64,000 nt of DNA, from assembly GCA_016839585.1 (NCBI GenBank), contig JAEOTZ010000004.1, positions 1-64,000 of the forward strand, in the 5' to 3' direction. Of the stretch, positions 1 through 64,000 are shown piece by piece (position 1 is the first letter of the stretch; each line of letters opens with the position of its first letter). The stretch comes from Promethearchaeota archaeon (lineage in GTDB: Archaea; Asgardarchaeota; Lokiarchaeia; Sigyniarchaeales; SOKP01). Both the position numbers and the translations under genes were made by a program. Below the pieces are notes generated by a model, which saw only the letters and a list, made by a program, of their open reading frames with translations, had not been told where the DNA came from and ran no database searches.

Positions 1-2
1 GA

Positions 3-1685
3 GCAAGTGAAGATGAGCTTTTAGATTTAATAGAATTAAATTTAGAATATAGTTATCGAATTTCTAAGGAGGATTTAGCAGTTATTGTAAGGAAAAAAAC
101 CAATTTTTATTTAATAATTCAGGGGTTCTTCTCGATCATACCCGGAACAGTTCTGGTATATTTCACCACTTCAATGTTAACACTTCAATATTTTAATAAT
201 ATACCATCACAAATACGGCTTCAAACTGCTACAATATTTGCCGGTATGATTGGTATTGGATACCTTGTTGGTAACGCTGTTTTTGCTCGTTTAGGAGATG
301 TATTATTTCGGCGAAATAAAAAAAATAGGGCTAGATTAGCAACTATTTGCCTGATACTTTCAATTCCTTTTGCAATTATCTTACTTATGTCATTACGACC
401 TATCGATATAAATAAATTCGATTTTGATTATCCAGCTACAATTCCCACAGAAAAAATTTGGTATTATATTTTTCATACTATTGGTGAAATTTTTGTAGCA
501 TATCCAACCTATATTATTTTTTTTATTTTTGCCTTAATCGCTTCAATGTTAGGGGCAGGACCTGTTGCAAATCGGAATGCTGTTATGATTGATGTTAATA
601 TGCCGGAACATAAAGGTACTGCGGCTTCTTTCTTTAAGCTTTCTGAACAAATAAGTAAAGGTGTGACACTTTTAATATCATTTACCCTTATCTCATTACT
701 AGGAAGTATTTTCAATATGATCTTTCTTACTATATTTTTCTGGTTTCCAGCAGCAATATTATGGTTTTTTGCTAGTAGAAACGTAGAAAAAGACATGAAT
801 CAAAAAGCAATGATTCTTTCTGAAAGAAAGCAAATAAGTTTAATTGATTATATCTTTGAATTAGAAATCCAAATAGATAGAGCAATTCAGAAAGTACAAG
901 ATTCAAAATATTATATATATACGGATAATGAAAAATTTAATCAACTACTAAGAGATGCAATTATTATATTTAAGTTCTGTGAGAGAGAAGGAGAATCCCG
1001 AAGTATTACCAATATTGAAGAAAAAGCTCATATTATGAAATTAAGAACCTTATTATTTTTACAAGAGACAAATAAAATATACAGACAATTAAATGAAGAA
1101 GATTTATCTTCTTCTGAAAAAGAACAATTGCAAGAAGGTTTAAAACAGATATCTCTAAGAATTAGTGAGGGCGAAAAAAGTACTTATGGAAGGATTCAAA
1201 CTTATTATGAAGATGCCTACCTTAAAATTCTTGAGGCAAGACTTAATCGCAAGAACCATATAATAAGAGGATTAGGTAAGATTTTAGAAGCAATAAGTAT
1301 CTATGAAAGAGTTAAATACTTACTAAACGAAAGGATTGAAACAGTAAAAGAAAAAAATGATTTATCAGAAGAGGATTCCTTAGTTTTACAAAAAGAACAG
1401 GAATTATTAGATAAATGTTTAAAATCACTAAGAGCAACTATCAAATTAAAGGAAGAAATTGAAAATGCATTTAACCAGCTTAGAGTTAAAGGCATTGATA
1501 AGATAGATTTATTAAAGATTTCTGAACTGACTCAGGAATTTAATGTAGATCTCTATGATGTGATTGTTGATACGTTTAGAAGTGATAATAAAACTAAAAA
1601 TGTCTTAATTGAAGTTCTAAACAATATAGATAACATATTTATTGAATACGATAAGTGGAGAGAAGTTGATCTTAAAGTCTTCTAA
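3..1685 (+). CDS. MFS transporter (5'-truncated by window edge) fused to ~280-aa C-terminal soluble helical domain
   Basis: Frame is open from position 3 (ASEDELLDLIELNLEYSYRISKEDLAVIVRKKTNFYLIIQGFF...) into the 174 ORF; MFS motif-A-like ARLGDVLFRR and DVNMPEHKGTA; several TM helices then a charged helical tail. Confidence 0.8.
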   Translation, partial: ASEDELLDLIELNLEYSYRISKEDLAVIVRKKTNFYLIIQGFFSIIPGTVLVYFTTSMLTLQYFNNIPSQIRLQTATIFAGMIGIGYLVGNAVFARLGDVLFRRNKKNRARLATICLILSIPFAIILLMSLRPIDINKFDFDYPATIPTEKIWYYIFHTIGEIFVAYPTYIIFFIFALIASMLGAGPVANRNAVMIDVNMPEHKGTAASFFKLSEQISKGVTLLISFTLISLLGSIFNMIFLTIFFWFPAAILWFFASRNVEKDMNQKAMILSERKQISLIDYIFELEIQIDRAIQKVQDSKYYIYTDNEKFNQLLRDAIIIFKFCEREGESRSITNIEEKAHIMKLRTLLFLQETNKIYRQLNEEDLSSSEKEQLQEGLKQISLRISEGEKSTYGRIQTYYEDAYLKILEARLNRKNHIIRGLGKILEAISIYERVKYLLNERIETVKEKNDLSEEDSLVLQKEQELLDKCLKSLRATIKLKEEIENAFNQLRVKGIDKIDLLKISELTQEFNVDLYDVIVDTFRSDNKTKNVLIEVLNNIDNIFIEYDKWREVDLKVF

Positions 1686-1706
1686 TATTATTAACTTCTT
1701 CTATTA

Positions 1707-1973
1707 TTAGTTATTAAACTCACTTTTTAATAAGTTACACATAGTATTTTTTTCTTCCCTTGAAAGCTGATGGACTATTTTACCTTTTTTATTAAAATTA
1801 TCTGGACAACCAAGATCAAAGCATAAGTTAATCAATAATAAGAGACAATCTCTAATTTTTAAAATATTTGACGAATTTTCCTTGAGATCCCTCATTAACT
1901 TAATTAAAATAAAATATTTTGTATCCTCGCTATTATCATAGATTTCCAAAATCTTTTTGATACAGTCTGCCAT
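1707..1973 (-). CDS. small hypothetical protein (88 aa)
   Basis: ATG ORF, convergent with MFS gene, upstream TATA-like TTATATAA near 2047-2054. Confidence 0.6.
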   Translation of the reverse strand: MADCIKKILEIYDNSEDTKYFILIKLMRDLKENSSNILKIRDCLLLLINLCFDLGCPDNFNKKGKIVHQLSREEKNTMCNLLKSEFNN

Positions 1974-2061
1974 TTTTAACTATACTTAACCCCTTGAATA
2001 AAATAACATATAGAGAGATCTTAATGACTTACATGATGAAATACATTTATATAAGTATCTA

Positions 2062-2111
2062 TTTTCTCTTTTTTCCCATGAGAAAAGGAGTTTTTCTCTT
2101 TTTTCCTATGA
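2062..2111. repeat. 30-bp-period tandem repeat with internal palindrome, probable regulator site
   Basis: TTTTCTCTTTTTTCCCATGA (2062) / TTTTCTCTTTTTTCCTATGA (2092); first unit contains TTTTCCCATGAGAAAA. Confidence 0.55.
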
Positions 2112-2206
2112 AAATGAGAATTAAAATTTGAATTATATAACTAATAATTAGTTGATCATCAATTTAACTAAAAATGTGTTTTCTTTACCTCTTATAAAAG
2201 TAAGAA

Positions 2207-2755
2207 TTAGACTTCTATGCTTTGGACAAATTGTTCTATTTCTTGTTCCAAATCCACAAGATCTTTAATTGAAATAATATCAGAACTAGCAAGTTTATTT
2301 AAAAATTCTTTTAAAAGCTTCTCCTTAGTCTTATCTGTCGGAAATAATAAACTGGACTTATAATGCTCCCAATCGAGGATATTGGTAAACACCAAGAATA
2401 ATATCTCGATGTGGCTATACTCTACTAAGCTTTTCAACTTTTCTTTAGTTATTAAAATTTTAGTATGATCCTTATAAAAATCAGATAAATCGTCATAATA
2501 ATTTGTAAGTCGGGCAATATTATCGAGCTGAGCACGTAATGCTGCTTGATTTATGGGACTTTCTTCGTCCCTATACATTATTTCAAAGTACTTCATAATG
2601 AAATCTTTTAATCTTTGTAGTTTAGTTTGGAAGACACGGGTTTTAACGATTCGCTCGAACATCGGACTCTCTTTATCTTTATAGAAATTCAATTCAAACT
2701 TCAATATTGATAATATATCAAAGAATAACTCACGGATATCAATCCCTTCAGCCAA
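2207..2755 (-). CDS. hypothetical helical protein (182 aa)
   Basis: TTG start with upstream AGGGTG SD-like motif. Confidence 0.7.
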   Translation of the reverse strand: MAEGIDIRELFFDILSILKFELNFYKDKESPMFERIVKTRVFQTKLQRLKDFIMKYFEIMYRDEESPINQAALRAQLDNIARLTNYYDDLSDFYKDHTKILITKEKLKSLVEYSHIEILFLVFTNILDWEHYKSSLLFPTDKTKEKLLKEFLNKLASSDIISIKDLVDLEQEIEQFVQSIEV

Positions 2756-2916
2756 TTATGAAGCACCCTATTTTTCTATTATACCTTGTTAAATTAAAAT
2801 ATGAATTACAAATATAAAAATCTACTATTTATAGAATTCTATATTAATTAAAATATTTTTATTTTTTTTTATTATCACTATCAAAATTTTTTCATGAAGT
2901 CTTATCAAGTATTTTT

Positions 2917-3921
2917 TTAGAAATTTAACGAAAAAGTACGTTCATCTATTATAGGTTTAAAATGCTTAGGAGCAGTTCGTATTTGTTCTTTTCTTCTTAC
3001 TGTCTTTTTGAATAAAATTGCTTTAGTATGAATTTTCACAATTCTAATAGGGCATTTGATCATAAAGTTTAGGGCCTTATGAGGAGATCTCCTCAATAGA
3101 AGAAATTCAGAAAAAAATCTTTTTGCTCTTTTTTGGTGCCTTGGTTTTTCGAAAGAGATAAAACGTTCAGTAATTTTATCTAGACTTTTTGAATCTCTAA
3201 AACAATAAAAGTTTGAAGCTCTTAATGACCATTTAATTGCTTCTAATTGATATTTTGTAGGATCAAGATTTCTAAAGAGTGATATCCCCATAGAAAAAAT
3301 AGATATCATTAAATTCATAATTGTACTTCTAATCATTTCTAAAAAAGTAATATGGATTTTTGGTTTAATCTTATTTCGTAAATCTTCTCCATATAAAATA
3401 GTACTATTTAAAAGTACATTACCTAAAACAATGCTGCGAGGAGCAAAAATGCTTGAAAATACTTTATTAACTCGAAAGATTTTATGAAAAACTACCTGCT
3501 CCCAATATCTTCTTTTAGTTAAAAAGTGACTCATGAACATTCCTGTTGTTTGCTGAATTACTCCTAAAATTTTATTTATGAGCTTTGAATCATATTCTCT
3601 AAAATTATGTTTAATTTCTAAGAACATAAAGTATCTTTCAATTTCTTTAATATGTCTATTAGAAACTCTATCTTTAAAAATAAGGAGTAAATCGCAATCT
3701 GAAATTTTTGTATTATCTTTCTCTTTTGATCTTTGGCTTCCAAATAATACAATTGACAAAATCTTATTAATTCCAATTTCCTTGTTAACTAGAGTTATGA
3801 TATCCTTAATATAATTACGGGATTGTAAGTTTACTTCCTTTAAATTATCAGAAATTTTGTCTTTTATCTTATTATTAATTTCTATTATGTTATGGTCCTC
3901 AGAGAAAACGTCATTCGCCAT
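2917..3921 (-). CDS. Pol-beta-superfamily nucleotidyltransferase domain protein
   Basis: SIVLFGSQRS...SDCDLLLIF (hGS...DxD) motif followed by helical C-terminal region. Confidence 0.75.
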   Translation of the reverse strand: MANDVFSEDHNIIEINNKIKDKISDNLKEVNLQSRNYIKDIITLVNKEIGINKILSIVLFGSQRSKEKDNTKISDCDLLLIFKDRVSNRHIKEIERYFMFLEIKHNFREYDSKLINKILGVIQQTTGMFMSHFLTKRRYWEQVVFHKIFRVNKVFSSIFAPRSIVLGNVLLNSTILYGEDLRNKIKPKIHITFLEMIRSTIMNLMISIFSMGISLFRNLDPTKYQLEAIKWSLRASNFYCFRDSKSLDKITERFISFEKPRHQKRAKRFFSEFLLLRRSPHKALNFMIKCPIRIVKIHTKAILFKKTVRRKEQIRTAPKHFKPIIDERTFSLNF

Positions 3922-4052
3922 TTTGAAAGGTTATAATAAATAGATTTGTATTATTTTGGTTTAATTTTATAATAAATTTATTTTATTAAAAACTTGTTTA
4001 AAAAAAATTAGCATCTAATTTTTCAAAACTGATAGCAGTATTTATAGAATAT

Positions 4053-4847
4053 CTAACGAAAATAAGAATCTGGGCCTCTATCTTCTCGCATTCCCTTCAT
4101 AAAATGATCTGCTTGTTTTTTGAATGAATCTAAGATACTCTCCATTTCTTTTATCTTTTCATTAAGTTTACTAAAATCCATATCTATTGAGAAGTAATCC
4201 TTTAATAAAGTTACTAAAGCTTTAGAAGAACGAGGGTCTAGAGTCATCATTGGTAATGGTAATGTTTCAGCTAATAAGCAAACTCCTGGAGCAAAACCTT
4301 TATTACCTGCATATGCAGGTAAGATTCCATTAGCACCAGCAATTATTCCACCTTCCATCAATTTAGTATTTTCAAACTTTAAGAATGATTGTACAAGATC
4401 TTGATCAGTACCACATATATGTATTTTTGGTTTATCCTTAACGATATCAGAGATCATTGCTCCTGTACTCACGAACATCTTGATTTTCCCATTAGTAATT
4501 CCATGCATTTCTTCACAAAATCTTTTGGAAAATTCATAAACTCCTTGTGGATCCTGAGGTTGATAATTTGCTGTTAAAATGAAAATATCATTACCTTTAT
4601 CTTTTTCAGTTGATTTATAATATAACTTAGCAGTAGGAATTTCTAAGTATCCTTTTTCAACATTAGCTTTGGCAGGAAAGTTGAAACATTCAATACTCAA
4701 AAATTCTTTAGCTTTGATAGAATCAACTATAGATGTAATTGCCAGTTTTCCGACAAGAGCAATACCAGGGAATCCTATCAATACTACTGGGCTATTTAAA
4801 TCTTCTACTTTTAAATCAAATTTTTTTTCAATATTTATAATAAACAT
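4053..4847 (-). CDS. PAC2-family proteasome assembly chaperone
   Basis: GFPGIALVGKLA N-terminal motif, GGIIAGANGIL, CLLAET, DPRSS. Confidence 0.85.
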   Translation of the reverse strand: MFIINIEKKFDLKVEDLNSPVVLIGFPGIALVGKLAITSIVDSIKAKEFLSIECFNFPAKANVEKGYLEIPTAKLYYKSTEKDKGNDIFILTANYQPQDPQGVYEFSKRFCEEMHGITNGKIKMFVSTGAMISDIVKDKPKIHICGTDQDLVQSFLKFENTKLMEGGIIAGANGILPAYAGNKGFAPGVCLLAETLPLPMMTLDPRSSKALVTLLKDYFSIDMDFSKLNEKIKEMESILDSFKKQADHFMKGMREDRGPDSYFR

Positions 4848-4963
4848 ATAAATTTCTTCAAGTTATAATTATAATACGAAGAAAAAAGAGAAATTCTTAA
4901 AACATCTCACTTTATTACTTCAATATTAGGATTCTTATTAATTATCGTTCAATAAATCACAAA

Positions 4964-6064
4964 TCATTGTTCATTAATAAATGAAATGTCTTCTCCACAC
5001 TTTGGACAAAATTTTTTGGGTCGTTCTATATGATGCCCACAAAATGGACAATAAAACCCCTCTTTTAATGGTATTCCATATGAGGGCACTTCTTCATAAG
5101 ATTCAAGTGAATCAACTTTAAGTGGTGTGTAAGGTTCTTGATAACCTATACTTACTGGATAAGCTTCCCTCCTATATTCATATCCCAAGTCTTTCTGTGC
5201 TTTTAACGTAGCGAATAATGAGGTTAATAAACAAATAAATAATGGAGCAAATATAATATCAACAAAACTATAGAGAATTTGATAAAGAAATATCATCCCA
5301 AAATTTCTCGTAGCAGGATCGTACCAAGAATCATAATTCGCTGAAAATGTTGCTGAATCAACATTAATGATAAAATCGATAATTGAAGTATATATGACAT
5401 TTACAATTGCTAAAATAATGAAATTAATTACAAAAACTCCAATTAATTTCCAAAATGCTCCTTTAGCAATAAAGCGTGCCTTTGAAATTGGATTATTATT
5501 ATCTTTCATATTATAAGTATATATTAAAAAAATATAGAAAACATATATGATAACGGCAGGGATAAAAAATAAAGAAGTTCCAATAGGTATAAATATTCCT
5601 ATTATAAGAATAACTAATAGTATCTTTTTATTAAATGAACTCTTAAAAGAAGATGCAAAATCTGCTTCTCCTTGTACATATTTTTTATAAAGAAAAGTAC
5701 TAACAGAACACATAGCGATTGTTGTAATTATTCCTCCAACACCCATTCCTGCAATTAAGTTATTTAGAAATATCAAAGCAAGGTACATTACTAGATATTT
5801 TACTAAAAGATTCCATTCAGCTGGTTCCAGATCAGAATCGCCTAAATTCTTCATTATTTGACTAACAGATTGGTCTAATGTGTTAACATTCCACTCAAGA
5901 TCAGTTAATAAAAGGACTTTCAAGAGAATGGAAATAATCGAAAACATCATAAGAGGTAAAATTATATATCCATAACTTCTAGTGAATAATCTAAAGCCCT
6001 CTCTAAGAACATCACCAAACCTTTTATTTGCTAAAATTGCTAATCTTTGCTGATCTACTTCCAT
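4964..6064 (-). CDS. multi-pass membrane protein with C-terminal double zinc ribbon
   Basis: ~6 hydrophobic helices; CPFCG...KFCPKCG at the C-terminus. Confidence 0.8.
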   Translation of the reverse strand: MEVDQQRLAILANKRFGDVLREGFRLFTRSYGYIILPLMMFSIISILLKVLLLTDLEWNVNTLDQSVSQIMKNLGDSDLEPAEWNLLVKYLVMYLALIFLNNLIAGMGVGGIITTIAMCSVSTFLYKKYVQGEADFASSFKSSFNKKILLVILIIGIFIPIGTSLFFIPAVIIYVFYIFLIYTYNMKDNNNPISKARFIAKGAFWKLIGVFVINFIILAIVNVIYTSIIDFIINVDSATFSANYDSWYDPATRNFGMIFLYQILYSFVDIIFAPLFICLLTSLFATLKAQKDLGYEYRREAYPVSIGYQEPYTPLKVDSLESYEEVPSYGIPLKEGFYCPFCGHHIERPKKFCPKCGEDISFINEQ

Positions 6065-6205
6065 ACTTAACTAAATAACTCTTGGATTAAAAAATTATTT
6101 ATAATTTATTAAAAAAAGTTATAATTGATTGATTCAATTATTAAAATTGAGGTATTGATGCCTATTCAAATATCTTCTTAAAATTAATATTCGATTTAAA
6201 TTTCA

Positions 6206-8095
6206 ATGTATAGATTAAAACAACCTTCTCGACAAATTCCTGGAATTATTTCTTATATGGATTTTTTCTCTTCTAAAAGATTAGCTTATTCTATATTCTT
6301 TGGTATGCCAATTCTTTTAGGTCTAATTTCAATGATATTAAACAATATATTTATTGAAGAAATAGAACTTTTATATTTTATTATTTTTGTAAGTCTTTTT
6401 TTATTGATTTCCGGAACTGGGGTTTTTTTTGATATTATATTTTATTCTAGAAAGGCTCCCATATTGCGAGCACCACCTAATGGTTGGTCAGTTCAAATGA
6501 ACACATTCTTTAATGCAATTATCGGACTTACTTATCTTCTTGGCCAACTATTAGCTATTATTTTAGATAATGGCACTTTTCGCTATGTCTTTTTCATGTT
6601 GGGTACCATCATTTCTTATATAATCGCTTTTGTTATATATTTTTCATTTACAACTGTTGGACGTCCTGGTAATATAATATTAGCACTTTTACAACCTATT
6701 TCAGCAATCCTTTTTTATAGTGTTTACACTTTTCAATTATCCTTTGACTTTTTCATCAGGTCAATAATCTTTTTTGTATCATGTGCGCTTCTATTTGCTA
6801 TTCCTTATAGAAGAGGTTTATTTCAAGTAAGCAACGTTTATAAAGAAGCAACAGGAATGAGTGGTTACCCATTCATCAGAGCTTTCATATTATCTATGAT
6901 GACAGATGGGAATGATGAATTGCTTGAGAAATATTTCGATAAAGTAGGAGTAGAATCAAATGTAAAATTACAATATCTACTCATTAGAAGTGTAAAAACA
7001 GAAAGAATTAAAGGATTATTTATTATTCCACATGTCCATTTTGGTCCATTTAAAACATGTGGGTCTTCCGATTTACCTGAACATATCTATAGGGAATTTA
7101 ATGATATCCCTGGGATAACAGTTTATCACACTGCAAATGATCATGCTCAAAACCTTACAACACAAAACTATGTGGATAAAATAATAAATAGAATTAGGTT
7201 AGATATTAATGAAATAAGAACAGATTCAGAATTAGAATGGTTAAAAGAAATTAGTGATTTTTCAAGGAAAATTTCAAATAGTGCGAAACTTCTTGGAATA
7301 AAAATAGGCAATATCCCATTAATTTTTATTACAAGGCACCCACTACCTTCCGACGATATAGAAGTTGATGTTGGGGAGCAAATTAGAAATATAGCGAAAG
7401 AATTTGATTTTCGTGATGTTATAATTATTGATGCTCATAATGCTATTATTGGTGATGAAATTTTAATTAAAAAGAAATCAATTGAAGCAATTGATCTAAT
7501 TAATGTCTCAAAAAAATTCTTAAAGAGTAAATTAGTAAAAAATATGCCAGTATCACAGATGTTTTATGGTGTTGCTAAAGATCCTTTGAATGAATATTCG
7601 GAAAAGGAAGGAATTGGGTATGGAGGGATTGTGGTTCATTTATTTAAGAATTCAAACACAAATCAAAAAACTGTATTAATCCATTTCGATGGAAACAATG
7701 CTTATATAGATATTCGTTCCTATATCTTGAATTTACTTCAAAATAAAGGAATAGAGAGAGGAGAAATAACTACTTCTGACAGCCACACCGTTGCAAGACA
7801 ACTAACAAGCAGAGGATATTCCCCTATAGGTGATAAAATAAAAATTAATTTCATTCTAGATAAAATAGATTTTTTACTCCAAGAAGCAGAAAGTGATTTA
7901 GAACCAGTTGAATTTTATTATGATGATTCAATAGAAGATAATATTAAGATTTGGGGAGATTCTAATTATTTTAATGCTATTATGGATACCCTAAAGGAAT
8001 GTATTAAGGTATCTCAAAATCTTTTAACATTTAGCCTCATTGTTCCCACATTTTTTTCACTTGTATTGCTATTGTTTTTTAATATAATATTATAA
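6206..8095 (+). CDS. DUF2070-family archaeal membrane protein
   Basis: N-terminal TM bundle, HVHFGPF...GSSDLP, DAHNA, DGNN, TSDSH motifs, C-terminal TM helix. Confidence 0.8.
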   Translation: MYRLKQPSRQIPGIISYMDFFSSKRLAYSIFFGMPILLGLISMILNNIFIEEIELLYFIIFVSLFLLISGTGVFFDIIFYSRKAPILRAPPNGWSVQMNTFFNAIIGLTYLLGQLLAIILDNGTFRYVFFMLGTIISYIIAFVIYFSFTTVGRPGNIILALLQPISAILFYSVYTFQLSFDFFIRSIIFFVSCALLFAIPYRRGLFQVSNVYKEATGMSGYPFIRAFILSMMTDGNDELLEKYFDKVGVESNVKLQYLLIRSVKTERIKGLFIIPHVHFGPFKTCGSSDLPEHIYREFNDIPGITVYHTANDHAQNLTTQNYVDKIINRIRLDINEIRTDSELEWLKEISDFSRKISNSAKLLGIKIGNIPLIFITRHPLPSDDIEVDVGEQIRNIAKEFDFRDVIIIDAHNAIIGDEILIKKKSIEAIDLINVSKKFLKSKLVKNMPVSQMFYGVAKDPLNEYSEKEGIGYGGIVVHLFKNSNTNQKTVLIHFDGNNAYIDIRSYILNLLQNKGIERGEITTSDSHTVARQLTSRGYSPIGDKIKINFILDKIDFLLQEAESDLEPVEFYYDDSIEDNIKIWGDSNYFNAIMDTLKECIKVSQNLLTFSLIVPTFFSLVLLLFFNIIL

Positions 8096-8192
8096 TAATT
8101 TAATAACAAGTCAATCGATTTAGTTTCAACATTTATATAATTTATCTACATATTCTTTATTTATATATAATTATTCTTAACAAGAATTAGTA

Positions 8193-8918
8193 ATGGCGTT
8201 AGAAGCTCTAGATATTGTCAATGGAATTTTTAGTCTTATTTTTGTAGCAATCTCATTATTAGTTGGTCTTATTATCCTTTCGAAATATTTTCAATATAAA
8301 GAAAGAATATATTTTTTAGTTGGGTGTACATGGGTCCTCATATCTGAACCTTGGTGGCCAAGTTCTCTATCTTTTTTAATAGCAATAGTAAATGATGTAG
8401 GGCTTTCATCTCAAATGTATTTTTTAATCGGTAACCTATTTGTCCCTGTTGCTATAATGGTTTGGTTGATTGCTTTTACAGAATTTTTATATAAAGAAAA
8501 GCGTAAACTTATTCTAATGATATTTGCAATTTATGGAATACTATTCGAAATTATTTTCTTCATCCTTCTATTTTTAAATCCTGAATTAATTGGAGAATTA
8601 AATCCTCCTGTAGATGTAAATTATAAATTCTTCATTATGGTATCTTTAATCTCCTTTTTATTAATTGTTGTGATTAGCGGCTTCTTATTTGCTAATCTGT
8701 CTCTAAAATCAGATGACCCTGAGGTTAAATTAAAGGGAAAATTACTTGTTATGGCTTATATATCGTTTTCTATCGGAGCCTTGTTAGATTCAGCAATTCC
8801 TTTGAACGAAATTACAATAATTATAACAAGAATAATTTTAATATCAAGTGCTATTGAATGGTACGGAGGATTCATCTTACCAGGATTTTTAAGAAAATTC
8901 TTATTGAAGAAAAAATAG
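8193..8918 (+). CDS. 7-TM integral membrane protein
   Basis: Seven hydrophobic segments in 241 aa, basic C-terminus. Confidence 0.75.
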   Translation: MALEALDIVNGIFSLIFVAISLLVGLIILSKYFQYKERIYFLVGCTWVLISEPWWPSSLSFLIAIVNDVGLSSQMYFLIGNLFVPVAIMVWLIAFTEFLYKEKRKLILMIFAIYGILFEIIFFILLFLNPELIGELNPPVDVNYKFFIMVSLISFLLIVVISGFLFANLSLKSDDPEVKLKGKLLVMAYISFSIGALLDSAIPLNEITIIITRIILISSAIEWYGGFILPGFLRKFLLKKK

Positions 8919-8964
8919 AATTCTATATACTTTTCTTTTTTATTTTTTGAGTTTGGTCTAATAT

Positions 8965-9004
8965 AATATGAGCATAATATATCGATATTATCGAGATTCA
9001 TATT
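8965..9004. promoter_or_regulatory. nested inverted repeat upstream of the GTPase operon
   Basis: AATATGA gc ATAATAT atcg ATATTAT cgagat TCATATT. Confidence 0.4.
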
Positions 9005-9054
9005 CTATGTTTCTTCATTTTTTCTTAATAAATTAATCTTTAAAAGAAATATAA

Positions 9055-9582
9055 ATGTTAAGTTCTGAAATAGATAGGCTTCTAAAGATAACCTTAATCG
9101 GAAGCCCGGCCGTTGGGAAGACCACAATGCTAAGACTTTTAGCGAGAGAGACTATTGATAAATTATACCTCCCCACTCATGGGCTAGACCTCAAAACTGT
9201 TAAATTTGATGATTATCTTCTAAGGCTATGGGATTTAGCTGGTCAAGAAAGTTATTTTAAGACATATTCAAAGGATTATCTCCTTGGCTCCGACATTATT
9301 TTTATAGTAACTGATTCAAGTCCTCGAAATGTATTAAACTCGAGAGATTTAATTAATTATGCATGTCATTTTATAGGTAAAGAATGTCCTATTATAGCAA
9401 TTGCGAATAAACAAGATTTAGTAAAAACTGATGGTCGAATGAATGCTAAAAGGGTTGAAGATATACTTCATGTAAAAACATATGGACTTACAGCTATAAA
9501 TCCTTCAGAACGCATAAGATTAATGAATATTATTAAAAAAGAATTAGATCAAATTGTAATAAGAAGGGGGTTAAAAGAATGA
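9055..9582 (+). CDS. small GTPase (Ras/Arf-like)
   Basis: G1 GSPAVGKT, G2 PTHG, G3 WDLAGQ, G4 NKQD, G5 TA. Confidence 0.9.
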   Translation: MLSSEIDRLLKITLIGSPAVGKTTMLRLLARETIDKLYLPTHGLDLKTVKFDDYLLRLWDLAGQESYFKTYSKDYLLGSDIIFIVTDSSPRNVLNSRDLINYACHFIGKECPIIAIANKQDLVKTDGRMNAKRVEDILHVKTYGLTAINPSERIRLMNIIKKELDQIVIRRGLKE

Positions 9583-10142
9583 ACTTTAGCGAAAATGAAC
9601 TTTTTGGGGTAGCATTAATTGGATTTGATATGATTGATGGACCGTTCCTCAAATGGAAAAAAGAATATAATAGTCAAAATAACCTTGTAAAATTAGACGA
9701 TTTTGCAATGAATTTTTATTTAGCATTTCGAGGTGGAAATCGAGGTAAGGATAAAAAAACTCCAAGGGCAATATTATATGACAATTTCTATATAGTTGCC
9801 TTCCCTAAAGATTTAGAACTATGCTGCCTATTCATGAAACCCAAAGGAATTGATAATAATATAAAGGAGTTAAATAAGATTGCAGTTAGGATTATCACTG
9901 AAATGGAATTAGATGAAGAAGAAGATTCTCAACCTGAACTTTCAGATGAAAATACCGTTGAAGAAATTAAAAGATTAATTCCAAATTTACTAAATGGAAC
10001 AGAAATGTCAACTCCAGAATTGAGAAGATATTTCAAGCTAAGTAATTCTCAGATTTGGAAAGTAATGTCGGATTTAGAGAACTCTAAAAAAATCAAGCGA
10101 ACACGAAAAAAAGGAAGAACCATCTTATGGACTGCTATTTAG
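9579..10142 (+). CDS. uDENN/longin-like N-terminal domain fused to C-terminal winged helix-turn-helix
   Basis: ALIGFDMIDGP resembles the uDENN FDxxxGP hairpin; acidic linker; MSTPELRRYFKLSNSQIWKVMSDLENSKKI wHTH; ATGA overlap with the GTPase. Confidence 0.6.
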   Translation: MNFSENELFGVALIGFDMIDGPFLKWKKEYNSQNNLVKLDDFAMNFYLAFRGGNRGKDKKTPRAILYDNFYIVAFPKDLELCCLFMKPKGIDNNIKELNKIAVRIITEMELDEEEDSQPELSDENTVEEIKRLIPNLLNGTEMSTPELRRYFKLSNSQIWKVMSDLENSKKIKRTRKKGRTILWTAI

Positions 10143-10172
10143 TATTCCCTTTTTTTTGCTTTTTTATTTATA

Positions 10173-10985
10173 TTATCTTGTCCTGTGTTGCCAATTTTTT
10201 AATTTGGTATAGTGTCTAGAGAACATTATGTAGCAGATATCGGGTAAATCTTTATCTAGGTTATTAACAGTTATGTATCTAAGGATATGATTAATAGCGA
10301 AAATCCCTAAAAATTCAATATGATAACTATTGATTTTCTCTAAATTATCACCTGAATAAGAGATATCCAATCCTTTTTGATCAATATACTTAATTTCAGT
10401 TAAAATTTTTGGAAACATTTCTCTTTTAATTCTCCAACCTTCAGAAGTTTTCCAGACTTTTGCACCTAGAAAAGATTCCAGTTTGTTTTTATCTTTTTCC
10501 TTCAATAATTTGAAAGGTTCGCTTCTTTGAATCAGGACTTTTTCCATCATTTCAGTTTTTTTACTATATGTTTTTTCAAAAGGCATTTTACCCTTAATTT
10601 GTCTTTCTATAAAATCCATGACAATGTCAATAAAAGTAGCACTATCTTCCCCTGGAACCCAAGTAGCATGTTCCCCTGAAAAATAAAACTTAAATTCTGC
10701 TTCAATCTCATCACCAAATTCATCACCAAAATAGGAGTAAGCCATATGTATATTCACTTCAGGAAACATTTCAATTGTTATGGCCCAATCTTCACTCAAA
10801 CCGATATTTTCAATTTGCCCTCCCAAATCTTCATAGATAATTCTTTCTAATTTATCTTTATCTATTCCTACAAATAAATGATGTTTTGCTTTACTAACAT
10901 CTGCCAATTCTTTTTCATGTGGTCCTCTTACACCTGTAGCATCAATTTGGCCTACTGTCCAAAATTTTCTTTTATCTGCCGCCAT
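10173..10985 (-). CDS. hypothetical protein with two internal DUF3786-like repeats
   Basis: Repeated LG..W.I..EMFP motif (EDLGG..WAITIEMFPEV; SFLGA..WRIKREMFPKI). Confidence 0.55.
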   Translation of the reverse strand: MAADKRKFWTVGQIDATGVRGPHEKELADVSKAKHHLFVGIDKDKLERIIYEDLGGQIENIGLSEDWAITIEMFPEVNIHMAYSYFGDEFGDEIEAEFKFYFSGEHATWVPGEDSATFIDIVMDFIERQIKGKMPFEKTYSKKTEMMEKVLIQRSEPFKLLKEKDKNKLESFLGAKVWKTSEGWRIKREMFPKILTEIKYIDQKGLDISYSGDNLEKINSYHIEFLGIFAINHILRYITVNNLDKDLPDICYIMFSRHYTKLKNWQHRTR

Positions 10986-10990
10986 GTTAA

Positions 10991-12319
10991 TTACCCTTTT
11001 AATTGATTATATATTTCTTTTTTTTTGAATTTTCCTATGAAAAATCCTTGAGTATGGTGAACTGCTGGAAATAATCTACCAGTTCCCGCTATTTCAGAAC
11101 CATCGATTTTATAACTAGGTGAGAACCATTTTGGCAACTCTAAAGGTTCTAAATATTTTAAGAATTTTAATATCTGTAATTCTCCTTCTTCTGGATAAAG
11201 ACTACAAGTGGAGTAAACAAGAGTACCTTGGGGTTTTAATAAATTTAATGCATTTTTGAGGAGTTTTTCTTGAATAACAACATTTTGATGTAAGAAGTTT
11301 TCATTCTGACGCCATTTAAGTTCTGGGTTTGATAGAAATGTCCCACTACCAGTACAAGGAGCATCTAATAGAACTTTGTCAAAATAATTTTCAAATCTAA
11401 TAGGAAATTGAATACTGTCAGTATTCAGGAGGAATGTTCCCTTGACCCCTAATTTATATAATATTTTTTTCATTTCATTTATTCGGCTAAGTAAAAAATC
11501 ACTAGCAAAAATTTTTGCTTCATTTCTTGTATATTGGGCAATAAGACTAGTTTTCATTCCTGGTGCAGCACACATATCACAAATAAGTTCATTAGGATGT
11601 GGAGATAAAACATTAACAACCGCCACAGAACCTTTATGTTGAATAATTAAATTTCCTTTTCTGATAGATTTGGATATAATCTCTCTCTTATCAATAGGAA
11701 TGTGTATAATTTCAGGGATTTCTTGATCAATATGAAAATTAACATTATCTCTTTTTAAGCTTTTTTGAATTTCTTCAATTGTGCTATTTAAAGTGTTAAT
11801 TCTGACAGAGAATTCTGTGTAATTTTTTATATTATTCATATATTCTATGTTTTTTCCTATATCTTTAAAAGACATTACTGATCCTAGATGGTTAATAAAG
11901 AATGTGGGTATTGCTTCGTTTAAGCTTAAATTTTCGATTTTAGATTTTCCTTTAATCGCCTGTTCCCATTTAAAGGTACGGAGCTTCTTTAGAAATTGGT
12001 AAATATTTAGGTCTTCTTTTGAAACATTAAGTTCATTATATAATGAATTATTAGAAGCATTTTCCCAGAGAATGCGATATGTCATATAAAGATATAGAGC
12101 TTTACTTAATTGATCATATTCACTTTGTATATTTATCGATCTAAGAGTTTTCTTAATGATGAAATTTAATTTACTCCAGTATCTTACAATCTCATTATAA
12201 TAATGAAGAATTTTAGGATATCTATGGTGTTTTTCAGAAATAATCCCCGTTTCTCTAGAGATAAATTTATCTAAAAGACTTAAAATGATATCTAAATGAC
12301 CTTCTTTGATTTTATACAT
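10991..12319 (-). CDS. RsmB/NOP2-family RNA m5C methyltransferase
   Basis: DMCAAPGMKT, DAPCTGSG, YSTCS motifs. Confidence 0.92.
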   Translation of the reverse strand: MYKIKEGHLDIILSLLDKFISRETGIISEKHHRYPKILHYYNEIVRYWSKLNFIIKKTLRSINIQSEYDQLSKALYLYMTYRILWENASNNSLYNELNVSKEDLNIYQFLKKLRTFKWEQAIKGKSKIENLSLNEAIPTFFINHLGSVMSFKDIGKNIEYMNNIKNYTEFSVRINTLNSTIEEIQKSLKRDNVNFHIDQEIPEIIHIPIDKREIISKSIRKGNLIIQHKGSVAVVNVLSPHPNELICDMCAAPGMKTSLIAQYTRNEAKIFASDFLLSRINEMKKILYKLGVKGTFLLNTDSIQFPIRFENYFDKVLLDAPCTGSGTFLSNPELKWRQNENFLHQNVVIQEKLLKNALNLLKPQGTLVYSTCSLYPEEGELQILKFLKYLEPLELPKWFSPSYKIDGSEIAGTGRLFPAVHHTQGFFIGKFKKKEIYNQLKG

Positions 12320-12356
12320 CCTCTTCTTATTTATGCTTAAATTTAATTAAAATTAG

Positions 12357-13595
12357 CTACTCTGCAAATTGTTTAATAACAAGTTCTAATTCCTTTTCCT
12401 TAATAAATTTCTTTTTAGTGATGGTAGAATGGACCTCTTTCATAATTTGAGGTAGAAACTTCTCGCAATTTTTAATTCCCATCTGTCGGCATTTCATTTT
12501 AACAGCATCTCCATGTAGGGTTGTTGGACCAAAAATGATATTCTCTTCTTGACCAACGATTTCTGGCCTATAAGGTGTAAAACACATCCAATACTTATCT
12601 TTCTCTAAAGCACTCATTACATGTAATTCACTTTCATGTAAGAAAGTATTTCTCCCTACTATTGGCTTATTATATGGCAATGGTACACCTGATACCTTTT
12701 CTATAAACTTACAGAAATCATAAAGCTTAGATAGTTCTATTCCCGTATCAACTCCATAGAGCATTTCTAAAGCTACAATAACTTCTTCAAAAGAAGTATT
12801 TCCTGCACGATCTCCAAGTTTATTTGCTATTAAATCTATATAAATTGCTCCTTGCTCTACTGCTGCAATTGTGGAAGCCGTACCTAACCCAAAATCATCA
12901 TGGACATGTATTCCGATAGGGATATCTTTTACTAAAGGCTTAATTTCCTTAATCAAATAAGAAATAGCTGGAATATTACAAGCACCAACTGTATCATACA
13001 ACATTACCATATTTGCACCAAACTTTACACCTTTTTCGATTGCTTTCTTTAAAATATTAATATCTGAACGTGTAGCATCCACACAATCTAATATTGCCTT
13101 ACCTCCTAATCGCTTTATTCTCTTTAAAACAGATGGAATTAGACTAACCATAACATCGGGAGAGATATTTTCATCACCTGTAAACAATTGAAGTTGCCAC
13201 TTAGTTAAAACAATTCCAAATCCAATATAATCTAATTTGGCTTCTAATGATTTCTTAATTTCATCAGTCCAACGCGAGGGGTTTGAGCTTAAATGAGAAT
13301 ATGTTTTTAATTTTAACCCTAATTCTTTAATATGATTGGCAAGATCCCATTGATCCTGAACTTGACCAATATAGCCACAATCAATATGCTCTACACCTAG
13401 TTCTTCTAATTGTTCCACAATTTTAATTTTCTGATCTAATGTATAATATACACCTGGTGTTTCCTCTCCTTCTCTAATAATAGAATCTCTTACATAAACC
13501 CTTTTTGGGAGATTGAAAGAATCTCTTAAATCATCAGAGTAATTCAATGGTGAGACCCACCATTTATTATTAAACCATTTTGTTTTTTCTTCCAT
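12357..13595 (-). CDS. DRE-TIM metallolyase (isopropylmalate/homocitrate/citramalate synthase family), no regulatory domain
   Basis: RDSIIREGEETPG, HVHDDFGLG, LGDRAGN, FLHESELH. Confidence 0.85.
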   Translation of the reverse strand: MEEKTKWFNNKWWVSPLNYSDDLRDSFNLPKRVYVRDSIIREGEETPGVYYTLDQKIKIVEQLEELGVEHIDCGYIGQVQDQWDLANHIKELGLKLKTYSHLSSNPSRWTDEIKKSLEAKLDYIGFGIVLTKWQLQLFTGDENISPDVMVSLIPSVLKRIKRLGGKAILDCVDATRSDINILKKAIEKGVKFGANMVMLYDTVGACNIPAISYLIKEIKPLVKDIPIGIHVHDDFGLGTASTIAAVEQGAIYIDLIANKLGDRAGNTSFEEVIVALEMLYGVDTGIELSKLYDFCKFIEKVSGVPLPYNKPIVGRNTFLHESELHVMSALEKDKYWMCFTPYRPEIVGQEENIIFGPTTLHGDAVKMKCRQMGIKNCEKFLPQIMKEVHSTITKKKFIKEKELELVIKQFAE

Positions 13596-13645
13596 AATTT
13601 TCCCATCTATTAAAATTATTTTTTTCTTATTTTATAGAATTTTAT

Positions 13646-14857
13646 CTACCTTACAATCTTTTTAGCTAAATCTTCAAGTTCTTTTTCAGAAATGAAATTC
13701 TTAGTTTGAAGTCTTTCCTTAATTTTATCACGAATGATATTTAAATGACTATTAGTAGGATTTAGGTTCATTTTTTTCAATTTTGCTTTTATTGCCCTAT
13801 CTTGAAGGGTAGTTGCTCCAAATATCAGCTTTCGTGTCTGACCAACCACATAAGGTTGAAATAATTCCCAAGTAACCCAATTACCGAGTAAAATCTGCTC
13901 AACGTGTAAATCAGATTCATGTATAAAACAATTTTTTCCTACAATAGCTTTATGAGATTGCAAAGGGGTTTTGCTATACTTTTCGATAAGTTGAGAAACC
14001 TCCATAATTTTTCCTAATTTTAAATTTAGATTAAACCCATACAAAATCTCAAGAGCCATTATAACTTCTTCAGTTGCCGCATTTCCTGCTCTATCTCCTA
14101 AACCATTAAATACCACATCAACAACTTCAGCTCCTCCTTCTACTCCTGCAAGGGTAGTTGCCACGGCTAATCCAAGATCATTATGCGTATGGACTTCTAT
14201 AGGTATATCTTTAACTATATTTTTAGTAAAAACGACTGTTTCTTTAAATGCTAATGGCAACGCACATCCGTTTCCATCATAAACCACCACCCGATCTACT
14301 CCAGCATCTACAGCAAGTTGCAAAAATTTTTGCCAAAATCGTGGAATAACACGACCAGAACCAAAAGCTACATATGCTCCCTGAGATTTTGCATATTCTA
14401 TACCTTCGGCTATTCTATCAAACACTTCTTTCTTAGTTTTTAAAGTGGGGCTGGGGACGAGTAAGAAATTAATATAATCTGCTTCTGAAGCTAAGATATC
14501 ATCAACTTCTTTTTTTACATCTTCCACATACATTCTCGCGTGTGATGATAATTTCATTTTTATGCCTTCTTTTTTAAGAGCTTTAAAAGTGTCACTATGT
14601 TCTTTAATTCCTGCAGCATATCCTACTTCAATTTCTTTTATTCCCATTTCTTCCAATAATTTAGCAATTTCAACCTTTTGGTCAATAGTAAAATAGGTTC
14701 CTGGTGTCTCTTCACCCTCTCTTAATGTGTCATCTTTAACAATTATTTTCTCTGGCAATTTCATTTGATTTCTTACTGATTCTGCAAAATTCCATTCATA
14801 ACTCCACCAACGTTGTTCTTTATCCATTCGCATCGAAGCCCACGCATTTAACCACAA
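13646..14857 (-). CDS. second DRE-TIM metallolyase paralogue
   Basis: KDDTLREGEETPG, HTHNDLGLA, LGDRAGN, FIHESDLH; TTG start 6 nt after AAGGTGA. Confidence 0.85.
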   Translation of the reverse strand: MWLNAWASMRMDKEQRWWSYEWNFAESVRNQMKLPEKIIVKDDTLREGEETPGTYFTIDQKVEIAKLLEEMGIKEIEVGYAAGIKEHSDTFKALKKEGIKMKLSSHARMYVEDVKKEVDDILASEADYINFLLVPSPTLKTKKEVFDRIAEGIEYAKSQGAYVAFGSGRVIPRFWQKFLQLAVDAGVDRVVVYDGNGCALPLAFKETVVFTKNIVKDIPIEVHTHNDLGLAVATTLAGVEGGAEVVDVVFNGLGDRAGNAATEEVIMALEILYGFNLNLKLGKIMEVSQLIEKYSKTPLQSHKAIVGKNCFIHESDLHVEQILLGNWVTWELFQPYVVGQTRKLIFGATTLQDRAIKAKLKKMNLNPTNSHLNIIRDKIKERLQTKNFISEKELEDLAKKIVR

Positions 14858-15010
14858 AAATTTTCACCTTAAAGATTTTATTATCGTATACTTTTGATTA
14901 ATATATTAGAAATTATTCAATAAACTAATATTTAAGAAATAAATTTTATGCTTTTTTAATATTCAACAAATCATACTGATCATTATAAAATTCAAAGATT
15001 TGGAATTAAA

Positions 15011-15742
15011 ATGTGGCTTATATTAATAATATGGATTGTTGTTATTTTCATTGCTACGATATTCATTAGTCAATATATTAAAATGCAAAAACGAGAGGAT
15101 GTTGCAATTGCATTTTTTATCCTATTTATTACAATGTCCCAGATTCTAGCAGCAAAAATTGGAGATTTTAGCATTGGTGATTTTGAAATAACAGCTCCAG
15201 TTGCAGTACTTATATTTCCTTTTACATTTCAAATAACTGATATGGTAAATGAGAATTTTGGGCAAAGAAAAACCCATAGAATGATTTTTATCGCTTTTAC
15301 TACACAAATTCTTATGACTAGTTTTATTTGGTTCAGTATTGAAATCCCTGGTGGACCTTATTGGAGTAGTGAAGCTCAAGGATATTGGTTAGAATTTTTA
15401 GGCTCTACGGTGAGAATAATCGTGGCTTCATGGATTGCTTTCCTTATAACCGAGAATCTTGATGCTGTTTTATTTGCGAAACTTAAGAAATTTACTAAAA
15501 ATAAAAATTTATGGATAAGAAATGTATTTAGTGATGTACCTACACTTGCTTTAGATAGTTTGATTTTCGTTACTATAGCATTTATTGGTGAATTTCCAAT
15601 ATGGCCTGTTATTTGGGGGCAAATTTTAACGAAATGGTTCTTTGGAGTTCTTGATACACCATTTATGTATTTATCTCGAGGAATTATAAACGAAAAAATT
15701 AATCTTCTAGGAGGATTATTTACAAGAAAGGAAGATCAATAA
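15011..15742 (+). CDS. yhhQ: queuosine/7-deazaguanine precursor transporter (YhhQ/VUT family)
   Basis: AAKI, FPFTFQITDMVNENFG, RIIVASWIAFLI, WIRN..S, DSLIFVTIAF motifs. Confidence 0.85.
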   Translation: MWLILIIWIVVIFIATIFISQYIKMQKREDVAIAFFILFITMSQILAAKIGDFSIGDFEITAPVAVLIFPFTFQITDMVNENFGQRKTHRMIFIAFTTQILMTSFIWFSIEIPGGPYWSSEAQGYWLEFLGSTVRIIVASWIAFLITENLDAVLFAKLKKFTKNKNLWIRNVFSDVPTLALDSLIFVTIAFIGEFPIWPVIWGQILTKWFFGVLDTPFMYLSRGIINEKINLLGGLFTRKEDQ

Positions 15743-15801
15743 AATACAAATTATTATTGAAATAAAAAAAAATTAGGATTTAAAATTTTTAATTTAATTT
15801 T

Positions 15802-16668
15802 CTATTTTTTCTTCATTATAACGTAAATAACACAAAGTATTGTGCCGATTGAAGTGCCTGTTAAAACCAGAAGTTCGAATCCCGGGATTTCTTCGGCTGA
15901 AGGAGTAACTAATACCGTCTCATAAGCTGTAGTTCCATTATTATGTACTAATTTATATCCTAAAAATGTCCCATATGATTTGGAATACCTCCAAGTTTCA
16001 GTACAATTTACAAAATAGTTACCAAACCAACCAAAATAAATTGGTTTTGCAATAGTAATAGTAATAGTATGAGTGACTGTTGTACCGTCAATTAGATAAT
16101 CATTATCCCAAAGAAGATCAGCTAAATAGTCCTCTGCTGGAACAAGAAGTCCATTTAAGTAGCCTAATGCGTTTCTCTGAGAAACATTTCCTGCAAAAAG
16201 AGATATAAAAACGCCTAACAATTGACAATATGTGGTAAGATTTTCTGGATGCGAAAAAATTACTGTAGGAACATTAGAAGCATCAGGACTACTTTCATTA
16301 AAAGGGTCTGTTGTCCAATACCATACATCTGAAAGGATTAAACATGCATCAACAGGAGCCATCGGGATAAAAGGATAGACAGTTGAAGTGTCATGTATAT
16401 AGCTAGTATTTACATATGTTATTTTTGATTTCATTTTTGCTCCAGCAACACTCGAACCTGGTAAAAATGACATTTCAATGGTGGTTTGCCAAGTAGGACC
16501 AAAAATAGCCTCCAATGTACCATTATTAACAGTTTTAACTTTCCAAGTAGCTTCTGCGCCAACAACTCCCGTACAATTATATGGAGTGCCTTGAACTGAT
16601 ACAATTGGACTACCCAACATTATGAAAATTAAAAGAAATCCAATTAGGGCATAAGATGTCTTTTTCAT
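15802..16668 (-). CDS. secreted/surface protein with IPGF-TM-KKK C-terminal sorting signal (Loki-CTERM/PGF-CTERM-like)
   Basis: Signal peptide; many NxS/T sequons; EEIPGFEL + hydrophobic helix + KKK. Confidence 0.8.
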   Translation of the reverse strand: MKKTSYALIGFLLIFIMLGSPIVSVQGTPYNCTGVVGAEATWKVKTVNNGTLEAIFGPTWQTTIEMSFLPGSSVAGAKMKSKITYVNTSYIHDTSTVYPFIPMAPVDACLILSDVWYWTTDPFNESSPDASNVPTVIFSHPENLTTYCQLLGVFISLFAGNVSQRNALGYLNGLLVPAEDYLADLLWDNDYLIDGTTVTHTITITIAKPIYFGWFGNYFVNCTETWRYSKSYGTFLGYKLVHNNGTTAYETVLVTPSAEEIPGFELLVLTGTSIGTILCVIYVIMKKK

Positions 16669-16852
16669 TTTAAATCACATTTCTCGTTTTAAAATTTTTA
16701 ATTTAAAATTGCTATTGTTATAATTATTTACTATTTTGGTATATAAACATTTCTTACTAATAACTGATTTTTTAAATTCTGGTAAATTTAAAAGACTAGT
16801 TGGGATTATAGATTATATTGAAAAAATTAAATTATTAATAGGTGATTAAATT

Positions 16853-17629
16853 ATAGAATATTTTTCACCTGAAAAGGGATTTGAGATTGCTTATGAAATT
16901 ACTGGTGTAAGTAATGGGCCAAAAATGGTTTTGATTCATGCCTTATTTTTAAATAGTGATTGTTGGAGAGAACAATTGCTAGTATTTGAATCTAAATTTA
17001 ATATATTAAGATATGATTTACGAGGACATGGAAGGACAACCAAACCTAGAAAACGCTTCACAATTAGAAATTATGTAGACGATCTTTATGCTTTACTTAC
17101 TCATCTTAATTGGACTCAAGATCTTTATTTAGTAGGACACTCTTTAGGAGGTATAATTGCTTTAGCATATGGAGTATTATATCCAGCTCCTATTAAAAAA
17201 ATGGTGGTAGCAGATAGTTTTTGTTTTATAAGCCAAGAAGCAATAACAGATGTTTTAGGTCGTATTAATAGTAACAAGCTTGAGAATTTTGCAAAGGGTA
17301 TCAGTATAAGAGGATTAAGTCCATTTAATGAAGAAACTGCTAAATTTGTAGCGAATTTAGTAACAAACCATATGACAAAGAAAGATTTACTTCGAGCAAC
17401 AGCAGCTTCAGCTGGATTTAATATATGTGAAAATCTTAAATCATTAAAAATCCCCGTTTTAGTCCTAGTAGGCAAAAAAGACATAACTACTCCTGTGTGG
17501 GCTAGCGAAATGATACATGAATGGTTACCTCAATCAGAGCTAGTTATAATGCCTGATTCTGGGCATCTGACAATTTTTGATCATCCAAAAGAATTTAATG
17601 ATCTTGTTTTATCATTTTGGGAAAAATAA
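16853..17629 (+). CDS. alpha/beta hydrolase (probable ATA start upstream of the ATG at 16925)
   Basis: YDLRGHG, GHSLGG nucleophile elbow, D and GH catalytic residues; in-frame extension IEYFSPEKGFEIAYEITG after AGGTGA. Confidence 0.85.
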   Translation: MEYFSPEKGFEIAYEITGVSNGPKMVLIHALFLNSDCWREQLLVFESKFNILRYDLRGHGRTTKPRKRFTIRNYVDDLYALLTHLNWTQDLYLVGHSLGGIIALAYGVLYPAPIKKMVVADSFCFISQEAITDVLGRINSNKLENFAKGISIRGLSPFNEETAKFVANLVTNHMTKKDLLRATAASAGFNICENLKSLKIPVLVLVGKKDITTPVWASEMIHEWLPQSELVIMPDSGHLTIFDHPKEFNDLVLSFWEK

Positions 17630-17661
17630 AAAAAACACATTTAAAATTAAATTTAGATCTT

Positions 17662-18681
17662 TTAACCCCATTTAATTACTCCAGCATTCCATGCCCAGCC
17701 AATTCCTGCGGCAGTAAGTACTACAATATCTCCATCCTTAATTTTGCCATTTTTAATACCATATTCTAAAGAAATTATCCCATCATTCTGTCCATTATGA
17801 CCGATATTTTCTAGATATGTTGCCTGTTTATAAGGATCTACACCAACAGCTTTTGCAACATACTCAAATGCACTTCTTTTCATATGTAATAATGCTAAGT
17901 AATCAATATCTTCTTGCCTATACCCTGATTGCTCCAAAGCATCATCGATAACTTTAACAAAAGAATCCATTGAATATTTATCCAATCTTTCCTTTAAACC
18001 TTCAGGATCTGGAACATCCAAATAGGTTAAATCTTGTTCGATAGCTTCAGCTGATATAGGTTCAATTGTCCCTCCAGCGGGAACATATACATCATCAGCA
18101 AATCTTCCATCTGATATTGCAGAAATTCCTAAAATTTCATTAGTTTTATAATCAGCTCTAATAATAGCAGCTACCCCACTTGCAGCAAGACTAATCATAA
18201 ATCGAGATCTTTGATTCTTATAATTAATTAAATCAGAATTTCTATAACCACTTGCTACTAATACTCTTTTGATATTTGGGTTAGTTTGTATTAGACTTTT
18301 TGCCAATAACATGCCAACTAAAAATGTACCACATCTTTGATTTATATCGAAAGCCCATGATCGCCTAGGATTCCCTAAAAGTTGCTGCAATTTTATTCCG
18401 TATGTCATCATTGGTCGTTCAGCATAAACCTCACCTGCCCATATAATTAAATCAAGATCATTTGCTGTTATATTAGCTCTCTCAAGTGCCTGAAAACTTG
18501 CCTTTGCTCCCATAGCAACGGTATGATCTTCAACTCCGGGGATCGTTTTGCTTTTTAAGCCAAATTTTTTCTCAATTATATCTTTAGGAATTCCAGTTTG
18601 TATAGAAATATATTCACTAGTATGACGTTCTTTAGGGAGATAAATCCCCCAAGATTCTAATCCAACAGGACGAAAAACCAT
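17662..18681 (-). CDS. 3-oxoacyl-ACP synthase III (FabH-like) condensing enzyme
   Basis: GIYLP, FDINQRCG catalytic Cys, LLHMK, GHNGQND, AAGIGWAW. Confidence 0.85.
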   Translation of the reverse strand: MVFRPVGLESWGIYLPKERHTSEYISIQTGIPKDIIEKKFGLKSKTIPGVEDHTVAMGAKASFQALERANITANDLDLIIWAGEVYAERPMMTYGIKLQQLLGNPRRSWAFDINQRCGTFLVGMLLAKSLIQTNPNIKRVLVASGYRNSDLINYKNQRSRFMISLAASGVAAIIRADYKTNEILGISAISDGRFADDVYVPAGGTIEPISAEAIEQDLTYLDVPDPEGLKERLDKYSMDSFVKVIDDALEQSGYRQEDIDYLALLHMKRSAFEYVAKAVGVDPYKQATYLENIGHNGQNDGIISLEYGIKNGKIKDGDIVVLTAAGIGWAWNAGVIKWG

Positions 18682-18692
18682 ATAATCTCCAC

Positions 18693-20243
18693 CTATTCCA
18701 ACTCTCTTTTTAGAATTTTACCAGTAGCACTCGTTGGAAGAGTATCTCGTATTTCAAAATATTTTGGGACTTTATATCTTGCTAACCTTTCAACTAAATA
18801 ATTTCGGATTTCATTAGTTGTTGCCTTTTCTCCCTTTTTTAGAGTTATGATTGCTTTACCTACTTCACCCCATTTCTCATCTAGCACGCCTATCACAGCA
18901 GCTAAGTCAATCGCTGGATGTTTAAAAAGTAGCTCTTCAATTTCAACAGGATAGACGTTTTCTCCTCCACTAATATACATTTCTTTTCTACGTCCCACAA
19001 TATAATAAAATCCTTCTTCATCTTGCATCGCTAAATCTCCAGTATGTACCCAACCATCTGGTTCAATCGTTTTATTTGTTTCTTCTGGTTCATCCCAATA
19101 TCCTGAAAATATATGAGGGCCTCTAAGCAAAAGTTCTCCAACATCTCCTTGTTTTACGAATTCATCTGTTTTGGTATCAATTATTTTCATATCGCAATGA
19201 AATACGGGTAAACCAACTGAAGTAGGTTTTTGCTTGATTTTATCTTCAGGAAGGTAAAAATTATTCGGTCCAACTTCAGTTAATCCATACCCCATTTTAA
19301 ATAGTTTATTTTTTGACCAATAGTTTTCCATAATTGCAACTGGACATGGTGCTCCCCCTGAAATGAAAATTCTAACTGAATCAAATTTTACATCTTGAAA
19401 TTCGGGAGCGTTTGCCATCATATGAAACATTGTAGGAACCCCAATCACAATCGTGCATTTTTCTTTCTCGATAATTCTGATAGTATCTTCTGGATTGAAA
19501 TCGCCCATTAATATAGTTTTAGCTCCAAGATGATAAAAAGGAACCAAGAGTACATTCCATCCACCTGTATGAAATAATGGAAAAAGTAGTGGTTGAATAT
19601 CATCTGCTCTTAAACTCCATGAAAGTATGGTATTTACCGAATTCCAAAAAATTAACCTATGAGGGAGAGTTGCTCCTTTAGGAAGACCTGTTGTACCACC
19701 TGTAAATAAGATTAGGTGTGGATCTTCGAAATTTATAACTGGTCTCTCAATGGGAGTACTTGAGAACCTATGTATTAAATCTAGAGATGAAGGATCACTT
19801 AAAATTGCTTTTTTTCCCATAACAACGTATTTTGACACCAATTTTTTTTCTTTTATTTCAATTACTTGAGATTCTAATTTTGGTTCATAGAACAAAATAG
19901 ATGGTTTAGTTTTCTTAATTAGATAGTCTAATTCTTGAATAGAGAGTCTTACATTGAATGGAACTAAAATAGCTCCAATTTTTCCTGTCGCTAAAAAGAG
20001 ATCAACACATTCAATCCTGTTTGTAGAAAACATAGCTACTCGGTCTCCTTTTGAAATCCCTTTATCCCTCAAGGCACGAGCGAGTTGATTCGCTCTGAAA
20101 TTAAGCTCCTTATACGTGTATACTTTCTTTTCTATATTATCAAAAATAGCTTCACGATTAGGTGTTAACATTGCCCGACGTCCAGACCAATCTCCAATCC
20201 AAGAGAAATCTTCGGATATTAAATTTTCTCCCGCTTTAACCAT
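18693..20243 (-). CDS. long-chain acyl-CoA synthetase (AMP-binding)
   Basis: FTGGTTGLPKG, GYGLTE, HTGDLA, ISGGENVYP, GKILK. Confidence 0.92.
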   Translation of the reverse strand: MVKAGENLISEDFSWIGDWSGRRAMLTPNREAIFDNIEKKVYTYKELNFRANQLARALRDKGISKGDRVAMFSTNRIECVDLFLATGKIGAILVPFNVRLSIQELDYLIKKTKPSILFYEPKLESQVIEIKEKKLVSKYVVMGKKAILSDPSSLDLIHRFSSTPIERPVINFEDPHLILFTGGTTGLPKGATLPHRLIFWNSVNTILSWSLRADDIQPLLFPLFHTGGWNVLLVPFYHLGAKTILMGDFNPEDTIRIIEKEKCTIVIGVPTMFHMMANAPEFQDVKFDSVRIFISGGAPCPVAIMENYWSKNKLFKMGYGLTEVGPNNFYLPEDKIKQKPTSVGLPVFHCDMKIIDTKTDEFVKQGDVGELLLRGPHIFSGYWDEPEETNKTIEPDGWVHTGDLAMQDEEGFYYIVGRRKEMYISGGENVYPVEIEELLFKHPAIDLAAVIGVLDEKWGEVGKAIITLKKGEKATTNEIRNYLVERLARYKVPKYFEIRDTLPTSATGKILKRELE

Positions 20244-20256
20244 CTAAATCAATCAC

Positions 20257-21495
20257 CTATACAGCTCTATATATCGGCCATTTTCTCCAAACATAAGCAA
20301 ATAAAATTTCAATCCAAAGAAACAATAGAACAAATGGAGTTGGATTTATTTCCCAAAAATTATGTGGTTCTCCAAAAAGAAGTGGAGCTAACAAATAGAA
20401 TCCAAAAAATCCTGCTGTGCCAAGCATGATAACTAATATAAAACGAATAATCAAATTTTTCCACTGAGAATATTTTTTAGGCCAATTATCAAAGAACAAC
20501 GATACTACTACAACTGCACATATCAAAAAAATTGCATACGAAATTGCCATATAATAAACACCAATAACCCTTTCAATTTCTCCAAGTGGATTTCCCCCCA
20601 GAATTTGAAAAATACCATCGAAAATATATCCAATTTCTTCTAAGTATACCATAAATAGAAATCCTAATAATACACAACAAACGAAAGCAATTATACCCAT
20701 AAACGGTTGTTTCCTACCTAATTTATTCCAAGGCCAATACTCAAAAACCATCATTGTTAACAAGGAAAAGAAAATTATCCATTGTGTCCATCCAAGCGAA
20801 TAGGGATACGAATTTGGAAAGGAAAATTGTATTCCCTTTATCGCAGTAAGTTCAGTTGTACCCCCTGCATAACCAGTATTGAAAAATATGAGAAACCATA
20901 CTAAAATAGTAATGGCATTTCCAATTACCCATATAATTATCCCTCGTTTTGGCTGTTTATGTTTAAAAAAGGGCCAATACATGGTGCCAGCGACCCAAAG
21001 AACAGCAAATGAAAACAAAGAACCACTTAATGCTCCAAATATAGAAGCACTACGATACCAGATAATATAATCTGAGGCTGATGGATCTACACCAAGATAA
21101 TTGCTATAGAATATATTAAACAATGGTAACAGAACAAGGGTAAAAATAATGATAATTACAGCATTAATAGCTGTGCCAACTAAACCTACCTTCCAAGGTG
21201 TTCGAAACCAATTATAATAAGGCCAATTCTCAAACCAGATTGCCCACACTACTCCAATTAACCCAAAACCTCCAATAACAGATGCCCAAGCTGTTACTTC
21301 ATTATTATATGATGGCAAGGGGTCATGCCAACGTGGATCAAAAAAAATCCACCAGGATACTATACTTATAATAAAAACAATTAATAACGAAATAAGTCCG
21401 GCAATTGGTTGTTTAAATCTTGCCATTACTACCATTGGAGCCTCATCGGCAGAAGGAATTCCTACTTTTTCTCCAGCAAGAGCCATAATTTTCAC
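20257..21495 (-). CDS. polytopic membrane protein with repeated aromatic-x-x-WP motifs, putative transporter
   Basis: ~10 TM helices; WFENWP, TMYWP, FEYWP, FDNWP, WRKWP; first gene of the acyl-CoA ligase/FabH operon. Confidence 0.65.
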   Translation of the reverse strand: MKIMALAGEKVGIPSADEAPMVVMARFKQPIAGLISLLIVFIISIVSWWIFFDPRWHDPLPSYNNEVTAWASVIGGFGLIGVVWAIWFENWPYYNWFRTPWKVGLVGTAINAVIIIIFTLVLLPLFNIFYSNYLGVDPSASDYIIWYRSASIFGALSGSLFSFAVLWVAGTMYWPFFKHKQPKRGIIIWVIGNAITILVWFLIFFNTGYAGGTTELTAIKGIQFSFPNSYPYSLGWTQWIIFFSLLTMMVFEYWPWNKLGRKQPFMGIIAFVCCVLLGFLFMVYLEEIGYIFDGIFQILGGNPLGEIERVIGVYYMAISYAIFLICAVVVVSLFFDNWPKKYSQWKNLIIRFILVIMLGTAGFFGFYLLAPLLFGEPHNFWEINPTPFVLLFLWIEILFAYVWRKWPIYRAV

Positions 21496-21647
21496 TTTTT
21501 ATTATTTTTTTTATATTGTTTTTTTTTTAAACTTTTTGAATAATTAAGTTTTAATAAATAAAATCAGTTTTTAACACTTTTAAAGTTTTAAAAAATAATC
21601 TTGTTGAACTAATTAAATAACAAATGTAAAGCAATTAAAAAGAGTAT

Positions 21648-22979
21648 TTATAAAAAAGTATCGATTGTTTTTTGAGTTTTCATGAAATTAATTAATTTAC
21701 TGCTTTTTTTCCAATATTTTAGATTAACCATAAAGCCGTCTACCATTTTTTTAATAGAGTCATCAAAGTTATCTAGTATTGTAGAAGCACCTAAAGCCAT
21801 TGCATTTTTTACAGTTTCTCTGATGACCCAAACCCCTAAAGGAACAAGATAACCTCCACGAACCTCACGAAAAATTAACACTCTTGCTTGTCTTCCAATA
21901 TTATACAGATATTCACAAACTTCTTTTCTCGCAGAGTAATAAGCACCTGTAATATTGCTTGCATAATTTCTTCTTCCTTGATAAAATTCATAATCTGTCA
22001 TTATCTGAGGTTTCAGATTTCGATTCCGACCATCGAGAGAAATATTCCATAAAGTATTTGGTGCCCATACTTCATTCATTTCATAAGTAAACTTACCTGG
22101 AAAAAGAAGAATCTTAAAGTGATTATCAAGATAACTGCTTTCAAAAATTTGGTAATCATTAATTTCAGGAAATCTTTTAATCTCTTTAATTAATGCTTTT
22201 GAAATAATATCATCCACCGCCGTAATAGTCCAACGAGTGGGTACTAATCTACGATTTTTCTTTTGCCCCAATAATCCAGCAGAAAATACTCTCTTAATGG
22301 TAGATTGAGGTACATGTCCTTTAAAATATAAGTGCTCTGATATCGCATCAACAGCCTTTAGATCTGTATCTGACACACAATAATCGACTTTAGGATGAAC
22401 CTTTACATTTTCAATAATTCTAATTTTCTCAGTCATTCCAGTTGGACCAATTGGGGGAGCATGATTATCCATTAGCATTCTAAGATTCATTTTCTCTAAT
22501 CTAGTTTCTGTATCAACAGGACGAGCAGCCATGGCTAACTCTTGAGATGCGTCTAATAATTTCTGTACTTTTATAGGGGGTGTATTTTTCCTACTCGTTT
22601 GACCTATGTAGACATTAGTTTTAAAATTATTTCTAACTAAGCTACTTCTATAGCTTACAATTTCAGCCATTTGTTTACCAAACCAGAGCTCTGGAGCATC
22701 AAGGATGTAATTATCAGGAACATCTAAATTCAACTCAAACTCTTGGAAAGGAACAAGAGGTCCTAAATATACGTTAGGATAACTAAAATGTCCTACAAAA
22801 AAACCAGGAGGACTTGCACCAAAAATATCTATATCCCTCATGGTTTTATCTAATTTATAGGGGACTAGAGATTTCAATACGGATTTTTTTAATAAGATTG
22901 GACAAGACTTTTTACCACAAAGAAGTCTCGCTCCTTTGCAGCGGAGACATATATTTTTTTCTGTCGGGGGTCTGACCAC
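21648..22979 (-). CDS. nreA: Nre-family archaeal DNA repair protein
   Basis: N-terminal CLRCKG..LCG...CP, GASPP, VPTRWTITAVD, C-terminal PIP box QKTIDTFL. Confidence 0.9.
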   Translation of the reverse strand: MVRPPTEKNICLRCKGARLLCGKKSCPILLKKSVLKSLVPYKLDKTMRDIDIFGASPPGFFVGHFSYPNVYLGPLVPFQEFELNLDVPDNYILDAPELWFGKQMAEIVSYRSSLVRNNFKTNVYIGQTSRKNTPPIKVQKLLDASQELAMAARPVDTETRLEKMNLRMLMDNHAPPIGPTGMTEKIRIIENVKVHPKVDYCVSDTDLKAVDAISEHLYFKGHVPQSTIKRVFSAGLLGQKKNRRLVPTRWTITAVDDIISKALIKEIKRFPEINDYQIFESSYLDNHFKILLFPGKFTYEMNEVWAPNTLWNISLDGRNRNLKPQIMTDYEFYQGRRNYASNITGAYYSARKEVCEYLYNIGRQARVLIFREVRGGYLVPLGVWVIRETVKNAMALGASTILDNFDDSIKKMVDGFMVNLKYWKKSSKLINFMKTQKTIDTFL

Positions 22980-23125
22980 TATTTTCTCTCTAAGAATTTA
23001 TTCTTATTTAATATTAAAAAACGTTCCTTATTATTAAAAAGGTAAAGGAGTTTAAATTTTTAATATTTATATTAAAGAATAAATAATTCAAATTTGCCAA
23101 TTTGAAATAGGAAAAATAAGATTAA

Positions 23126-23701
23126 TCAAAGAATTTTGTCATAATCTAATTCATGAGAATCCATTATTTTTTTGGTCATTTCTTTAAAAATATGGAGGAT
23201 ATTTGTATTTTCCTTTGAAGAAGTCTTCAAAAAATCCTTTTCATCATGTTTATCAAGGAAATTCTCAATAGTTAATTCATCTACTTTATGCTTTTTATTT
23301 TTTTGAAACAAATCAAGTTTAGTTCCAATTAAAATTTTTGGGCGATCATGAAGGGTATACTCTATTAAATGATCATACCACCAATCTAATTTAATAAGGG
23401 TTTCCATTTTTAATAAATCAAAAACCAAAAATATGCCATTCGCCCCATTAATATAATATTTAAATAACTTCTTAAATTGTTCTTGCCCCCCAAAATCCCA
23501 TATTGAAAGCCTTGCTTTATTCTTTTTGCCTCTTACTATAATAGGGATGTCATAGGTATAAAAATCTATTCCAATGGTCAATTTCGTGTCTGCGTCAAAT
23601 GTATTAAAACATAATCTCCGTGCAATACAGGTTTTTCCTACGCCACCGTCACCAATAAGGCAAATCTTGAAAATATAAAGAGGACCCTCTCTTTCAAACA
23701 T
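23126..23701 (-). CDS. Rab-like small GTPase
   Basis: GDGGVGKT, TIGIDF, WDFGGQEQF, TKLD, TSSK. Confidence 0.92.
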   Translation of the reverse strand: MFEREGPLYIFKICLIGDGGVGKTCIARRLCFNTFDADTKLTIGIDFYTYDIPIIVRGKKNKARLSIWDFGGQEQFKKLFKYYINGANGIFLVFDLLKMETLIKLDWWYDHLIEYTLHDRPKILIGTKLDLFQKNKKHKVDELTIENFLDKHDEKDFLKTSSKENTNILHIFKEMTKKIMDSHELDYDKIL

Positions 23702-23836
23702 TGATTACTCACTTTTCTAATAGAGGAACTTATAATTAAAAATTTATTATAATTTCGTACTTTTATCTATATCAATATTATCTTTATTTCCAAACCAATA
23801 AAAATAAATTCATTATACTTTAAAAATGAATGAGAA

Positions 23837-24427
23837 TCATAATTTTCTACACAATAGTTCTCCTTTCCCTATTGGTACAATTAGTGCGTCTACTCGCTTA
23901 TCAGCTAAAACCTTTTCCAACATAGGTTTTAAAGTTTCATAATGAGTAATTGCATTATCTGCAACAAAAATACCTCCCCTAATCATGTTTGGAATTACTA
24001 AATCATAGCATTCTTCATAAATCCTTTTTGAAGCATCCAAAAAACAAAATGATATTTTCTTAAAGTTCTTTATAAATTTACGGGCATCGCCTTCAATTAA
24101 TTCAATATAACGTTCCATGTCTGTTATTTTGAATGTGTCTTTCGCTAATTCTATTTTTTCCTTTAAAATTTCGAAGGTTATAACTTTATTCTCTGTCAAT
24201 TTACAAGCAATAGCAATCCATAGAGTGGAATATCCAGCACTAGTTCCTATTTCTAAAAATTCTCCTTTAGGCGCACTTGCAGCTAAAATCGAAAGGAATC
24301 TACCCGTATCAGGTGTTATTTGCCGCAATCTTCTTAATCTTGGAGTTCCATCATTTCGATCTCTTGAATCAAAATCTTCTAAATATTCCATCCTTTTTTT
24401 TATATTTTCAGGTATATTATGAAACAT
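23837..24427 (-). CDS. class I SAM-dependent O-methyltransferase
   Basis: [19 protein letters not shown]. Confidence 0.88.
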
Positions 24428-24452
24428 TTTCCATCATTGAATGTTATTCTAA

Positions 24453-24917
24453 TTAAAAATATTTAATCCAAATTGTAGCATCATCATCAGGATAAAATGC
24501 AGGGATAATTGAGACTTCCCGGAAACCCAAATTCTTATAGAAAAGTCTGCCAATTCTGTGTTCCCTTTCCATAAAGAGATAAATAACACGTAGTTTATAT
24601 CCATCCGCGGAAAAGAATTTTTTTGCTTCATTAATTAACGAGATTATCAATAGTTTTGCTATACCTTGACGCCTAAAACTAGAATTAACTCCTAATCCAA
24701 CTAATTCCACAACTCCATCATTTAAACCACCCCGGCTATCCCATGATACAGTTCCAATTACATTTTCATCAGTTATACATAAAAGTGTTTTTAATTTAAA
24801 TACTAAATCCTTAGCAAACTCCTTTGCACGCTGGTAATGATTTTCAACTTCCGTAAGATACATATTTATAAGGAGTTCAATATTTTTCTCTGAAGCATAT
24901 CTAATTACTTTTTCCAA
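24453..24917 (-). CDS. GNAT N-acetyltransferase
   Basis: V...FRRQGIA acetyl-CoA motif, FYKNLGF. Confidence 0.88.
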   Translation of the reverse strand: MEKVIRYASEKNIELLINMYLTEVENHYQRAKEFAKDLVFKLKTLLCITDENVIGTVSWDSRGGLNDGVVELVGLGVNSSFRRQGIAKLLIISLINEAKKFFSADGYKLRVIYLFMEREHRIGRLFYKNLGFREVSIIPAFYPDDDATIWIKYF

Positions 24918-25101
24918 TAACTTTATCTCCTTTAAAATAAATTTCTCTTTGTAATCTATAACATAATTTTAATGAAAAAATTTTACTTTTAGTGACCCCC
25001 CTTATTATTTTTAAATAACTTCTGATTTTAAATTACAATTCAAATAAGTAATTATATAAAAAATTGAAAAACAAAAGAAATTAAACTAATGGTGGTTAAT
25101 T

Positions 25102-25362
25102 CTGGGTTATATTAAAGAAACTGCTGAAGTAATTAAAGACTCATTAAAAGGAATTTCAAACAAAAAGAAGTTTAAGAAACTTATTAATAATATGATTTTT
25201 GCTATAGAGACAAAAACAGTTAGTGAATATTTTTTTTATAAATATAAAGTCTTAGAAGAATTAGCTCCACTTATTAATTTGAAGAAAGAAAAAGATAAGG
25301 ACTATTTAGAGAAGTATAAAAAAGTAAAACATTCATATAATAAACTTTATAAAAGAAGTTAA
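25102..25362 (+). CDS. unlisted 86-aa basic hypothetical protein (CTG start)
   Basis: Open frame GYIKETAEVIKDSLKGISNKKKFKKLINNMIFAIETK...LYKRS; GGTGG 6 nt before CTG; fills the gap between two genes. Confidence 0.55.
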   Translation: MGYIKETAEVIKDSLKGISNKKKFKKLINNMIFAIETKTVSEYFFYKYKVLEELAPLINLKKEKDKDYLEKYKKVKHSYNKLYKRS

Positions 25363-26996
25363 AAACTAAAAGCTTTAATGAATTTTCTTCCAATTATTTC
25401 CATTCCACGTTTTATAAATTCCCCTTTTCCAATATGTCCTTCATTATATTCTTTATACGTATCCTTGAATTTCTCCCACTTAAGTCCAAGGTGAATCATT
25501 AAATGTTCTTTAAGATTATCTATTTTATCAATATTTCTTTCTATTCGATTAAAAATTATTGCTTTTCTTTTCACTTTTGTTTTACTATAAGTTACTTTGA
25601 TGATTATACCAGCAATTGCGCTAACAACACCACCAACAATTGCTTGGAGCCAAAAAGGAATATCACTTAACCAATTAAAAGGATTAGCTTTAGGTTCAGC
25701 ACATGATCTTTGATCTGGATTTTTAATTAAAACTATATCATAATTGCCTTCACCATAACTCTTCGTTACACCAATAATAAACATATTATCTTCTCCATCA
25801 AAATCTATTCCGTATCCTTGTTCATCATAATTCCTGCCCCAAACACTACAATATTCTCTATTACCTAAACTATCATATTTTAACCAACAGATTTCACCAT
25901 CATCATCACCATTACCAAAAAATTTACTACCCACTACATAAATATATCCGGTAGAATCAAAAGCTAATCCATCAGCAAAATCAGTATATGAACCTCCATA
26001 AGTTCTCACCCATAATAATGCTCCACCACTACTATATTTCAATAAACAAATATCTCCATTTTCCCCATTTCCATCTGCATCGGTTATGCCTCCAACATAA
26101 ACATAACCATCAGATCCTACTTCAATACAAGTTCCCATATCATTTCCAGAGCTTTCCCAAAGTTCATCAAATTGAAGATTACCATCGCTATTATATTTGA
26201 GTAAAAAGAGTTCACTCATTCCATACTGAATTGAACAACAACGATATCCCGTTACATAAATCATATCAAATAAATCAATAGCAATTCCAATACCATATGC
26301 AATATCAAAATATCCGACTCCAGCTTTCCAAGTTCTTTCCCATTCAAATCCGCCTGTGCTATTAAATTTAAAAAGATCCATTTCATAATCATAGGTCATA
26401 GATCCTGGATCCAAGTCGTTATTACTACAAATATATACATTCCCTAATGAATCTACACCTAATCCTACACCAAATGGAGCATAAGGAAGACAATTACCAA
26501 ATGTTTGATTCCATAGTTGTTCTCCATCGCTGTCATATTTTATTAATACCATCTTAAGTTGATTACTACCATAAAATATTTGCCCTCCTACATATACACT
26601 TCCATTAGGACCTAGAGCAATAGCTGTTCCATAATTATCATCAATTCCCTCATACCATTCTCTTTGCCACATTTTCTTGCCTGAATTGTTAAATCTACTC
26701 ATTATAATTTTACTTTGTCCTAAGTTAATATCTGTTTCATATCCCACAATGTAAATATCACCTGTAATCTTGTCTACTTCTATATCATATCCCCAGTCTT
26801 CGGATGTATTACCTAGCGTTAGGTACCACTCTTCTGCTGCAATTAATGGAAATTTCATATTATCCTTACAATTTTTATTATAAACATAAATAGGCATTAG
26901 TGACAAATTAATAAAAGTGCATAGAAATCCGCTGAAAAAAAGTAAATAAAGCAATTTGAATCCTATTAACTTAAATCTTGTATTTAATTTAGACAT
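25359..26996 (-). CDS. membrane-anchored beta-propeller (SBBP-repeat) surface protein with cytoplasmic tail
   Basis: Repeats of GI.vDs.GnvYv.G ... LlKY.s.G...W; N-terminal signal/anchor, TM helix near residue 450, basic tail. Confidence 0.82.
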   Translation of the reverse strand: MSKLNTRFKLIGFKLLYLLFFSGFLCTFINLSLMPIYVYNKNCKDNMKFPLIAAEEWYLTLGNTSEDWGYDIEVDKITGDIYIVGYETDINLGQSKIIMSRFNNSGKKMWQREWYEGIDDNYGTAIALGPNGSVYVGGQIFYGSNQLKMVLIKYDSDGEQLWNQTFGNCLPYAPFGVGLGVDSLGNVYICSNNDLDPGSMTYDYEMDLFKFNSTGGFEWERTWKAGVGYFDIAYGIGIAIDLFDMIYVTGYRCCSIQYGMSELFLLKYNSDGNLQFDELWESSGNDMGTCIEVGSDGYVYVGGITDADGNGENGDICLLKYSSGGALLWVRTYGGSYTDFADGLAFDSTGYIYVVGSKFFGNGDDDGEICWLKYDSLGNREYCSVWGRNYDEQGYGIDFDGEDNMFIIGVTKSYGEGNYDIVLIKNPDQRSCAEPKANPFNWLSDIPFWLQAIVGGVVSAIAGIIIKVTYSKTKVKRKAIIFNRIERNIDKIDNLKEHLMIHLGLKWEKFKDTYKEYNEGHIGKGEFIKRGMEIIGRKFIKAFSF

Positions 26997-27158
26997 CTTT
27001 CAACTAACTTTACAACTTGATAATTTTGTTTGAATTGAATTGGATAAGAATTTAAAAGAGATTAAATCTAAATCTTAATTTATATTTTTCAGTTGAGATT
27101 TAAAAGCTTTTACTATTCATTAAAAACAAAAGTTAGACTTTTATAAAATTATAATAGT

Positions 27159-28271
27159 TTAAGATTGGGACAATAATTCTATTAAGGCTCTTGGAATTTC
27201 TTTATAATTGTTCACAGCATAAAATTTTCCCCTTCCTGCTTGAGCTATTTCCCTGCAAGTGTCAATTCCTCTGTCTGCATCATTTTCTGCTGGCATTCCA
27301 ATAACATGTAATTTTGGATACTCTTTTGCTAAAATAATAGGATCATCACCACGATTATAATTTCCATCGGAAATTAATATGCCGAAACGGTTTCTCCTAT
27401 TTTCTTTCACTTTATTTAACTCTTTTAATCCTTTTTCTAAACCTATATAAATATTAGTAAAGCCAACAGCCTCAGAATCTAAAATATCATCAATAATATC
27501 AATAACTTGCTTCTTTTGATTAACTTTTTTCAAAATCATGGCTGTAGAATTAAAAAGTATAATAGCGAAATCTTCCTTTTCCATATTGTAAGCTAAAACT
27601 GAGGTTGTAAGTGCTGCATTTAGTAATAAACTCCCATACATACTTCCACTAGTATCTAGAATCAATACAACTTTTCTTTTTTGTCTTTTTCTTTCAATTC
27701 CATAAATATCTCGATAACTTAAACTTTTTTTATAAATTTTTAATGGATTATGCTGAATTGTTTCATCCATATTGAATTCAGGCATTCCAATTTGGTAATA
27801 TGGAACAGTCTTTTTGTACTGTCCCTTTATTCCTTTGCTTGTTATTTTTAATGATAATTTTATAATACTTTGGCGTGCCAATCGTCTAAAAATCTTTTTA
27901 TATTTTTCAGAAACTGGACGCCTGATAAAGAAATAAATTTCTGGCATAAATTCTCCTGACTCTTTAGCCTTTTCCGAAAAGAATCTAACACCTTCATCAG
28001 TATCTATGGCATCTGTTGCGGCATACACATTTGATTTTAAAAGTCCGATTATAGCTTCAAGGTTTTTGTATTGAATTGCTACATATGTTAATTCTTTTAT
28101 CTGCTTATAATCAAGAGAACTAGCTAAATGTTTATAATAATCTGGCTTTTTCTTTTTCTTTCTAATTATTTCATACTTTAAAATTTCTTTGTCAGGTGGT
28201 CTTTCAGTAAGTCTAACATGCAGTCTCTTCTCAATCTCTTCGGAATTTTCCTCTGAGAAATCATCGATTAT
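27159..28271 (-). CDS. vWA-domain protein, MoxR partner (probable ATA start overlapping the MoxR stop)
   Basis: MIDAS DTSGSM, GFTNI, LISDG; frame open ~81 codons upstream of the GTG at 28028. Confidence 0.85.
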   Translation of the reverse strand: MIDDFSEENSEEIEKRLHVRLTERPPDKEILKYEIIRKKKKKPDYYKHLASSLDYKQIKELTYVAIQYKNLEAIIGLLKSNVYAATDAIDTDEGVRFFSEKAKESGEFMPEIYFFIRRPVSEKYKKIFRRLARQSIIKLSLKITSKGIKGQYKKTVPYYQIGMPEFNMDETIQHNPLKIYKKSLSYRDIYGIERKRQKRKVVLILDTSGSMYGSLLLNAALTTSVLAYNMEKEDFAIILFNSTAMILKKVNQKKQVIDIIDDILDSEAVGFTNIYIGLEKGLKELNKVKENRRNRFGILISDGNYNRGDDPIILAKEYPKLHVIGMPAENDADRGIDTCREIAQAGRGKFYAVNNYKEIPRALIELLSQS

Positions 28272-29140
28272 TAAAAATCCGATTTATTTAAAACAGCAAG
28301 AACAATGTTAGTAATTATTTCTTTTTTTGATTGTGTCAAACCATCTTCTAATTCGATTTTATTATATAGGGACATTACAGCTGATTCAATCCAGTTCTTC
28401 GAACTATTATCATTACCATATTGACTTATTAAAGCAGCCATGTCAATTGCTCCTCTAATAGAGCTCCCTCTTCGTATTGATGTACTTTCTCTTGTTTTTT
28501 GAATTATATTTTGAGATATTTTAGCGATTTTATCAACATTGCCATTACTTAAATTCGCTTCTTGCTTAATAATTAAAATTTCTTCTTCAGGATTTTGATA
28601 ATTTAATTTTATCCAAACAAAACGATCAATTAATGCTTCTCCTAAAACAGTTACCCCTACATGAGCAGATGGATTTTGTGTTGCTATAACAAAAAAATCT
28701 TCATGAGCATGAATTGTTTTTAATTTTGGAATTTCTAAAATCCCCTCATCCAATACAGTTAATAATTCATTTTGAGTACTTTCAGGCATTCTATTGATTT
28801 CATTTATAAATAAACATCCTCCCTCTAGCATAGCACGAACAAGAGGGCCTTGTACATATGTATCTTCAACGTATCCCTTTGCAATTACTAAAGGAGGATC
28901 AAAATAACCTACAAGATTATGTGTGAGAGTTTCTTCTGAGCAATCAATACGATAAAAATCTGAATCAAAATAAGCGGCTACAGCTTTCGCGAGAGTCGTT
29001 TTTCCAACTCCAACTTCACCTTCTATTAAGATATTCTTACCTACTGAGTGAGCTAAAACAATTTGTTTTAACTCTTCCGTTCTACCAATTATTTTATATT
29101 TCTCTTGTATTTCTTTTACTATTTCGGTTGTATCAACCAT
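28271..29140 (-). CDS. MoxR-family AAA+ ATPase
   Basis: GEVGVGKT, FINEINR, ATQNP, ALIDRF. Confidence 0.9.
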   Translation of the reverse strand: MVDTTEIVKEIQEKYKIIGRTEELKQIVLAHSVGKNILIEGEVGVGKTTLAKAVAAYFDSDFYRIDCSEETLTHNLVGYFDPPLVIAKGYVEDTYVQGPLVRAMLEGGCLFINEINRMPESTQNELLTVLDEGILEIPKLKTIHAHEDFFVIATQNPSAHVGVTVLGEALIDRFVWIKLNYQNPEEEILIIKQEANLSNGNVDKIAKISQNIIQKTRESTSIRRGSSIRGAIDMAALISQYGNDNSSKNWIESAVMSLYNKIELEDGLTQSKKEIITNIVLAVLNKSDF

Positions 29141-29424
29141 AAATGTAACAAATTATTTATCTCTAAAAAATTTTTTTAATTGAAGCTTTTCCTATCTCAC
29201 ACATCCCACTTGAATGAAATTCAATTTTTGGGGAAATTAATACGAATTTTTTTTGAGCTCCCTGAAGAAAGATACTAATTTTGTTAAATGAATTTTTAAT
29301 AAACTTAAAAGAAAGTTATATTCAAATTTAAACTTCAAATAGAGTAAAGAAAAGTTTATATTAACTTTTGTAAATTCTTCTTATAAATTTTAATTTATTT
29401 ATATTTTAGTGTTGATAAATTATC

Positions 29425-30393
29425 ATGGAATTAGCAATTGAAGCTATTGGAATTACAAAAAAATTTGGTGGGCATGGAAAAGGACCTTTTAAAAAACCTA
29501 TTGTGGAAGCACTAAAGAATGTTGATTTCAAAGTAAAATCTGGGGAAAATTATTGTCTCTTAGGACCAAATGGTTCCGGAAAAACTACATTAATACGTTG
29601 TGTTTTAGGATTATTAGAGGGTGAAGGTTCTATTAAACTTTTAGGATATGACATACCAAAACAACGGAATAAAATAATACAAAAAATAGGTTATATGCCT
29701 CAGGAGACCAGTCTTTATTCTGACTTATCAGTAAAAGAAACCCTTCAATTTTTTGCACGAATTTTTGGTTTAAAGAATCGTGAACATCGAAATAAAGCTA
29801 TAGAAACAATATTAGATGTTTTAAAATTAAAAGAATGGCAAAATATGATTGTAGAAAATCTTTCAGGAGGTATGAAACGTCGACTTTCTTTAGCAAGTTC
29901 TTTAGTACATGAACCCGAGCTTATCTTACTCGATGAACCAACAGTGGGGGTGGATCCAAAGCTTAGACTTACTTTCTGGGACTATTTTAATGAATTGAAC
30001 AAAAAGGGAGCTACAATTCTTACAACAACTCACGTGATGGATGAAGCCGAAAAAAGTCATATAATTGGTTTTATGAGAGATGGGCGTCTTATTGCCGAAG
30101 GCTCTATAGATGAGTTAAAGAAAAGAATCCCTAAATATAGGAAACTAACTGTTAAAACAACAATTGAAAATACAGAATCAATTGGAAGTTTAATTTCGAA
30201 AGAATGTGATCTAGAAGTAGTTCCATCTCAATTTAAAATAGAAGTATTTTATGATGATAATTCAATGTTAGAACCAATATTAGAATTGATTAAAAATGAA
30301 ACCAAAATACAAGAAATCATTACAACTGAACCTAATCTAGAAGATATTTTTATACATTTTTCAAATAAAAAGGAGGGTTCTATAGATAAATGA
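29425..30393 (+). CDS. ABC-2 exporter ATP-binding subunit
   Basis: GPNGSGKT, LSGGM, LLDEPT, TTH. Confidence 0.93.
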   Translation: MELAIEAIGITKKFGGHGKGPFKKPIVEALKNVDFKVKSGENYCLLGPNGSGKTTLIRCVLGLLEGEGSIKLLGYDIPKQRNKIIQKIGYMPQETSLYSDLSVKETLQFFARIFGLKNREHRNKAIETILDVLKLKEWQNMIVENLSGGMKRRLSLASSLVHEPELILLDEPTVGVDPKLRLTFWDYFNELNKKGATILTTTHVMDEAEKSHIIGFMRDGRLIAEGSIDELKKRIPKYRKLTVKTTIENTESIGSLISKECDLEVVPSQFKIEVFYDDNSMLEPILELIKNETKIQEIITTEPNLEDIFIHFSNKKEGSIDK

Positions 30394-31898
30394 AGTTATT
30401 TAATATTTGGACTATTACTAAGAAAAATTTGAATCAAATGAAACGTGATGTCCGAATGATTGGATTATCAATTTTTGCTCCAATTTTGGTTACAGCTCTA
30501 TTTGGTTCTGTTTTTGGTGGGGATATAACTAATATTAAAGTAATAGTAATAAATAATGATAATAATTTTGAAGATAATATTTCAACCCAAATTTCAGATG
30601 TAGTAGCTTTAGATCCTAAAATTCAATACAACATTACATTTGATCCGAATATTGCTCGTGTTGCTGTAAATAATAATTATTCCCAAGCAGCAATTATTTT
30701 TCCAAGCTTATTTACAGAAAATTTATTACTTGGGAAAGAAACACAAATTGAGTTATATGTAAGTTATGAAAATCCAGACCTTGCAGAATATATCATTTCT
30801 CTCTTTCAAATAAGTTATACTCAAGTATTAGAAACTTATACTGGAGGATCTAATTTTTCAGTTTTAATATTTCCTGTTCATGAAGGAATTCCTGGCCCAC
30901 TTCCAGAATTTATTAATGTTTCTCTTTGTAACAATGATATCGGTTGGACTAAAGGGAAGTTATCAGATGAAATTCTTAAGATTTTAGATGAGAATGGAAA
31001 ATTAAAGCTAATATTTTCGAATGACCTAAACCATTCAGAAACTTTAGTGGAAAAAGGGGAAATCCGTGCTATTTTAATATTTTCTGAGAATTTTACATAC
31101 GAGATGCTAACAAAAAAGGAAATTAATCTTCAAGTTAAATTAGATGGTGCTGAACCACAATCGTGCTTAGTAATTATGAGTTTATTAACTTCTTCTCTTG
31201 TTGAAGCTTTTTCAGATGAATTTGATAAATCTATGTTTAATATAAATGAATATTATTTCAATAATCCTGACAGCACCGAAAAACCCATAAAATCAATAAC
31301 CTATTTTACTCCAGCTATTTTATGCTTTATTGTATTCTTTTTCTCGTTTCTATTAACAATGTTAGCTTTTTTAAGGGAACGAAATCAAGGAACCATGGAA
31401 CGTATACTTACTTCACCATTAACAAGAGGGGAAATTATTCTGGGATATATTTTATCTCATAGTATTCTTTCAATTGTTCAAGCAACTTCTGTTATTCTCA
31501 CAACATTTTTGATTTTTGGAGCGCAAATCGAATATACAGTTCTTTCTCTTATTCAAGCTTATTTAATCATTTATTTAGTAGTTATAGGGGCACTAGGAAT
31601 AGGGATATTTCTTTCAACTTTAGCTAAAACGGAGTTTCAAATATTACAATTTATTCCTCTGGTTATCATCCCTTTTATGTTACTCTCAGGAGTATGGGCA
31701 CCAATTGAAACCTTGCCCGATTGGCTACAGCCAATCTCTCAGTTTATTCCTTTAACATATGCTAATCAAGCAATGAGAGATATTCTCTTAAGAAAAGAAA
31801 GTTTTTTAGATGTGCCAATTGCACTAATCATTTTATTAACATTCGCAGTGATGATGATTGCATTAGGAATAATAAAACTCGATAAAAAACTCAAATAA
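30390..31898 (+). CDS. ABC-2 exporter permease with duplicated extracellular domain
   Basis: RERNQGTMERILTSP, LSGVWAPIETLPDWLQ, PLTYA; two NND...IIF..FT repeats. Confidence 0.88.
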   Translation: MKLFNIWTITKKNLNQMKRDVRMIGLSIFAPILVTALFGSVFGGDITNIKVIVINNDNNFEDNISTQISDVVALDPKIQYNITFDPNIARVAVNNNYSQAAIIFPSLFTENLLLGKETQIELYVSYENPDLAEYIISLFQISYTQVLETYTGGSNFSVLIFPVHEGIPGPLPEFINVSLCNNDIGWTKGKLSDEILKILDENGKLKLIFSNDLNHSETLVEKGEIRAILIFSENFTYEMLTKKEINLQVKLDGAEPQSCLVIMSLLTSSLVEAFSDEFDKSMFNINEYYFNNPDSTEKPIKSITYFTPAILCFIVFFFSFLLTMLAFLRERNQGTMERILTSPLTRGEIILGYILSHSILSIVQATSVILTTFLIFGAQIEYTVLSLIQAYLIIYLVVIGALGIGIFLSTLAKTEFQILQFIPLVIIPFMLLSGVWAPIETLPDWLQPISQFIPLTYANQAMRDILLRKESFLDVPIALIILLTFAVMMIALGIIKLDKKLK

Positions 31899-32020
31899 AT
31901 TAAAGAATTTTTTTTATTTTTTATTTATTATTAGTCAACCAAATATTTAGATTAAGAAAATAATAACCTCATAGAACTAAGTAATTTAAATAATAGAAAA
32001 ATTAAAAGGATGTTCTTAAT

Positions 32021-33277
32021 TTATTTGGGAAATAATTTCACCAAGACTTTTGCTCCTTCCTTTAAACCTTCTTGATAAGGAGGGATTTCTACTATTCCAT
32101 CTGATTTAGTCAAAGAACTTAAAACTCCTGATCCCTTCAGCTTTATAGGAAAAGCAATATATTCATTGTTAATTTTTTCTATCTTCACTCTGAGATGATG
32201 AATATATCCCATACTTGAAACTGGGACATCATTTTTAAGAGTTGCAAAAATTTCTGTTCTAGGATCAAGTTTCAAACACCCTAACATTTTTCTAATAGTA
32301 ATTCCTACAAATTTTAAGAAACCTATATAAGCGGCAACCGGAGTACCAGGTAAACAAAAAATTACTGTTTTATCTTTATATCCTATTAAAATTGGAGAAC
32401 CTGGTCGCATTGCAACTCCATGTATTAGTATTGTGGCGCTTTCTTGCATAATTTCAGGTAATAAATCTTTACTTCCAACAGAAGTACCCCCAGTAAAAAC
32501 AACTATGTCTGAATCCTTGACAGAATTAAGTAAAAATTCTTTAATTTTTTCTTTATCATCTTTTAAAGTTGATTCTCTAATTACAGTGCCACCATACATC
32601 TTAACCAAATTTGAAATCATAGGAGTGTTAGAATTATAAATTTTATTAGGTTCCAATGGATTTCCAAGTTCTATCAATTCATCTCCCGTAGCATAAACAC
32701 TCACTTTAGGACGCGCTCTTACTTTTATTTTAGTAAATCCTAATGAGCTTAATAAGGCAATATGTTCTGCTTTTAATTGAATTCCTTTATTAAGAATTTT
32801 TTTACCTTTTGGAATATCTTCTCCTTTTTTTGAAATATTTTTACCTGGAACAAGTGATGTGTATAGAGTTATAATATCATCTTTTATGTCAGTATCTTCA
32901 ATTTTAATTACTGTGTCTGCACCTTTAGGAATCGCAGCTCCAGTAGAAATTCGTATTGCTTCTCCCTCATCTATTTCTAGGTCAGAAAAACCTCCAACTT
33001 CAACTTTTCCTACTAATTTAACTGTTTTGGGATTTTTAAGTGAAGCTTCAAAAGTATCTGTTGCTTTTAATGCATATCCATCCATAGCAGCCCTTTCAAA
33101 TGGGGGAATATCAATATTACTAACAATATCCTCAGCTAATATTCTATTTAAAGCAATTGCGGTTTGAATTTCTTCAATAGAAGTAAAATTAATGTGAGAA
33201 TCTAATTTCTTAATAGCATCCTCTAACGAGGTTAATTTTGAAAAACCAATCTTTCTCAATCTCTCCAATCGAATCAC
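32021..33277 (-). CDS. moeA: molybdopterin molybdo/tungstotransferase MoeA
   Basis: AAMDGYA, ISTGA, TGDEL, TGGTSVG, LPGTP. Confidence 0.92.
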   Translation of the reverse strand: MIRLERLRKIGFSKLTSLEDAIKKLDSHINFTSIEEIQTAIALNRILAEDIVSNIDIPPFERAAMDGYALKATDTFEASLKNPKTVKLVGKVEVGGFSDLEIDEGEAIRISTGAAIPKGADTVIKIEDTDIKDDIITLYTSLVPGKNISKKGEDIPKGKKILNKGIQLKAEHIALLSSLGFTKIKVRARPKVSVYATGDELIELGNPLEPNKIYNSNTPMISNLVKMYGGTVIRESTLKDDKEKIKEFLLNSVKDSDIVVFTGGTSVGSKDLLPEIMQESATILIHGVAMRPGSPILIGYKDKTVIFCLPGTPVAAYIGFLKFVGITIRKMLGCLKLDPRTEIFATLKNDVPVSSMGYIHHLRVKIEKINNEYIAFPIKLKGSGVLSSLTKSDGIVEIPPYQEGLKEGAKVLVKLFPK

Positions 33278-33810
33278 TCTTCTTTCTTGATAAGATAAGT
33301 TATATGCCCTAACTCTGGAAGAATCAATTTATTTAAAGCTAATTTCACAGCATTTGGAGAACCAGGTAGAAGAAAAATAATTTTACCCAATAAAGTACCG
33401 GCAATAGCTCTTGATAACATTGCAGAAGATCCTATTTCCTTAAATGATAAGTACCTAAATAGCTCTCCAAAACCATCAATTTCTTTTTCTAATAAAGGTG
33501 TAACCGTCTCATTGGTAATATCTTTAGATGTTAAGCCAGTACCTCCGCTAAATATTACAGAATCAATTGAAGGATCTTTAACTAATTTATTTAATATAAA
33601 ATTGATATGATCCTTAGAATCTGGTATTATTTCAGAAAAATTTAATGAAATTGCCATATTTTCATTTAGGATTTGTTTTACTAAAGGAATTGTTTTATCA
33701 GAACTGGTTTTATTCTTTTGAATTTCATTATATCGACTTGTACTTACCACAATTAGTGCTATATTAATTTTTTTAGGAGCTTCTTTTTTATACTCTTCAT
33801 GAACTTTCAT
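33274..33810 (-). CDS. moaB: molybdopterin adenylyltransferase MoaB/Mog
   Basis: GGTGLTSKDIT, GFGELFR, LSRA, LPGSP. Confidence 0.9.
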   Translation of the reverse strand: MKVHEEYKKEAPKKINIALIVVSTSRYNEIQKNKTSSDKTIPLVKQILNENMAISLNFSEIIPDSKDHINFILNKLVKDPSIDSVIFSGGTGLTSKDITNETVTPLLEKEIDGFGELFRYLSFKEIGSSAMLSRAIAGTLLGKIIFLLPGSPNAVKLALNKLILPELGHITYLIKKEE

Positions 33811-33833
33811 AGTCTTGTACTCATTATTTTTAA

Positions 33834-35060
33834 TTAAAAGAAATATATGCTTCTTTTATCTCCTTTTTCTATAATTGATTCTAATTCTTCAATTTCAATA
33901 TACCCATCAGCATTAAATATTGTACTTATTGCCTCTGAACCTGTTTTAATCGGAAAAATCTTTTTAATTCCATTAATCTCTCTTATTTTAACAGTCTTAA
34001 ATTCATGCCTTCCAACTGTACTATATATCCTCTCTCCAACTTCGAATTCTTTTGATTCTTTTTCTTTTAATGGATATCCTGACATCCTTCTAAGAAAGTT
34101 TTCGATTAAAACATAAAAACAACTTAAAGCTGATGTTGGATAACCAGGTAATATAATTAAGATTTTCTGACCCAATTTTGCAAATATTAAAGGCTTTCCA
34201 GGCTTAATCCTAACTCCATGTACAAGAATATCAACATTTTGGTAAGTTTCAAGGACTTGTGGACCTAGGTCGCCTTCTCCCTTAGAAGTCCCTCCTGAAA
34301 GAATTACTATATCACTCTCTTTTAGTGATTTATCAATAATACTTTTGAGATCTTCAAAATTATCTTTAATAATTCCTAAGAATTTTACTTTAGCTCCTGT
34401 ATTTTCGATTGCCTTCTTTAATACAATTGAATTTACGTCATATATCTTTCCAATTTCAAGTTTTTGTGTCTTATGAGTTAAGAGTTCATTTCCGGTACTG
34501 ATTAGACTTATGATAGGTTTTCTATACACTGATATTTGACTTATTCCACATGAGGATATCAATCCCAATGTAGGTAGATCGATTAAACTACCTTTTTCGC
34601 AAATGGTATCTCCTTTTTTTACATCATGTCCAATATTAATTACATGAGTCCCTGGAGTAATTGCTTTTGAGATAGTAACCTTATCTCCCTCTCTTTCTGT
34701 AAATTCAACCATGACTACCCCATTGGCATTATCAGGAATAGCGGCGCCTGTTGCTACATAAGAACATTGCCCTTTTTCAATTTTTTTTAGAGGGCTATCC
34801 CCAGCACTAATTATCTCAATAAGATTGAGAGTTATTAAATTATCTTCTTCGGCACCAAAAGTATCTTCAGAAATTACAGCATATCCATCCATTCTTGACT
34901 TTCTAAAATGAGGAACATTAATAGCACTTTTTATGTCTCTATAAACAACTCTATTGAAGCCTTCTTCAAGAGGTATAATTTCTTCTTCAGAAACTATTTT
35001 TGGAATTGAATTAAGTAATTTCTTAAATTCCTCCACTTGAATTGCCTTTAAGAATTTCAT
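33834..35060 (-). CDS. moeA: second MoeA paralogue
   Basis: SRMDGYA, VATGA, STGNEL, SGGTSKG, KPGKP, LPGYP. Confidence 0.92.
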   Translation of the reverse strand: MKFLKAIQVEEFKKLLNSIPKIVSEEEIIPLEEGFNRVVYRDIKSAINVPHFRKSRMDGYAVISEDTFGAEEDNLITLNLIEIISAGDSPLKKIEKGQCSYVATGAAIPDNANGVVMVEFTEREGDKVTISKAITPGTHVINIGHDVKKGDTICEKGSLIDLPTLGLISSCGISQISVYRKPIISLISTGNELLTHKTQKLEIGKIYDVNSIVLKKAIENTGAKVKFLGIIKDNFEDLKSIIDKSLKESDIVILSGGTSKGEGDLGPQVLETYQNVDILVHGVRIKPGKPLIFAKLGQKILIILPGYPTSALSCFYVLIENFLRRMSGYPLKEKESKEFEVGERIYSTVGRHEFKTVKIREINGIKKIFPIKTGSEAISTIFNADGYIEIEELESIIEKGDKRSIYFF

Positions 35061-35096
35061 AATTAGTCCTAAATTTTATTATTTATCTTAAAAATG

Positions 35097-35540
35097 TTAA
35101 TGGATCCATTTAGAGGTTCCATCAATAAAATCTTCTCGTTTCCACACTGCTATTTTTTTTTTATACAAATCAACTGCGTTTTTTATAGCATCAAAACCTT
35201 CTTCTCTATGAGCTGATCCCACAACAACGTAAACCAAGTCATCAGAAAGGCTGAAATCACCTTTAAAATGAACAATTTTTACGTCTATAATTCCATTTTT
35301 TTTCTTTAGACTTTCACAAATATCGTCTATAGTTATATTTGCCATATCATCAAAAGAATCAATTTTCATGCTTTTAACTTGTTTACCTTCCTTAGAGCTC
35401 TCTCTCACAATTCCAGTAAAAACATGAATAGACCCTACATTTTTTATTTTAGGATTATTTTTTACAGATTTAATAATTTCGTCTAAAGTAATTTCTCCTT
35501 TATTATAAATACCAGATCGTAATTCTTTAGTCTCATTCAT
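35097..35540 (-). CDS. moaE: molybdopterin synthase catalytic subunit
   Basis: FTGIVR, SAHREEGF, VWKRE. Confidence 0.9.
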   Translation of the reverse strand: MNETKELRSGIYNKGEITLDEIIKSVKNNPKIKNVGSIHVFTGIVRESSKEGKQVKSMKIDSFDDMANITIDDICESLKKKNGIIDVKIVHFKGDFSLSDDLVYVVVGSAHREEGFDAIKNAVDLYKKKIAVWKREDFIDGTSKWIH

Positions 35541-35546
35541 GATATA

Positions 35547-35837
35547 TCACCCCCCTGATACTGGTAATAAAAGAGCAATTTTATCTCCCTCATTTAAAAA
35601 TATGGATAAAACATCTTGACCATGGATAGGCTTATTATTTACAATTACTGATATGTTATTACTTAAAGATTCATTCTTCTTATCCAATAATAACTCTAGC
35701 ATAGGATCATATTTTTTAATGAGTAAATCAATTAATTCCTTCAAATTTTTGCTTGATAAATCGAACTTTTCAGTATCTTTTTTTGTAATATCCTTAAATT
35801 CTGCAAAATATAGTACTTCTACTAACAAATTATACAC
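35547..35837 (-). CDS. moaD: MoaD/SAMP ubiquitin-like sulfur carrier
   Basis: YFA, GDKIALL, C-terminal VSGG. Confidence 0.9.
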   Translation of the reverse strand: MYNLLVEVLYFAEFKDITKKDTEKFDLSSKNLKELIDLLIKKYDPMLELLLDKKNESLSNNISVIVNNKPIHGQDVLSIFLNEGDKIALLLPVSGG

Positions 35838-35864
35838 TTTATTTTAAATCAATAAAAATCTTTT

Positions 35865-36785
35865 TTAATAATAAGGTTCTCTTGAATCAACTACCTCTTT
35901 TACAATTGATTCATATTTTGATAATGAATAGTGATTTCGTAACACTTCTTTAATATTTTTCCCGAGATCTGAACGATATAAACAACCAAAAAGGTTTCCA
36001 TCACATCCAACTCGTAGTTTAGTACATCCCATACAAAAATCGTGGCTAGGAGAAATAGTCTCAACAACAGCAGAATTAGGCATAATGAATACTTTTCTGT
36101 TTTGCATATTTCCTCTAATGATTGTTTTTACTGCTTTAGATTCAAATTCTTCTATAAGAGGTTTAACATCATAATGATACTTTTCATAAAACTCACCGTT
36201 CCCTCCTAATGCATCAGAAACTTTATGCAATTCAATTAATTGTAAAACAAATCCATTTATTGCACAGAATTCAATCATATTTTCCAGTTCATTATCATTA
36301 ATCCCTTTTAAAATAACAAAATTTAATTTTATGGGATTAAATCCAATTTGTTTAGTTTTCTTTAAACCTTTAAGAACCTTCCCTAAAGAATCCAATCCAT
36401 ATATTCTCTTATATACTTCAGGCTTAAGTGAACTTAATGAAACATTAATTCTATTTAAACCAGCATTGAATAATTCCTCAGCCATTTCATACAAATAATA
36501 CCCATTTGTAGTCAAAGAAATATCTTTATAGAGGTTCAAATCCGCTACATTCCTTATAATTTGTACTATCTCTTCTCGACATAAGGGTTCTCCCCCAGTG
36601 AATTTGATTCTTGTTACCTTTAAGATTTCGGCTAATATTTTACATAATTTAGTAATTTCTTCTACAGCTAATTCTGATGTTTTTGGAGTAAAACCTTCTT
36701 GATCACAATAAATACATTTAAAGTTACATTTAGAAGTTATTGAAAATCTGATGTGCTTAATTTCTCTATTATTCTTATCTTTCAT
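35865..36785 (-). CDS. moaA: GTP 3',8-cyclase (radical SAM)
   Basis: CNFKCIYC, FTGGEP, FCMGC..LRV...G.L.GCL. Confidence 0.92.
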   Translation of the reverse strand: MKDKNNREIKHIRFSITSKCNFKCIYCDQEGFTPKTSELAVEEITKLCKILAEILKVTRIKFTGGEPLCREEIVQIIRNVADLNLYKDISLTTNGYYLYEMAEELFNAGLNRINVSLSSLKPEVYKRIYGLDSLGKVLKGLKKTKQIGFNPIKLNFVILKGINDNELENMIEFCAINGFVLQLIELHKVSDALGGNGEFYEKYHYDVKPLIEEFESKAVKTIIRGNMQNRKVFIMPNSAVVETISPSHDFCMGCTKLRVGCDGNLFGCLYRSDLGKNIKEVLRNHYSLSKYESIVKEVVDSREPYY

Positions 36786-36796
36786 TTTAAATGGAT

Positions 36797-37228
36797 TTAC
36801 ATCTGTTTAATCTTTTTTTCAACTTTTATATCAGAAATTAGGGTGGATGGATATTGTCCGTTCTCATCTTTTTCATACATTTTAACAACATCCCAGATAT
36901 TCAATAAAGCAGCGCTTACTCCTGTTAAAGCTTCCATCTCAACACCAGTCTTGGCTATACTCTTTACTACACATGTAACTTTAATAAATATATTTTCTTC
37001 AAAGTCAAAATCTATGCTAACATTGTTTATTGGGATTGGATGGCAAAACGGAATCAAATCCGGTACTTTTTTAACAGCATTGATAGCAGAGACTTTTGCT
37101 ATTGTAAGAATGTCTCCTTTTTCGATTTTTTTAGTTTTAATTCTATCTATCGTTTCTTTTTTAAGCTTTATTTTTCCAGACGCCCTAGCAATCCTAGGAA
37201 TTGTATCTTTTTTAGATATATCGATCAT
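36797..37228 (-). CDS. moaC: cyclic pyranopterin monophosphate synthase
   Basis: MIDISKK, LIPFCHP, TGVEMEAL, WDVVK. Confidence 0.93.
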   Translation of the reverse strand: MIDISKKDTIPRIARASGKIKLKKETIDRIKTKKIEKGDILTIAKVSAINAVKKVPDLIPFCHPIPINNVSIDFDFEENIFIKVTCVVKSIAKTGVEMEALTGVSAALLNIWDVVKMYEKDENGQYPSTLISDIKVEKKIKQM

Positions 37229-37252
37229 TTTAGTTAAAACTCTTAAAATTTT

Positions 37253-37276
37253 CGTTTTAGCTTCCTATACATATCG
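37253..37276. promoter_or_regulatory. degenerate ModE-box-like operator upstream of moaC
   Basis: CGTTTTAGCTTCCTATACATATCG: same 24-bp CG...CG frame and identical ATACATATCG half-site as the tupA operator. Confidence 0.6.
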
Positions 37277-37312
37277 ACAATTTATTTAAATTGAAATTTC
37301 TTAAAAACTTAA

Positions 37313-38413
37313 TCATAATATTTTAACATCTGTTGCTTTAAAATTAATAAATATCTCAGAATTTATTGCTAATTCTAAATTATTTAATGATAGTTTTGTT
37401 ATTGTCGCTAAAAATCTTTCAGATTGACAATTAATTATGAGATGACAAGTATTTCCAAGATCTCGGATGTCTTCAATATTTCCTTTGAAATTATTGCGAT
37501 AGCTAACATTACTAGGAGGATTTTTAGAGATTCCTATACTTTCTGGGCGAATACATACTTTTACTTCTCCTTCTACTTGCTCGGAAGCGACAATAGTTAA
37601 ATTATTTATTTTAATAATCGTTAATCCTGATTTTAGGTCCATTTCTGCAGTTCCAGATAATATATTTTCATATCCTACAAAAAGGGCAGTAAATTCATCT
37701 TTCGGTGCTGTAAAAATCTCATTAGGAGTTCCTAATTGAGTTATTTGTCCATTATTAAGTACAGCTATCCGATCTCCGAATTTAATAGCTTCAAGAGGAT
37801 CATGAGTGCTCATAATAATAGTTTTTTCCTTATCTTGCTTTATTTTGGTAATAAAATCATCTAATAATTTAACATTCATAGGATCTAAGTTGGCTGAAAC
37901 CTCATCTAATAGATAAAGATCAGGAGAAAAAACAAAGTTCATAGCTATCGCTACACGTTGCATTTCTCCTCCTGATAATGATCTGGCATTTTTTTTCTCC
38001 AATCCTTTTAAATCAACAAGTTTAATAATATCATTAACATCATTGATATATTCCTCCCATTTCATACCACGAACTCTTAATCCATAAGCTATATTATTAA
38101 AAACAGAAGTATTTCGCACTATAGGCTTTTGTCTCACAAATGAGAATTTTCTTCTATATTGGACCTTTTTATATCTTGAAATATTGCATAAATCTTCATT
38201 ATAATATAATATTTGACCTTTTGTTGGAGGTTCAAGTAAGCCTAGAATTCTTAATAGAGTTGTTTTACCACTTCCATTTGGACCGATTATAACGAAACAT
38301 TCCCCTTTATTAATCGAAAAATTGATCCCAGATAACACATTAATACTTGATTTGTCTTCCTTATAGTATTCCTTATAGAGGTTACTTACTTTAAGTAAAT
38401 TCATGTTAACCAC
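37313..38413 (-). CDS. tupC: tungstate ABC transporter ATPase with TOBE domains
   Basis: GPNGSGKT, LSGGE, LLDE, C-terminal SYRNNF.G...FKAT TOBE. Confidence 0.85.
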   Translation of the reverse strand: MVNMNLLKVSNLYKEYYKEDKSSINVLSGINFSINKGECFVIIGPNGSGKTTLLRILGLLEPPTKGQILYYNEDLCNISRYKKVQYRRKFSFVRQKPIVRNTSVFNNIAYGLRVRGMKWEEYINDVNDIIKLVDLKGLEKKNARSLSGGEMQRVAIAMNFVFSPDLYLLDEVSANLDPMNVKLLDDFITKIKQDKEKTIIMSTHDPLEAIKFGDRIAVLNNGQITQLGTPNEIFTAPKDEFTALFVGYENILSGTAEMDLKSGLTIIKINNLTIVASEQVEGEVKVCIRPESIGISKNPPSNVSYRNNFKGNIEDIRDLGNTCHLIINCQSERFLATITKLSLNNLELAINSEIFINFKATDVKIL

Positions 38414-39101
38414 CTCTAGCTTGTAATCGTGTTAATCCGTAATTTACTATAAAAGCTATTGAAATGAGGAGCACACCTAAAGCAATAGCCATTCCGAATT
38501 CTCCCATTCGTGTATTAAGTACTATTGATGTTGTAAAAGTTCGGGTTTCCCAACGAATATTTCCTCCAACGATCATTACAGCCCCTACTTCTGAAATAGC
38601 TTGACCAAATGCAACAAGAAAGCCCGCTATTATAGATTTTTTAGAATCTTTGATTAATTCCCACCATAATTGACGTTCACTAGCTCCTAAAGAAAGGATA
38701 GTCTCCTTTAACGTTGGATCTACACTTTCTATCGCTGCCTTTGCAGTACCAGTTATTATAGGAACTGCAAGAAAAAATTGGGCAAATATCATTGCTGATG
38801 TCGAATAAAGTAAGCCTAATGAACCTAAGGGACCACTTCGAGATAATAATAAATATATAATTAATCCCATTACCACAGGAGGAAATCCCATAAAAGTGTT
38901 AATCAAATTCGACAGGGTTTTTTTTCCACGAAACTCACGTAGACCTATAAAAGAACCAATTGGTAAAGCTACTAGAGCAGCAAGAAAAGTTGATGTTAAT
39001 GAAACTCTAAAAGATACCTCTATAATCCCCCATAATTCGCGATCAAAAGTAAATAACAAACGAATCGCTTCTAATATTCCATCTATGATATCATTCGACA
39101 T
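38406..39101 (-). CDS. tupB: tungstate ABC transporter permease
   Basis: PPVVMGL, LSRSGPLG, ISEVGAVMIVGGNI, TRTFTT. Confidence 0.9.
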   Translation of the reverse strand: MSNDIIDGILEAIRLLFTFDRELWGIIEVSFRVSLTSTFLAALVALPIGSFIGLREFRGKKTLSNLINTFMGFPPVVMGLIIYLLLSRSGPLGSLGLLYSTSAMIFAQFFLAVPIITGTAKAAIESVDPTLKETILSLGASERQLWWELIKDSKKSIIAGFLVAFGQAISEVGAVMIVGGNIRWETRTFTTSIVLNTRMGEFGMAIALGVLLISIAFIVNYGLTRLQARGG

Positions 39102-39199
39102 ATTAAAACTGAATAGTGTTCAATTTATTTAGTTTGATATAATTAAAAAAAATTATAAATTTGATAATTTATTCGACTAAAAGTATTATTAAACAATAT

Positions 39200-40216
39200 C
39201 TATATAGAAAGCCCTGCAAATTCACTATGATAAGGCCTCCAAATTACTATTTCATCATCCGTAGTTGAGCAATCATGGGTTTCATTACATGTTCCAAAGC
39301 AAGCGTGGAATAAAACAGCATTATTTTTTCTATATGCATCTATTAATGCTTGACCATAAGGTGATGTGATAAAACCAACAAAGCGACAGGCAGATACAAA
39401 CTTGATATGAGGATGTAAAACAGGATTAACAGGTATCACGCCATAAGGATTTAATAATATATCCTCTCCCTTAACAGATTTAGCCAAAATATTCAATATA
39501 GTATACGTATCATTAAAAGTAAGCCAAGTTCCTCTATCTACTAGCGTATATCCTCTGTTATTGGCATCATTATATGTAATTAGTAATGTATCTCCCATAC
39601 CTGCCCCTACATCTTTATAATAATCCGTACCAGCAGTAGTAGGATCCCATGCAATTAGTGACCATAAACTTAATTCCTTGGAATGGGTTCCTGAATTATC
39701 TCCCCTTGAGTAAAAAGTTGTGTTATGACCCTCTGTCATCCCTAATTTCAATTTTGTCATTACTGTAGTTATGTTATCACCAAGTTGTAAATTTGCTGGA
39801 TTTGAAGAATGACCTACTATTAGAAAGTCATTATACATTACGCAAGCACGATGAATTCCATAAGGTATTTGACCTCCACTATCATTTACAAAAGCATCTT
39901 CTCTTGATCTTGAATGCACAAGAATAACATCAGCATCACCACGTTGCCCATAAGCTATTGCTTGACCAGTTCCTACTGATAATACTCTAATTTTTATACC
40001 TGTTTGTTCAGTGAATTTTGGAAGTAAATAATCCAATAAACCTGAATCATAGGTGGAAGTTGTTGTTGCTAAAGTAATTCTCTTCGGATCTTGAGCTCTT
40101 AATATGTCAATTACAAAATATGATCCAACTGAACCACCAGCTATGATTATAAGTGCTAATATAATAGCTGTTTTATGCTCCCTTAAGACTTCTTTAAATG
40201 GTTTTCTAGATGACAT
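39200..40216 (-). CDS. tupA: tungstate-binding protein
   Basis: LATTTSTYDSGLL (TTTS signature), GTGQA, SRGDNSGTH, DRGT, NPYGVI. Confidence 0.92.
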   Translation of the reverse strand: MSSRKPFKEVLREHKTAIILALIIIAGGSVGSYFVIDILRAQDPKRITLATTTSTYDSGLLDYLLPKFTEQTGIKIRVLSVGTGQAIAYGQRGDADVILVHSRSREDAFVNDSGGQIPYGIHRACVMYNDFLIVGHSSNPANLQLGDNITTVMTKLKLGMTEGHNTTFYSRGDNSGTHSKELSLWSLIAWDPTTAGTDYYKDVGAGMGDTLLITYNDANNRGYTLVDRGTWLTFNDTYTILNILAKSVKGEDILLNPYGVIPVNPVLHPHIKFVSACRFVGFITSPYGQALIDAYRKNNAVLFHACFGTCNETHDCSTTDDEIVIWRPYHSEFAGLSI

Positions 40217-40246
40217 CTTTTTTTTTCAGGTTTTTTGTTAGATTAT

Positions 40247-40270
40247 CGATATGTATAACAATACATATCG
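40247..40270. promoter_or_regulatory. perfect palindromic ModE-box-like operator upstream of tupA
   Basis: CGATATGTAT-AACA-ATACATATCG, abutting a minus-strand TTTATA box. Confidence 0.75.
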
Positions 40271-40301
40271 GATATAAATTTCTAAATTTTCAATCCTTAA
40301 T

Positions 40302-40333
40302 AAAGTCTTACTTACAAAAATGAGGATTTAAAA
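40302..40333. repeat. 32-bp direct repeat, copy 1
   Basis: AAAGTCTTACTTACAAAAATGAGGATTTAAAA. Confidence 0.8.
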
Positions 40334-40376
40334 AAACACTTAAAATAAAAAAAAATTAGTTTTAAAATTAATTTAA

Positions 40377-41726
40377 TTATTCCTTCTCTTTCCTACGTTT
40401 CTTAATGAAATACACTAGAATACAGCAATTTATTGCGATTATAAGAACTGTGTTATATCCAGGTATTGCTTGTTCACCATTCCCATCAGCTTCCTTCAAA
40501 TTATATTTGACCACAAGTGTGTCATTAGTACCGAATTCATCACTACTCCCTGCGAGATAAATATTTTCTTCGGAAGAATCTAATGCTATTGAATGGCACC
40601 CCTCTTGATGAGCTACTCTCCTTGTATAATTCCATAGGTATTGACCTGAATTATCATATTTTACAAGAGTAATATCCCCAAACATTGCGAATTGGAACGG
40701 GCCTCCAATCATGTCTAAAGTCCCCCCTATATAAATATTATCTGAAGAATCTATTTCTAGTCCCATTGCAAAATCATTATCACTTCCGCCCCATGTTTGA
40801 TTCCATTGATGTTGACCATCCGAGTTGAATTTTATTAAAACTGCATCGAGATTTCCCCAATTTCCTACGTTCCCCGTCAGGAATATGTTTTCTGAGGAAT
40901 CTAAGGCAACATTCCAACTTATGTCAAAATTACCTACATCTCGGGTACGGTGCCATTCCTTAGTGCCGAAACTATCGTACTTTACTAAACAAATATCTGA
41001 ATTTCCTTCATAATAGTCTGTAGTACCAGCAAGATATATGTTATTTGATGAATCTAACGCAATTCTATAAGCTACATCCATACCTGCGCCACCCCAAGTG
41101 CGACTCCATTCGATAAACCCCGAACTATTACATTTTACTAGTAGTATATCTTCATTCCCACCAATCGCATCATAGCCCGTTAAATAAATATTATCCGAAG
41201 AATCTATTGCTATTCCAGCACCGAAACTGTATTCTCCAATTACATGTTGCCGATACCAATCCAATACACCTTCACTATTATATTTTAAAAGAATTATTGG
41301 CATAGGTCCCATTAGCGGGAACGACGTTCCCACTACGTAGATATTATTCAGGGAATCAAAAGCTATTCCATAACCAATAGAATCACCTGTAACTGTCCAT
41401 GTACGATTCCATTGTAAATCTCCTAAACTATTATATTTGAGTAAAAAAAGAGACTGCCCCGTTCCTACAGTTTTAAAATTAGAAACACCTGTAACATAAA
41501 TATTGTTTGATGAATCTACTTTTATATCAAGTACCGCATCTTGCTGATACCCATCCCATGTACGATTCCACTCACATCCGGCATTATTGCTAATAGATAA
41601 ATTAGAATTGGCGCTTTTCTTTCCATTCTCTCTTGAAATGTAGTTTACAGTATTAATTTGGCTTAGTAGTAGACCAATGAATAGTATAAAAATTACCAAT
41701 GTTAGAGATACTTTTTTTATTTTCAT
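40377..41726 (-). CDS. SBBP-repeat beta-propeller surface protein with IPGY-TM-basic sorting signal
   Basis: ~7 repeats of IAlDSSnNIYlaG...LVKY.S.G...WnrTW; signal peptide; QAIPGYN + TM + KKRRK. Confidence 0.85.
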   Translation of the reverse strand: MKIKKVSLTLVIFILFIGLLLSQINTVNYISRENGKKSANSNLSISNNAGCEWNRTWDGYQQDAVLDIKVDSSNNIYVTGVSNFKTVGTGQSLFLLKYNSLGDLQWNRTWTVTGDSIGYGIAFDSLNNIYVVGTSFPLMGPMPIILLKYNSEGVLDWYRQHVIGEYSFGAGIAIDSSDNIYLTGYDAIGGNEDILLVKCNSSGFIEWSRTWGGAGMDVAYRIALDSSNNIYLAGTTDYYEGNSDICLVKYDSFGTKEWHRTRDVGNFDISWNVALDSSENIFLTGNVGNWGNLDAVLIKFNSDGQHQWNQTWGGSDNDFAMGLEIDSSDNIYIGGTLDMIGGPFQFAMFGDITLVKYDNSGQYLWNYTRRVAHQEGCHSIALDSSEENIYLAGSSDEFGTNDTLVVKYNLKEADGNGEQAIPGYNTVLIIAINCCILVYFIKKRRKEKE

Positions 41727-42041
41727 TACTTTCGCCTTTTTATTTTAATTATTTTTTAAATTAAATCATTAACAAATATGTCGCCCAATATATAAATCTA
41801 TTAGATCTTAATTTCAACAAAAATTAAAGACAAAACAGAAAACCCTTAATAAAGAAATGAAAGATTTCTCTGAGTTTTTCACATAAATATCTATTAAAAG
41901 ATATTGTAAAATTATATTTAACTAATTTAACTAATTCCAATCCATGATCTAAAAACATGAGTCTTAAATAGTGATTCTGTTCTTTATTAGTATTTTTTTT
42001 CTTTTCTTAAAGAATCCTTACATAATACTTTTGGAAATTTC

Positions 42042-42073
42042 AAAGTCTTACTTACAAAAATGAAGATTTAAAA
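42042..42073. repeat. 32-bp direct repeat, copy 2
   Basis: AAAGTCTTACTTACAAAAATGAAGATTTAAAA (31/32 identical to copy 1). Confidence 0.8.
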
Positions 42074-42123
42074 GTAAAAAAATAAGATAAATAAAAATTC
42101 TCTATTGCTTAAAGATATGAGAT

Positions 42124-42861
42124 TTAAGACATGGTTACTATTCCTGAATTTTCATCTAGATTAATTATTCCTTTTACAGCTAGCTGTTTAATAGTTCTCG
42201 TAGCCATTATTGGAGGTACATCTAAGATTTTTTTGAGATCATCAAGTTTACACGAGCCTTGTTGCATGATTGTTGCGATAATATCGACTTCAGGAATTTC
42301 TTCATCAGAATTTTCAATTAAGAACGAGGTAAAAAAACTATTTCTTTTGATTTCTTTTAATTTTTTATCTAATTCGTTCATTTTTTCTTCAGAAAAGGTA
42401 GCTTTTAATTCAGATTCTCGATTTTCATTATCAATCTTTTTTTGGTCTAATCTCATCTTTTCATTTTCTTTCATTGAAACTTTTTCATTTACAGAGTTTA
42501 ACTTTGCTTTAAGGTTATCCAATTCAAACTGTGGTGCCTTTTTGTCATTAACAGCTTTCTCAAGTGTTGTTTTTAATTCTGTTATCTTAGATATTAAATC
42601 TTCTTTTTTAACTCGTGGAATTTCAATTTTTTTATCTAATTCATCAGCTTTAGTTCTTAATTCCATTAATTCTAAATTTTGTTGACGAATAATTTCCTCT
42701 AGTTTTTCAATATCGATTTGTTCTGCTTTTACATTTTTCCAAATTTCACTTAGACCCTGAAGAATATCCTTACTATTACTTTCAAAAGCTTGATAGAAGG
42801 TATCAAAAGCAGTTTCGAATTGTTCAACTAATCCCAGAATTTCTTTAATATTTGAACTCAT
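42124..42861 (-). CDS. coiled-coil protein with C-terminal winged helix
   Basis: Long E/K heptad region; IIATIMQQGSCKLDDLKKILDVPPIMATRTIKQLAVKGII wHTH. Confidence 0.75.
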   Translation of the reverse strand: MSSNIKEILGLVEQFETAFDTFYQAFESNSKDILQGLSEIWKNVKAEQIDIEKLEEIIRQQNLELMELRTKADELDKKIEIPRVKKEDLISKITELKTTLEKAVNDKKAPQFELDNLKAKLNSVNEKVSMKENEKMRLDQKKIDNENRESELKATFSEEKMNELDKKLKEIKRNSFFTSFLIENSDEEIPEVDIIATIMQQGSCKLDDLKKILDVPPIMATRTIKQLAVKGIINLDENSGIVTMS

Positions 42862-43610
42862 TAAAAATCAACCTCCTCCAATAGTTTTACTGTACCCGCT
42901 CCCTCATTGTATTCAATTGGTCCATTCTCCTCTACCATCTTTCTTAGTATATTTTTAGCTTGATCTTCTCTCATATCAATAGCAACGATAATATTTCTCA
43001 GATCTAATGTACTACCTTGCTGTAAGGCTCTAATAAATTGATATTGTGCAGAACCAATATACCCTTTGCTTATTAATCTTTTCATAGCATTAACTTTATT
43101 TTCATAAGATTGCACAAATTTTTGCTTTTTAAAGAACGTATTTTCCAGCTCAGTTTCAATTATATTTAATCTCTCATCGAACTTGTTGAGTTCTTTTGTT
43201 AAAATATCAATATTATTTTCTAATTCCTTTAGTCGTTGATTACGATTTTCTAATTCTTCATTTTTTACCCTAATCTCTTCTTTTGTTGCATTTAATTCAT
43301 TTTGAGCAGTTTGAATTCGGTCTAATAACTCTTGACGTTCTTTTGTTAGTTCATCTACATTTTCTTCCAATCTTAAAGTATCATGTTGTGTCTGGGAAAT
43401 CTTAGCTTTCAATGTGTTACTTTCATCGTTATTTGACTCAATCTTCTGTTGGTTTTCGGTTTTAACTTGTTCTAATTTTTCAATTTGCTCTAGTAACTTA
43501 TTTAGTTGGTCTTTCAATTTAGGGGTAGATTCTGTATTTATTCTGCTTAAGTTATCAATAACATTAACAATTTTTTTAATATGATTTTTCGAATCAAATA
43601 AATAACTCAT
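42861..43610 (-). CDS. coiled-coil protein with C-terminal winged helix
   Basis: Long heptad region; FIRALQQGSTLDLRNIIVAIDMREDQAKNILRKMVEENGPIEY; TAATG overlap with the next gene. Confidence 0.75.
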   Translation of the reverse strand: MSYLFDSKNHIKKIVNVIDNLSRINTESTPKLKDQLNKLLEQIEKLEQVKTENQQKIESNNDESNTLKAKISQTQHDTLRLEENVDELTKERQELLDRIQTAQNELNATKEEIRVKNEELENRNQRLKELENNIDILTKELNKFDERLNIIETELENTFFKKQKFVQSYENKVNAMKRLISKGYIGSAQYQFIRALQQGSTLDLRNIIVAIDMREDQAKNILRKMVEENGPIEYNEGAGTVKLLEEVDF

Positions 43611-43711
43611 GTGGTAACACTCCTCTTAAATTATTAAAAGGGTAAAACAGATTATATAAATATTATAGGCTACTTATTTTTAAACTTGTATATTTGTAAT
43701 TTATAATTGTA

Positions 43712-44554
43712 CTATAACTCTTTTTTAATTTCTTCAATGAAAGTAGCCTTTTTAATCGGGCTTAATCTAATTGACCTTCTTTTCATAACAATATTCAAAT
43801 TATCAATTAAGCTCTCTGTGAAGTAATTAAAATCAAAATTGAAAGAGGTGATGGAATAGTATTTTTTTAGAAATATGATGATTAACTCAATCTTATGTTT
43901 GGGGTCTGTCATTTCAAAAATTCCAGGATTGGTGTCTAATAACGCTGTACAAATCCAGGCTAAATCATCAATAGGATTTCCTTCATAAGAATCTTCAAAA
44001 TCAAATCCGTATAACGTATCTGTGGTAATATCAACAATGAAATCCTTTAATCTCGTGTCAGCTTTATTTAAAACAATAATCTTAGAAGGATCTTTTTCAT
44101 CAATAATATTGTTTTTGTGTAATTGAGCAATCCAACTTGCGAGCTTTTCAACACTATTTATAATTCTTTCTTTAACTTCTGAGTCTAGATCATCTAAATT
44201 AACTGTATTAAGTAGGTTATCATTTATTAAATGACACAGATTAGTTCCATTTAATTTTTCAAGTATTAGGTAAGATTTTTTGAATAGTAAGAGCTTTGGA
44301 ACATTTATATCTTGGTTTTCTAATTTTTTATAAGTTATAATCTCATTTTCTGCATTTTTTGTTTGGAATTTTTTTAGGATTAATTCTTTTGGAAAATTTC
44401 TTGGTTTTCTAATAAATGTTAATTCATATACCAAATTTCTTTTACTTGGCAATTTTATTAATGAAAACGAATTTAAGTCTCCAGAAAAACCTGAAATCTC
44501 ATCCTTAAAATTTTTAGCAAACTTTTTTTTGATTTTTTCAATATCCATTTTCAA
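43712..44554 (-). CDS. protein-kinase-like (APH/Bud32/Kdo-type) phosphotransferase
   Basis: ILKKF, E...Y..L....INVPKL, NKADTRLKDF catalytic loop, GFDFE. Confidence 0.7.
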   Translation of the reverse strand: MKMDIEKIKKKFAKNFKDEISGFSGDLNSFSLIKLPSKRNLVYELTFIRKPRNFPKELILKKFQTKNAENEIITYKKLENQDINVPKLLLFKKSYLILEKLNGTNLCHLINDNLLNTVNLDDLDSEVKERIINSVEKLASWIAQLHKNNIIDEKDPSKIIVLNKADTRLKDFIVDITTDTLYGFDFEDSYEGNPIDDLAWICTALLDTNPGIFEMTDPKHKIELIIIFLKKYYSITSFNFDFNYFTESLIDNLNIVMKRRSIRLSPIKKATFIEEIKKEL

Positions 44555-44645
44555 AAAGTATACTTTTTTATTTTATCCTCAAAGATCTAAATATTTCTAG
44601 ATTATTTATATTAATTTTTAAAGATAAACTCTTTTAAAATTCTAA

Positions 44646-46256
44646 TTATAAAGAAAAAACAGGATCTAAATAATTAAGCTCATTAAACACTTCTACTCTT
44701 TTACGACAACTACTACACATTCCACATGGTTGATCACCATCATAATAACAGCTCCATGTCCATTCAAATGGTACATTTAATTTTTTAGCTAATTTTATAA
44801 CATCATTTTTGTTCATTTTTACCAAAGGATGTAAGAATTTTATAATAGATTTATCTTTTTGATGTTTTCCTTTATTTATAAGTGTCTTGAGTGAATTAAA
44901 AAAGTCTATACTGGCATCTGGAAATTTATTTGCATCTTCAATTAAATGACCCCCTATGATGTAGTTACAACCATATACTTCCGCATAATAAGCTGCGTTA
45001 GAATAAAAAATTAAATTTCGAGCAGGAATAAAACCTTCTGGAGCATCAACTACGCTGGGTACAGGAAATCCATCTATACGTAATTCAATAGCTTCTTTCA
45101 AATATTTGATTGGAATCTCAATTATTTCAATTCCCAATTCTTGAGCTTGCTTTAGCGCTGCTTTTCTCTCTTTTTCAGGTCGATAACTATAATTGAAAGT
45201 AATAGCAATTAGGTTATACCCTTTATGGTGAGCCCAGTAAAGAGCTGTAGCAGAATCAATTCCTCCAGATAATAGGATTATTGCTTTTTTATTCTTTTTA
45301 TCCTCTTTAAGAACCATTTTTTCGACGATAGATGCTCTGATGGCTTCATTTAGATTTGATAACTTAAATCCTAGTGCTTTGGCAGTAAGATTTCCATCAG
45401 ACGTAATATCACTTTGCATAACATCGATCATTTCTTGGCATAATTTCAGTTCTTCAGCAGCTTTATCGTATGGTATATTTTTAACTCTTGGAAAAGGAAC
45501 TTTAAAACCAAGTTCGATCATATTTTCATGGACCATTTCCACTAATCGAAGCATATTAATCACTTCGGGACCAACTAACTCATAAATCTGATTGTTCTCT
45601 CCACCACCATTTGCCGCAGCTAAAAATGCTTTGCTTGCATCTTGCACAAAAATCGGTTGAATAGGGAATTTACCATCACCAGCAATTAATACCATCCCGT
45701 CAACAATCTGTTCTATTATTTCAGGAATTAATTCATCATTAGGTCCTAAAATATAAGATGGACGAAAAAAAACATATGGTGTTTTTCCACCTCTAATTAT
45801 TTGCTCGGCAACCATTTTAGAACGGAAATACTCATTATTCGCCCATGCTATCTTCCCATATTTATCAACACCTAAACCTGAAGGGTATATTATTCTAGAA
45901 ACATTAGCTTTTTCAGCTGCCTCAACAATAGCACGAGCGCCATCAATATTTACTTTTTCAAAAAGTTCTTTAGAACCACATACTATGTTAGCAAAATGTA
46001 TAACCGCCTTACAACCTTTAAATGCATTTGCTAAAGCAATACTATCGAAATTCTTTATAATGAATGGTTTTGCTCCTAATATTTCGATTTCTTTTACCAC
46101 TTCTTCTCTTCGGACAATGCCAACGACCTCCCACCCTTCCTGTACAGCAGCTCTTATTGTACGTTGTCCTAAAAAACCATTAGCTCCTGTAATTGCTAAT
46201 TTCTTAGATTCAGTCATATATTTATTCAAAAATTTATTGTAAATTGAAAAGCTCAT
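44646..46256 (-). CDS. queC: NAD(P)-binding SDR/epimerase domain fused to 7-cyano-7-deazaguanine synthase QueC
   Basis: N-term TGANGFLG and YFRSK; C-term LSGGIDS, IPARNLIF, TWSCY..PCGMCSSC. Confidence 0.9.
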   Translation of the reverse strand: MSFSIYNKFLNKYMTESKKLAITGANGFLGQRTIRAAVQEGWEVVGIVRREEVVKEIEILGAKPFIIKNFDSIALANAFKGCKAVIHFANIVCGSKELFEKVNIDGARAIVEAAEKANVSRIIYPSGLGVDKYGKIAWANNEYFRSKMVAEQIIRGGKTPYVFFRPSYILGPNDELIPEIIEQIVDGMVLIAGDGKFPIQPIFVQDASKAFLAAANGGGENNQIYELVGPEVINMLRLVEMVHENMIELGFKVPFPRVKNIPYDKAAEELKLCQEMIDVMQSDITSDGNLTAKALGFKLSNLNEAIRASIVEKMVLKEDKKNKKAIILLSGGIDSATALYWAHHKGYNLIAITFNYSYRPEKERKAALKQAQELGIEIIEIPIKYLKEAIELRIDGFPVPSVVDAPEGFIPARNLIFYSNAAYYAEVYGCNYIIGGHLIEDANKFPDASIDFFNSLKTLINKGKHQKDKSIIKFLHPLVKMNKNDVIKLAKKLNVPFEWTWSCYYDGDQPCGMCSSCRKRVEVFNELNYLDPVFSL

Positions 46257-46425
46257 TTCTATTTCTATTTAACTTTTATAAATTATTGAAATAATTTCAT
46301 CATATGAAAGTCCCATGCTATAGTATTTTTTTATTATTTTTAAACATAAACTATAAAAACTCAAAATAGCTAATCTTATACAAAAAATTAGAACTATTTA
46401 TGAACTAAAGGTAGGTAGCTTAAAA

Positions 46426-46881
46426 ATGGGATTTAAAGTAATTTCAAATACATCAAGAGCAAAATTCAGTGCTTGTCACTTTCTTAAGGAACCATTAAAA
46501 TGTTCAAGAATTCATGGACATAATTATTATGTGACTGTTGAGGTCTTAGGTGATTTAGATGAAAATTATTTTGTTGTAGACTTTATAGAACTTCATAAAA
46601 CATTAGTTTCTATCGTTGAGCCTTTGGATCATTATGTATTAATTCCAACAGAATCAGATTATTTAAAGATCATTGAAGAAGAACACTCTATTGAGATTAT
46701 AAAATCAAGCAAGAGATATGTTTTTCCACGCTCAGATGTAAAATTTCTTCCCTTAAAAGCAACTACTAGTGAACTTTTAGCAAAATATATACATAATCAA
46801 CTAAAAGAAATTTATAACGATAAAAAGATAGTTGTAAAACTAGAAGAAAGTAGAGGATCCATAGCTGTTTATGAAGAATAA
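46426..46881 (+). CDS. queD: 6-carboxytetrahydropterin synthase
   Basis: FSACH, CSRIHGHNY, DF, LDH, TTSELLA; divergent from queC. Confidence 0.9.
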   Translation: MGFKVISNTSRAKFSACHFLKEPLKCSRIHGHNYYVTVEVLGDLDENYFVVDFIELHKTLVSIVEPLDHYVLIPTESDYLKIIEEEHSIEIIKSSKRYVFPRSDVKFLPLKATTSELLAKYIHNQLKEIYNDKKIVVKLEESRGSIAVYEE

Positions 46882-46980
46882 GATTTAAATTTATTAATTT
46901 AGAACATGTTCAGCTTAATGAATAAATATTTTATTGATTATTAAAATAATAAGTAAAAGTCTCAATTATTCAAATGTCTA

Positions 46981-47871
46981 ATGAGTCAAAAAAAATATAA
47001 ATTAGGTATATTTTACGGTATAGGTCCAGAAACTGAGAATTTAACAAAAAAATTTGTTGGGCATCTTATAAATAACGAAGAGTTTTGTAAAGCTTGTGAA
47101 ATATTAGAACAAAATGTAAAATGTGACAAATGTAGAGAACATATAAAGAGTTTTGCAAATGTAATCTACTTTTATGAAAAAGTTGGAGAAAATATACCTG
47201 ATTTTATTGAAGAACCAGAAAAATTTTTACCACATAATTTACCTCAAGTTGACTTTTTATTGGTTATTGGTATTCATCAAGATCTGCTTTCTGGCCTTCC
47301 CGAATACTTAAAAAATAAAGACATAAAGGCGGTAATTATTCCTATCGAGGCTCCTAAATGGGTTCCTCCTGGACTTCAAGTACAAGTTTTAGAAGAATTT
47401 GAAAAATATGGAATACAAGTTGCCTTTCCCAAACCCTTTTGTTCATTGAATAAAGAATTAGATGAATATAATACAGGTGGTTTTAATATCACTACAAACC
47501 ATAATTTTATTGAAGAATTTATTGATTACTTTAAAGTTGGAAAACCAATTGTGTCATTTTTGTTAAGTAAAGATGGAGAATATATTGAAGATACTTGTGT
47601 ACTTCAATCAGCTCCATGCGGTTCAACGTTTTTTATTATCCAACAACTCAAATCTAAATATTTTAAGAATGGTAAAAGCGGAGAATTATCATTAAATGAA
47701 AGAATAAGTAAAGCACATCATTCCTATCCATGTAATGCTTCAATGGACCAGGATTCTATATTAAAGGATTCTATACTTCATGTTGGAGGCTATTTAGTCA
47801 GAAATGCTATCAGACGGGAGTTAAACCTTAAAGAGGAAGAAGGACAAAAACTTGTGTATGTTATAAAATGA
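46981..47871 (+). CDS. DUF166-family protein with Cys-rich N-terminal insert
   Basis: DFIEEPE..LP, IHQDL, PKPFCSL, SAPCGST, HHSYPCNASM. Confidence 0.7.
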   Translation: MSQKKYKLGIFYGIGPETENLTKKFVGHLINNEEFCKACEILEQNVKCDKCREHIKSFANVIYFYEKVGENIPDFIEEPEKFLPHNLPQVDFLLVIGIHQDLLSGLPEYLKNKDIKAVIIPIEAPKWVPPGLQVQVLEEFEKYGIQVAFPKPFCSLNKELDEYNTGGFNITTNHNFIEEFIDYFKVGKPIVSFLLSKDGEYIEDTCVLQSAPCGSTFFIIQQLKSKYFKNGKSGELSLNERISKAHHSYPCNASMDQDSILKDSILHVGGYLVRNAIRRELNLKEEEGQKLVYVIK

Positions 47872-48105
47872 CATTTTATTTGATCTATTAAAAAAAATTT
47901 TTCAACTTTTTCCTTAATTTCAATAGCTTAAGTTGCTGGATATAAAAAAATCGTATTTATTGAAGAGATAACACATTTATTTATCAAAAATAAAAATATT
48001 TTAGAAAAATTGTTAAATATGTTCATATATAGATTCATTCTTTTATAGTCCATAAATGTTAAGTTCTAATTGAAGTTTAAACAATCATTACATAGGTGAG
48101 AAATT

Positions 48106-50253
48106 ATTACTACTATAGCATGTTCATCATCTTATTGTGAAATTGAAGAGGAAGAAGAAGAATCTTTTTTTGAAGATCATTTCTGGTTATTCTTAATACC
48201 TGCTGCTATTTTACTTGGAATTTCTATCTTTTTAGAGTTTGCATTTGAAATTGTGCTCACCGCTCAAATTCTTGCGATTGCTTCAATTTTTCTTTCTAGT
48301 TCAGGAGTCGTAAAGGAAGCAATAGAAGACATCAGAAAAAAAAAAATCACAGCAAGTATACTGATGTTGATTGCTGCTGTTGCATCTTTTTTCATATTAC
48401 ATGGACAAGAAGGAGCAACAGCTCTATTATTATATGCAATAGCGGAAAGATTAGAAGAAATTACAACTGATAAATCAAGGAATGCAATTAAAGAACTACT
48501 TGAGCTAGCACCTGATGAGGCATTATTAAAAACTGAAAATGGATATAAAAATGTTCCCTCAAAAGAGGTTAAAATTGGAGAGACCATTGGTATAAAACCT
48601 GGAATGAAAGTACCTCTTGATGGAAATATTGTAAAGGGGAGTTCATATTTTGATGAAAGTGCTATAACAGGTGAATCTGTTCCTGTATTTAAAAAAGAGG
48701 GAGATGAAATTCTTGCAGCAAGTCTGAATTCAGACTCTTTTGTTGATATTGAGGTTATCAGAGAAAGTTCTAATACCATTGTAGCACAAATAGCAGAAAG
48801 CATAAAAGTAGCACAACAAAATAAAAGTAAACATGAGAAGTTTATTGAAAGGTTTGCTAAATATTATACTCCAATCATTATATTATCATCAATTCTCGTT
48901 ATGAGTATCCCTCCTCTATTTGGGTTAAGGTTTTACGATTGGTTCTATCGTGGATTAGTCCTTTTAGTAGTTTCTTGTCCATGTGCTTTAACATTATCAA
49001 CTCCATTAGCAAACATTGCTTCTTTAACTAAGATGGCAAGAGAGGGAATTCTTGTTAAAGGTAACAGATTCATTGAAAAGATTCAAGATATCGAAGTATT
49101 TGCCTTTGATAAAACTGGTACACTTACTGAAGGTAATTTAAAAATTTTTGACGTTTATGCTTATAATGGTGCCAACAGATCACATATAATTAGTATTGCA
49201 GCCAGTTTAGAATCACTTTCCGAACATCCTATTGGTAAAACTATAGTTAAGCAAGCAAAAGAAATGAAGTTAACTTTTCAAGCAGTAGATAATTTCGAAG
49301 TGATAAAAGGGAAGGGTATAAAAGGGAAGATTAATGGAGAATTATTCTATGTAGGAAGCCATAAATTTATTGAAGAATTGGATTATGAACTACCTATTGA
49401 CGATATTAAAGAAATTGAAAATTCAGGTACAATCCCAATTTTATTAGGAAATAAGAATAATATTGTAGGAATTATAACAATTAGAGATGTATTGAGAGTC
49501 TCTGCCCCACTTCTCATAGATGGTCTAAAAAGAAGGGGATATGAGACTATCTTAATATCTGGGGATAACAAAAACGTCTGTAATTCAATTGGAGAGTGTT
49601 TAGATATAGATTATACATATGGAGAGCAATTACCAGATCAGAAACTACAAGAAATCCAAAATTTAAAAAAGAAATATAAAGGAGTAGCCATGGTTGGAGA
49701 TGGAATAAATGACGCTCCTGCATTAGCTCTTTCAGATTTAGGGATTGCTATTGGAGCCTCTGCAACTGATATTACATTGGAAACAGCAGATATAATTATT
49801 ATTAATGATGATCTAAAGAAAATACTTATATACATAGACTTATCCAAGAAAACTAACAAAAAAATCAAACAAAACATCTGGACTTCAATAATAGTAAAAG
49901 TGTCTTTCGCAGTATTAACTGTTATTGGATTAATGACCCTATGGCTAGCGGTGGGAATCTCAGACATGGGAGTCTCTTTATTAGTCCTTCTTAACAGCAT
50001 GACAATTCTTAGGTACAGATTTTTATATAAAGAAGTTTCGACTGAAGAGCTGGAGAGTGAAGCGAAATTGATTATTTGTGAGAATTGTAATACTAAAGAC
50101 ATCATCCCGCAACATCATGGTAGAGATATGGTTAAGAGAGGAGATAAGCTAATTTGCTGGAAAAATATATTAAGTAGTAAAGAACTGGAAACATGTGATG
50201 AGCAATTGCCACTTCATTGTCCTTACTGTCAAAATAAATTAGCATTAAAATAA
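48106..50253 (+). CDS. P1B-type heavy-metal ATPase (Zn/Cd/Co type) with C-terminal Cys/His domain; probable ATT start
   Basis: TGES, SCPCAL, DKTGT, SEHP, GDGINDAP; frame open from 48100, adding CSSSYC-EEEEE and a TM helix, after AGGTGA. Confidence 0.9.
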   Translation: MTTIACSSSYCEIEEEEEESFFEDHFWLFLIPAAILLGISIFLEFAFEIVLTAQILAIASIFLSSSGVVKEAIEDIRKKKITASILMLIAAVASFFILHGQEGATALLLYAIAERLEEITTDKSRNAIKELLELAPDEALLKTENGYKNVPSKEVKIGETIGIKPGMKVPLDGNIVKGSSYFDESAITGESVPVFKKEGDEILAASLNSDSFVDIEVIRESSNTIVAQIAESIKVAQQNKSKHEKFIERFAKYYTPIIILSSILVMSIPPLFGLRFYDWFYRGLVLLVVSCPCALTLSTPLANIASLTKMAREGILVKGNRFIEKIQDIEVFAFDKTGTLTEGNLKIFDVYAYNGANRSHIISIAASLESLSEHPIGKTIVKQAKEMKLTFQAVDNFEVIKGKGIKGKINGELFYVGSHKFIEELDYELPIDDIKEIENSGTIPILLGNKNNIVGIITIRDVLRVSAPLLIDGLKRRGYETILISGDNKNVCNSIGECLDIDYTYGEQLPDQKLQEIQNLKKKYKGVAMVGDGINDAPALALSDLGIAIGASATDITLETADIIIINDDLKKILIYIDLSKKTNKKIKQNIWTSIIVKVSFAVLTVIGLMTLWLAVGISDMGVSLLVLLNSMTILRYRFLYKEVSTEELESEAKLIICENCNTKDIIPQHHGRDMVKRGDKLICWKNILSSKELETCDEQLPLHCPYCQNKLALK

Positions 50254-50315
50254 TATAATAGAATTATAGAGTTTTGTTTTTCATTTTATGTTTGATTAGA
50301 AATTAAGATTATAAA

Positions 50316-52196
50316 TTATTCACCAATTAATTCTTTAAATTCTTTTGAGTCTTTAATATTATCAAATCTATCATCTGACAATACCCTCTCAATATAGTTT
50401 TTATCAAGCTCTACTACTTTCATCAATAGTTCCAAAGCTTTTCCTTGATTATTTCTTAGTGATTCAAGACAAGCGATATTATACAGTATATCAAGATTTG
50501 TAGGATCTTTCTTAAATGCTTTATTAAGATATTGTTCAGCTTTTTCGAGATTTTTTAAAATCATAAAAATATTACCAAGATTGTTCTGAACATCAGCGAC
50601 GTTGTATAAATAGGTTTTAGGATCTTCTTTTGCAAAGATTTTAAAGATTTTTAATGCATCAAGGTACATTGTCTGCGCTTCCTCAAATTTCTGTAACTTA
50701 ACGTAGACATTTCCAAGGCAATTGTTTATAATCGCAACATTATAAAAATAAACTTCCGGATTTTGTGCTGCTAATTGTTGAGAGATTTTTAACGCGTCAG
50801 AGTACATTGGCTCTGCATCTTCAAACTTATCTAAACTAGCATACAAATCTCCAAGGTCAATTAGAGTAAGGGCTAGACTGGGTAAAACTTGACTGGGATT
50901 TATTTTTGCTAATTTTCTTTTAATTTTTAAAGCTTCAAGGTGCATTTGTTCCGCCTTTTTAAAGTTCGATAATTCGCTATATATAATTCCAAGATTACTC
51001 TGAGTTGTAGCAACGTCATTTAAATACATATCATAACTCATTTTAGCTAAAGCTTTATAAGTATCTAAGGAATCAATGACTCCATCTTTAATATCCTCAA
51101 ATAAACTTAAATCAACTAATATATTTCCAAAGTAATTTGAAATAGCGGTTTCATTAGGAAAATAGGTATCATAATATTGATTTACTAACTTGTTATAAGT
51201 TTTTAGGACGTCTAGGTATGACTTATCAGGATCTTTTGTTTCATCTTCATCAGTATACATATCTACAAGATCACTTTGAGTTAAGTCAAGATCGGGATTA
51301 TAAACATCATAATATTGTTTCTCTAACTCTTTATAAACCTTTAAAGCATCAAGATATATTTTTTCTGCTTTTTCAAACCGTTTTAAATCTGTATACAAGG
51401 TTCCAAGGTTTTTCTGTGTTGCTGCAATATATGGTAAATATATTCTATAATATTGTTTCGCCAATTTTTTATAAATGTTTAAAGCCTCAAGGTACATTTT
51501 CTCTGCATTCTCAGCCAATCCTACAGCAGAAAACATGTCTCCAAGTACTATTAGAATTGGTGCTTTATATTTATCTCCAAGTATAATTAATTCTTCTGCA
51601 ACACTAATTAATCTTCTATATTTATAATCAAATTGGTCTATTAAATTCACGATTGCGAAAAATTCATTAACCAAATCCTCAGTGGGATTTACTTTTACCT
51701 TATGAAAGAGAAGTTCAATATCGTCATTAAGATTTTCTCCATATTTTTTTCTCTTACTCTCATAATAACTTATAGCTTTTTCATGACAATTTTTATCTGT
51801 TAGGATTTCTAAAGCTTCTGGAATTTGTTGATAAGAGAAATCATAAGTCTCTTCTTTACCTTTTTTCTTTTTTATTATTCCTGTATCCAATAATACATTA
51901 AAGGCTTTCTTGATGTTTGGCAATTTATAGCTGGTTTCAATGTCTTTTCTATCAATATTGGTATCTACTTCTGTATTTATTACACTCAAATTTTTGAGCA
52001 ATTCTAATGCTTCTGGATTTGATAAAAGAATCTGTTCAATAACTTGCAAATAAAAATTCTCTACATTTTTCTTATCAAAAGTTTTCAATTCGTCAAGGTT
52101 AATTCTCTGATAATTATTTTTAATTAACTTTTTCAAGCCAGAATGCTCCTTAGGGAGCTTCTTAATTAATTCCCTTACCTTATTTGGCAAACTCAA
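50316..52196 (-). CDS. TPR-repeat protein (long kinesin-light-chain-like repeats)
   Basis: Repeats of A.tqnNLG.lY..L..FekAE.mYldALki; terminal YNIACLES TPR. Confidence 0.85.
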   Translation of the reverse strand: MSLPNKVRELIKKLPKEHSGLKKLIKNNYQRINLDELKTFDKKNVENFYLQVIEQILLSNPEALELLKNLSVINTEVDTNIDRKDIETSYKLPNIKKAFNVLLDTGIIKKKKGKEETYDFSYQQIPEALEILTDKNCHEKAISYYESKRKKYGENLNDDIELLFHKVKVNPTEDLVNEFFAIVNLIDQFDYKYRRLISVAEELIILGDKYKAPILIVLGDMFSAVGLAENAEKMYLEALNIYKKLAKQYYRIYLPYIAATQKNLGTLYTDLKRFEKAEKIYLDALKVYKELEKQYYDVYNPDLDLTQSDLVDMYTDEDETKDPDKSYLDVLKTYNKLVNQYYDTYFPNETAISNYFGNILVDLSLFEDIKDGVIDSLDTYKALAKMSYDMYLNDVATTQSNLGIIYSELSNFKKAEQMHLEALKIKRKLAKINPSQVLPSLALTLIDLGDLYASLDKFEDAEPMYSDALKISQQLAAQNPEVYFYNVAIINNCLGNVYVKLQKFEEAQTMYLDALKIFKIFAKEDPKTYLYNVADVQNNLGNIFMILKNLEKAEQYLNKAFKKDPTNLDILYNIACLESLRNNQGKALELLMKVVELDKNYIERVLSDDRFDNIKDSKEFKELIGE

Positions 52197-52253
52197 CTTA
52201 AATCACATCTTCTTCTAATTATTAATGTTGAATTTCACACATTAATATTTATA

Positions 52254-52284
52254 TTTACTTGATCAAGTAAAATTATTGATCAAG
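52254..52284. promoter_or_regulatory. 18-bp perfect palindrome plus second TTGATCAA core
   Basis: TTTACTTGATCAAGTAAA (52254-52271), TTGATCAAG again at 52276. Confidence 0.5.
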
Positions 52285-52403
52285 AAAAATATATTTTCAT
52301 TGTTCATATTATAAAGATACACATGAGTACTAAATAGTAAATTAATTTATAGTTTTGAAATTTATTGTATTATATCACAGTATTTTAGGCACTAAAATAT
52401 TTT

Positions 52404-52488
52404 GCGGGAATTGCTAAGTTTGGTCAAAGGCGCTGGACTCAGAATCCAGTCTCGAAGGAGTTCGGGAGTTCGAATCTCCCTTCCCGCA
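52404..52488 (+). tRNA. tRNA-Leu (anticodon CAG), intronless, CCA not encoded
   Basis: Acceptor GCGGGAA/TTCCCGC + A discriminator; anticodon arm CTGGA-CT-CAG-AA-TCCAG; long variable arm; GGGAG-TTCGAAT-CTCCC T arm. Confidence 0.96.
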
Positions 52489-52624
52489 TCACTTGTTATT
52501 TTTAACCAAAAATCTACTTAAAAATTGCGTAATAATAAAGAAATTTATTTTAATAATCTAAATAATATTAAGTTATTATAACTAAATAGTAATGTAATAT
52601 ATTAATCAATCATCTAATACTATT

Positions 52625-53365
52625 ATGTCGGATAAACAACCACCATCAGAAGAAAATGAAGAAGAAAAAGAAAAAAAGGAACCAAAAGATGAATTCCCAG
52701 AGGAAATAAGAAAGCTAATGGTAATTTTTCAATTTAATGACCAATTAGGGGAATTTGAAGAACTCGAAGTTGAGCAAGATATTGAATTAGTTGAATTGTT
52801 AGATCCTGATTTTGTATTGCTATTTGTTGATCCAAAGCATTTCCGTGTATGGATTTGGCATGGGAGTAATACTACAACGAGAATGAAGTTTATTGCGGCT
52901 AAAATAGCTCCTAAAATTAGAGATAGATATGGTATTGGATTTAAGATAACTGCTGTAGATGAGGGTAATGAAACTCTAGGCTTCAAAGTAATAATGGGAT
53001 TAGAAAAAGAAATTGATTATGCAGAAGCGCAAACAGGACCTGCCTACGAAGGAACTGAGGAAGATCTTGAACTACTTGAATCTTTATCACGAGAAAAAAT
53101 TTTGTTATTGTTAGAAAAAGCAGGTGTACCTGAAGGATATGAAAGAAAAATGGTAATAGTTAAAAATAAAGTATTTGGATACAGGGAATATGATAGGAAT
53201 TATCTAGGATCTGTTATTAAAGAAAAGCAGCTTTTTCCATTAAGAGAAGAAATCGCTGATGGTCCATATTTGGCAGATATTTATATCCCAAGAATGCTAT
53301 TCTCTTACAATAACGTTGTTTTAACAGAACTTTTACAAAAAGTAGATGATGACCAGAATAGCTAA
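52625..53365 (+). CDS. single gelsolin-domain protein with C-terminal extension (Asgard gelsolin)
   Basis: LLDPDFVLLFVD...VWIWHGS...KFIAAKIA..IRD...VDEGNET..F matches the gelsolin repeat pattern. Confidence 0.8.
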   Translation: MSDKQPPSEENEEEKEKKEPKDEFPEEIRKLMVIFQFNDQLGEFEELEVEQDIELVELLDPDFVLLFVDPKHFRVWIWHGSNTTTRMKFIAAKIAPKIRDRYGIGFKITAVDEGNETLGFKVIMGLEKEIDYAEAQTGPAYEGTEEDLELLESLSREKILLLLEKAGVPEGYERKMVIVKNKVFGYREYDRNYLGSVIKEKQLFPLREEIADGPYLADIYIPRMLFSYNNVVLTELLQKVDDDQNS

Positions 53366-53543
53366 ATCATTAATCTTTTCAACCATAACTTTTTCTTAAA
53401 ATAAGATTATAACAGAAATTATAAAATTCTAAGGCTTTTATCTAAATTAGTGCAAATAATTAATACTACATATCTAAATATATACTCTATATAGAAATAA
53501 TTATGAGGATTACATAAAAAACTGGAAATTATTGTCCACTTTT

Positions 53544-53756
53544 TTATTCTCTTGAGTATTTCTCGATTATATAGTTCTGCAAGGACCAAGCATATTTTTC
53601 AAGGTTGAGAATTAAAATTTTTTGCTGGACTTCACGCAAGTAAGAAACGTCTAATTTTTTAAATTGGGATTTTAATTCATCTATAGTCTCAAAGATTTTT
53701 ACAATAATCTGCCAATCATTACGCCATTCTATATCTTGATATCCTAATTGTTCCAT
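53544..53756 (-). CDS. small hypothetical protein (70 aa)
   Basis: ATG ORF, amphipathic helical, alone in the intergenic space. Confidence 0.6.
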   Translation of the reverse strand: MEQLGYQDIEWRNDWQIIVKIFETIDELKSQFKKLDVSYLREVQQKILILNLEKYAWSLQNYIIEKYSRE

Positions 53757-53914
53757 CTTTATACACTTATAAATTTAATTTAACATAATATAATGTGTTT
53801 TCTGAGGTATTTCATAGAAACTTATATTTATAAACTTTTAGATACAAACGAATTAATGATTAGTAAAAAAAGAGGATTTGAAATTTTAAAATTATTATAA
53901 ATTTGTAATTGATA

Positions 53915-54523
53915 TTACTTTGTCGATATTACAACAGTTTCAGATGCATTTTGCATAATCCTTAATCTTTTTTCAGGTTCACCTGAATTCTTAATGATTC
54001 CAATAATGAAATCTATTATTAGAAAACCACCACCTTTTAAAAGATTATTAATAGCATAATTTCCTGGTGTTGTTGGTTCAAGTGTTTTCTCATCCACCGT
54101 TCTTAGGCTTAATGCTACTTTTCCTAAGGTCTGACCATCGTTGTAAGTCTCTAGGAGCCAGAAGTACAAAAACCCAATTAACCAGTTGAAAGGAAATGTA
54201 AACCACCATCTTCTAAATACAAAAGGATTATAAAAAAAGAATGGTAGGAAAATTAAAAATGATATCACCCAGCTTATTATACTAATGGCTATCCAATCAA
54301 TAATAATAGCTCCAAATCGAGGCCAAAAATCTCCGTATATTACACCTGAAGGTGCAATTTTTTCAACGGTTTGAATAGATTGTTTTTGAGGAACTTCAGT
54401 TTTAACAGCAGGAGTAACTTCTGAAACTTCTATTCTAGAAGTTAAATCCGCTCCACAGGTATCACAAAATTGAGAATCCGGTTCTAATTTGTTACCGCAT
54501 TTTGGACAAAATTTTAGCGACAC
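53915..54523 (-). CDS. zinc-ribbon + RDD-family membrane protein
   Basis: FCPKCG...FCDTCG; PRFGAIIID, GQTLGK. Confidence 0.85.
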   Translation of the reverse strand: MSLKFCPKCGNKLEPDSQFCDTCGADLTSRIEVSEVTPAVKTEVPQKQSIQTVEKIAPSGVIYGDFWPRFGAIIIDWIAISIISWVISFLIFLPFFFYNPFVFRRWWFTFPFNWLIGFLYFWLLETYNDGQTLGKVALSLRTVDEKTLEPTTPGNYAINNLLKGGGFLIIDFIIGIIKNSGEPEKRLRIMQNASETVVISTK

Positions 54524-54706
54524 TTTTTATTCACCATTTTTTATCAAAAAAATTACTATATAATACTTGTTAATTTTTAATATGCAGTTTATATAAGTCT
54601 TTTGGAGTCTATTTTTAATATATTTCTCTTATAAAAAAAAAGTTTTATTATATTAAATTTGAGAGAGAATGAAAGAAAATCAAAATTAGAGAGAACAATT
54701 TAAATT

Positions 54707-55813
54707 TTAAAAATAAATCTGGTAATATTTTTCAATAAGATTAATAGTTTCGTTAAAGTCTGATATATTGATTAATTTGTTTAAATCTTGGATTTCAGTT
54801 AATTCTTCTTGATATTTAATTCTAAAATCTTTTGTAAATTCATTTATTATGTTTTCTAATATTTCATTTTTGCGATTTGTAGCAACAACAACAGCAAATC
54901 CTAAATCATCATAATTAACCATTAAATCTGTAGTTATAGTTTGGAGTACATCGATCTGGTTAGATTTTTCTGTAAATTCGGAGAGTATATGATTTAATCC
55001 AATAAGAATATTTCCCCATATTTTTGAATCAGTTTCACCCTCTGAATTCATAAAATTATAAGAGTATAATAAAACACCTGATTTATGATATATGTTAACA
55101 AAATATATCTTATTTGTAACAACCATAAATGTTCTGGGGGCTTTTATTATAATAAGACAACCAAAATTGAAACTAATCCACGCGAAAATTATGAAAAAGC
55201 TTCTAAAAATAGTTAATTCAAAAAAGATATAAAGGATTGACATTGAGATAGGAAAATATAGTAAAATTGCTGAAATATTTAGAAAAAGGCTTATCCTTTT
55301 GTTTCTTCCTCTATTAAAAATTACAATATTAATATAACCATAATAAATAATCATAATGATTTGAAATACTATGAAATGTAATCCAAATAGAAAACCAAAT
55401 GAATATTGAACTGTATTGATATTATTTTCTATAGTGATTGAATCTGGTGAAAAGATATTTCCGATAAGTAACCCAAAAATAATAATGAAAATCAAATATG
55501 GCGAAATTGGGATCTGCTTGTAATCTTTTATAAAACTATAAAATAAGGAAATTTGCATTAGTACAGCTAAGTAAGACACTATAGAAATTTTCCAAAATAA
55601 TAGGTTAATCAGGTCTGAGATATAAATAATTATGGATAATATAAATGAAGTTGAATATATTACTCCAAAATTTATAATTGTCAATATAATTAATATATCC
55701 AATAGTTTTGTTCCATATTTGTTAATATGTTGGATTAGAGCATAAATAGTAAAAATACTCACAAATAACGAGAAAATATATCCAATTACTAAAAAAAATA
55801 AAAATAAATTCAT
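54707..55813 (-). CDS. 7-TM membrane protein with C-terminal longin-like domain
   Basis: Seven TM helices then IYHKSGVLLYSYNF...GNILIGLNHILSE...FTKDFRIKY. Confidence 0.7.
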   Translation of the reverse strand: MNLFLFFLVIGYIFSLFVSIFTIYALIQHINKYGTKLLDILIILTIINFGVIYSTSFILSIIIYISDLINLLFWKISIVSYLAVLMQISLFYSFIKDYKQIPISPYLIFIIIFGLLIGNIFSPDSITIENNINTVQYSFGFLFGLHFIVFQIIMIIYYGYINIVIFNRGRNKRISLFLNISAILLYFPISMSILYIFFELTIFRSFFIIFAWISFNFGCLIIIKAPRTFMVVTNKIYFVNIYHKSGVLLYSYNFMNSEGETDSKIWGNILIGLNHILSEFTEKSNQIDVLQTITTDLMVNYDDLGFAVVVATNRKNEILENIINEFTKDFRIKYQEELTEIQDLNKLINISDFNETINLIEKYYQIYF

Positions 55814-55951
55814 AATTGTGGAAAATCGCCTGTTATTATACTTAATTTATTATTCAATGTGAGATTTCAGTTAAGAAATGAATACAATCCAAATTTCTCT
55901 TTAAATGAAGAAACAATCCTCATATATAAGATTTTTTCTTTAAGATTACAA

Positions 55952-57061
55952 TTAGTTCTTAATTATATAAGGGGCGAATATCTCATTTATAATAAGTTTT
56001 GTATCCCTAAACTCAGAAATATCTATTAATTGCCTTAAATCTTTTATTTTTATTAATGCCTCCTTAAAGATTTCATTGAATTTTAACATAAATTGCTGTA
56101 CTGATTTTTCAATTACGTAATTTTTATGTTTTGCCACCAATAGAAGCGCATAACCAAATTCATTGTCATATTCGAGAATAATGTCTTTCTCCTTCATTTT
56201 AACCACACTTAGCTTATCTTTCTTATCAATAATGTTATTTAAAATATGACTAATCCCAATTAAAATACTTCCTTTTAGAACAGAGTCTTCTGTCTCTTGA
56301 TCTGCTTCAAAATCAAAAGAATATAAGAGAATTCCTGATTTATGAAAAATAATAAAATCAAAAATCTTATTAGTAATTACTACAAACACATCTGGTTTTT
56401 TAATAATCATAACAAGTAAATAAGAAGAAAAAATAAGATAAACTGATAGAAATAAGATCCTAAGTAAGATATGCTGAATAATTAAATACATAGCATACAG
56501 AATGTTATTAATACAAAATAATATAGAGAGACGATTAAAAAATTGTGCTAGTTTATTATCGCTTATATTAGGAAAACCCCTTATTTCAATATAGACAGTT
56601 AATACACTTACTAAAATAATGAATGTAATAAAAAACACAAAAAAAGGAAGATTATGAAATATATAATTGGAATAAAATTTAGATTCTTTAATTTCAAAGA
56701 CTTCTTCCAAATATAATAAACTAATAATTATTCCTCCTAAAAACGAATAGAGAAAACCCATAAAAATTCTGGTTCTTTTTTTCAATAAAATATAACTGTG
56801 AATCGTACTCATCATACTCAATTTAAATATCATTAATATTATAGAGAGATTCCATAAAAAAAGAGCAATATTCTCACTGAAAACAAGTTCAGTCGATAAA
56901 TTGAATGAAATAATATAACTTATATCAATCAAAAAGTATGCAAAAGTCATTATAGAAAAAATGAAATGGTTAAAATATATCCCTCTGTGCAAAATAACAT
57001 AAAGAATTACAGGAATTGAAATCGAAATTGAAATTATAATATATAATATACTTACAATCAT
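55952..57061 (-). CDS. 7-TM membrane protein with C-terminal longin-like domain (paralogue)
   Basis: Seven TM helices then IFHKSGILLYSFDF...GSILIGISHILNN...FMLKFNEIF. Confidence 0.7.
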   Translation of the reverse strand: MIVSILYIIISISISIPVILYVILHRGIYFNHFIFSIMTFAYFLIDISYIISFNLSTELVFSENIALFLWNLSIILMIFKLSMMSTIHSYILLKKRTRIFMGFLYSFLGGIIISLLYLEEVFEIKESKFYSNYIFHNLPFFVFFITFIILVSVLTVYIEIRGFPNISDNKLAQFFNRLSILFCINNILYAMYLIIQHILLRILFLSVYLIFSSYLLVMIIKKPDVFVVITNKIFDFIIFHKSGILLYSFDFEADQETEDSVLKGSILIGISHILNNIIDKKDKLSVVKMKEKDIILEYDNEFGYALLLVAKHKNYVIEKSVQQFMLKFNEIFKEALIKIKDLRQLIDISEFRDTKLIINEIFAPYIIKN

Positions 57062-57189
57062 GGATTATTTATGATCAACTTTTAATGAACTTCCTACCTA
57101 ATGAAGATTCATATTATTTAATAATATTTAAATATTGGTTTGCTTATAAATTCAAATTTTATAAATTTTTATTAAAGATTAATTCGCTT

Positions 57190-57696
57190 TTAGCTTTTTT
57201 TTCTTCTAATGTAGTCCTTTAGCCACCCTATTTTTTTTGTTTTTATTGAATCAAATTGAGGAACATAAGGCTTTATATCTAACACGGGTGTATTATCTAA
57301 AATGTCAATATGCTTCACTTGAATAATACTTTCTTCTATTCTTAATATTTCCAATATTGATAAGCCAATTGGATTAGGTCGAAAAGGTGTTCGAATAGAA
57401 AAGACTCCCTTTATCTCATCTTTTAAAAATGGTTTTGATTGAAGAGGGACAGGTAATTTCACCATATCAAAAAAATATAAGCAATAAATATGAGAAAATC
57501 CTTCTAAATCTTTTAAGGCAGGTTTAAATTTTGGAAATATTTCGATGTCTCCTTTAACATCTGACATCAAGGATTGGATTGGAATACCTTTAAGAGTTTT
57601 AAAAGGAGAATGAATTATTCCTATTGGCTTAAAACAAATTTTTTCTGGAAATTTACGTTCTTTAAAATTATAAATTTCTCTTTTTGTTATTTCCAT
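57190..57696 (-). CDS. tsaA: TrmO/TsaA-family SAM-binding tRNA methyltransferase
   Basis: PIGIIHSPF, LEGFSH, GVFSIRTPFRPNPIGLS, TPVLDIKPY. Confidence 0.9.
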   Translation of the reverse strand: MEITKREIYNFKERKFPEKICFKPIGIIHSPFKTLKGIPIQSLMSDVKGDIEIFPKFKPALKDLEGFSHIYCLYFFDMVKLPVPLQSKPFLKDEIKGVFSIRTPFRPNPIGLSILEILRIEESIIQVKHIDILDNTPVLDIKPYVPQFDSIKTKKIGWLKDYIRRKKS

Positions 57697-57784
57697 GTAT
57701 TTATTAAGGCTCTTTTGTAAAAATTTTTATTTATTAAAAAGCAAATAAAAACAGTGAAATTAATCTTCAACGATTTTCAAATAA

Positions 57785-59698
57785 TTGATGCATAACTTTT
57801 TAGACTACCTAAAGAAGGATAATATAATAGAGACACTTATTTCACAAGGGATTAATAAACAATTCCATAAAGATTTCCTTAAAAAAATAATAGATAATAT
57901 AGAAAAGTCTCAAAATTTAATTCAAAGTTCTTCGGAATCAATTAATTATAAATCTAATTTTCTTAATCTTGATTTATTTGGAAATATTTATGAAAGGATA
58001 TTAAATCATAAAGAAAGGAAGGCTTTGGGTGAATTTTATACTTCTTTCTCAATTGTGGATTGTATTTTAAATAAAATAGGTTATGATTATAAGGATGACA
58101 TTGAGCGTAAGAAACTAATTGATATAAGCTGCGGTTCAGGAAGTTTTCTAATTCAGGCTATTCGAAGATTAATAGATCGTTATAAAATAATTTACAATAA
58201 AAAAGAAATTGCTGAACTTTCTCTGAAAGAATCTAAATCAATAATTCAAGGAGTGAAAGATAATATTTACGGAATAGATATCAATCCTATTGCATGTGTT
58301 TTATGCCAACTCAATATTCAATCCGTTTTATTTGATATTTTTAAAATTATAAGAAAGTATGAAGATAATTTTCAATTTCCTAAATTTAATATAAACAATA
58401 CAAATACTTTAAGTTGCAATGAAAGAGAATCATTCAACTTTGTTGTAGGAAATCCCCCTTATTTATTTATTAGAGACATTCCAATAGAACAGAGAAGATT
58501 AATTGAGTCGAGTGATTTTGATACAAAAGATGGTCAATATGATTATTATCAAATTTTTATAGAGCTTGGCATTAAATTTTTGAAAGATCAGGGATTCCTT
58601 GGGTATATTGTTCCAGATTCACTTCTGGCTTTATCAAATCGATCTTCAATTAGGAAATTTATTTATAATTATACTAAAATTAAAGAGGTTTACCATACTG
58701 GTCCAAAATTTGATGATCTTATTGTCTCAAATATTATTTTAATTCTGCAAAAAGAAAGATTAAAAGAAAAAAGAGAAAGAAATATAATCCAAATTCATTA
58801 TGGATTTCTAAAAAAACATCAAATTACTCAAAAATTAATTGAAAAATGGGATTATAAATTTTTGATAAATTTAAATTCTATGGATAGTGTCATTCTAGAC
58901 CATTTAAATAATAAATTTCCAAAGTTGAGCGATTTAATAAACAGTGAAAATTTTACTATTCTTTTAAGTAGAGGTACTGAATTAGGAAAAGAAGGTAAGG
59001 TAATTTTTTGTACTAAATGTCAAAAATATTTACCATTACCAAAAAAAGAATTGAAATGCAAAGTCTGTAATAGTTATTTAAATGAGGAATTAATAGAAAC
59101 TATAATTTATGAAAATTTTACAAGAGGAAAAGAGAGAAACTTAAAACCTTTCATTTATTCAATAAATCGATACAAAATTAAAGATTTGAAATATATTGAC
59201 ATTGAGAAACAGGGGATAAACTACAAGAACTTAAAAATTTACGAAAACCGAATTATTATTAGGCAATTAAGTGAACATAATCTTATTTCTGCTACTTATG
59301 ATAAAGATTTTTCACTTACTTCCCAATCTTTTTACAATTTGAAAATATTAAATTCAAATACTGCTGAAATTAATCATTTATATGTTTTAGGGATTATTAA
59401 CTCCACACTTCTCTCATATTATTTTATAAAATCTTTTGGTTCCTACAAAAAACTGTTTCCCAGAATATTAATCGAAAAAATTAAAGATTTCCCAATCAAA
59501 ATTCCTAAGACAAATGAAGAAAGACAATTAGCAAGAAAAATAGGAGAAAAAGTCTCTCTTTTGCTTAATGTAACTGAAATGAATAGTAATTTTAATCTTA
59601 ATATTCAAAAAAAAATTGATCTCCTAGTATTTGAGTTATATCAAATTCCAACAGTAAATCAAGAGTATATTTTCGATTTTATGAATAATTTAAATTAA
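57785..59698 (+). CDS. N6-adenine DNA methyltransferase, gamma class (Eco57I/TaqI-like) with target recognition domain
   Basis: GEFYT, DISCGSGSFL, YGIDIN, VGNPPY; TaqI_C-like IIIRQ...LGIINS.L. Confidence 0.88.
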   Translation: MMHNFLDYLKKDNIIETLISQGINKQFHKDFLKKIIDNIEKSQNLIQSSSESINYKSNFLNLDLFGNIYERILNHKERKALGEFYTSFSIVDCILNKIGYDYKDDIERKKLIDISCGSGSFLIQAIRRLIDRYKIIYNKKEIAELSLKESKSIIQGVKDNIYGIDINPIACVLCQLNIQSVLFDIFKIIRKYEDNFQFPKFNINNTNTLSCNERESFNFVVGNPPYLFIRDIPIEQRRLIESSDFDTKDGQYDYYQIFIELGIKFLKDQGFLGYIVPDSLLALSNRSSIRKFIYNYTKIKEVYHTGPKFDDLIVSNIILILQKERLKEKRERNIIQIHYGFLKKHQITQKLIEKWDYKFLINLNSMDSVILDHLNNKFPKLSDLINSENFTILLSRGTELGKEGKVIFCTKCQKYLPLPKKELKCKVCNSYLNEELIETIIYENFTRGKERNLKPFIYSINRYKIKDLKYIDIEKQGINYKNLKIYENRIIIRQLSEHNLISATYDKDFSLTSQSFYNLKILNSNTAEINHLYVLGIINSTLLSYYFIKSFGSYKKLFPRILIEKIKDFPIKIPKTNEERQLARKIGEKVSLLLNVTEMNSNFNLNIQKKIDLLVFELYQIPTVNQEYIFDFMNNLN

Positions 59699-59700
59699 AT

Positions 59701-59877
59701 TTATTTTTCTTGTTTTTTAACATAATAATTTGTTAAAATTTTATCCCATTTGTCTGCTAATTCGTTTAATTTCGTTTTTTTAAATAATTTAACTGCTCGG
59801 TCTAAGATCTTCGCTATGTTCTCTTCATATTCTAAGATATCTTGGTTTTCATCTTTTAAATACACAAATCCTTTCAT
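59701..59877 (-). CDS. small hypothetical protein (~58 aa from ATG, MKGFVYLKD...)
   Basis: Short helical ORF; upstream TTG extension looks like intergenic sequence. Confidence 0.4.
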   Translation of the reverse strand: MKGFVYLKDENQDILEYEENIAKILDRAVKLFKKTKLNELADKWDKILTNYYVKKQEK

Positions 59878-60028
59878 GTATAAATAATGGAAAAAAATCA
59901 AATAAAAAATATTATAGTATGGAGATGTAGTCAAGATGTAGTCTAAAAGATGATTTTAGTAATATCTAAATATAGATATTTTTATATTATCTAACAATAT
60001 TATATTCTTAATTGTATAATCAACAAGT

Positions 60029-61024
60029 ATGAAAACTGATGAAAAAATGGAAAAGCTACCCGATGAAACTCTTCTAAAACCAATATTAATAAATTACATG
60101 AATGAGATTGATGGGGTACTAGCGGTAGCGATATGTGATAGAAATGGATTTATTATTTCTTCGGAATTTAAACAACAAGCGGCTGATGAATCAGTAATTG
60201 GTGTTATTTCGGCAATTCTTGACAGCTATATTGACAGAATTAAAAGCGAATTTGGATCTTTTGGAAATTTTTTTAATATTACAATTACTGGTGATAAAAA
60301 ATTCGCATTCGCTAGTATGGGTCCACATTCAATTCTAACCACAGTTGCAGACCCGTCAACTTCCGATGTTGAATTAAAAGTCTATTCTGAACATGTAGCA
60401 AGTAAAATTGAACTAGTTTTGAAAGGTAATGAAGATGTGTCTCCTCAAATTCCTGAGATAATAAAGGCATTGTCTAAAACTCGAGGTGGACAACTTTCAA
60501 AATTGGAGGGAGAGTTTTCAAATAAATTAATATTAACTGGAGATTATGCAGTTGGTAAAACATCTCTTATTAGACGATTTGTTGAGAATAAATTTGAAAA
60601 GGATTATATCTCTACTATTGGGGTACAGATTTCAAAAAAGATCGTTAATATAAGTGAGCAAACAAAAATGAATTTCATCATTTGGGACATCGGTGGACAG
60701 GTTAAACAAATGGCACCGTATCGAAAAAAATTTTATACTGGTACTAATGCTGCATTTATTGTTGTAGATCGAACTCGCCCAGATAATTTAAAAAGTGTTG
60801 ATTTTTGGTTTAATGATATCAAAAAACAAATTCCTAAAGATATCTCAATTGTAATAGTTGGCAATAAATCCGATTTAGTTGATGAAATAGTTATTAGTGA
60901 AGATGACATAAGAACTATTGCAAAAGAATTTGGTTTCCATTACATTCTTACCTCTGCCAAAACTGGAGTTGGTGTTAATGATGCTTTCTTATATGTTGCG
61001 TACAGAGTTATAGAAATTCTATAA
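60029..61024 (+). CDS. Roadblock/LC7 domain fused to Rab-like small GTPase
   Basis: N-term GVLAVAICDRNGFIISS roadblock; C-term GDYAVGKTS, STIG, WDIGGQ, NKSD, TSAK. Confidence 0.9.
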   Translation: MKTDEKMEKLPDETLLKPILINYMNEIDGVLAVAICDRNGFIISSEFKQQAADESVIGVISAILDSYIDRIKSEFGSFGNFFNITITGDKKFAFASMGPHSILTTVADPSTSDVELKVYSEHVASKIELVLKGNEDVSPQIPEIIKALSKTRGGQLSKLEGEFSNKLILTGDYAVGKTSLIRRFVENKFEKDYISTIGVQISKKIVNISEQTKMNFIIWDIGGQVKQMAPYRKKFYTGTNAAFIVVDRTRPDNLKSVDFWFNDIKKQIPKDISIVIVGNKSDLVDEIVISEDDIRTIAKEFGFHYILTSAKTGVGVNDAFLYVAYRVIEIL

Positions 61025-61113
61025 ATTGTAAGAAACAAACTTTTTATTTGCTCGACTTCTTTTAAATAATAGATAATTTTAATATTGAAATCATTTAATG
61101 GAGGTTAGATAAG

Positions 61114-62034
61114 ATAGTATTAAAAGTTGCATTCAATCAAATATTAGCAACCTGAAACGCAGCTGGCTATATAATGGGTTTTTCAATTAAAGAAATTACA
61201 TACAAACAAAGATATCTAATATACTTAACAGAACAAGAATACTCAGGACCTTGGTTTAGTTTTAAATTAAAAGGAAAAACAATAGGGACAATTCCTGTAA
61301 TTTTAAAAAACGTAGAACCGACCCCTGTTTATAATATGGTTAATACCCGTATGGGTTCTGTTATTCATAGAGTTACTCTTGATTTCAATATCACAGAATA
61401 CCTGAAAAAACTTATGAAAGAAGGTAAATTAAAACATCATCCATTTAAGAAAAAAGAATTCGTTCGCTTGTATATAGATATTTTTAACCGTCCAAAAGTA
61501 CCTTTTATTAATACATATTTTACATTAAAAAATATTTCAGACTACAATTTAAACGATTTTTCAATGTATTTTGTATTTGACTTTGATATTAATGGACTTG
61601 AAGGATTTGATAACGATTTTTCAGGATATGATGAAGAAAGTGATATTATTTATCAATATGACAAAACAGGGTTACATGGGGGCTTTTCTCCCCTCTCTAA
61701 ATCAACAAATTTCGAATCCTGTTTAACAAAGGATTTTAAAATAAATAATGAAAATTTAAATCTTTCAAATACATTATATAAGGGTCCTGGAGAGATTCTA
61801 TCAGCATTACAGATTGAATTCATGACTTTAGAACCTAATCATTCATTTCAAACCGCTTTAGTAATTTCTGGTGGAGAAAGCAAAACTGAGTTAATAGAAA
61901 ATATACAAGCAGGAAAAAGTAATGCTATAAAATATTTAGGACAGGTAAATAGATCAGTTAAATCAGAGCAACGGAATTTACAAGAGGAGGCATTTATTAA
62001 ATTGAATATACAAGAAGGGAAGGAATGTGAATAA
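61114..62034 (+). CDS. candidate selenoprotein of unknown function (UGA at codon 14); at minimum a 286-aa hypothetical protein from 61174
   Basis: GGAGGTTA-6nt-ATA, then VLKVAFNQILAT-TGA-NAAGYI-MGFS in frame; SECIS-like hairpin directly after the stop. Confidence 0.65.
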
Positions 62035-62035
62035 A

Positions 62036-62116
62036 TAAAATCCAATTTGATGATTCAAATAAAAAACCTTTATTCGGAAGTTATTTGATGAATACTCTGC
62101 GCGAGTGAGGATTTTA
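62036..62116 (+). ncRNA. eukaryote-type SECIS-like structured element in 3'UTR
   Basis: TAAAATCC/GGATTTTA basal stem; ATGAT/TGAA GA-tandem core; TCAAATAA/TTATTTGA upper stem; AAAA opening the apical loop. Confidence 0.65.
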
Positions 62117-62133
62117 ACATATTAATTATTCAA

Positions 62134-63198
62134 TTAATAGTTAAAATCATATTTTTGATAATTCAGAATAAATTTGTTATTAACATTATTAGAACTCTTT
62201 ATTTTATATAATAGAATATCTCGTTCTTGTTTTGTAATAACAGGAAATTTATAGTGGACAGAATTATATCTTATTTCTTTATTTTTCTTCTGATATTTTT
62301 TTATGAAATTGACATGCTGATTTAGTCTATCATTTAATAATTCAAGATTCAGTTGTTTAATATTCTCTATATTTTTTTTAAATATATTCATGAATTCTGA
62401 GTTAATTTCATACCCAATTGAGTTTCTTGCAGAGATCATTGCTGCCAATGATGTTGTTCCTGTTCCCCAGAAAGGATCTAAAATTATATCTTCATATAAA
62501 GAATACATATTTATTAAACGACATGGTAATTCTAAAGGATAAGCTGCAGATCGCTCTCTTAATTTTTTTTGATTATTATCGTTTGTTTTTAAAATTTGAG
62601 GTGTTCCTCTGATATCTACCCAAATATCTGAAAACCATTTATTCCTTTCTTCCCAGAAAAACGCGCTGTTATATCTATTTTCCGATTTTGGGGTTATATT
62701 GCGTATATTTTGTCCTTTCCTAAATATTAAAATATACTCGTGTTCAAGAGTGACATACGCATTAGGAGGTAACATTCCAGAACCAAGGAATTTATTTGGA
62801 CTATTTGTTGGTTTTCGCCACAATATACAAGGGAGTTCAATAAAACCTTTATGTTGGAAAAAGTTGGAAACTTTAACATGATTGGGATATAATTGAAAGG
62901 ACTTACCAATTTTTCTTGTAGAATCTCCTATATTGATGCATACTATTCCCCCTAATTTTACTACTCGAACAACTTCATTCCATACTTTATCTAACTCTTC
63001 ATGCATCAAATTAAATGCTATTCTACCTTTTTCTTCTTCGAGTGCTTTTTTAATCTTATGATTTAAAGAAGAAAATAATGAATCCCACATTTCAATCATA
63101 GGATAAGGAGGTGAAGTTACCATTAATTCTATGGAGTTTGGTTCAACTTCGCGCATTTCAGATGAATTTTTAAAATATATCTTATGAGTTGTTTCCAT
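62134..63198 (-). CDS. N4-cytosine/N6-adenine DNA methyltransferase, beta class
   Basis: VTSPPY before DPFWGTGTT; HEYILIFRK. Confidence 0.9.
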   Translation of the reverse strand: METTHKIYFKNSSEMREVEPNSIELMVTSPPYPMIEMWDSLFSSLNHKIKKALEEEKGRIAFNLMHEELDKVWNEVVRVVKLGGIVCINIGDSTRKIGKSFQLYPNHVKVSNFFQHKGFIELPCILWRKPTNSPNKFLGSGMLPPNAYVTLEHEYILIFRKGQNIRNITPKSENRYNSAFFWEERNKWFSDIWVDIRGTPQILKTNDNNQKKLRERSAAYPLELPCRLINMYSLYEDIILDPFWGTGTTSLAAMISARNSIGYEINSEFMNIFKKNIENIKQLNLELLNDRLNQHVNFIKKYQKKNKEIRYNSVHYKFPVITKQERDILLYKIKSSNNVNNKFILNYQKYDFNY

Positions 63199-63317
63199 TA
63201 TCTTTTTTGGTGCTATCTATTAATCTGTATCAAATAAAAATAATTAAAAATTCAAATTCTTATACTTCAATATTTCATTTAAATTTATATAAATAATTAT
63301 CAAATATTAGATATATT

Positions 63318-64000
63318 ATGCGTAAAAGTGCTAAAGTAAATCAAGTAATCTTAATAATTCTAGATGATGTTAGAGCAGAACATTTATTTAATTTGATGAG
63401 GGAAGGAAAGCTTCCAAATATAACTCAAATTGCTGAACATGGCATAATATGTGAAAGTTGTGTTACTTCCTTTCCAAGTGTCACCCTACCTTGTTATGCA
63501 GATATCATAACCGGTTCCAATTCCGGCTATTATCCTAAAGAAGGAAGTGGAGTTCCTAATTATCATTGGCTCAATCGGACAGATCCTCCTTCAGAAAAAA
63601 AGAAACCACCTTTTATTCGTAATTATAGTAAACGACGTGGTATATTTAAAATTAACAAAGACATTGGTTCAAATGTTAAGACTATTTTTGAGCAAGCGGG
63701 TGATGGAAATTTTTTAAGCGCTACTAGTTTTCTATACAGAGGTTCTACATTCACTACTTCAAAAGAGTTTAAGGCAGAATTAATACTAAAAAGAATTGAA
63801 GATATTTATAATAATCCTGGAGAGATTTTTGCCGATAAGGAAATCCCAAAAATAAGTGTAGGATATATACCACATACTGACCATTTAATGCATGAAAGGG
63901 GATTTGATCATCCTGACTATATAAATCTTGTCCTTGATTGTGATAAATATATTGGGTCGTTGATTAAAACACTTAAAGATACTGAAACTTATAAGGATAC
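63318..64000 (+). CDS. alkaline-phosphatase-superfamily (nucleotide pyrophosphatase/phosphodiesterase) protein, 3'-truncated
   Basis: MRKSAKVNQVILIILDDVRA...GKLPNI...TSFPSVTLP...TDHLMH; open to the window end, absent from the ORF track. Confidence 0.85.
   Translation, partial: MRKSAKVNQVILIILDDVRAEHLFNLMREGKLPNITQIAEHGIICESCVTSFPSVTLPCYADIITGSNSGYYPKEGSGVPNYHWLNRTDPPSEKKKPPFIRNYSKRRGIFKINKDIGSNVKTIFEQAGDGNFLSATSFLYRGSTFTTSKEFKAELILKRIEDIYNNPGEIFADKEIPKISVGYIPHTDHLMHERGFDHPDYINLVLDCDKYIGSLIKTLKDTETYKD

Follow-up and report, generated by a model that had tools for sequence, protein, structure and literature searches.

Selenoprotein genes of Asgard archaea have been cataloged by comparison with families already known. 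In Lokiarchaeota, five selenoprotein families were reported, along with a 3'-UTR element, lokiSECIS, whose features are an AUGA motif, a 9-bp stem, five apical adenines, a loop-closing G that is ultraconserved and follows an A, and a GA on the 3' side; the accompanying search for new families relied on known selenoproteins or Cys homologues (Mariotti 2016, PMC4989117). More than 400 Asgard genomes were later searched by homology to known families, yielding seven: SelD, FrhA/VhuU, HdrA, FrhD/VhuD, Prx-like, AhpF-N-like and DsbA-like, five of them widespread and two rare (Huang 2024, PMC11227280). A 2026 review repeats this seven-family list, Sun 2021 adds no family, and our literature search returned no paper joining "selenoprotein" with "Promethearchae". 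The published lokiarchaeal genes (VhuD/FrhD, HdrA, VhuU/FrhA, SelD/SPS and PrxL; PMC4989117, PMC11227280) are characterized by an in-frame UGA and by a 3'-UTR element with an AUGA_GA core, an upper stem of ~9 bp and apical adenines. A type II form of this element, distinguished by a mini-stem, has been reported mainly for SelD (PMC4989117, PMC11227280).

Here we describe a gene that shares all of these features, including the type II mini-stem, and that uses the same genome and machinery, yet encodes a protein unrelated to the published lokiarchaeal selenoproteins, having no thioredoxin, hydrogenase, Hdr or SPS domain. It differs from the published genes further in that the Sec residue falls within a 20-residue N-terminal stretch behind a non-AUG start, and that no UxxC or CxxU motif is present. 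The gene lies in a 64,000-nt stretch of DNA (hereafter, the window) from Promethearchaeota archaeon (assembly GCA_016839585.1, contig JAEOTZ010000004.1, positions 1-64,000 of the forward strand; Lokiarchaeia; Sigyniarchaeales; SOKP01). We assign a probability of about 0.9 to the reading that 61114-62034 (+) is a genuine selenoprotein gene of 306 residues, whose family has not previously been recognized as one of selenoproteins; the estimate was reached without peptide, 75Se or ribosome data. The recoding mechanism, directed by lokiSECIS, is one already known; the novelty lies in the family, its predicted fold, its conserved AUA start and its inferred partnership with a GTPase. An earlier note on this DNA had proposed an undescribed selenoprotein family hidden by both a non-AUG start and a UGA, and our analysis supports that proposal. 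Because Sec precedes the annotated start and stands behind a non-AUG codon, homology-based searches could not find the family. In the expression pathway that we propose, a strong Shine-Dalgarno (SD) sequence on the mRNA would promote a start at the conserved near-cognate AUA, the weakness of this codon probably being compensated by the strength of the SD; UGA codon 14 would then be recoded to selenocysteine by Sec-tRNA(Sec) and archaeal SelB/EFSec, as directed by a type II eukaryote-like SECIS located 2 nt past the stop and ~0.9 kb downstream of the UGA, and the predicted product would be a stand-alone beta-supersandwich without a catalytic domain. The features of the locus are as follows.

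60029..61024, + strand: upstream gene, Roadblock/LC7 and Ras-like small GTPase, 331 aa (Pfam Ras 1.8e-36, weak Robl_LC7)
61100..61105, + strand: Shine-Dalgarno GGAGGU, 8 nt ahead of AUA, read from the sequence (GGAGG(T) 6-8 nt before the start in related loci)
61114..61116, + strand: inferred start codon AUA, near-cognate non-AUG (onset of codon periodicity; Met/ATG aligned in Cys forms)
61114..61173, + strand: N-terminal extension, 20 codons, missed by public annotation (protein-level conservation)
61153..61155, + strand: in-frame UGA, codon 14, inferred to be read as selenocysteine (invariant in relatives; Cys aligned in distant homologues)
61174..61176, + strand: internal AUG (Met21), the public-annotation start (invariant in the Sec clade; no SD ahead)
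61114..62034, + strand: complete CDS, 306 codons plus TAA (62032-62034) (predicted beta-supersandwich, C-terminal helices, invariant C-terminal Cys)
62037..62115, + strand: type II eukaryote-like (loki) SECIS (present with covarying pairs across 79 loci)
62037-62043 with 62109-62115, + strand: SECIS lower stem
62050-62053, + strand: SECIS AUGA
62055-62062 with 62081-62088, + strand: SECIS upper helix
62063-62066, + strand: SECIS apical As
62067-68 with 62076-77, + strand: SECIS mini-stem
62090-62091, + strand: SECIS 3' GA
62094-62106, + strand: SECIS side hairpin

The coordinates on which the original proposal rested (GGAGGT at 61100, ATA at 61114, and TGA at 61153 as the single UGA, at codon 14, of a 306-codon frame) were all reproduced from the sequence, as was the beginning of a SECIS-like hairpin 2 nt past the stop codon, at 62037. 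The frame reads (M)VLKVAFNQILAT, TGA at 61153, NAAGYI, and continues into the ORF called from ATG 61174. It is open between an in-frame TAA at 61096 and the TGA at 61153-61155, an interval in which no canonical start (ATG, GTG or TTG) occurs in frame. ATG 61174 is preceded by no SD-like sequence, in agreement with the earlier note, and the AGGTGA-6nt-TTG arrangement near 14857 that had been cited there as a parallel for the spacing is present, on the minus strand. Downstream, the neighboring gene encodes a DNA methyltransferase on the opposite strand.

The 286-aa protein called from ATG 61174 has ~400 homologues. Among the 120 matches listed, all are 285-289 aa in length, all derive from Lokiarchaeia (Promethearchaeota) assemblies, and those that are named are termed "hypothetical protein"; in these listed homologues public annotation truncates the gene. 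When the DNA before each ATG was read in a comparison set of 80 loci, the 60 bases upstream of the ATG were found to align ungapped and to be conserved as protein in 75 of the 80 Lokiarchaeia loci (two having a one-codon deletion beside the start). The order in these 75 loci is GGAGGT, 6-8 nt, ATA, conserved peptide, TGA, N-x-x-G-Y-[VIL] and ATG, and the extension has the consensus (M)VLKV-x-[FW][NH][DEQ][VI]LAT-U-N-x-x-GY-[VIL]. Per-position entropy, computed over 73 aligned orthologous loci, revealed that from -60 onward second codon positions hardly vary and third positions are unconstrained, a pattern unbroken through the TGA and into the ATG ORF; upstream of -60 codon periodicity was absent. 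Had homologues simply begun at the MGFS methionine without conservation upstream, the selenoprotein proposal would have been refuted; the peptide preceding the UGA is instead maintained as protein.

Since the periodicity sets in at -60, behind the SD, we infer from conservation alone that a near-cognate AUH codon, placed after a strong SD, initiates translation. Relatives have ATA at this position in 67 loci, ATT in four, ATC in three and TTG in one, and an SD-like 5-mer stands before only ~11% of long ORFs in the genome. Archaea do not usually start translation at AUA, and a literature search found no archaeal precedent for it. Bacterial infC is an example of a gene with a conserved AUU/AUA-type start. 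It resembles the present gene in having a near-cognate AUH start under selection, with a good ribosome-binding site ahead, but differs in that the initiation machinery here is archaeal and that evidence of autoregulation is lacking here.

Met21 AUG never varies within the Sec clade, but Cys forms have F, I, V or N at the aligned position; AUG 61174 is a possible fallback start, its use as a start not having been shown. The invariance of this AUG, its location only 18 nt past the UGA, its choice as start by all gene callers, and the absence of an SD from most genes of this genome would also be compatible with a different arrangement, in which the UGA does terminate translation, the 13-codon frame being a regulatory uORF, the protein a product of reinitiation or leaderless translation from AUG 61174, and the 3' element a kink-turn with another role. 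We hold this to be very unlikely. The six codons from the UGA to the AUG exhibit the same coding pattern as their surroundings, with a Gly using all four third bases, a Tyr and an aliphatic residue, and three further lines of evidence presented below (the 3' element, the Cys-form homologues and the predicted fold) also count against a uORF.

Returning to the selenocysteine reading, the TGA is without any variation in 73 of 73 aligned orthologous loci, and a single in-frame TGA occurs in ~119 of the 124 genomes of the window's family, in matches running from position 1-3. Beyond these aligned UGAs, distant homologues have Cys at this position, and none has the Trp, Arg or Gly that the earlier note had considered diagnostic of a simple nonsense mutation. 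A nonsense mutation or an assembly error in a decaying gene would account for a bare stop codon and nothing more; it is refuted by the comparative data, in which ~119 genomes, each assembled independently, have the same TGA and the sequence on either side of it is under purifying selection. TGA also serves as the terminator of the same gene in several orthologues, and UGA is therefore an ordinary stop in these organisms. This termination, together with the fact that other genes are uninterrupted by TGA, bears on whether the codon might be read by a near-cognate tRNA (Trp, Cys or Arg), or under a lineage-specific change of code, rather than as Sec. An open frame with a single UGA is equally expected from such decoding, but a conserved SECIS would be needless under it, and the genome contains the Sec machinery as well as further selenoprotein genes with SECIS elements; we accordingly give it very little credence.

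The recoding element proposed for this gene is an 80-nt RNA directly after the stop codon, conserved in 79 loci, in which it begins 2-12 nt past the stop of the UGA-containing gene. From 5' to 3' it is composed of a lower stem, an internal loop, AUGA, an upper helix, adenines, a mini-stem, A-G, GA, and a side hairpin. The upper helix contains eight Watson-Crick pairs and a basal U.U or C-G (9 bp counting the basal pair), its Watson-Crick pairs being 99.5% paired, with compensatory changes in four loci (L072, L029, L059 and L009). Five apical adenines (AAAAA) follow the helix, four in the window copy; AAG precedes the 3' strand of the helix and an A-G closes the loop. These columns are invariant or nearly so, as are those of the AUGA (62050-53) and the GA (62090-91) in the 79 loci. 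The GA sits directly 3' of the upper helix and is succeeded by the small side hairpin and the second strand of the lower stem. The mini-stem is CC/GG in most loci, with one pair formed in 75 of 79 and the other in 33 of 79, where the alignment is imprecise; taken together, 68% of its cells are paired. For the element as a whole in the 79 loci, 92.6% of cells are paired, versus at most 55% when partners are slid, and double-sided changes affect 14 of 20 pairs, versus 5.1 in shuffles. Folded by itself, the window copy exceeds shuffles by only a modest margin (z = -1.9), and support for the structure therefore comes from comparison and not from the single sequence.

To place the element among others in the window's own genome, a covariance model built from it (R1) was used to search that genome. 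R1 recovered its own element at 95 bits and one other strong match (42.5 bits, E 2e-5), situated directly behind a VhuD/MvhD-type gene that has two in-frame TGA codons and adjoins HdrA; the architecture of this match is that of the gene's own element, side hairpin included. Once the filters were switched off, weak matches (22 bits) appeared directly 3' of both SelD genes. An Rfam search over 59000-64000 placed no credible family, whether SECIS, snoRNA or any other, on the element, a non-match that is expected because published SECIS tools also missed lokiSECIS in Lokiarchaeota (Mariotti 2016, PMC4989117). The element matches the published description of lokiSECIS, in its Asgard "type II" eSECIS-like form; its role in Sec insertion is inferred, in the absence of reporter or binding data. 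It departs from published lokiSECIS in one respect, an extra conserved side hairpin on the 3' strand, which is also found in the VhuD and SelD elements of this genome. That the element is built like the SECIS found 3' of VhuD and SelD in this genome is a further argument against the uORF explanation, in which it would have to serve some other end.

Two UGAUGA-like boxes and a terminal stem are also properties of C/D sRNAs, and the element could in principle be a C/D-box sRNA gene, or else a terminator, that follows the gene by chance. Such an identity is scarcely credible: there are no conserved CUGA D or D' boxes, the 5' box in most loci is AAUGA and not RUGAUGA, the two boxes are joined by a long covarying upper helix of a kind that C/D sRNAs lack, and no snoRNA family is matched in Rfam. 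Moreover, the element invariably occurs 2-12 nt past the stop of a UGA-containing gene, and R1 matches the 3' UTRs of known selenoproteins.

A lack of Sec machinery in the genome would have argued against selenocysteine, but components of that machinery were identified in the window's genome, which is 99% complete. SepSecS is present (489 bits), as are a SelB-like factor (242 bits, or 244.1 bits with its neighbors in frame, at the cut-off of 242.25), a PSTK-like kinase (146 bits, below the curated cut-off) and two SelD genes (Sec-SelD), each with one TGA. A tRNA-Sec candidate with anticodon UCA adjoins SepSecS; its score with the Rfam tRNA-Sec model (34.6 bits) is below threshold because a 31-nt insertion interrupts the T-loop. 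ARAGORN detected no tRNA-Sec in the window's genome or in L092. The tRNA-Sec, SelB and PSTK matches are thus all at or below curated cut-offs.

Relatives that bear Cys in place of Sec were sought with a profile of 53 full-length sequences, in which Sec was entered as Cys, against 1.8 billion representatives. Eight distant relatives of 272-322 aa were retrieved from sister Lokiarchaeia families (P0128, P0130, P0132, P0139, P0151, P0158, P0137 and P0142), with matches reaching the N-terminal extension. All eight have Cys at the Sec column, where it is the second Cys of a CxxC; Met falls exactly at the AUA position in five of the eight, and the C-terminal Cys of the Sec form is common to six. The surrounding context, I-C-x-x-C-K-x-x-G-Y/F in the Cys form versus I-L-A-T-U-N-x-x-G-Y in the Sec form, has identical spacing. 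The two forms are alike in their similar length, their N-terminal segment and a DFDIxG motif, whereas the Cys forms differ in having only 17-27% identity to the Sec form, an AUG start, and CxxC rather than xxxU. The extension is in this way homologous to the N-terminus of proteins with no interruption, with Cys at the UGA column, which is difficult to reconcile with a regulatory uORF. The earlier observation that the protein has no UxxC or CxxU motif holds for the Sec clade, in which both are absent, and is refined by the Cys forms: their CxxC shows that the family at large does include a motif of redox or metal type.

The distribution of the two forms was surveyed in 161 genomes of the class. 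In the window's family the gene is found in 123 of 134 other genomes (124 with the window's own). Three sister families gave weaker matches, with E-values of 1e-18 to 1e-33 and without an in-match stop, and three other families in the survey gave no match. Cys-form genes in two closed genomes (G013 and G016) and on a metagenomic contig (L106) have an ATG start, and no SECIS-like sequence was seen after their stop codons; the hairpin thus accompanies the UGA copies, in 79 loci, and not the three Cys-form loci inspected. A fourth Cys-form gene (L107), also with an ATG start, showed a weak R1 match over its stop codon (18.8 bits, E 0.13), and an R1 search 3' of one further Cys-form gene found nothing. 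SepSecS is also present in three closed Cys-form genomes (G013, G016 and G021). The Sec/Cys split does not track the presence of the machinery, and the Sec form is therefore a lineage-specific conversion rather than a consequence of having the machinery.

The earlier note had described the protein as none of the known Lokiarchaeia selenoproteins, and as beta-rich and loosely reminiscent of a glucoamylase-type N-terminal sandwich; both statements are borne out. No homology to any of the seven families in the literature was detected (Pfam/NCBIfam at E <= 1; the fold is not that of a thioredoxin-like protein, a hydrogenase or SPS). At this threshold Pfam and NCBIfam offered no family for the 306-aa form or for the Cys forms, and the 286-aa ORF likewise lacks a Pfam family. 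A protein-atlas feature search returned only hypothetical archaeal clusters and a weak GH94-supersandwich lead (0.81), and an exact look-up of the protein from one related locus (L006) returned no record. An AlphaFold2 model of the 306-aa form (pLDDT 80, pTM 0.81) is mostly beta, with three short C-terminal helices. The first 20 residues are of low confidence (pLDDT 40-54); the extension is predicted to supply the first beta-strands of the sandwich, with Sec at the end of the second strand. In an exhaustive structural comparison the top matches were the GH94 N-terminal supersandwich (8rf9, Z 19.1; 2cqs, Z 17.9), GH15 glucodextranase (1ulv, Z 18.8) and glucoamylase (1lf6, Z 18.4), and GH116 (7w2t, Z 17.8), with 218-239 residues aligned at 2.9-3.7 A; galactose mutarotases were clearly lower (Z near 12), and Foldseek was concordant (E ~1e-9). 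Because the top matches run from residue 1 to residue 280 of the model, the predicted fold takes in the extension, a placement again at odds with a uORF peptide.

The N-terminal domains of GH15, GH94 and GH116 enzymes have the same beta-supersandwich fold as this protein, but share only 10-14% identity with it, and the (alpha/alpha)6 catalytic domain of those enzymes is absent here: the protein ends after the three short helices, at residue 306. Relatives found were ~233-322 aa, longer fused forms being outside the search. There being no catalytic domain in the model, nothing suggests glycosidase activity. We know of no Sec or Cys center in the N-terminal domains of GH15, GH94 or GH116 enzymes and, to our knowledge, Sec has not been found in a beta-supersandwich fold in other selenoproteins. 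The CxxC of the Cys-form relatives and the conserved C-terminal Cys lead us to infer that the Sec site is most likely a redox-active or metal-binding center of a protein whose biochemical role is unknown. Sec and Cys forms alike retain a DFDINGxxG loop, which by sequence alone resembles DxDxDG calcium sites.

A separate observation concerns five loci, all of the window's genus (L006, L023, L025, L045 and L051), that contain 28-32 extra nt directly after the TGA. The insert lengths (28, 29, 31, 31 and 32 nt) keep no reading frame, and these loci still conserve the upstream peptide, the TGA and the SECIS. In each insert CUUG pairs with CAAG over 4 bp, the 3-nt bulge AAU comes next, and the fold continues into an inner helix whose loop varies; three of the five loci add an outer exon helix. 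When each of the five genomes was searched for further copies, only the one in this gene was found, so that the insert is not a multicopy element; on the protein tree, of which only a quick version was made, its occurrence is patchy. A bacterial-type SECIS and a gene-60-like ribosomal hop were both considered and rejected, there being no frame kept and no matching landing codon. The shape of the insert fits the HBh' class of bulge-helix-bulge motifs, and symmetric cuts in its bulges would restore ACU-UGA-AAU. Asgard genomes are rich in tRNA introns and mostly encode two EndA paralogues, on which grounds a spliced mRNA intron is plausible but, with no RNA data found for the insert-bearing locus L023, unproven.

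These elements can be assembled into a broader and decidedly speculative interpretation, that the gene is organized as a switch sensing selenium and has had an unusual history at the RNA level; we think this improbable as a whole, though not to be dismissed. A weak AUA start with a Sec codon 13 codons later might make full-length output dependent on selenium supply. When Sec-tRNA was scarce, translation might terminate at UGA14 and reinitiate at the invariant AUG 18 nt downstream, giving a form without the first two strands and the Sec center, while the 28-32 nt hairpin at the Sec codon in five species would be an intron of the archaeal splicing endonuclease whose removal regenerates the ACU-UGA-AAU junction.

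The genomic setting of the selenoprotein gene is also conserved. A Roadblock-Ras GTPase gene lies directly upstream on the same strand, at a distance of ~70-175 nt, in 75 loci, and in L106 the Cys-form gene is likewise immediately preceded by a gene for a GTPase of the Ras/Arf family (40% identical). This constant pairing supports a functional link, and the selenoprotein probably works with the neighboring Roadblock-Ras GTPase, an inference that relies on synteny only.

Asgard archaea are the reference point for the origin of the eukaryotic selenocysteine system. To their repertoire this gene adds a widespread selenoprotein, carried by most genomes of one large Lokiarchaeia family, and ties it to a member of a eukaryote-like signature system, the Roadblock-Ras GTPases. 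The contrast between its Sec and Cys forms presents a clean Cys-to-Sec transition, from CxxC to xxxU and from AUG to AUA with gain of a SECIS, in which the origin of new selenoproteins may be studied.

The window's genome carries further parts of a selenocysteine system, located as follows (L numbers denote loci fetched for comparison).

G000:C86:59756-59872 (= L092:1501-1617), minus strand: tRNA-Sec candidate with anticodon UCA, adjoining SepSecS
G000:C5:26616-28714 (L081, L082): two tandem SelD genes, each with one in-frame TGA
G000:C47 (L102:1049-1504 and 1529-1615): VhuD/MvhD-type gene with two in-frame TGA codons, then a single SECIS

The tRNA-Sec candidate carries a 31-nt insertion in its T-loop; its score lies under the Rfam threshold, and ARAGORN does not detect it. 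Each SelD gene is followed by a separate SECIS-like element, scoring 22 bits with R1, the covariance model built from the conserved 3' SECIS element of the supersandwich gene. The VhuD/MvhD-type gene overlaps the 3' end of an HdrA-like gene, and the SECIS behind it has a 3'-side hairpin matching that of the window element.

Among orthologues of the 306-aa supersandwich protein, the most divergent UGA-bearing locus, L078, has a 3' element of another kind at 2363-2450, which combines AUGA and GA with a helix richer in GC and a long A/U loop; it lacks the mini-stem, and R1 only just picks it up. Its unlikeness to the rest indicates that the SECIS type is able to change within this family. The orthologues in L009, L010, L014, L029, L032, L039, L060 and L076 terminate in TGA with the SECIS a few nucleotides downstream, the stop in L076 overlapping the AUGA core itself; a UGA so near the SECIS is evidently not recoded.

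Residues 7-8 of the 306-aa protein (window 61132-61137) covary across the family: 40 loci have F-N, 33 have W-H, and no intermediates occur among the loci whose upstream regions were read. Immediately 3' of the Sec codon, and just upstream of the ATG at ~2501 in each case, five loci (L006, L023, L025, L045 and L051, corresponding to genomes G065, G094, G103, G069 and G072) bear a hairpin insert of 28-32 nt, its shape resembling a bulge-helix-bulge: the central helix is CUUG/CAAG, the bulge is AAU, and the loop capping the inner helix is variable. These lengths do not keep the frame; the SECIS and upstream peptide are nevertheless conserved in all five. The insert is a candidate for an mRNA intron cut out by the splicing endonuclease; apart from cbf5, no archaeal precedent for this is known.

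The supersandwich gene lies in the following neighbourhood of the window.

57785-59698, plus strand: Eco57I/TaqI-like DNA methyltransferase gene, flanking the gene pair
60029-61024 with 61114-62034: Roadblock-Ras GTPase gene and supersandwich protein gene, a conserved pair
62134-63198, minus strand: N4/N6-type DNA methyltransferase gene, flanking the pair on the other side

About 28 related loci have a gene for a close homologue (>60% identity) of the N4/N6-type enzyme immediately downstream, on the other strand. The pairing with the GTPase gene is common to the Sec form (75 related loci) and to the Cys form, the distant homologues with Cys at the Sec column (L106); its conservation across both suggests that an Asgard small GTPase has the supersandwich protein as its partner or effector.

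Follow-up and report, generated by a model that had tools for sequence, protein, structure and literature searches.

A Probable SECIS Element with a Third Hairpin Behind a Lokiarchaeia Gene Not Annotated as a Selenoprotein Gene

SECIS Elements of Asgard Archaea and Related RNAs

The Asgard selenoprotein families listed to date are SelD, FrhA/VhuU, HdrA, FrhD/VhuD, Prx-like, AhpF-N-like, and DsbA-like, and all seven have known Pfam-type folds (PMC11227280, PMC13188914). Archaeal, bacterial, and eukaryotic SECIS models give no significant matches in Loki selenoprotein genes (PMC4989117). The lokiSECIS elements of these genes are recognized by an AUGA directly before the upper stem and a GA directly after it. 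Further features are an apical A-run and a final G that is usually preceded by an A (PMC4989117). SBP2 is absent from Asgard archaea (PMC11227280).

Type I lokiSECIS (HdrA-VhuD, VhuU, PrxL) have the AUGA, a 9-position stem, GA/AA, and an 11-nucleotide apical loop that runs from the A-run to the G without a ministem. The SPS/selD-type lokiSECIS (type II; PMC4989117, PMC11227280) lie directly past the stop codon in the 3’UTR. In this genome, they are composed of a basal helix, an AUGA...GA core, a 7-bp upper helix that leads into an A-rich bulge and an apical ministem, and, on the 3’ side, a hairpin with a UGC-containing loop. The eukaryotic form 2 SECIS (Rfam SECIS_1 and others) is also a 3’UTR element with a kink-turn AUGA/GA, unpaired A’s, and a ministem.

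The k-junction is defined in PMC10573300 as a k-turn to which a third helix has been added on the strand without the bulge. It has a tandem G.A core and a 5’-strand loop of 3 nucleotides, and the third helix, on the non-bulged 3’ strand, separates the NC-side from the C-side helix. No literature link between SECIS and the k-junction was found, and PMC11227280 cites the k-junction paper for GA_AA pairing only. No mention of a third hairpin was found in the main texts of PMC4989117 and PMC11227280; one may be drawn in their figures.

The DNA analyzed here, referred to as the window, is a stretch of 64,000 nucleotides from contig C9 of an assembly with a total length of 3.45 Mb and 29% GC. The nearest database proteins are from Promethearchaeota/Lokiarchaeia MAGs. 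The element under study lies within a 99-nucleotide gap between two convergent genes. The first is the listed + strand ORF (61174-62034), which encodes 286 aa and has no Pfam family. The second, on the 3’ side of the element, is an N4/N6 DNA methyltransferase gene on the − strand (62134-63198). Also neighboring the first gene are an Eco57I/TaqI-type N6 DNA methylase (57785-59698) and a small GTPase of the Ras family whose N-terminus is extended by approximately 160 aa (60029-61024).

The element is very probably the 3’UTR SECIS of a selenoprotein gene that is not annotated as such. Translation of the mRNA would start at the AUA at 61114, which makes the UGA at 61153-55 the 14th codon. Approximately 880 nucleotides downstream, and 2 nucleotides past the TAA, the RNA would fold as a Lokiarchaeia-type SECIS with a basal helix, a kink-turn core (AUGA/GA), a 9-position upper helix, an A-rich bulge, a ministem, and a hairpin on the 3’ non-bulged strand. 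This SECIS would direct the Sec-specific elongation factor with Sec-tRNA(Sec) to decode UGA-14 as selenocysteine. The analysis itself covers the structure, its conservation and covariation, the likeness to SECIS of known selenoprotein genes of the same genome, the conserved coding through the UGA, and the Sec/Cys pairing with homologues. Sec insertion at UGA-14, the AUA start, the factor binding the RNA, and a role for the side hairpin are inferred.

By its gene content, the host genome is a predicted user of selenocysteine. It has a SepSecS gene (388 bits), an EFsec/SelB-family gene above the family cut-off, a PSTK-like gene (E 2e-42), and two tandem selD genes with one in-frame TGA each, taken to be Sec-containing. 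A tRNA-Sec-like match of 117 nucleotides, below the Rfam cut-off, lies approximately 220 nucleotides from SepSecS and is perhaps intron-containing. ARAGORN did not call a tRNA-Sec, either genome-wide or in locus L003. SepSecS and the tRNA-Sec-like sequence are clustered at G000:C86:58379-63929, with EFsec approximately 3 kb further.

The RNA Element and the Third Hairpin

The whole element is 81 bases in length (62036..62116, + strand), starts 2 nucleotides past the TAA at 62032-34, and is predicted to form a three-way junction. The basal helix is composed of 8 bp between 62036..62043 and 62109..62116, and its AUCC/GGAU core is invariant in 23 of 23 orthologues. A T4 run within its 3’ strand may double as an archaeal termination signal. 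The SECIS core consists of the AUGA at 62050..62053, which forms sheared G.A pairs with the GA at 62090..62091. The AUGA is present in 22 of 23 orthologues (one has AGGA), while the GA is invariant in all 23.

The upper helix has nine positions, with 62054..62062 pairing with 62081..62089. The first position is variable and can be a U.U, C-G, or A-U pair, like that of selD copy 2. The apical region (62063..62080) contains the A-run, a 2-bp ministem (62067-68 with 62076-77), and a terminal AAG. The AAAA at 62063-66 and the AAG at 62078-80 are kept in 22 of 23 orthologues. The 3’ side hairpin, on the non-bulged strand, spans 62094..62106 and has a 4-bp stem (62094-97/62103-06) with a UGCGC loop (62098-102).

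These parts agree with the sequence-only reading, which had described an 8-bp basal helix (62036-43/62109-16), a core ATGA(T) (62050-54) opposite TGAA (62089-92), and a perfect 8-bp upper helix (62055-62/62081-88). The apical AAAA followed by a CC/GG mini-helix and the side hairpin were likewise found where that reading had placed them. The words on which it had based a second, box C/D interpretation are also present, namely TTGATGA at 62047 and 62085, CGGA at 62075, and GTGA at 62105.

The AUGA of the element stands directly before the upper stem and the GA directly after it, and the apical region has the A-run and, following an A, the final G that are described for lokiSECIS. With the selD type, the element shares its place directly past the stop codon, the core, the basal helix, the A-rich bulge with ministem, and the side hairpin with a UGC-containing loop. 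It differs in its upper helix, which has nine positions as in type I, in its primary sequence, which is unrelated apart from the motifs, and in belonging to another gene family. The side hairpin and the basal helix also occur in the type I elements of this genome, whereas the apical region here is 18 nucleotides long and has a 2-bp ministem. Relative to eukaryotic form 2, the upper helix is shorter, and the 3’ strand carries a third helix where the core is joined to the basal helix. Judged from sequence, this RNA is of the lokiSECIS kind. What appears to be new is the selenoprotein family and the general, conserved third hairpin.

Folding energy for the element is weak. The MFE z-scores are −1.9 on the + strand and −2.4 on the − strand, and the + strand MFE fold keeps the basal helix and loses the inner helices, because k-turns are outside the folding model. 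No SECIS or C/D family of Rfam matches the element at the gathering threshold or at E up to 10. The only sub-threshold matches are a chance lncRNA match on the element (E 9.1) and SNORD59, which lies 30 nucleotides upstream on the other strand. The absence of Rfam SECIS matches is expected, since published models fail on lokiSECIS (PMC4989117). BLASTN found no second copy of the element in the genome. With a weak folding energy and no Rfam family, the case was therefore built on comparison with other sequences.

The element lies directly 3’ of the stop codon in 22 of 22 orthologous loci, found among 24 same-genus genomes. The stop codons of the orthologues are mixed (TAA, TAG, and TGA), and the DNA past the element cannot be aligned among these loci. 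RNAalifold recovered the same four helices independently from the orthologues. Compensatory (double) changes occur at six pairs compared with 2.7 expected from shuffles, and none of 500 shuffles reaches six. Such changes are seen in three of the four pairs of the side hairpin, and the upper helix has a C-G to U-A change at pair 28/61 of orthologue alignment A2. The covariation events are few because sequence conservation among the orthologues is high. On these comparative data, the predicted fold is confirmed as more than chance.

The two selD 3’UTRs of this genome contain, from 5’ to 3’, a basal helix, AUGA, a 7-bp helix, an A-rich bulge, a ministem, GA, a 3’ side hairpin, and the closing basal strand. 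This plan is kept in 43 selD SECIS from 25 genomes of the genus, and three pairs of the selD side hairpin have compensatory changes among these 43 sequences. Two covariance models were made, one from the selD SECIS only (R1) and the other from the orthologues of the element only (R2). The best R1 match in the 64-kb window is exactly the element, at 19.2 bits and E 0.041 with filters off, a score that is not significant genome-wide (E of approximately 2 when scaled to 3.45 Mb). Bona fide SECIS of other genes or genera score 11 to 31 bits with R1, and the element falls inside this range. A genome-wide R1 scan scored 150 of 4605 first-look candidates, and the element is not among the matches listed; for this reason, the window scan with filters off was relied upon. 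In the opposite direction, R2 was run on 56 kb covering selD and homologue loci, where its five best matches are all selD SECIS; it found no second strong match over the whole genome. The models built from selD SECIS and from the orthologues match each other’s SECIS. The sequence-only reading had proposed a check of this kind, along with covariation in orthologues.

A general model, made by aligning type I SECIS with R1, was dropped because R1 is too selD-specific and the resulting alignment (A4) contained false matches. An explicit structural descriptor of the three-way architecture was used instead. The strict descriptor found 10 sites in the genome, compared with 0 to 6 (mean 1.8) in five shuffled genomes. 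Nine of the 10 sites are the element, selD, four HdrA-VhuD pairs, a VhuU-like gene, and two further UGA-containing ORFs. Both the stem and the basal helix are poor at the tenth, on the minus strand of C64 (offsets 37233-37304 of the reverse-complemented contig), which probably matches by chance. A looser pattern scan likewise recovered selD, HdrA-VhuD, the VhuU-like gene, the two further UGA ORFs, and the element.

The first of the two further ORFs (G000:C60:21740-22110, L096/L098) is an ORF of approximately 95 to 119 aa with an in-frame TGA and the local motif SSTU...C, followed by a clean type I SECIS with a side hairpin. No Pfam family matches it, a search of 30 relatives gave no homologue, and it may be another unlisted small selenoprotein. 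The second (G000:C31:25705-26021, L097/L099) is a putative small ORF, also followed by a type I SECIS, that encodes a hydrophobic segment and contains an in-frame TGA. It has no Pfam family, and weak homologues with one TGA each are found in two same-genus genomes.

A side hairpin is present in all ten bona fide SECIS of the genome, with a GC in the loop that is often part of GCAA or GCGA. The hairpin that had seemed extra is therefore the rule in this lineage. The sequence-only reading had placed it outside the standard SECIS model, which holds insofar as it is foreign to the eukaryotic model, but it is no oddity among the SECIS of this genome. Nor does the element stand apart from the known SECIS of its lineage, since it resembles those of selD, HdrA-VhuD, and the VhuU-like gene. 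By these comparisons, the side hairpin is a standard, covarying part both of the SECIS predicted for this genome and of the selD SECIS found throughout the order.

With this hairpin, the element is predicted to be a k-junction-like three-way junction. Its predicted secondary structure resembles that of the k-junction (PMC10573300) in the tandem G.A core, a 5’-strand loop, and the position of the third helix, and it differs in two respects. The 5’ loop is 5 to 8 nucleotides here instead of 3, and linkers of 2 to 5 nucleotides flank the third helix.

The Gene, Its UGA Codon, and Its Product

The databases call only 61174-62034, which contains no in-frame TGA. Read from 61114, the same frame contains an ATA, twelve sense codons, the TGA at 61153, six sense codons, and the annotated ATG at 61174. 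The TGA (61153..61155) is invariant in all 21 insertion-free orthologues and is also present in two orthologues with an insertion, and it lies approximately 880 nucleotides from the element. Within codons 2 to 20 (19 after the start), the third position varies in 18 codons and the second in five among the 21 orthologues, with the TGA itself invariant. By this measure, the coding pattern is one that runs through the TGA. The sequence-only reading had cited an upstream UGA as favoring a SECIS, and the UGA at 61153-55 is conserved and in frame.

In one family of the order, homologues have an ATG start and a CxxU motif in which the U is aligned to the TGA at 61153. In another family, the homologues have CxxC in an uninterrupted frame, with a Cys aligned to the TGA. 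The first Cys of the motif is Leu, Val, or Phe in this genus. With these distant CxxU and CxxC homologues added to the coding pattern, the predicted selenoprotein gene is placed at 61114..62034 on the + strand (306 codons and TAA), with Sec at position 14. The product ends with Lys-Glu-Cys-Glu-stop (62020..62034), in which the penultimate Cys is conserved, and a Cys is found within the last one to four residues of every full-length homologue aligned (alignment A3).

The putative start codon is the ATA at 61114..61116, which is ATA in 20 and ATT in one of the 21 insertion-free orthologues. A Shine-Dalgarno-like GGAGGT (61100..61105) lies 8 nucleotides before it. Most orthologues have GGAGGT 5 to 9 nucleotides before the ATA or ATT codon, while L069 has AGAGGT. 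Several orthologues have in-frame stop codons one or two codons before the ATA, and no ATG, GTG, or TTG occurs between the stop and the TGA. We therefore infer initiation at the AUA. An apparent AUA initiation codon (once AUU) is thereby conserved across a genus, an observation of its own.

Two orthologues, L048 and L057 (genomes G022 and G024), have a 29- or 32-nucleotide insertion one base after the TGA that breaks the frame. The insertion begins with UCUUCA and ends with CAAGA(U/A); it folds into a hairpin by itself, and the exon sequences on its two sides can base-pair. Removing it exactly restores the frame and the conserved peptide, and the upstream mini-exon and the SECIS are intact. 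The insertion may be an mRNA intron or another form of bypass; alternatively, translation in these species may now start at a downstream AUG. A canonical bulge-helix-bulge could not be drawn at the inferred boundaries.

The CxxU homologues L070, L071, and L073, from another family of the order (f4), have a conserved GC-rich hairpin 15 nucleotides past the stop codon. This hairpin lacks the AUGA, A-run, and GA features, and no lokiSECIS-like structure was found behind these genes.

Of 24 same-genus genomes, 22 encode one copy of the 286-aa protein, at approximately 70 to 76% identity. A word-index search returned 392 database homologues. The 120 listed are 285 to 289 aa in length at 93% query cover, are labeled “hypothetical” where named, and were called without the Sec-bearing N-terminus. 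An exhaustive search of 1.84 billion representatives returned only 34 clusters at 50% identity. The full-length protein has no family in Pfam or NCBIfam, and a sequence-profile search of the PDB found nothing below E 0.39.

An AlphaFold2 model from a 34-sequence alignment has a mean pLDDT of 90.4 and a pTM of 0.89. It matches the N-terminal beta-sandwich of GH15 glucoamylase/glucodextranase, GH94 phosphorylases, and GH116 beta-glucosidases, with Z of approximately 18 to 20 and an rmsd of 2.6 to 3.3 Å over 215 to 236 residues. Matches at Z of approximately 20 have an rmsd of 2.7 Å over 215 to 229 residues. Residues 1-277 of the model align to the GH15/GH94-type beta-sandwich domain, and no part of the catalytic barrel of these enzymes is present in the protein. 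In the model, residues 3-30 form a beta-hairpin (strands 3-15 and 18-30, pLDDT of approximately 60 to 90) that holds Sec-14. The C-terminal tail with the Cys has a pLDDT below 50 and is therefore probably flexible. A selenenyl-sulfide redox couple between Sec-14 and the C-terminal Cys is a reasonable guess from the model. As in other CxxU/C-terminal-Cys selenoproteins, the Sec aligns with the second Cys of the CxxC of homologues, and the tail Cys could serve as a resolving residue. Unlike in those proteins, the predicted fold is not thioredoxin-like but a GH15/GH94/GH116 N-domain beta-sandwich.

The RNA could instead be a kink-turn 3’UTR structure or terminator without recoding, with the UGA ending a 13-codon upstream ORF and the protein starting at the AUG at 61174. 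Such a reading would fit the gene callers, which start the listed database homologues at this AUG or a nearby one, and it would dispense with the AUA start that the upstream frame requires; L048 also has an in-frame AUG inside its insertion. It does not account for the six codons that separate the AUG from the UGA, which stay in frame and are conserved at the protein level. The CxxC homologues read through the aligned position, and the CxxU homologues start at an upstream ATG. Residues 3-30 are placed by AlphaFold2 as a beta-hairpin within the beta-sandwich-type model, and the RNA has the specific SECIS features of known selenoprotein genes. This reading is considered unlikely.

Less probable still is a fossil SECIS, no longer functional and left after loss of Sec, which could have stood where the penultimate Cys is now. 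In some eukaryotic selenoproteins, Sec lies near the C-terminus, a position comparable to that of the C-terminal Cys here, and this Cys is conserved. Yet it is a Cys in all homologues and never a UGA followed by coding sequence, and the in-frame UGA at codon 14 is intact and invariant. The element is also far better conserved than the DNA beyond it, with its pairing kept by compensatory changes across 23 species.

The sequence-only reading had also offered an archaeal box C/D guide sRNA directing 2’-O-methylation of rRNA or tRNA. The assignment would be C (UGAUGA, 62048-53), D’ (CGGA), C’ (UGAUGA, 62086-91), and D (GUGA, 62105-08), closed by a terminal stem. The two UGAUGA words, the terminal stem, and the 13-nucleotide spacer before GUGA occur together in this one genome. 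In 21 of 22 orthologues from other genomes, the first box is UAAUGA (UAAGGA in one) and not RUGAUGA. The D-like GUGA is unique to this genome, with AAA, UUU, UAU, and others found before the 3’ basal strand in orthologues, and the D’-like CGGA is not conserved. The spacer from C to D’ is 21 nucleotides compared with about 12, and the supposed guide changes by compensatory pairs, like a hairpin, instead of being conserved in sequence. No antisense match of at least 10 nucleotides with at most 1 mismatch was found to 18 tRNAs, a partial LSU rRNA, and an SSU 3’ fragment; this target set is incomplete, as the SSU rRNA of the genome is unassembled, the LSU is partial, and two complete relatives gave fragments only. 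Rfam C/D families do not match the element either. With boxes that are not conserved, incorrect spacing, and a guide that is a covarying hairpin, the C/D sRNA was rejected and is the least credible of the alternatives to a SECIS.

Meaning for Lokiarchaeia Selenoproteins

A broader proposal on the SECIS architecture of Lokiarchaeia and a new selenoprotein family is favored slightly over its negation when all of its parts are taken together. In the first part, Lokiarchaeia SECIS would be k-junction-like three-way junctions and not two-helix, eukaryote-like hairpins, and an archaeal SECIS-binding factor would need the conserved hairpin with a GC loop (often GNRA-like) as a determinant of recognition or folding. 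In the second part, the gene would represent a selenoprotein family that was previously unlisted and is restricted to Lokiarchaeia. Its members would be stand-alone GH15/GH94-N-domain-like beta-sandwiches with an N-terminal (C)xxU, a C-terminal Cys tail, and, in this genus, an AUA start.

The locus would add a family that is absent from the published Asgard lists (PMC11227280, PMC13188914), with a predicted fold that is carbohydrate-enzyme-like and not thioredoxin-like. It also carries a lesson for annotation, as public databases cut the gene short at its UGA codon. Gene callers would miss such genes on two counts, the UGA and the non-AUG start.

A Methanococcus reporter system is available (PMC9622424) and is suited to probing the third hairpin as a determinant. 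This hairpin would provide a concrete, mutable determinant for SECIS recognition without SBP2, both archaeal and ancestrally eukaryotic.
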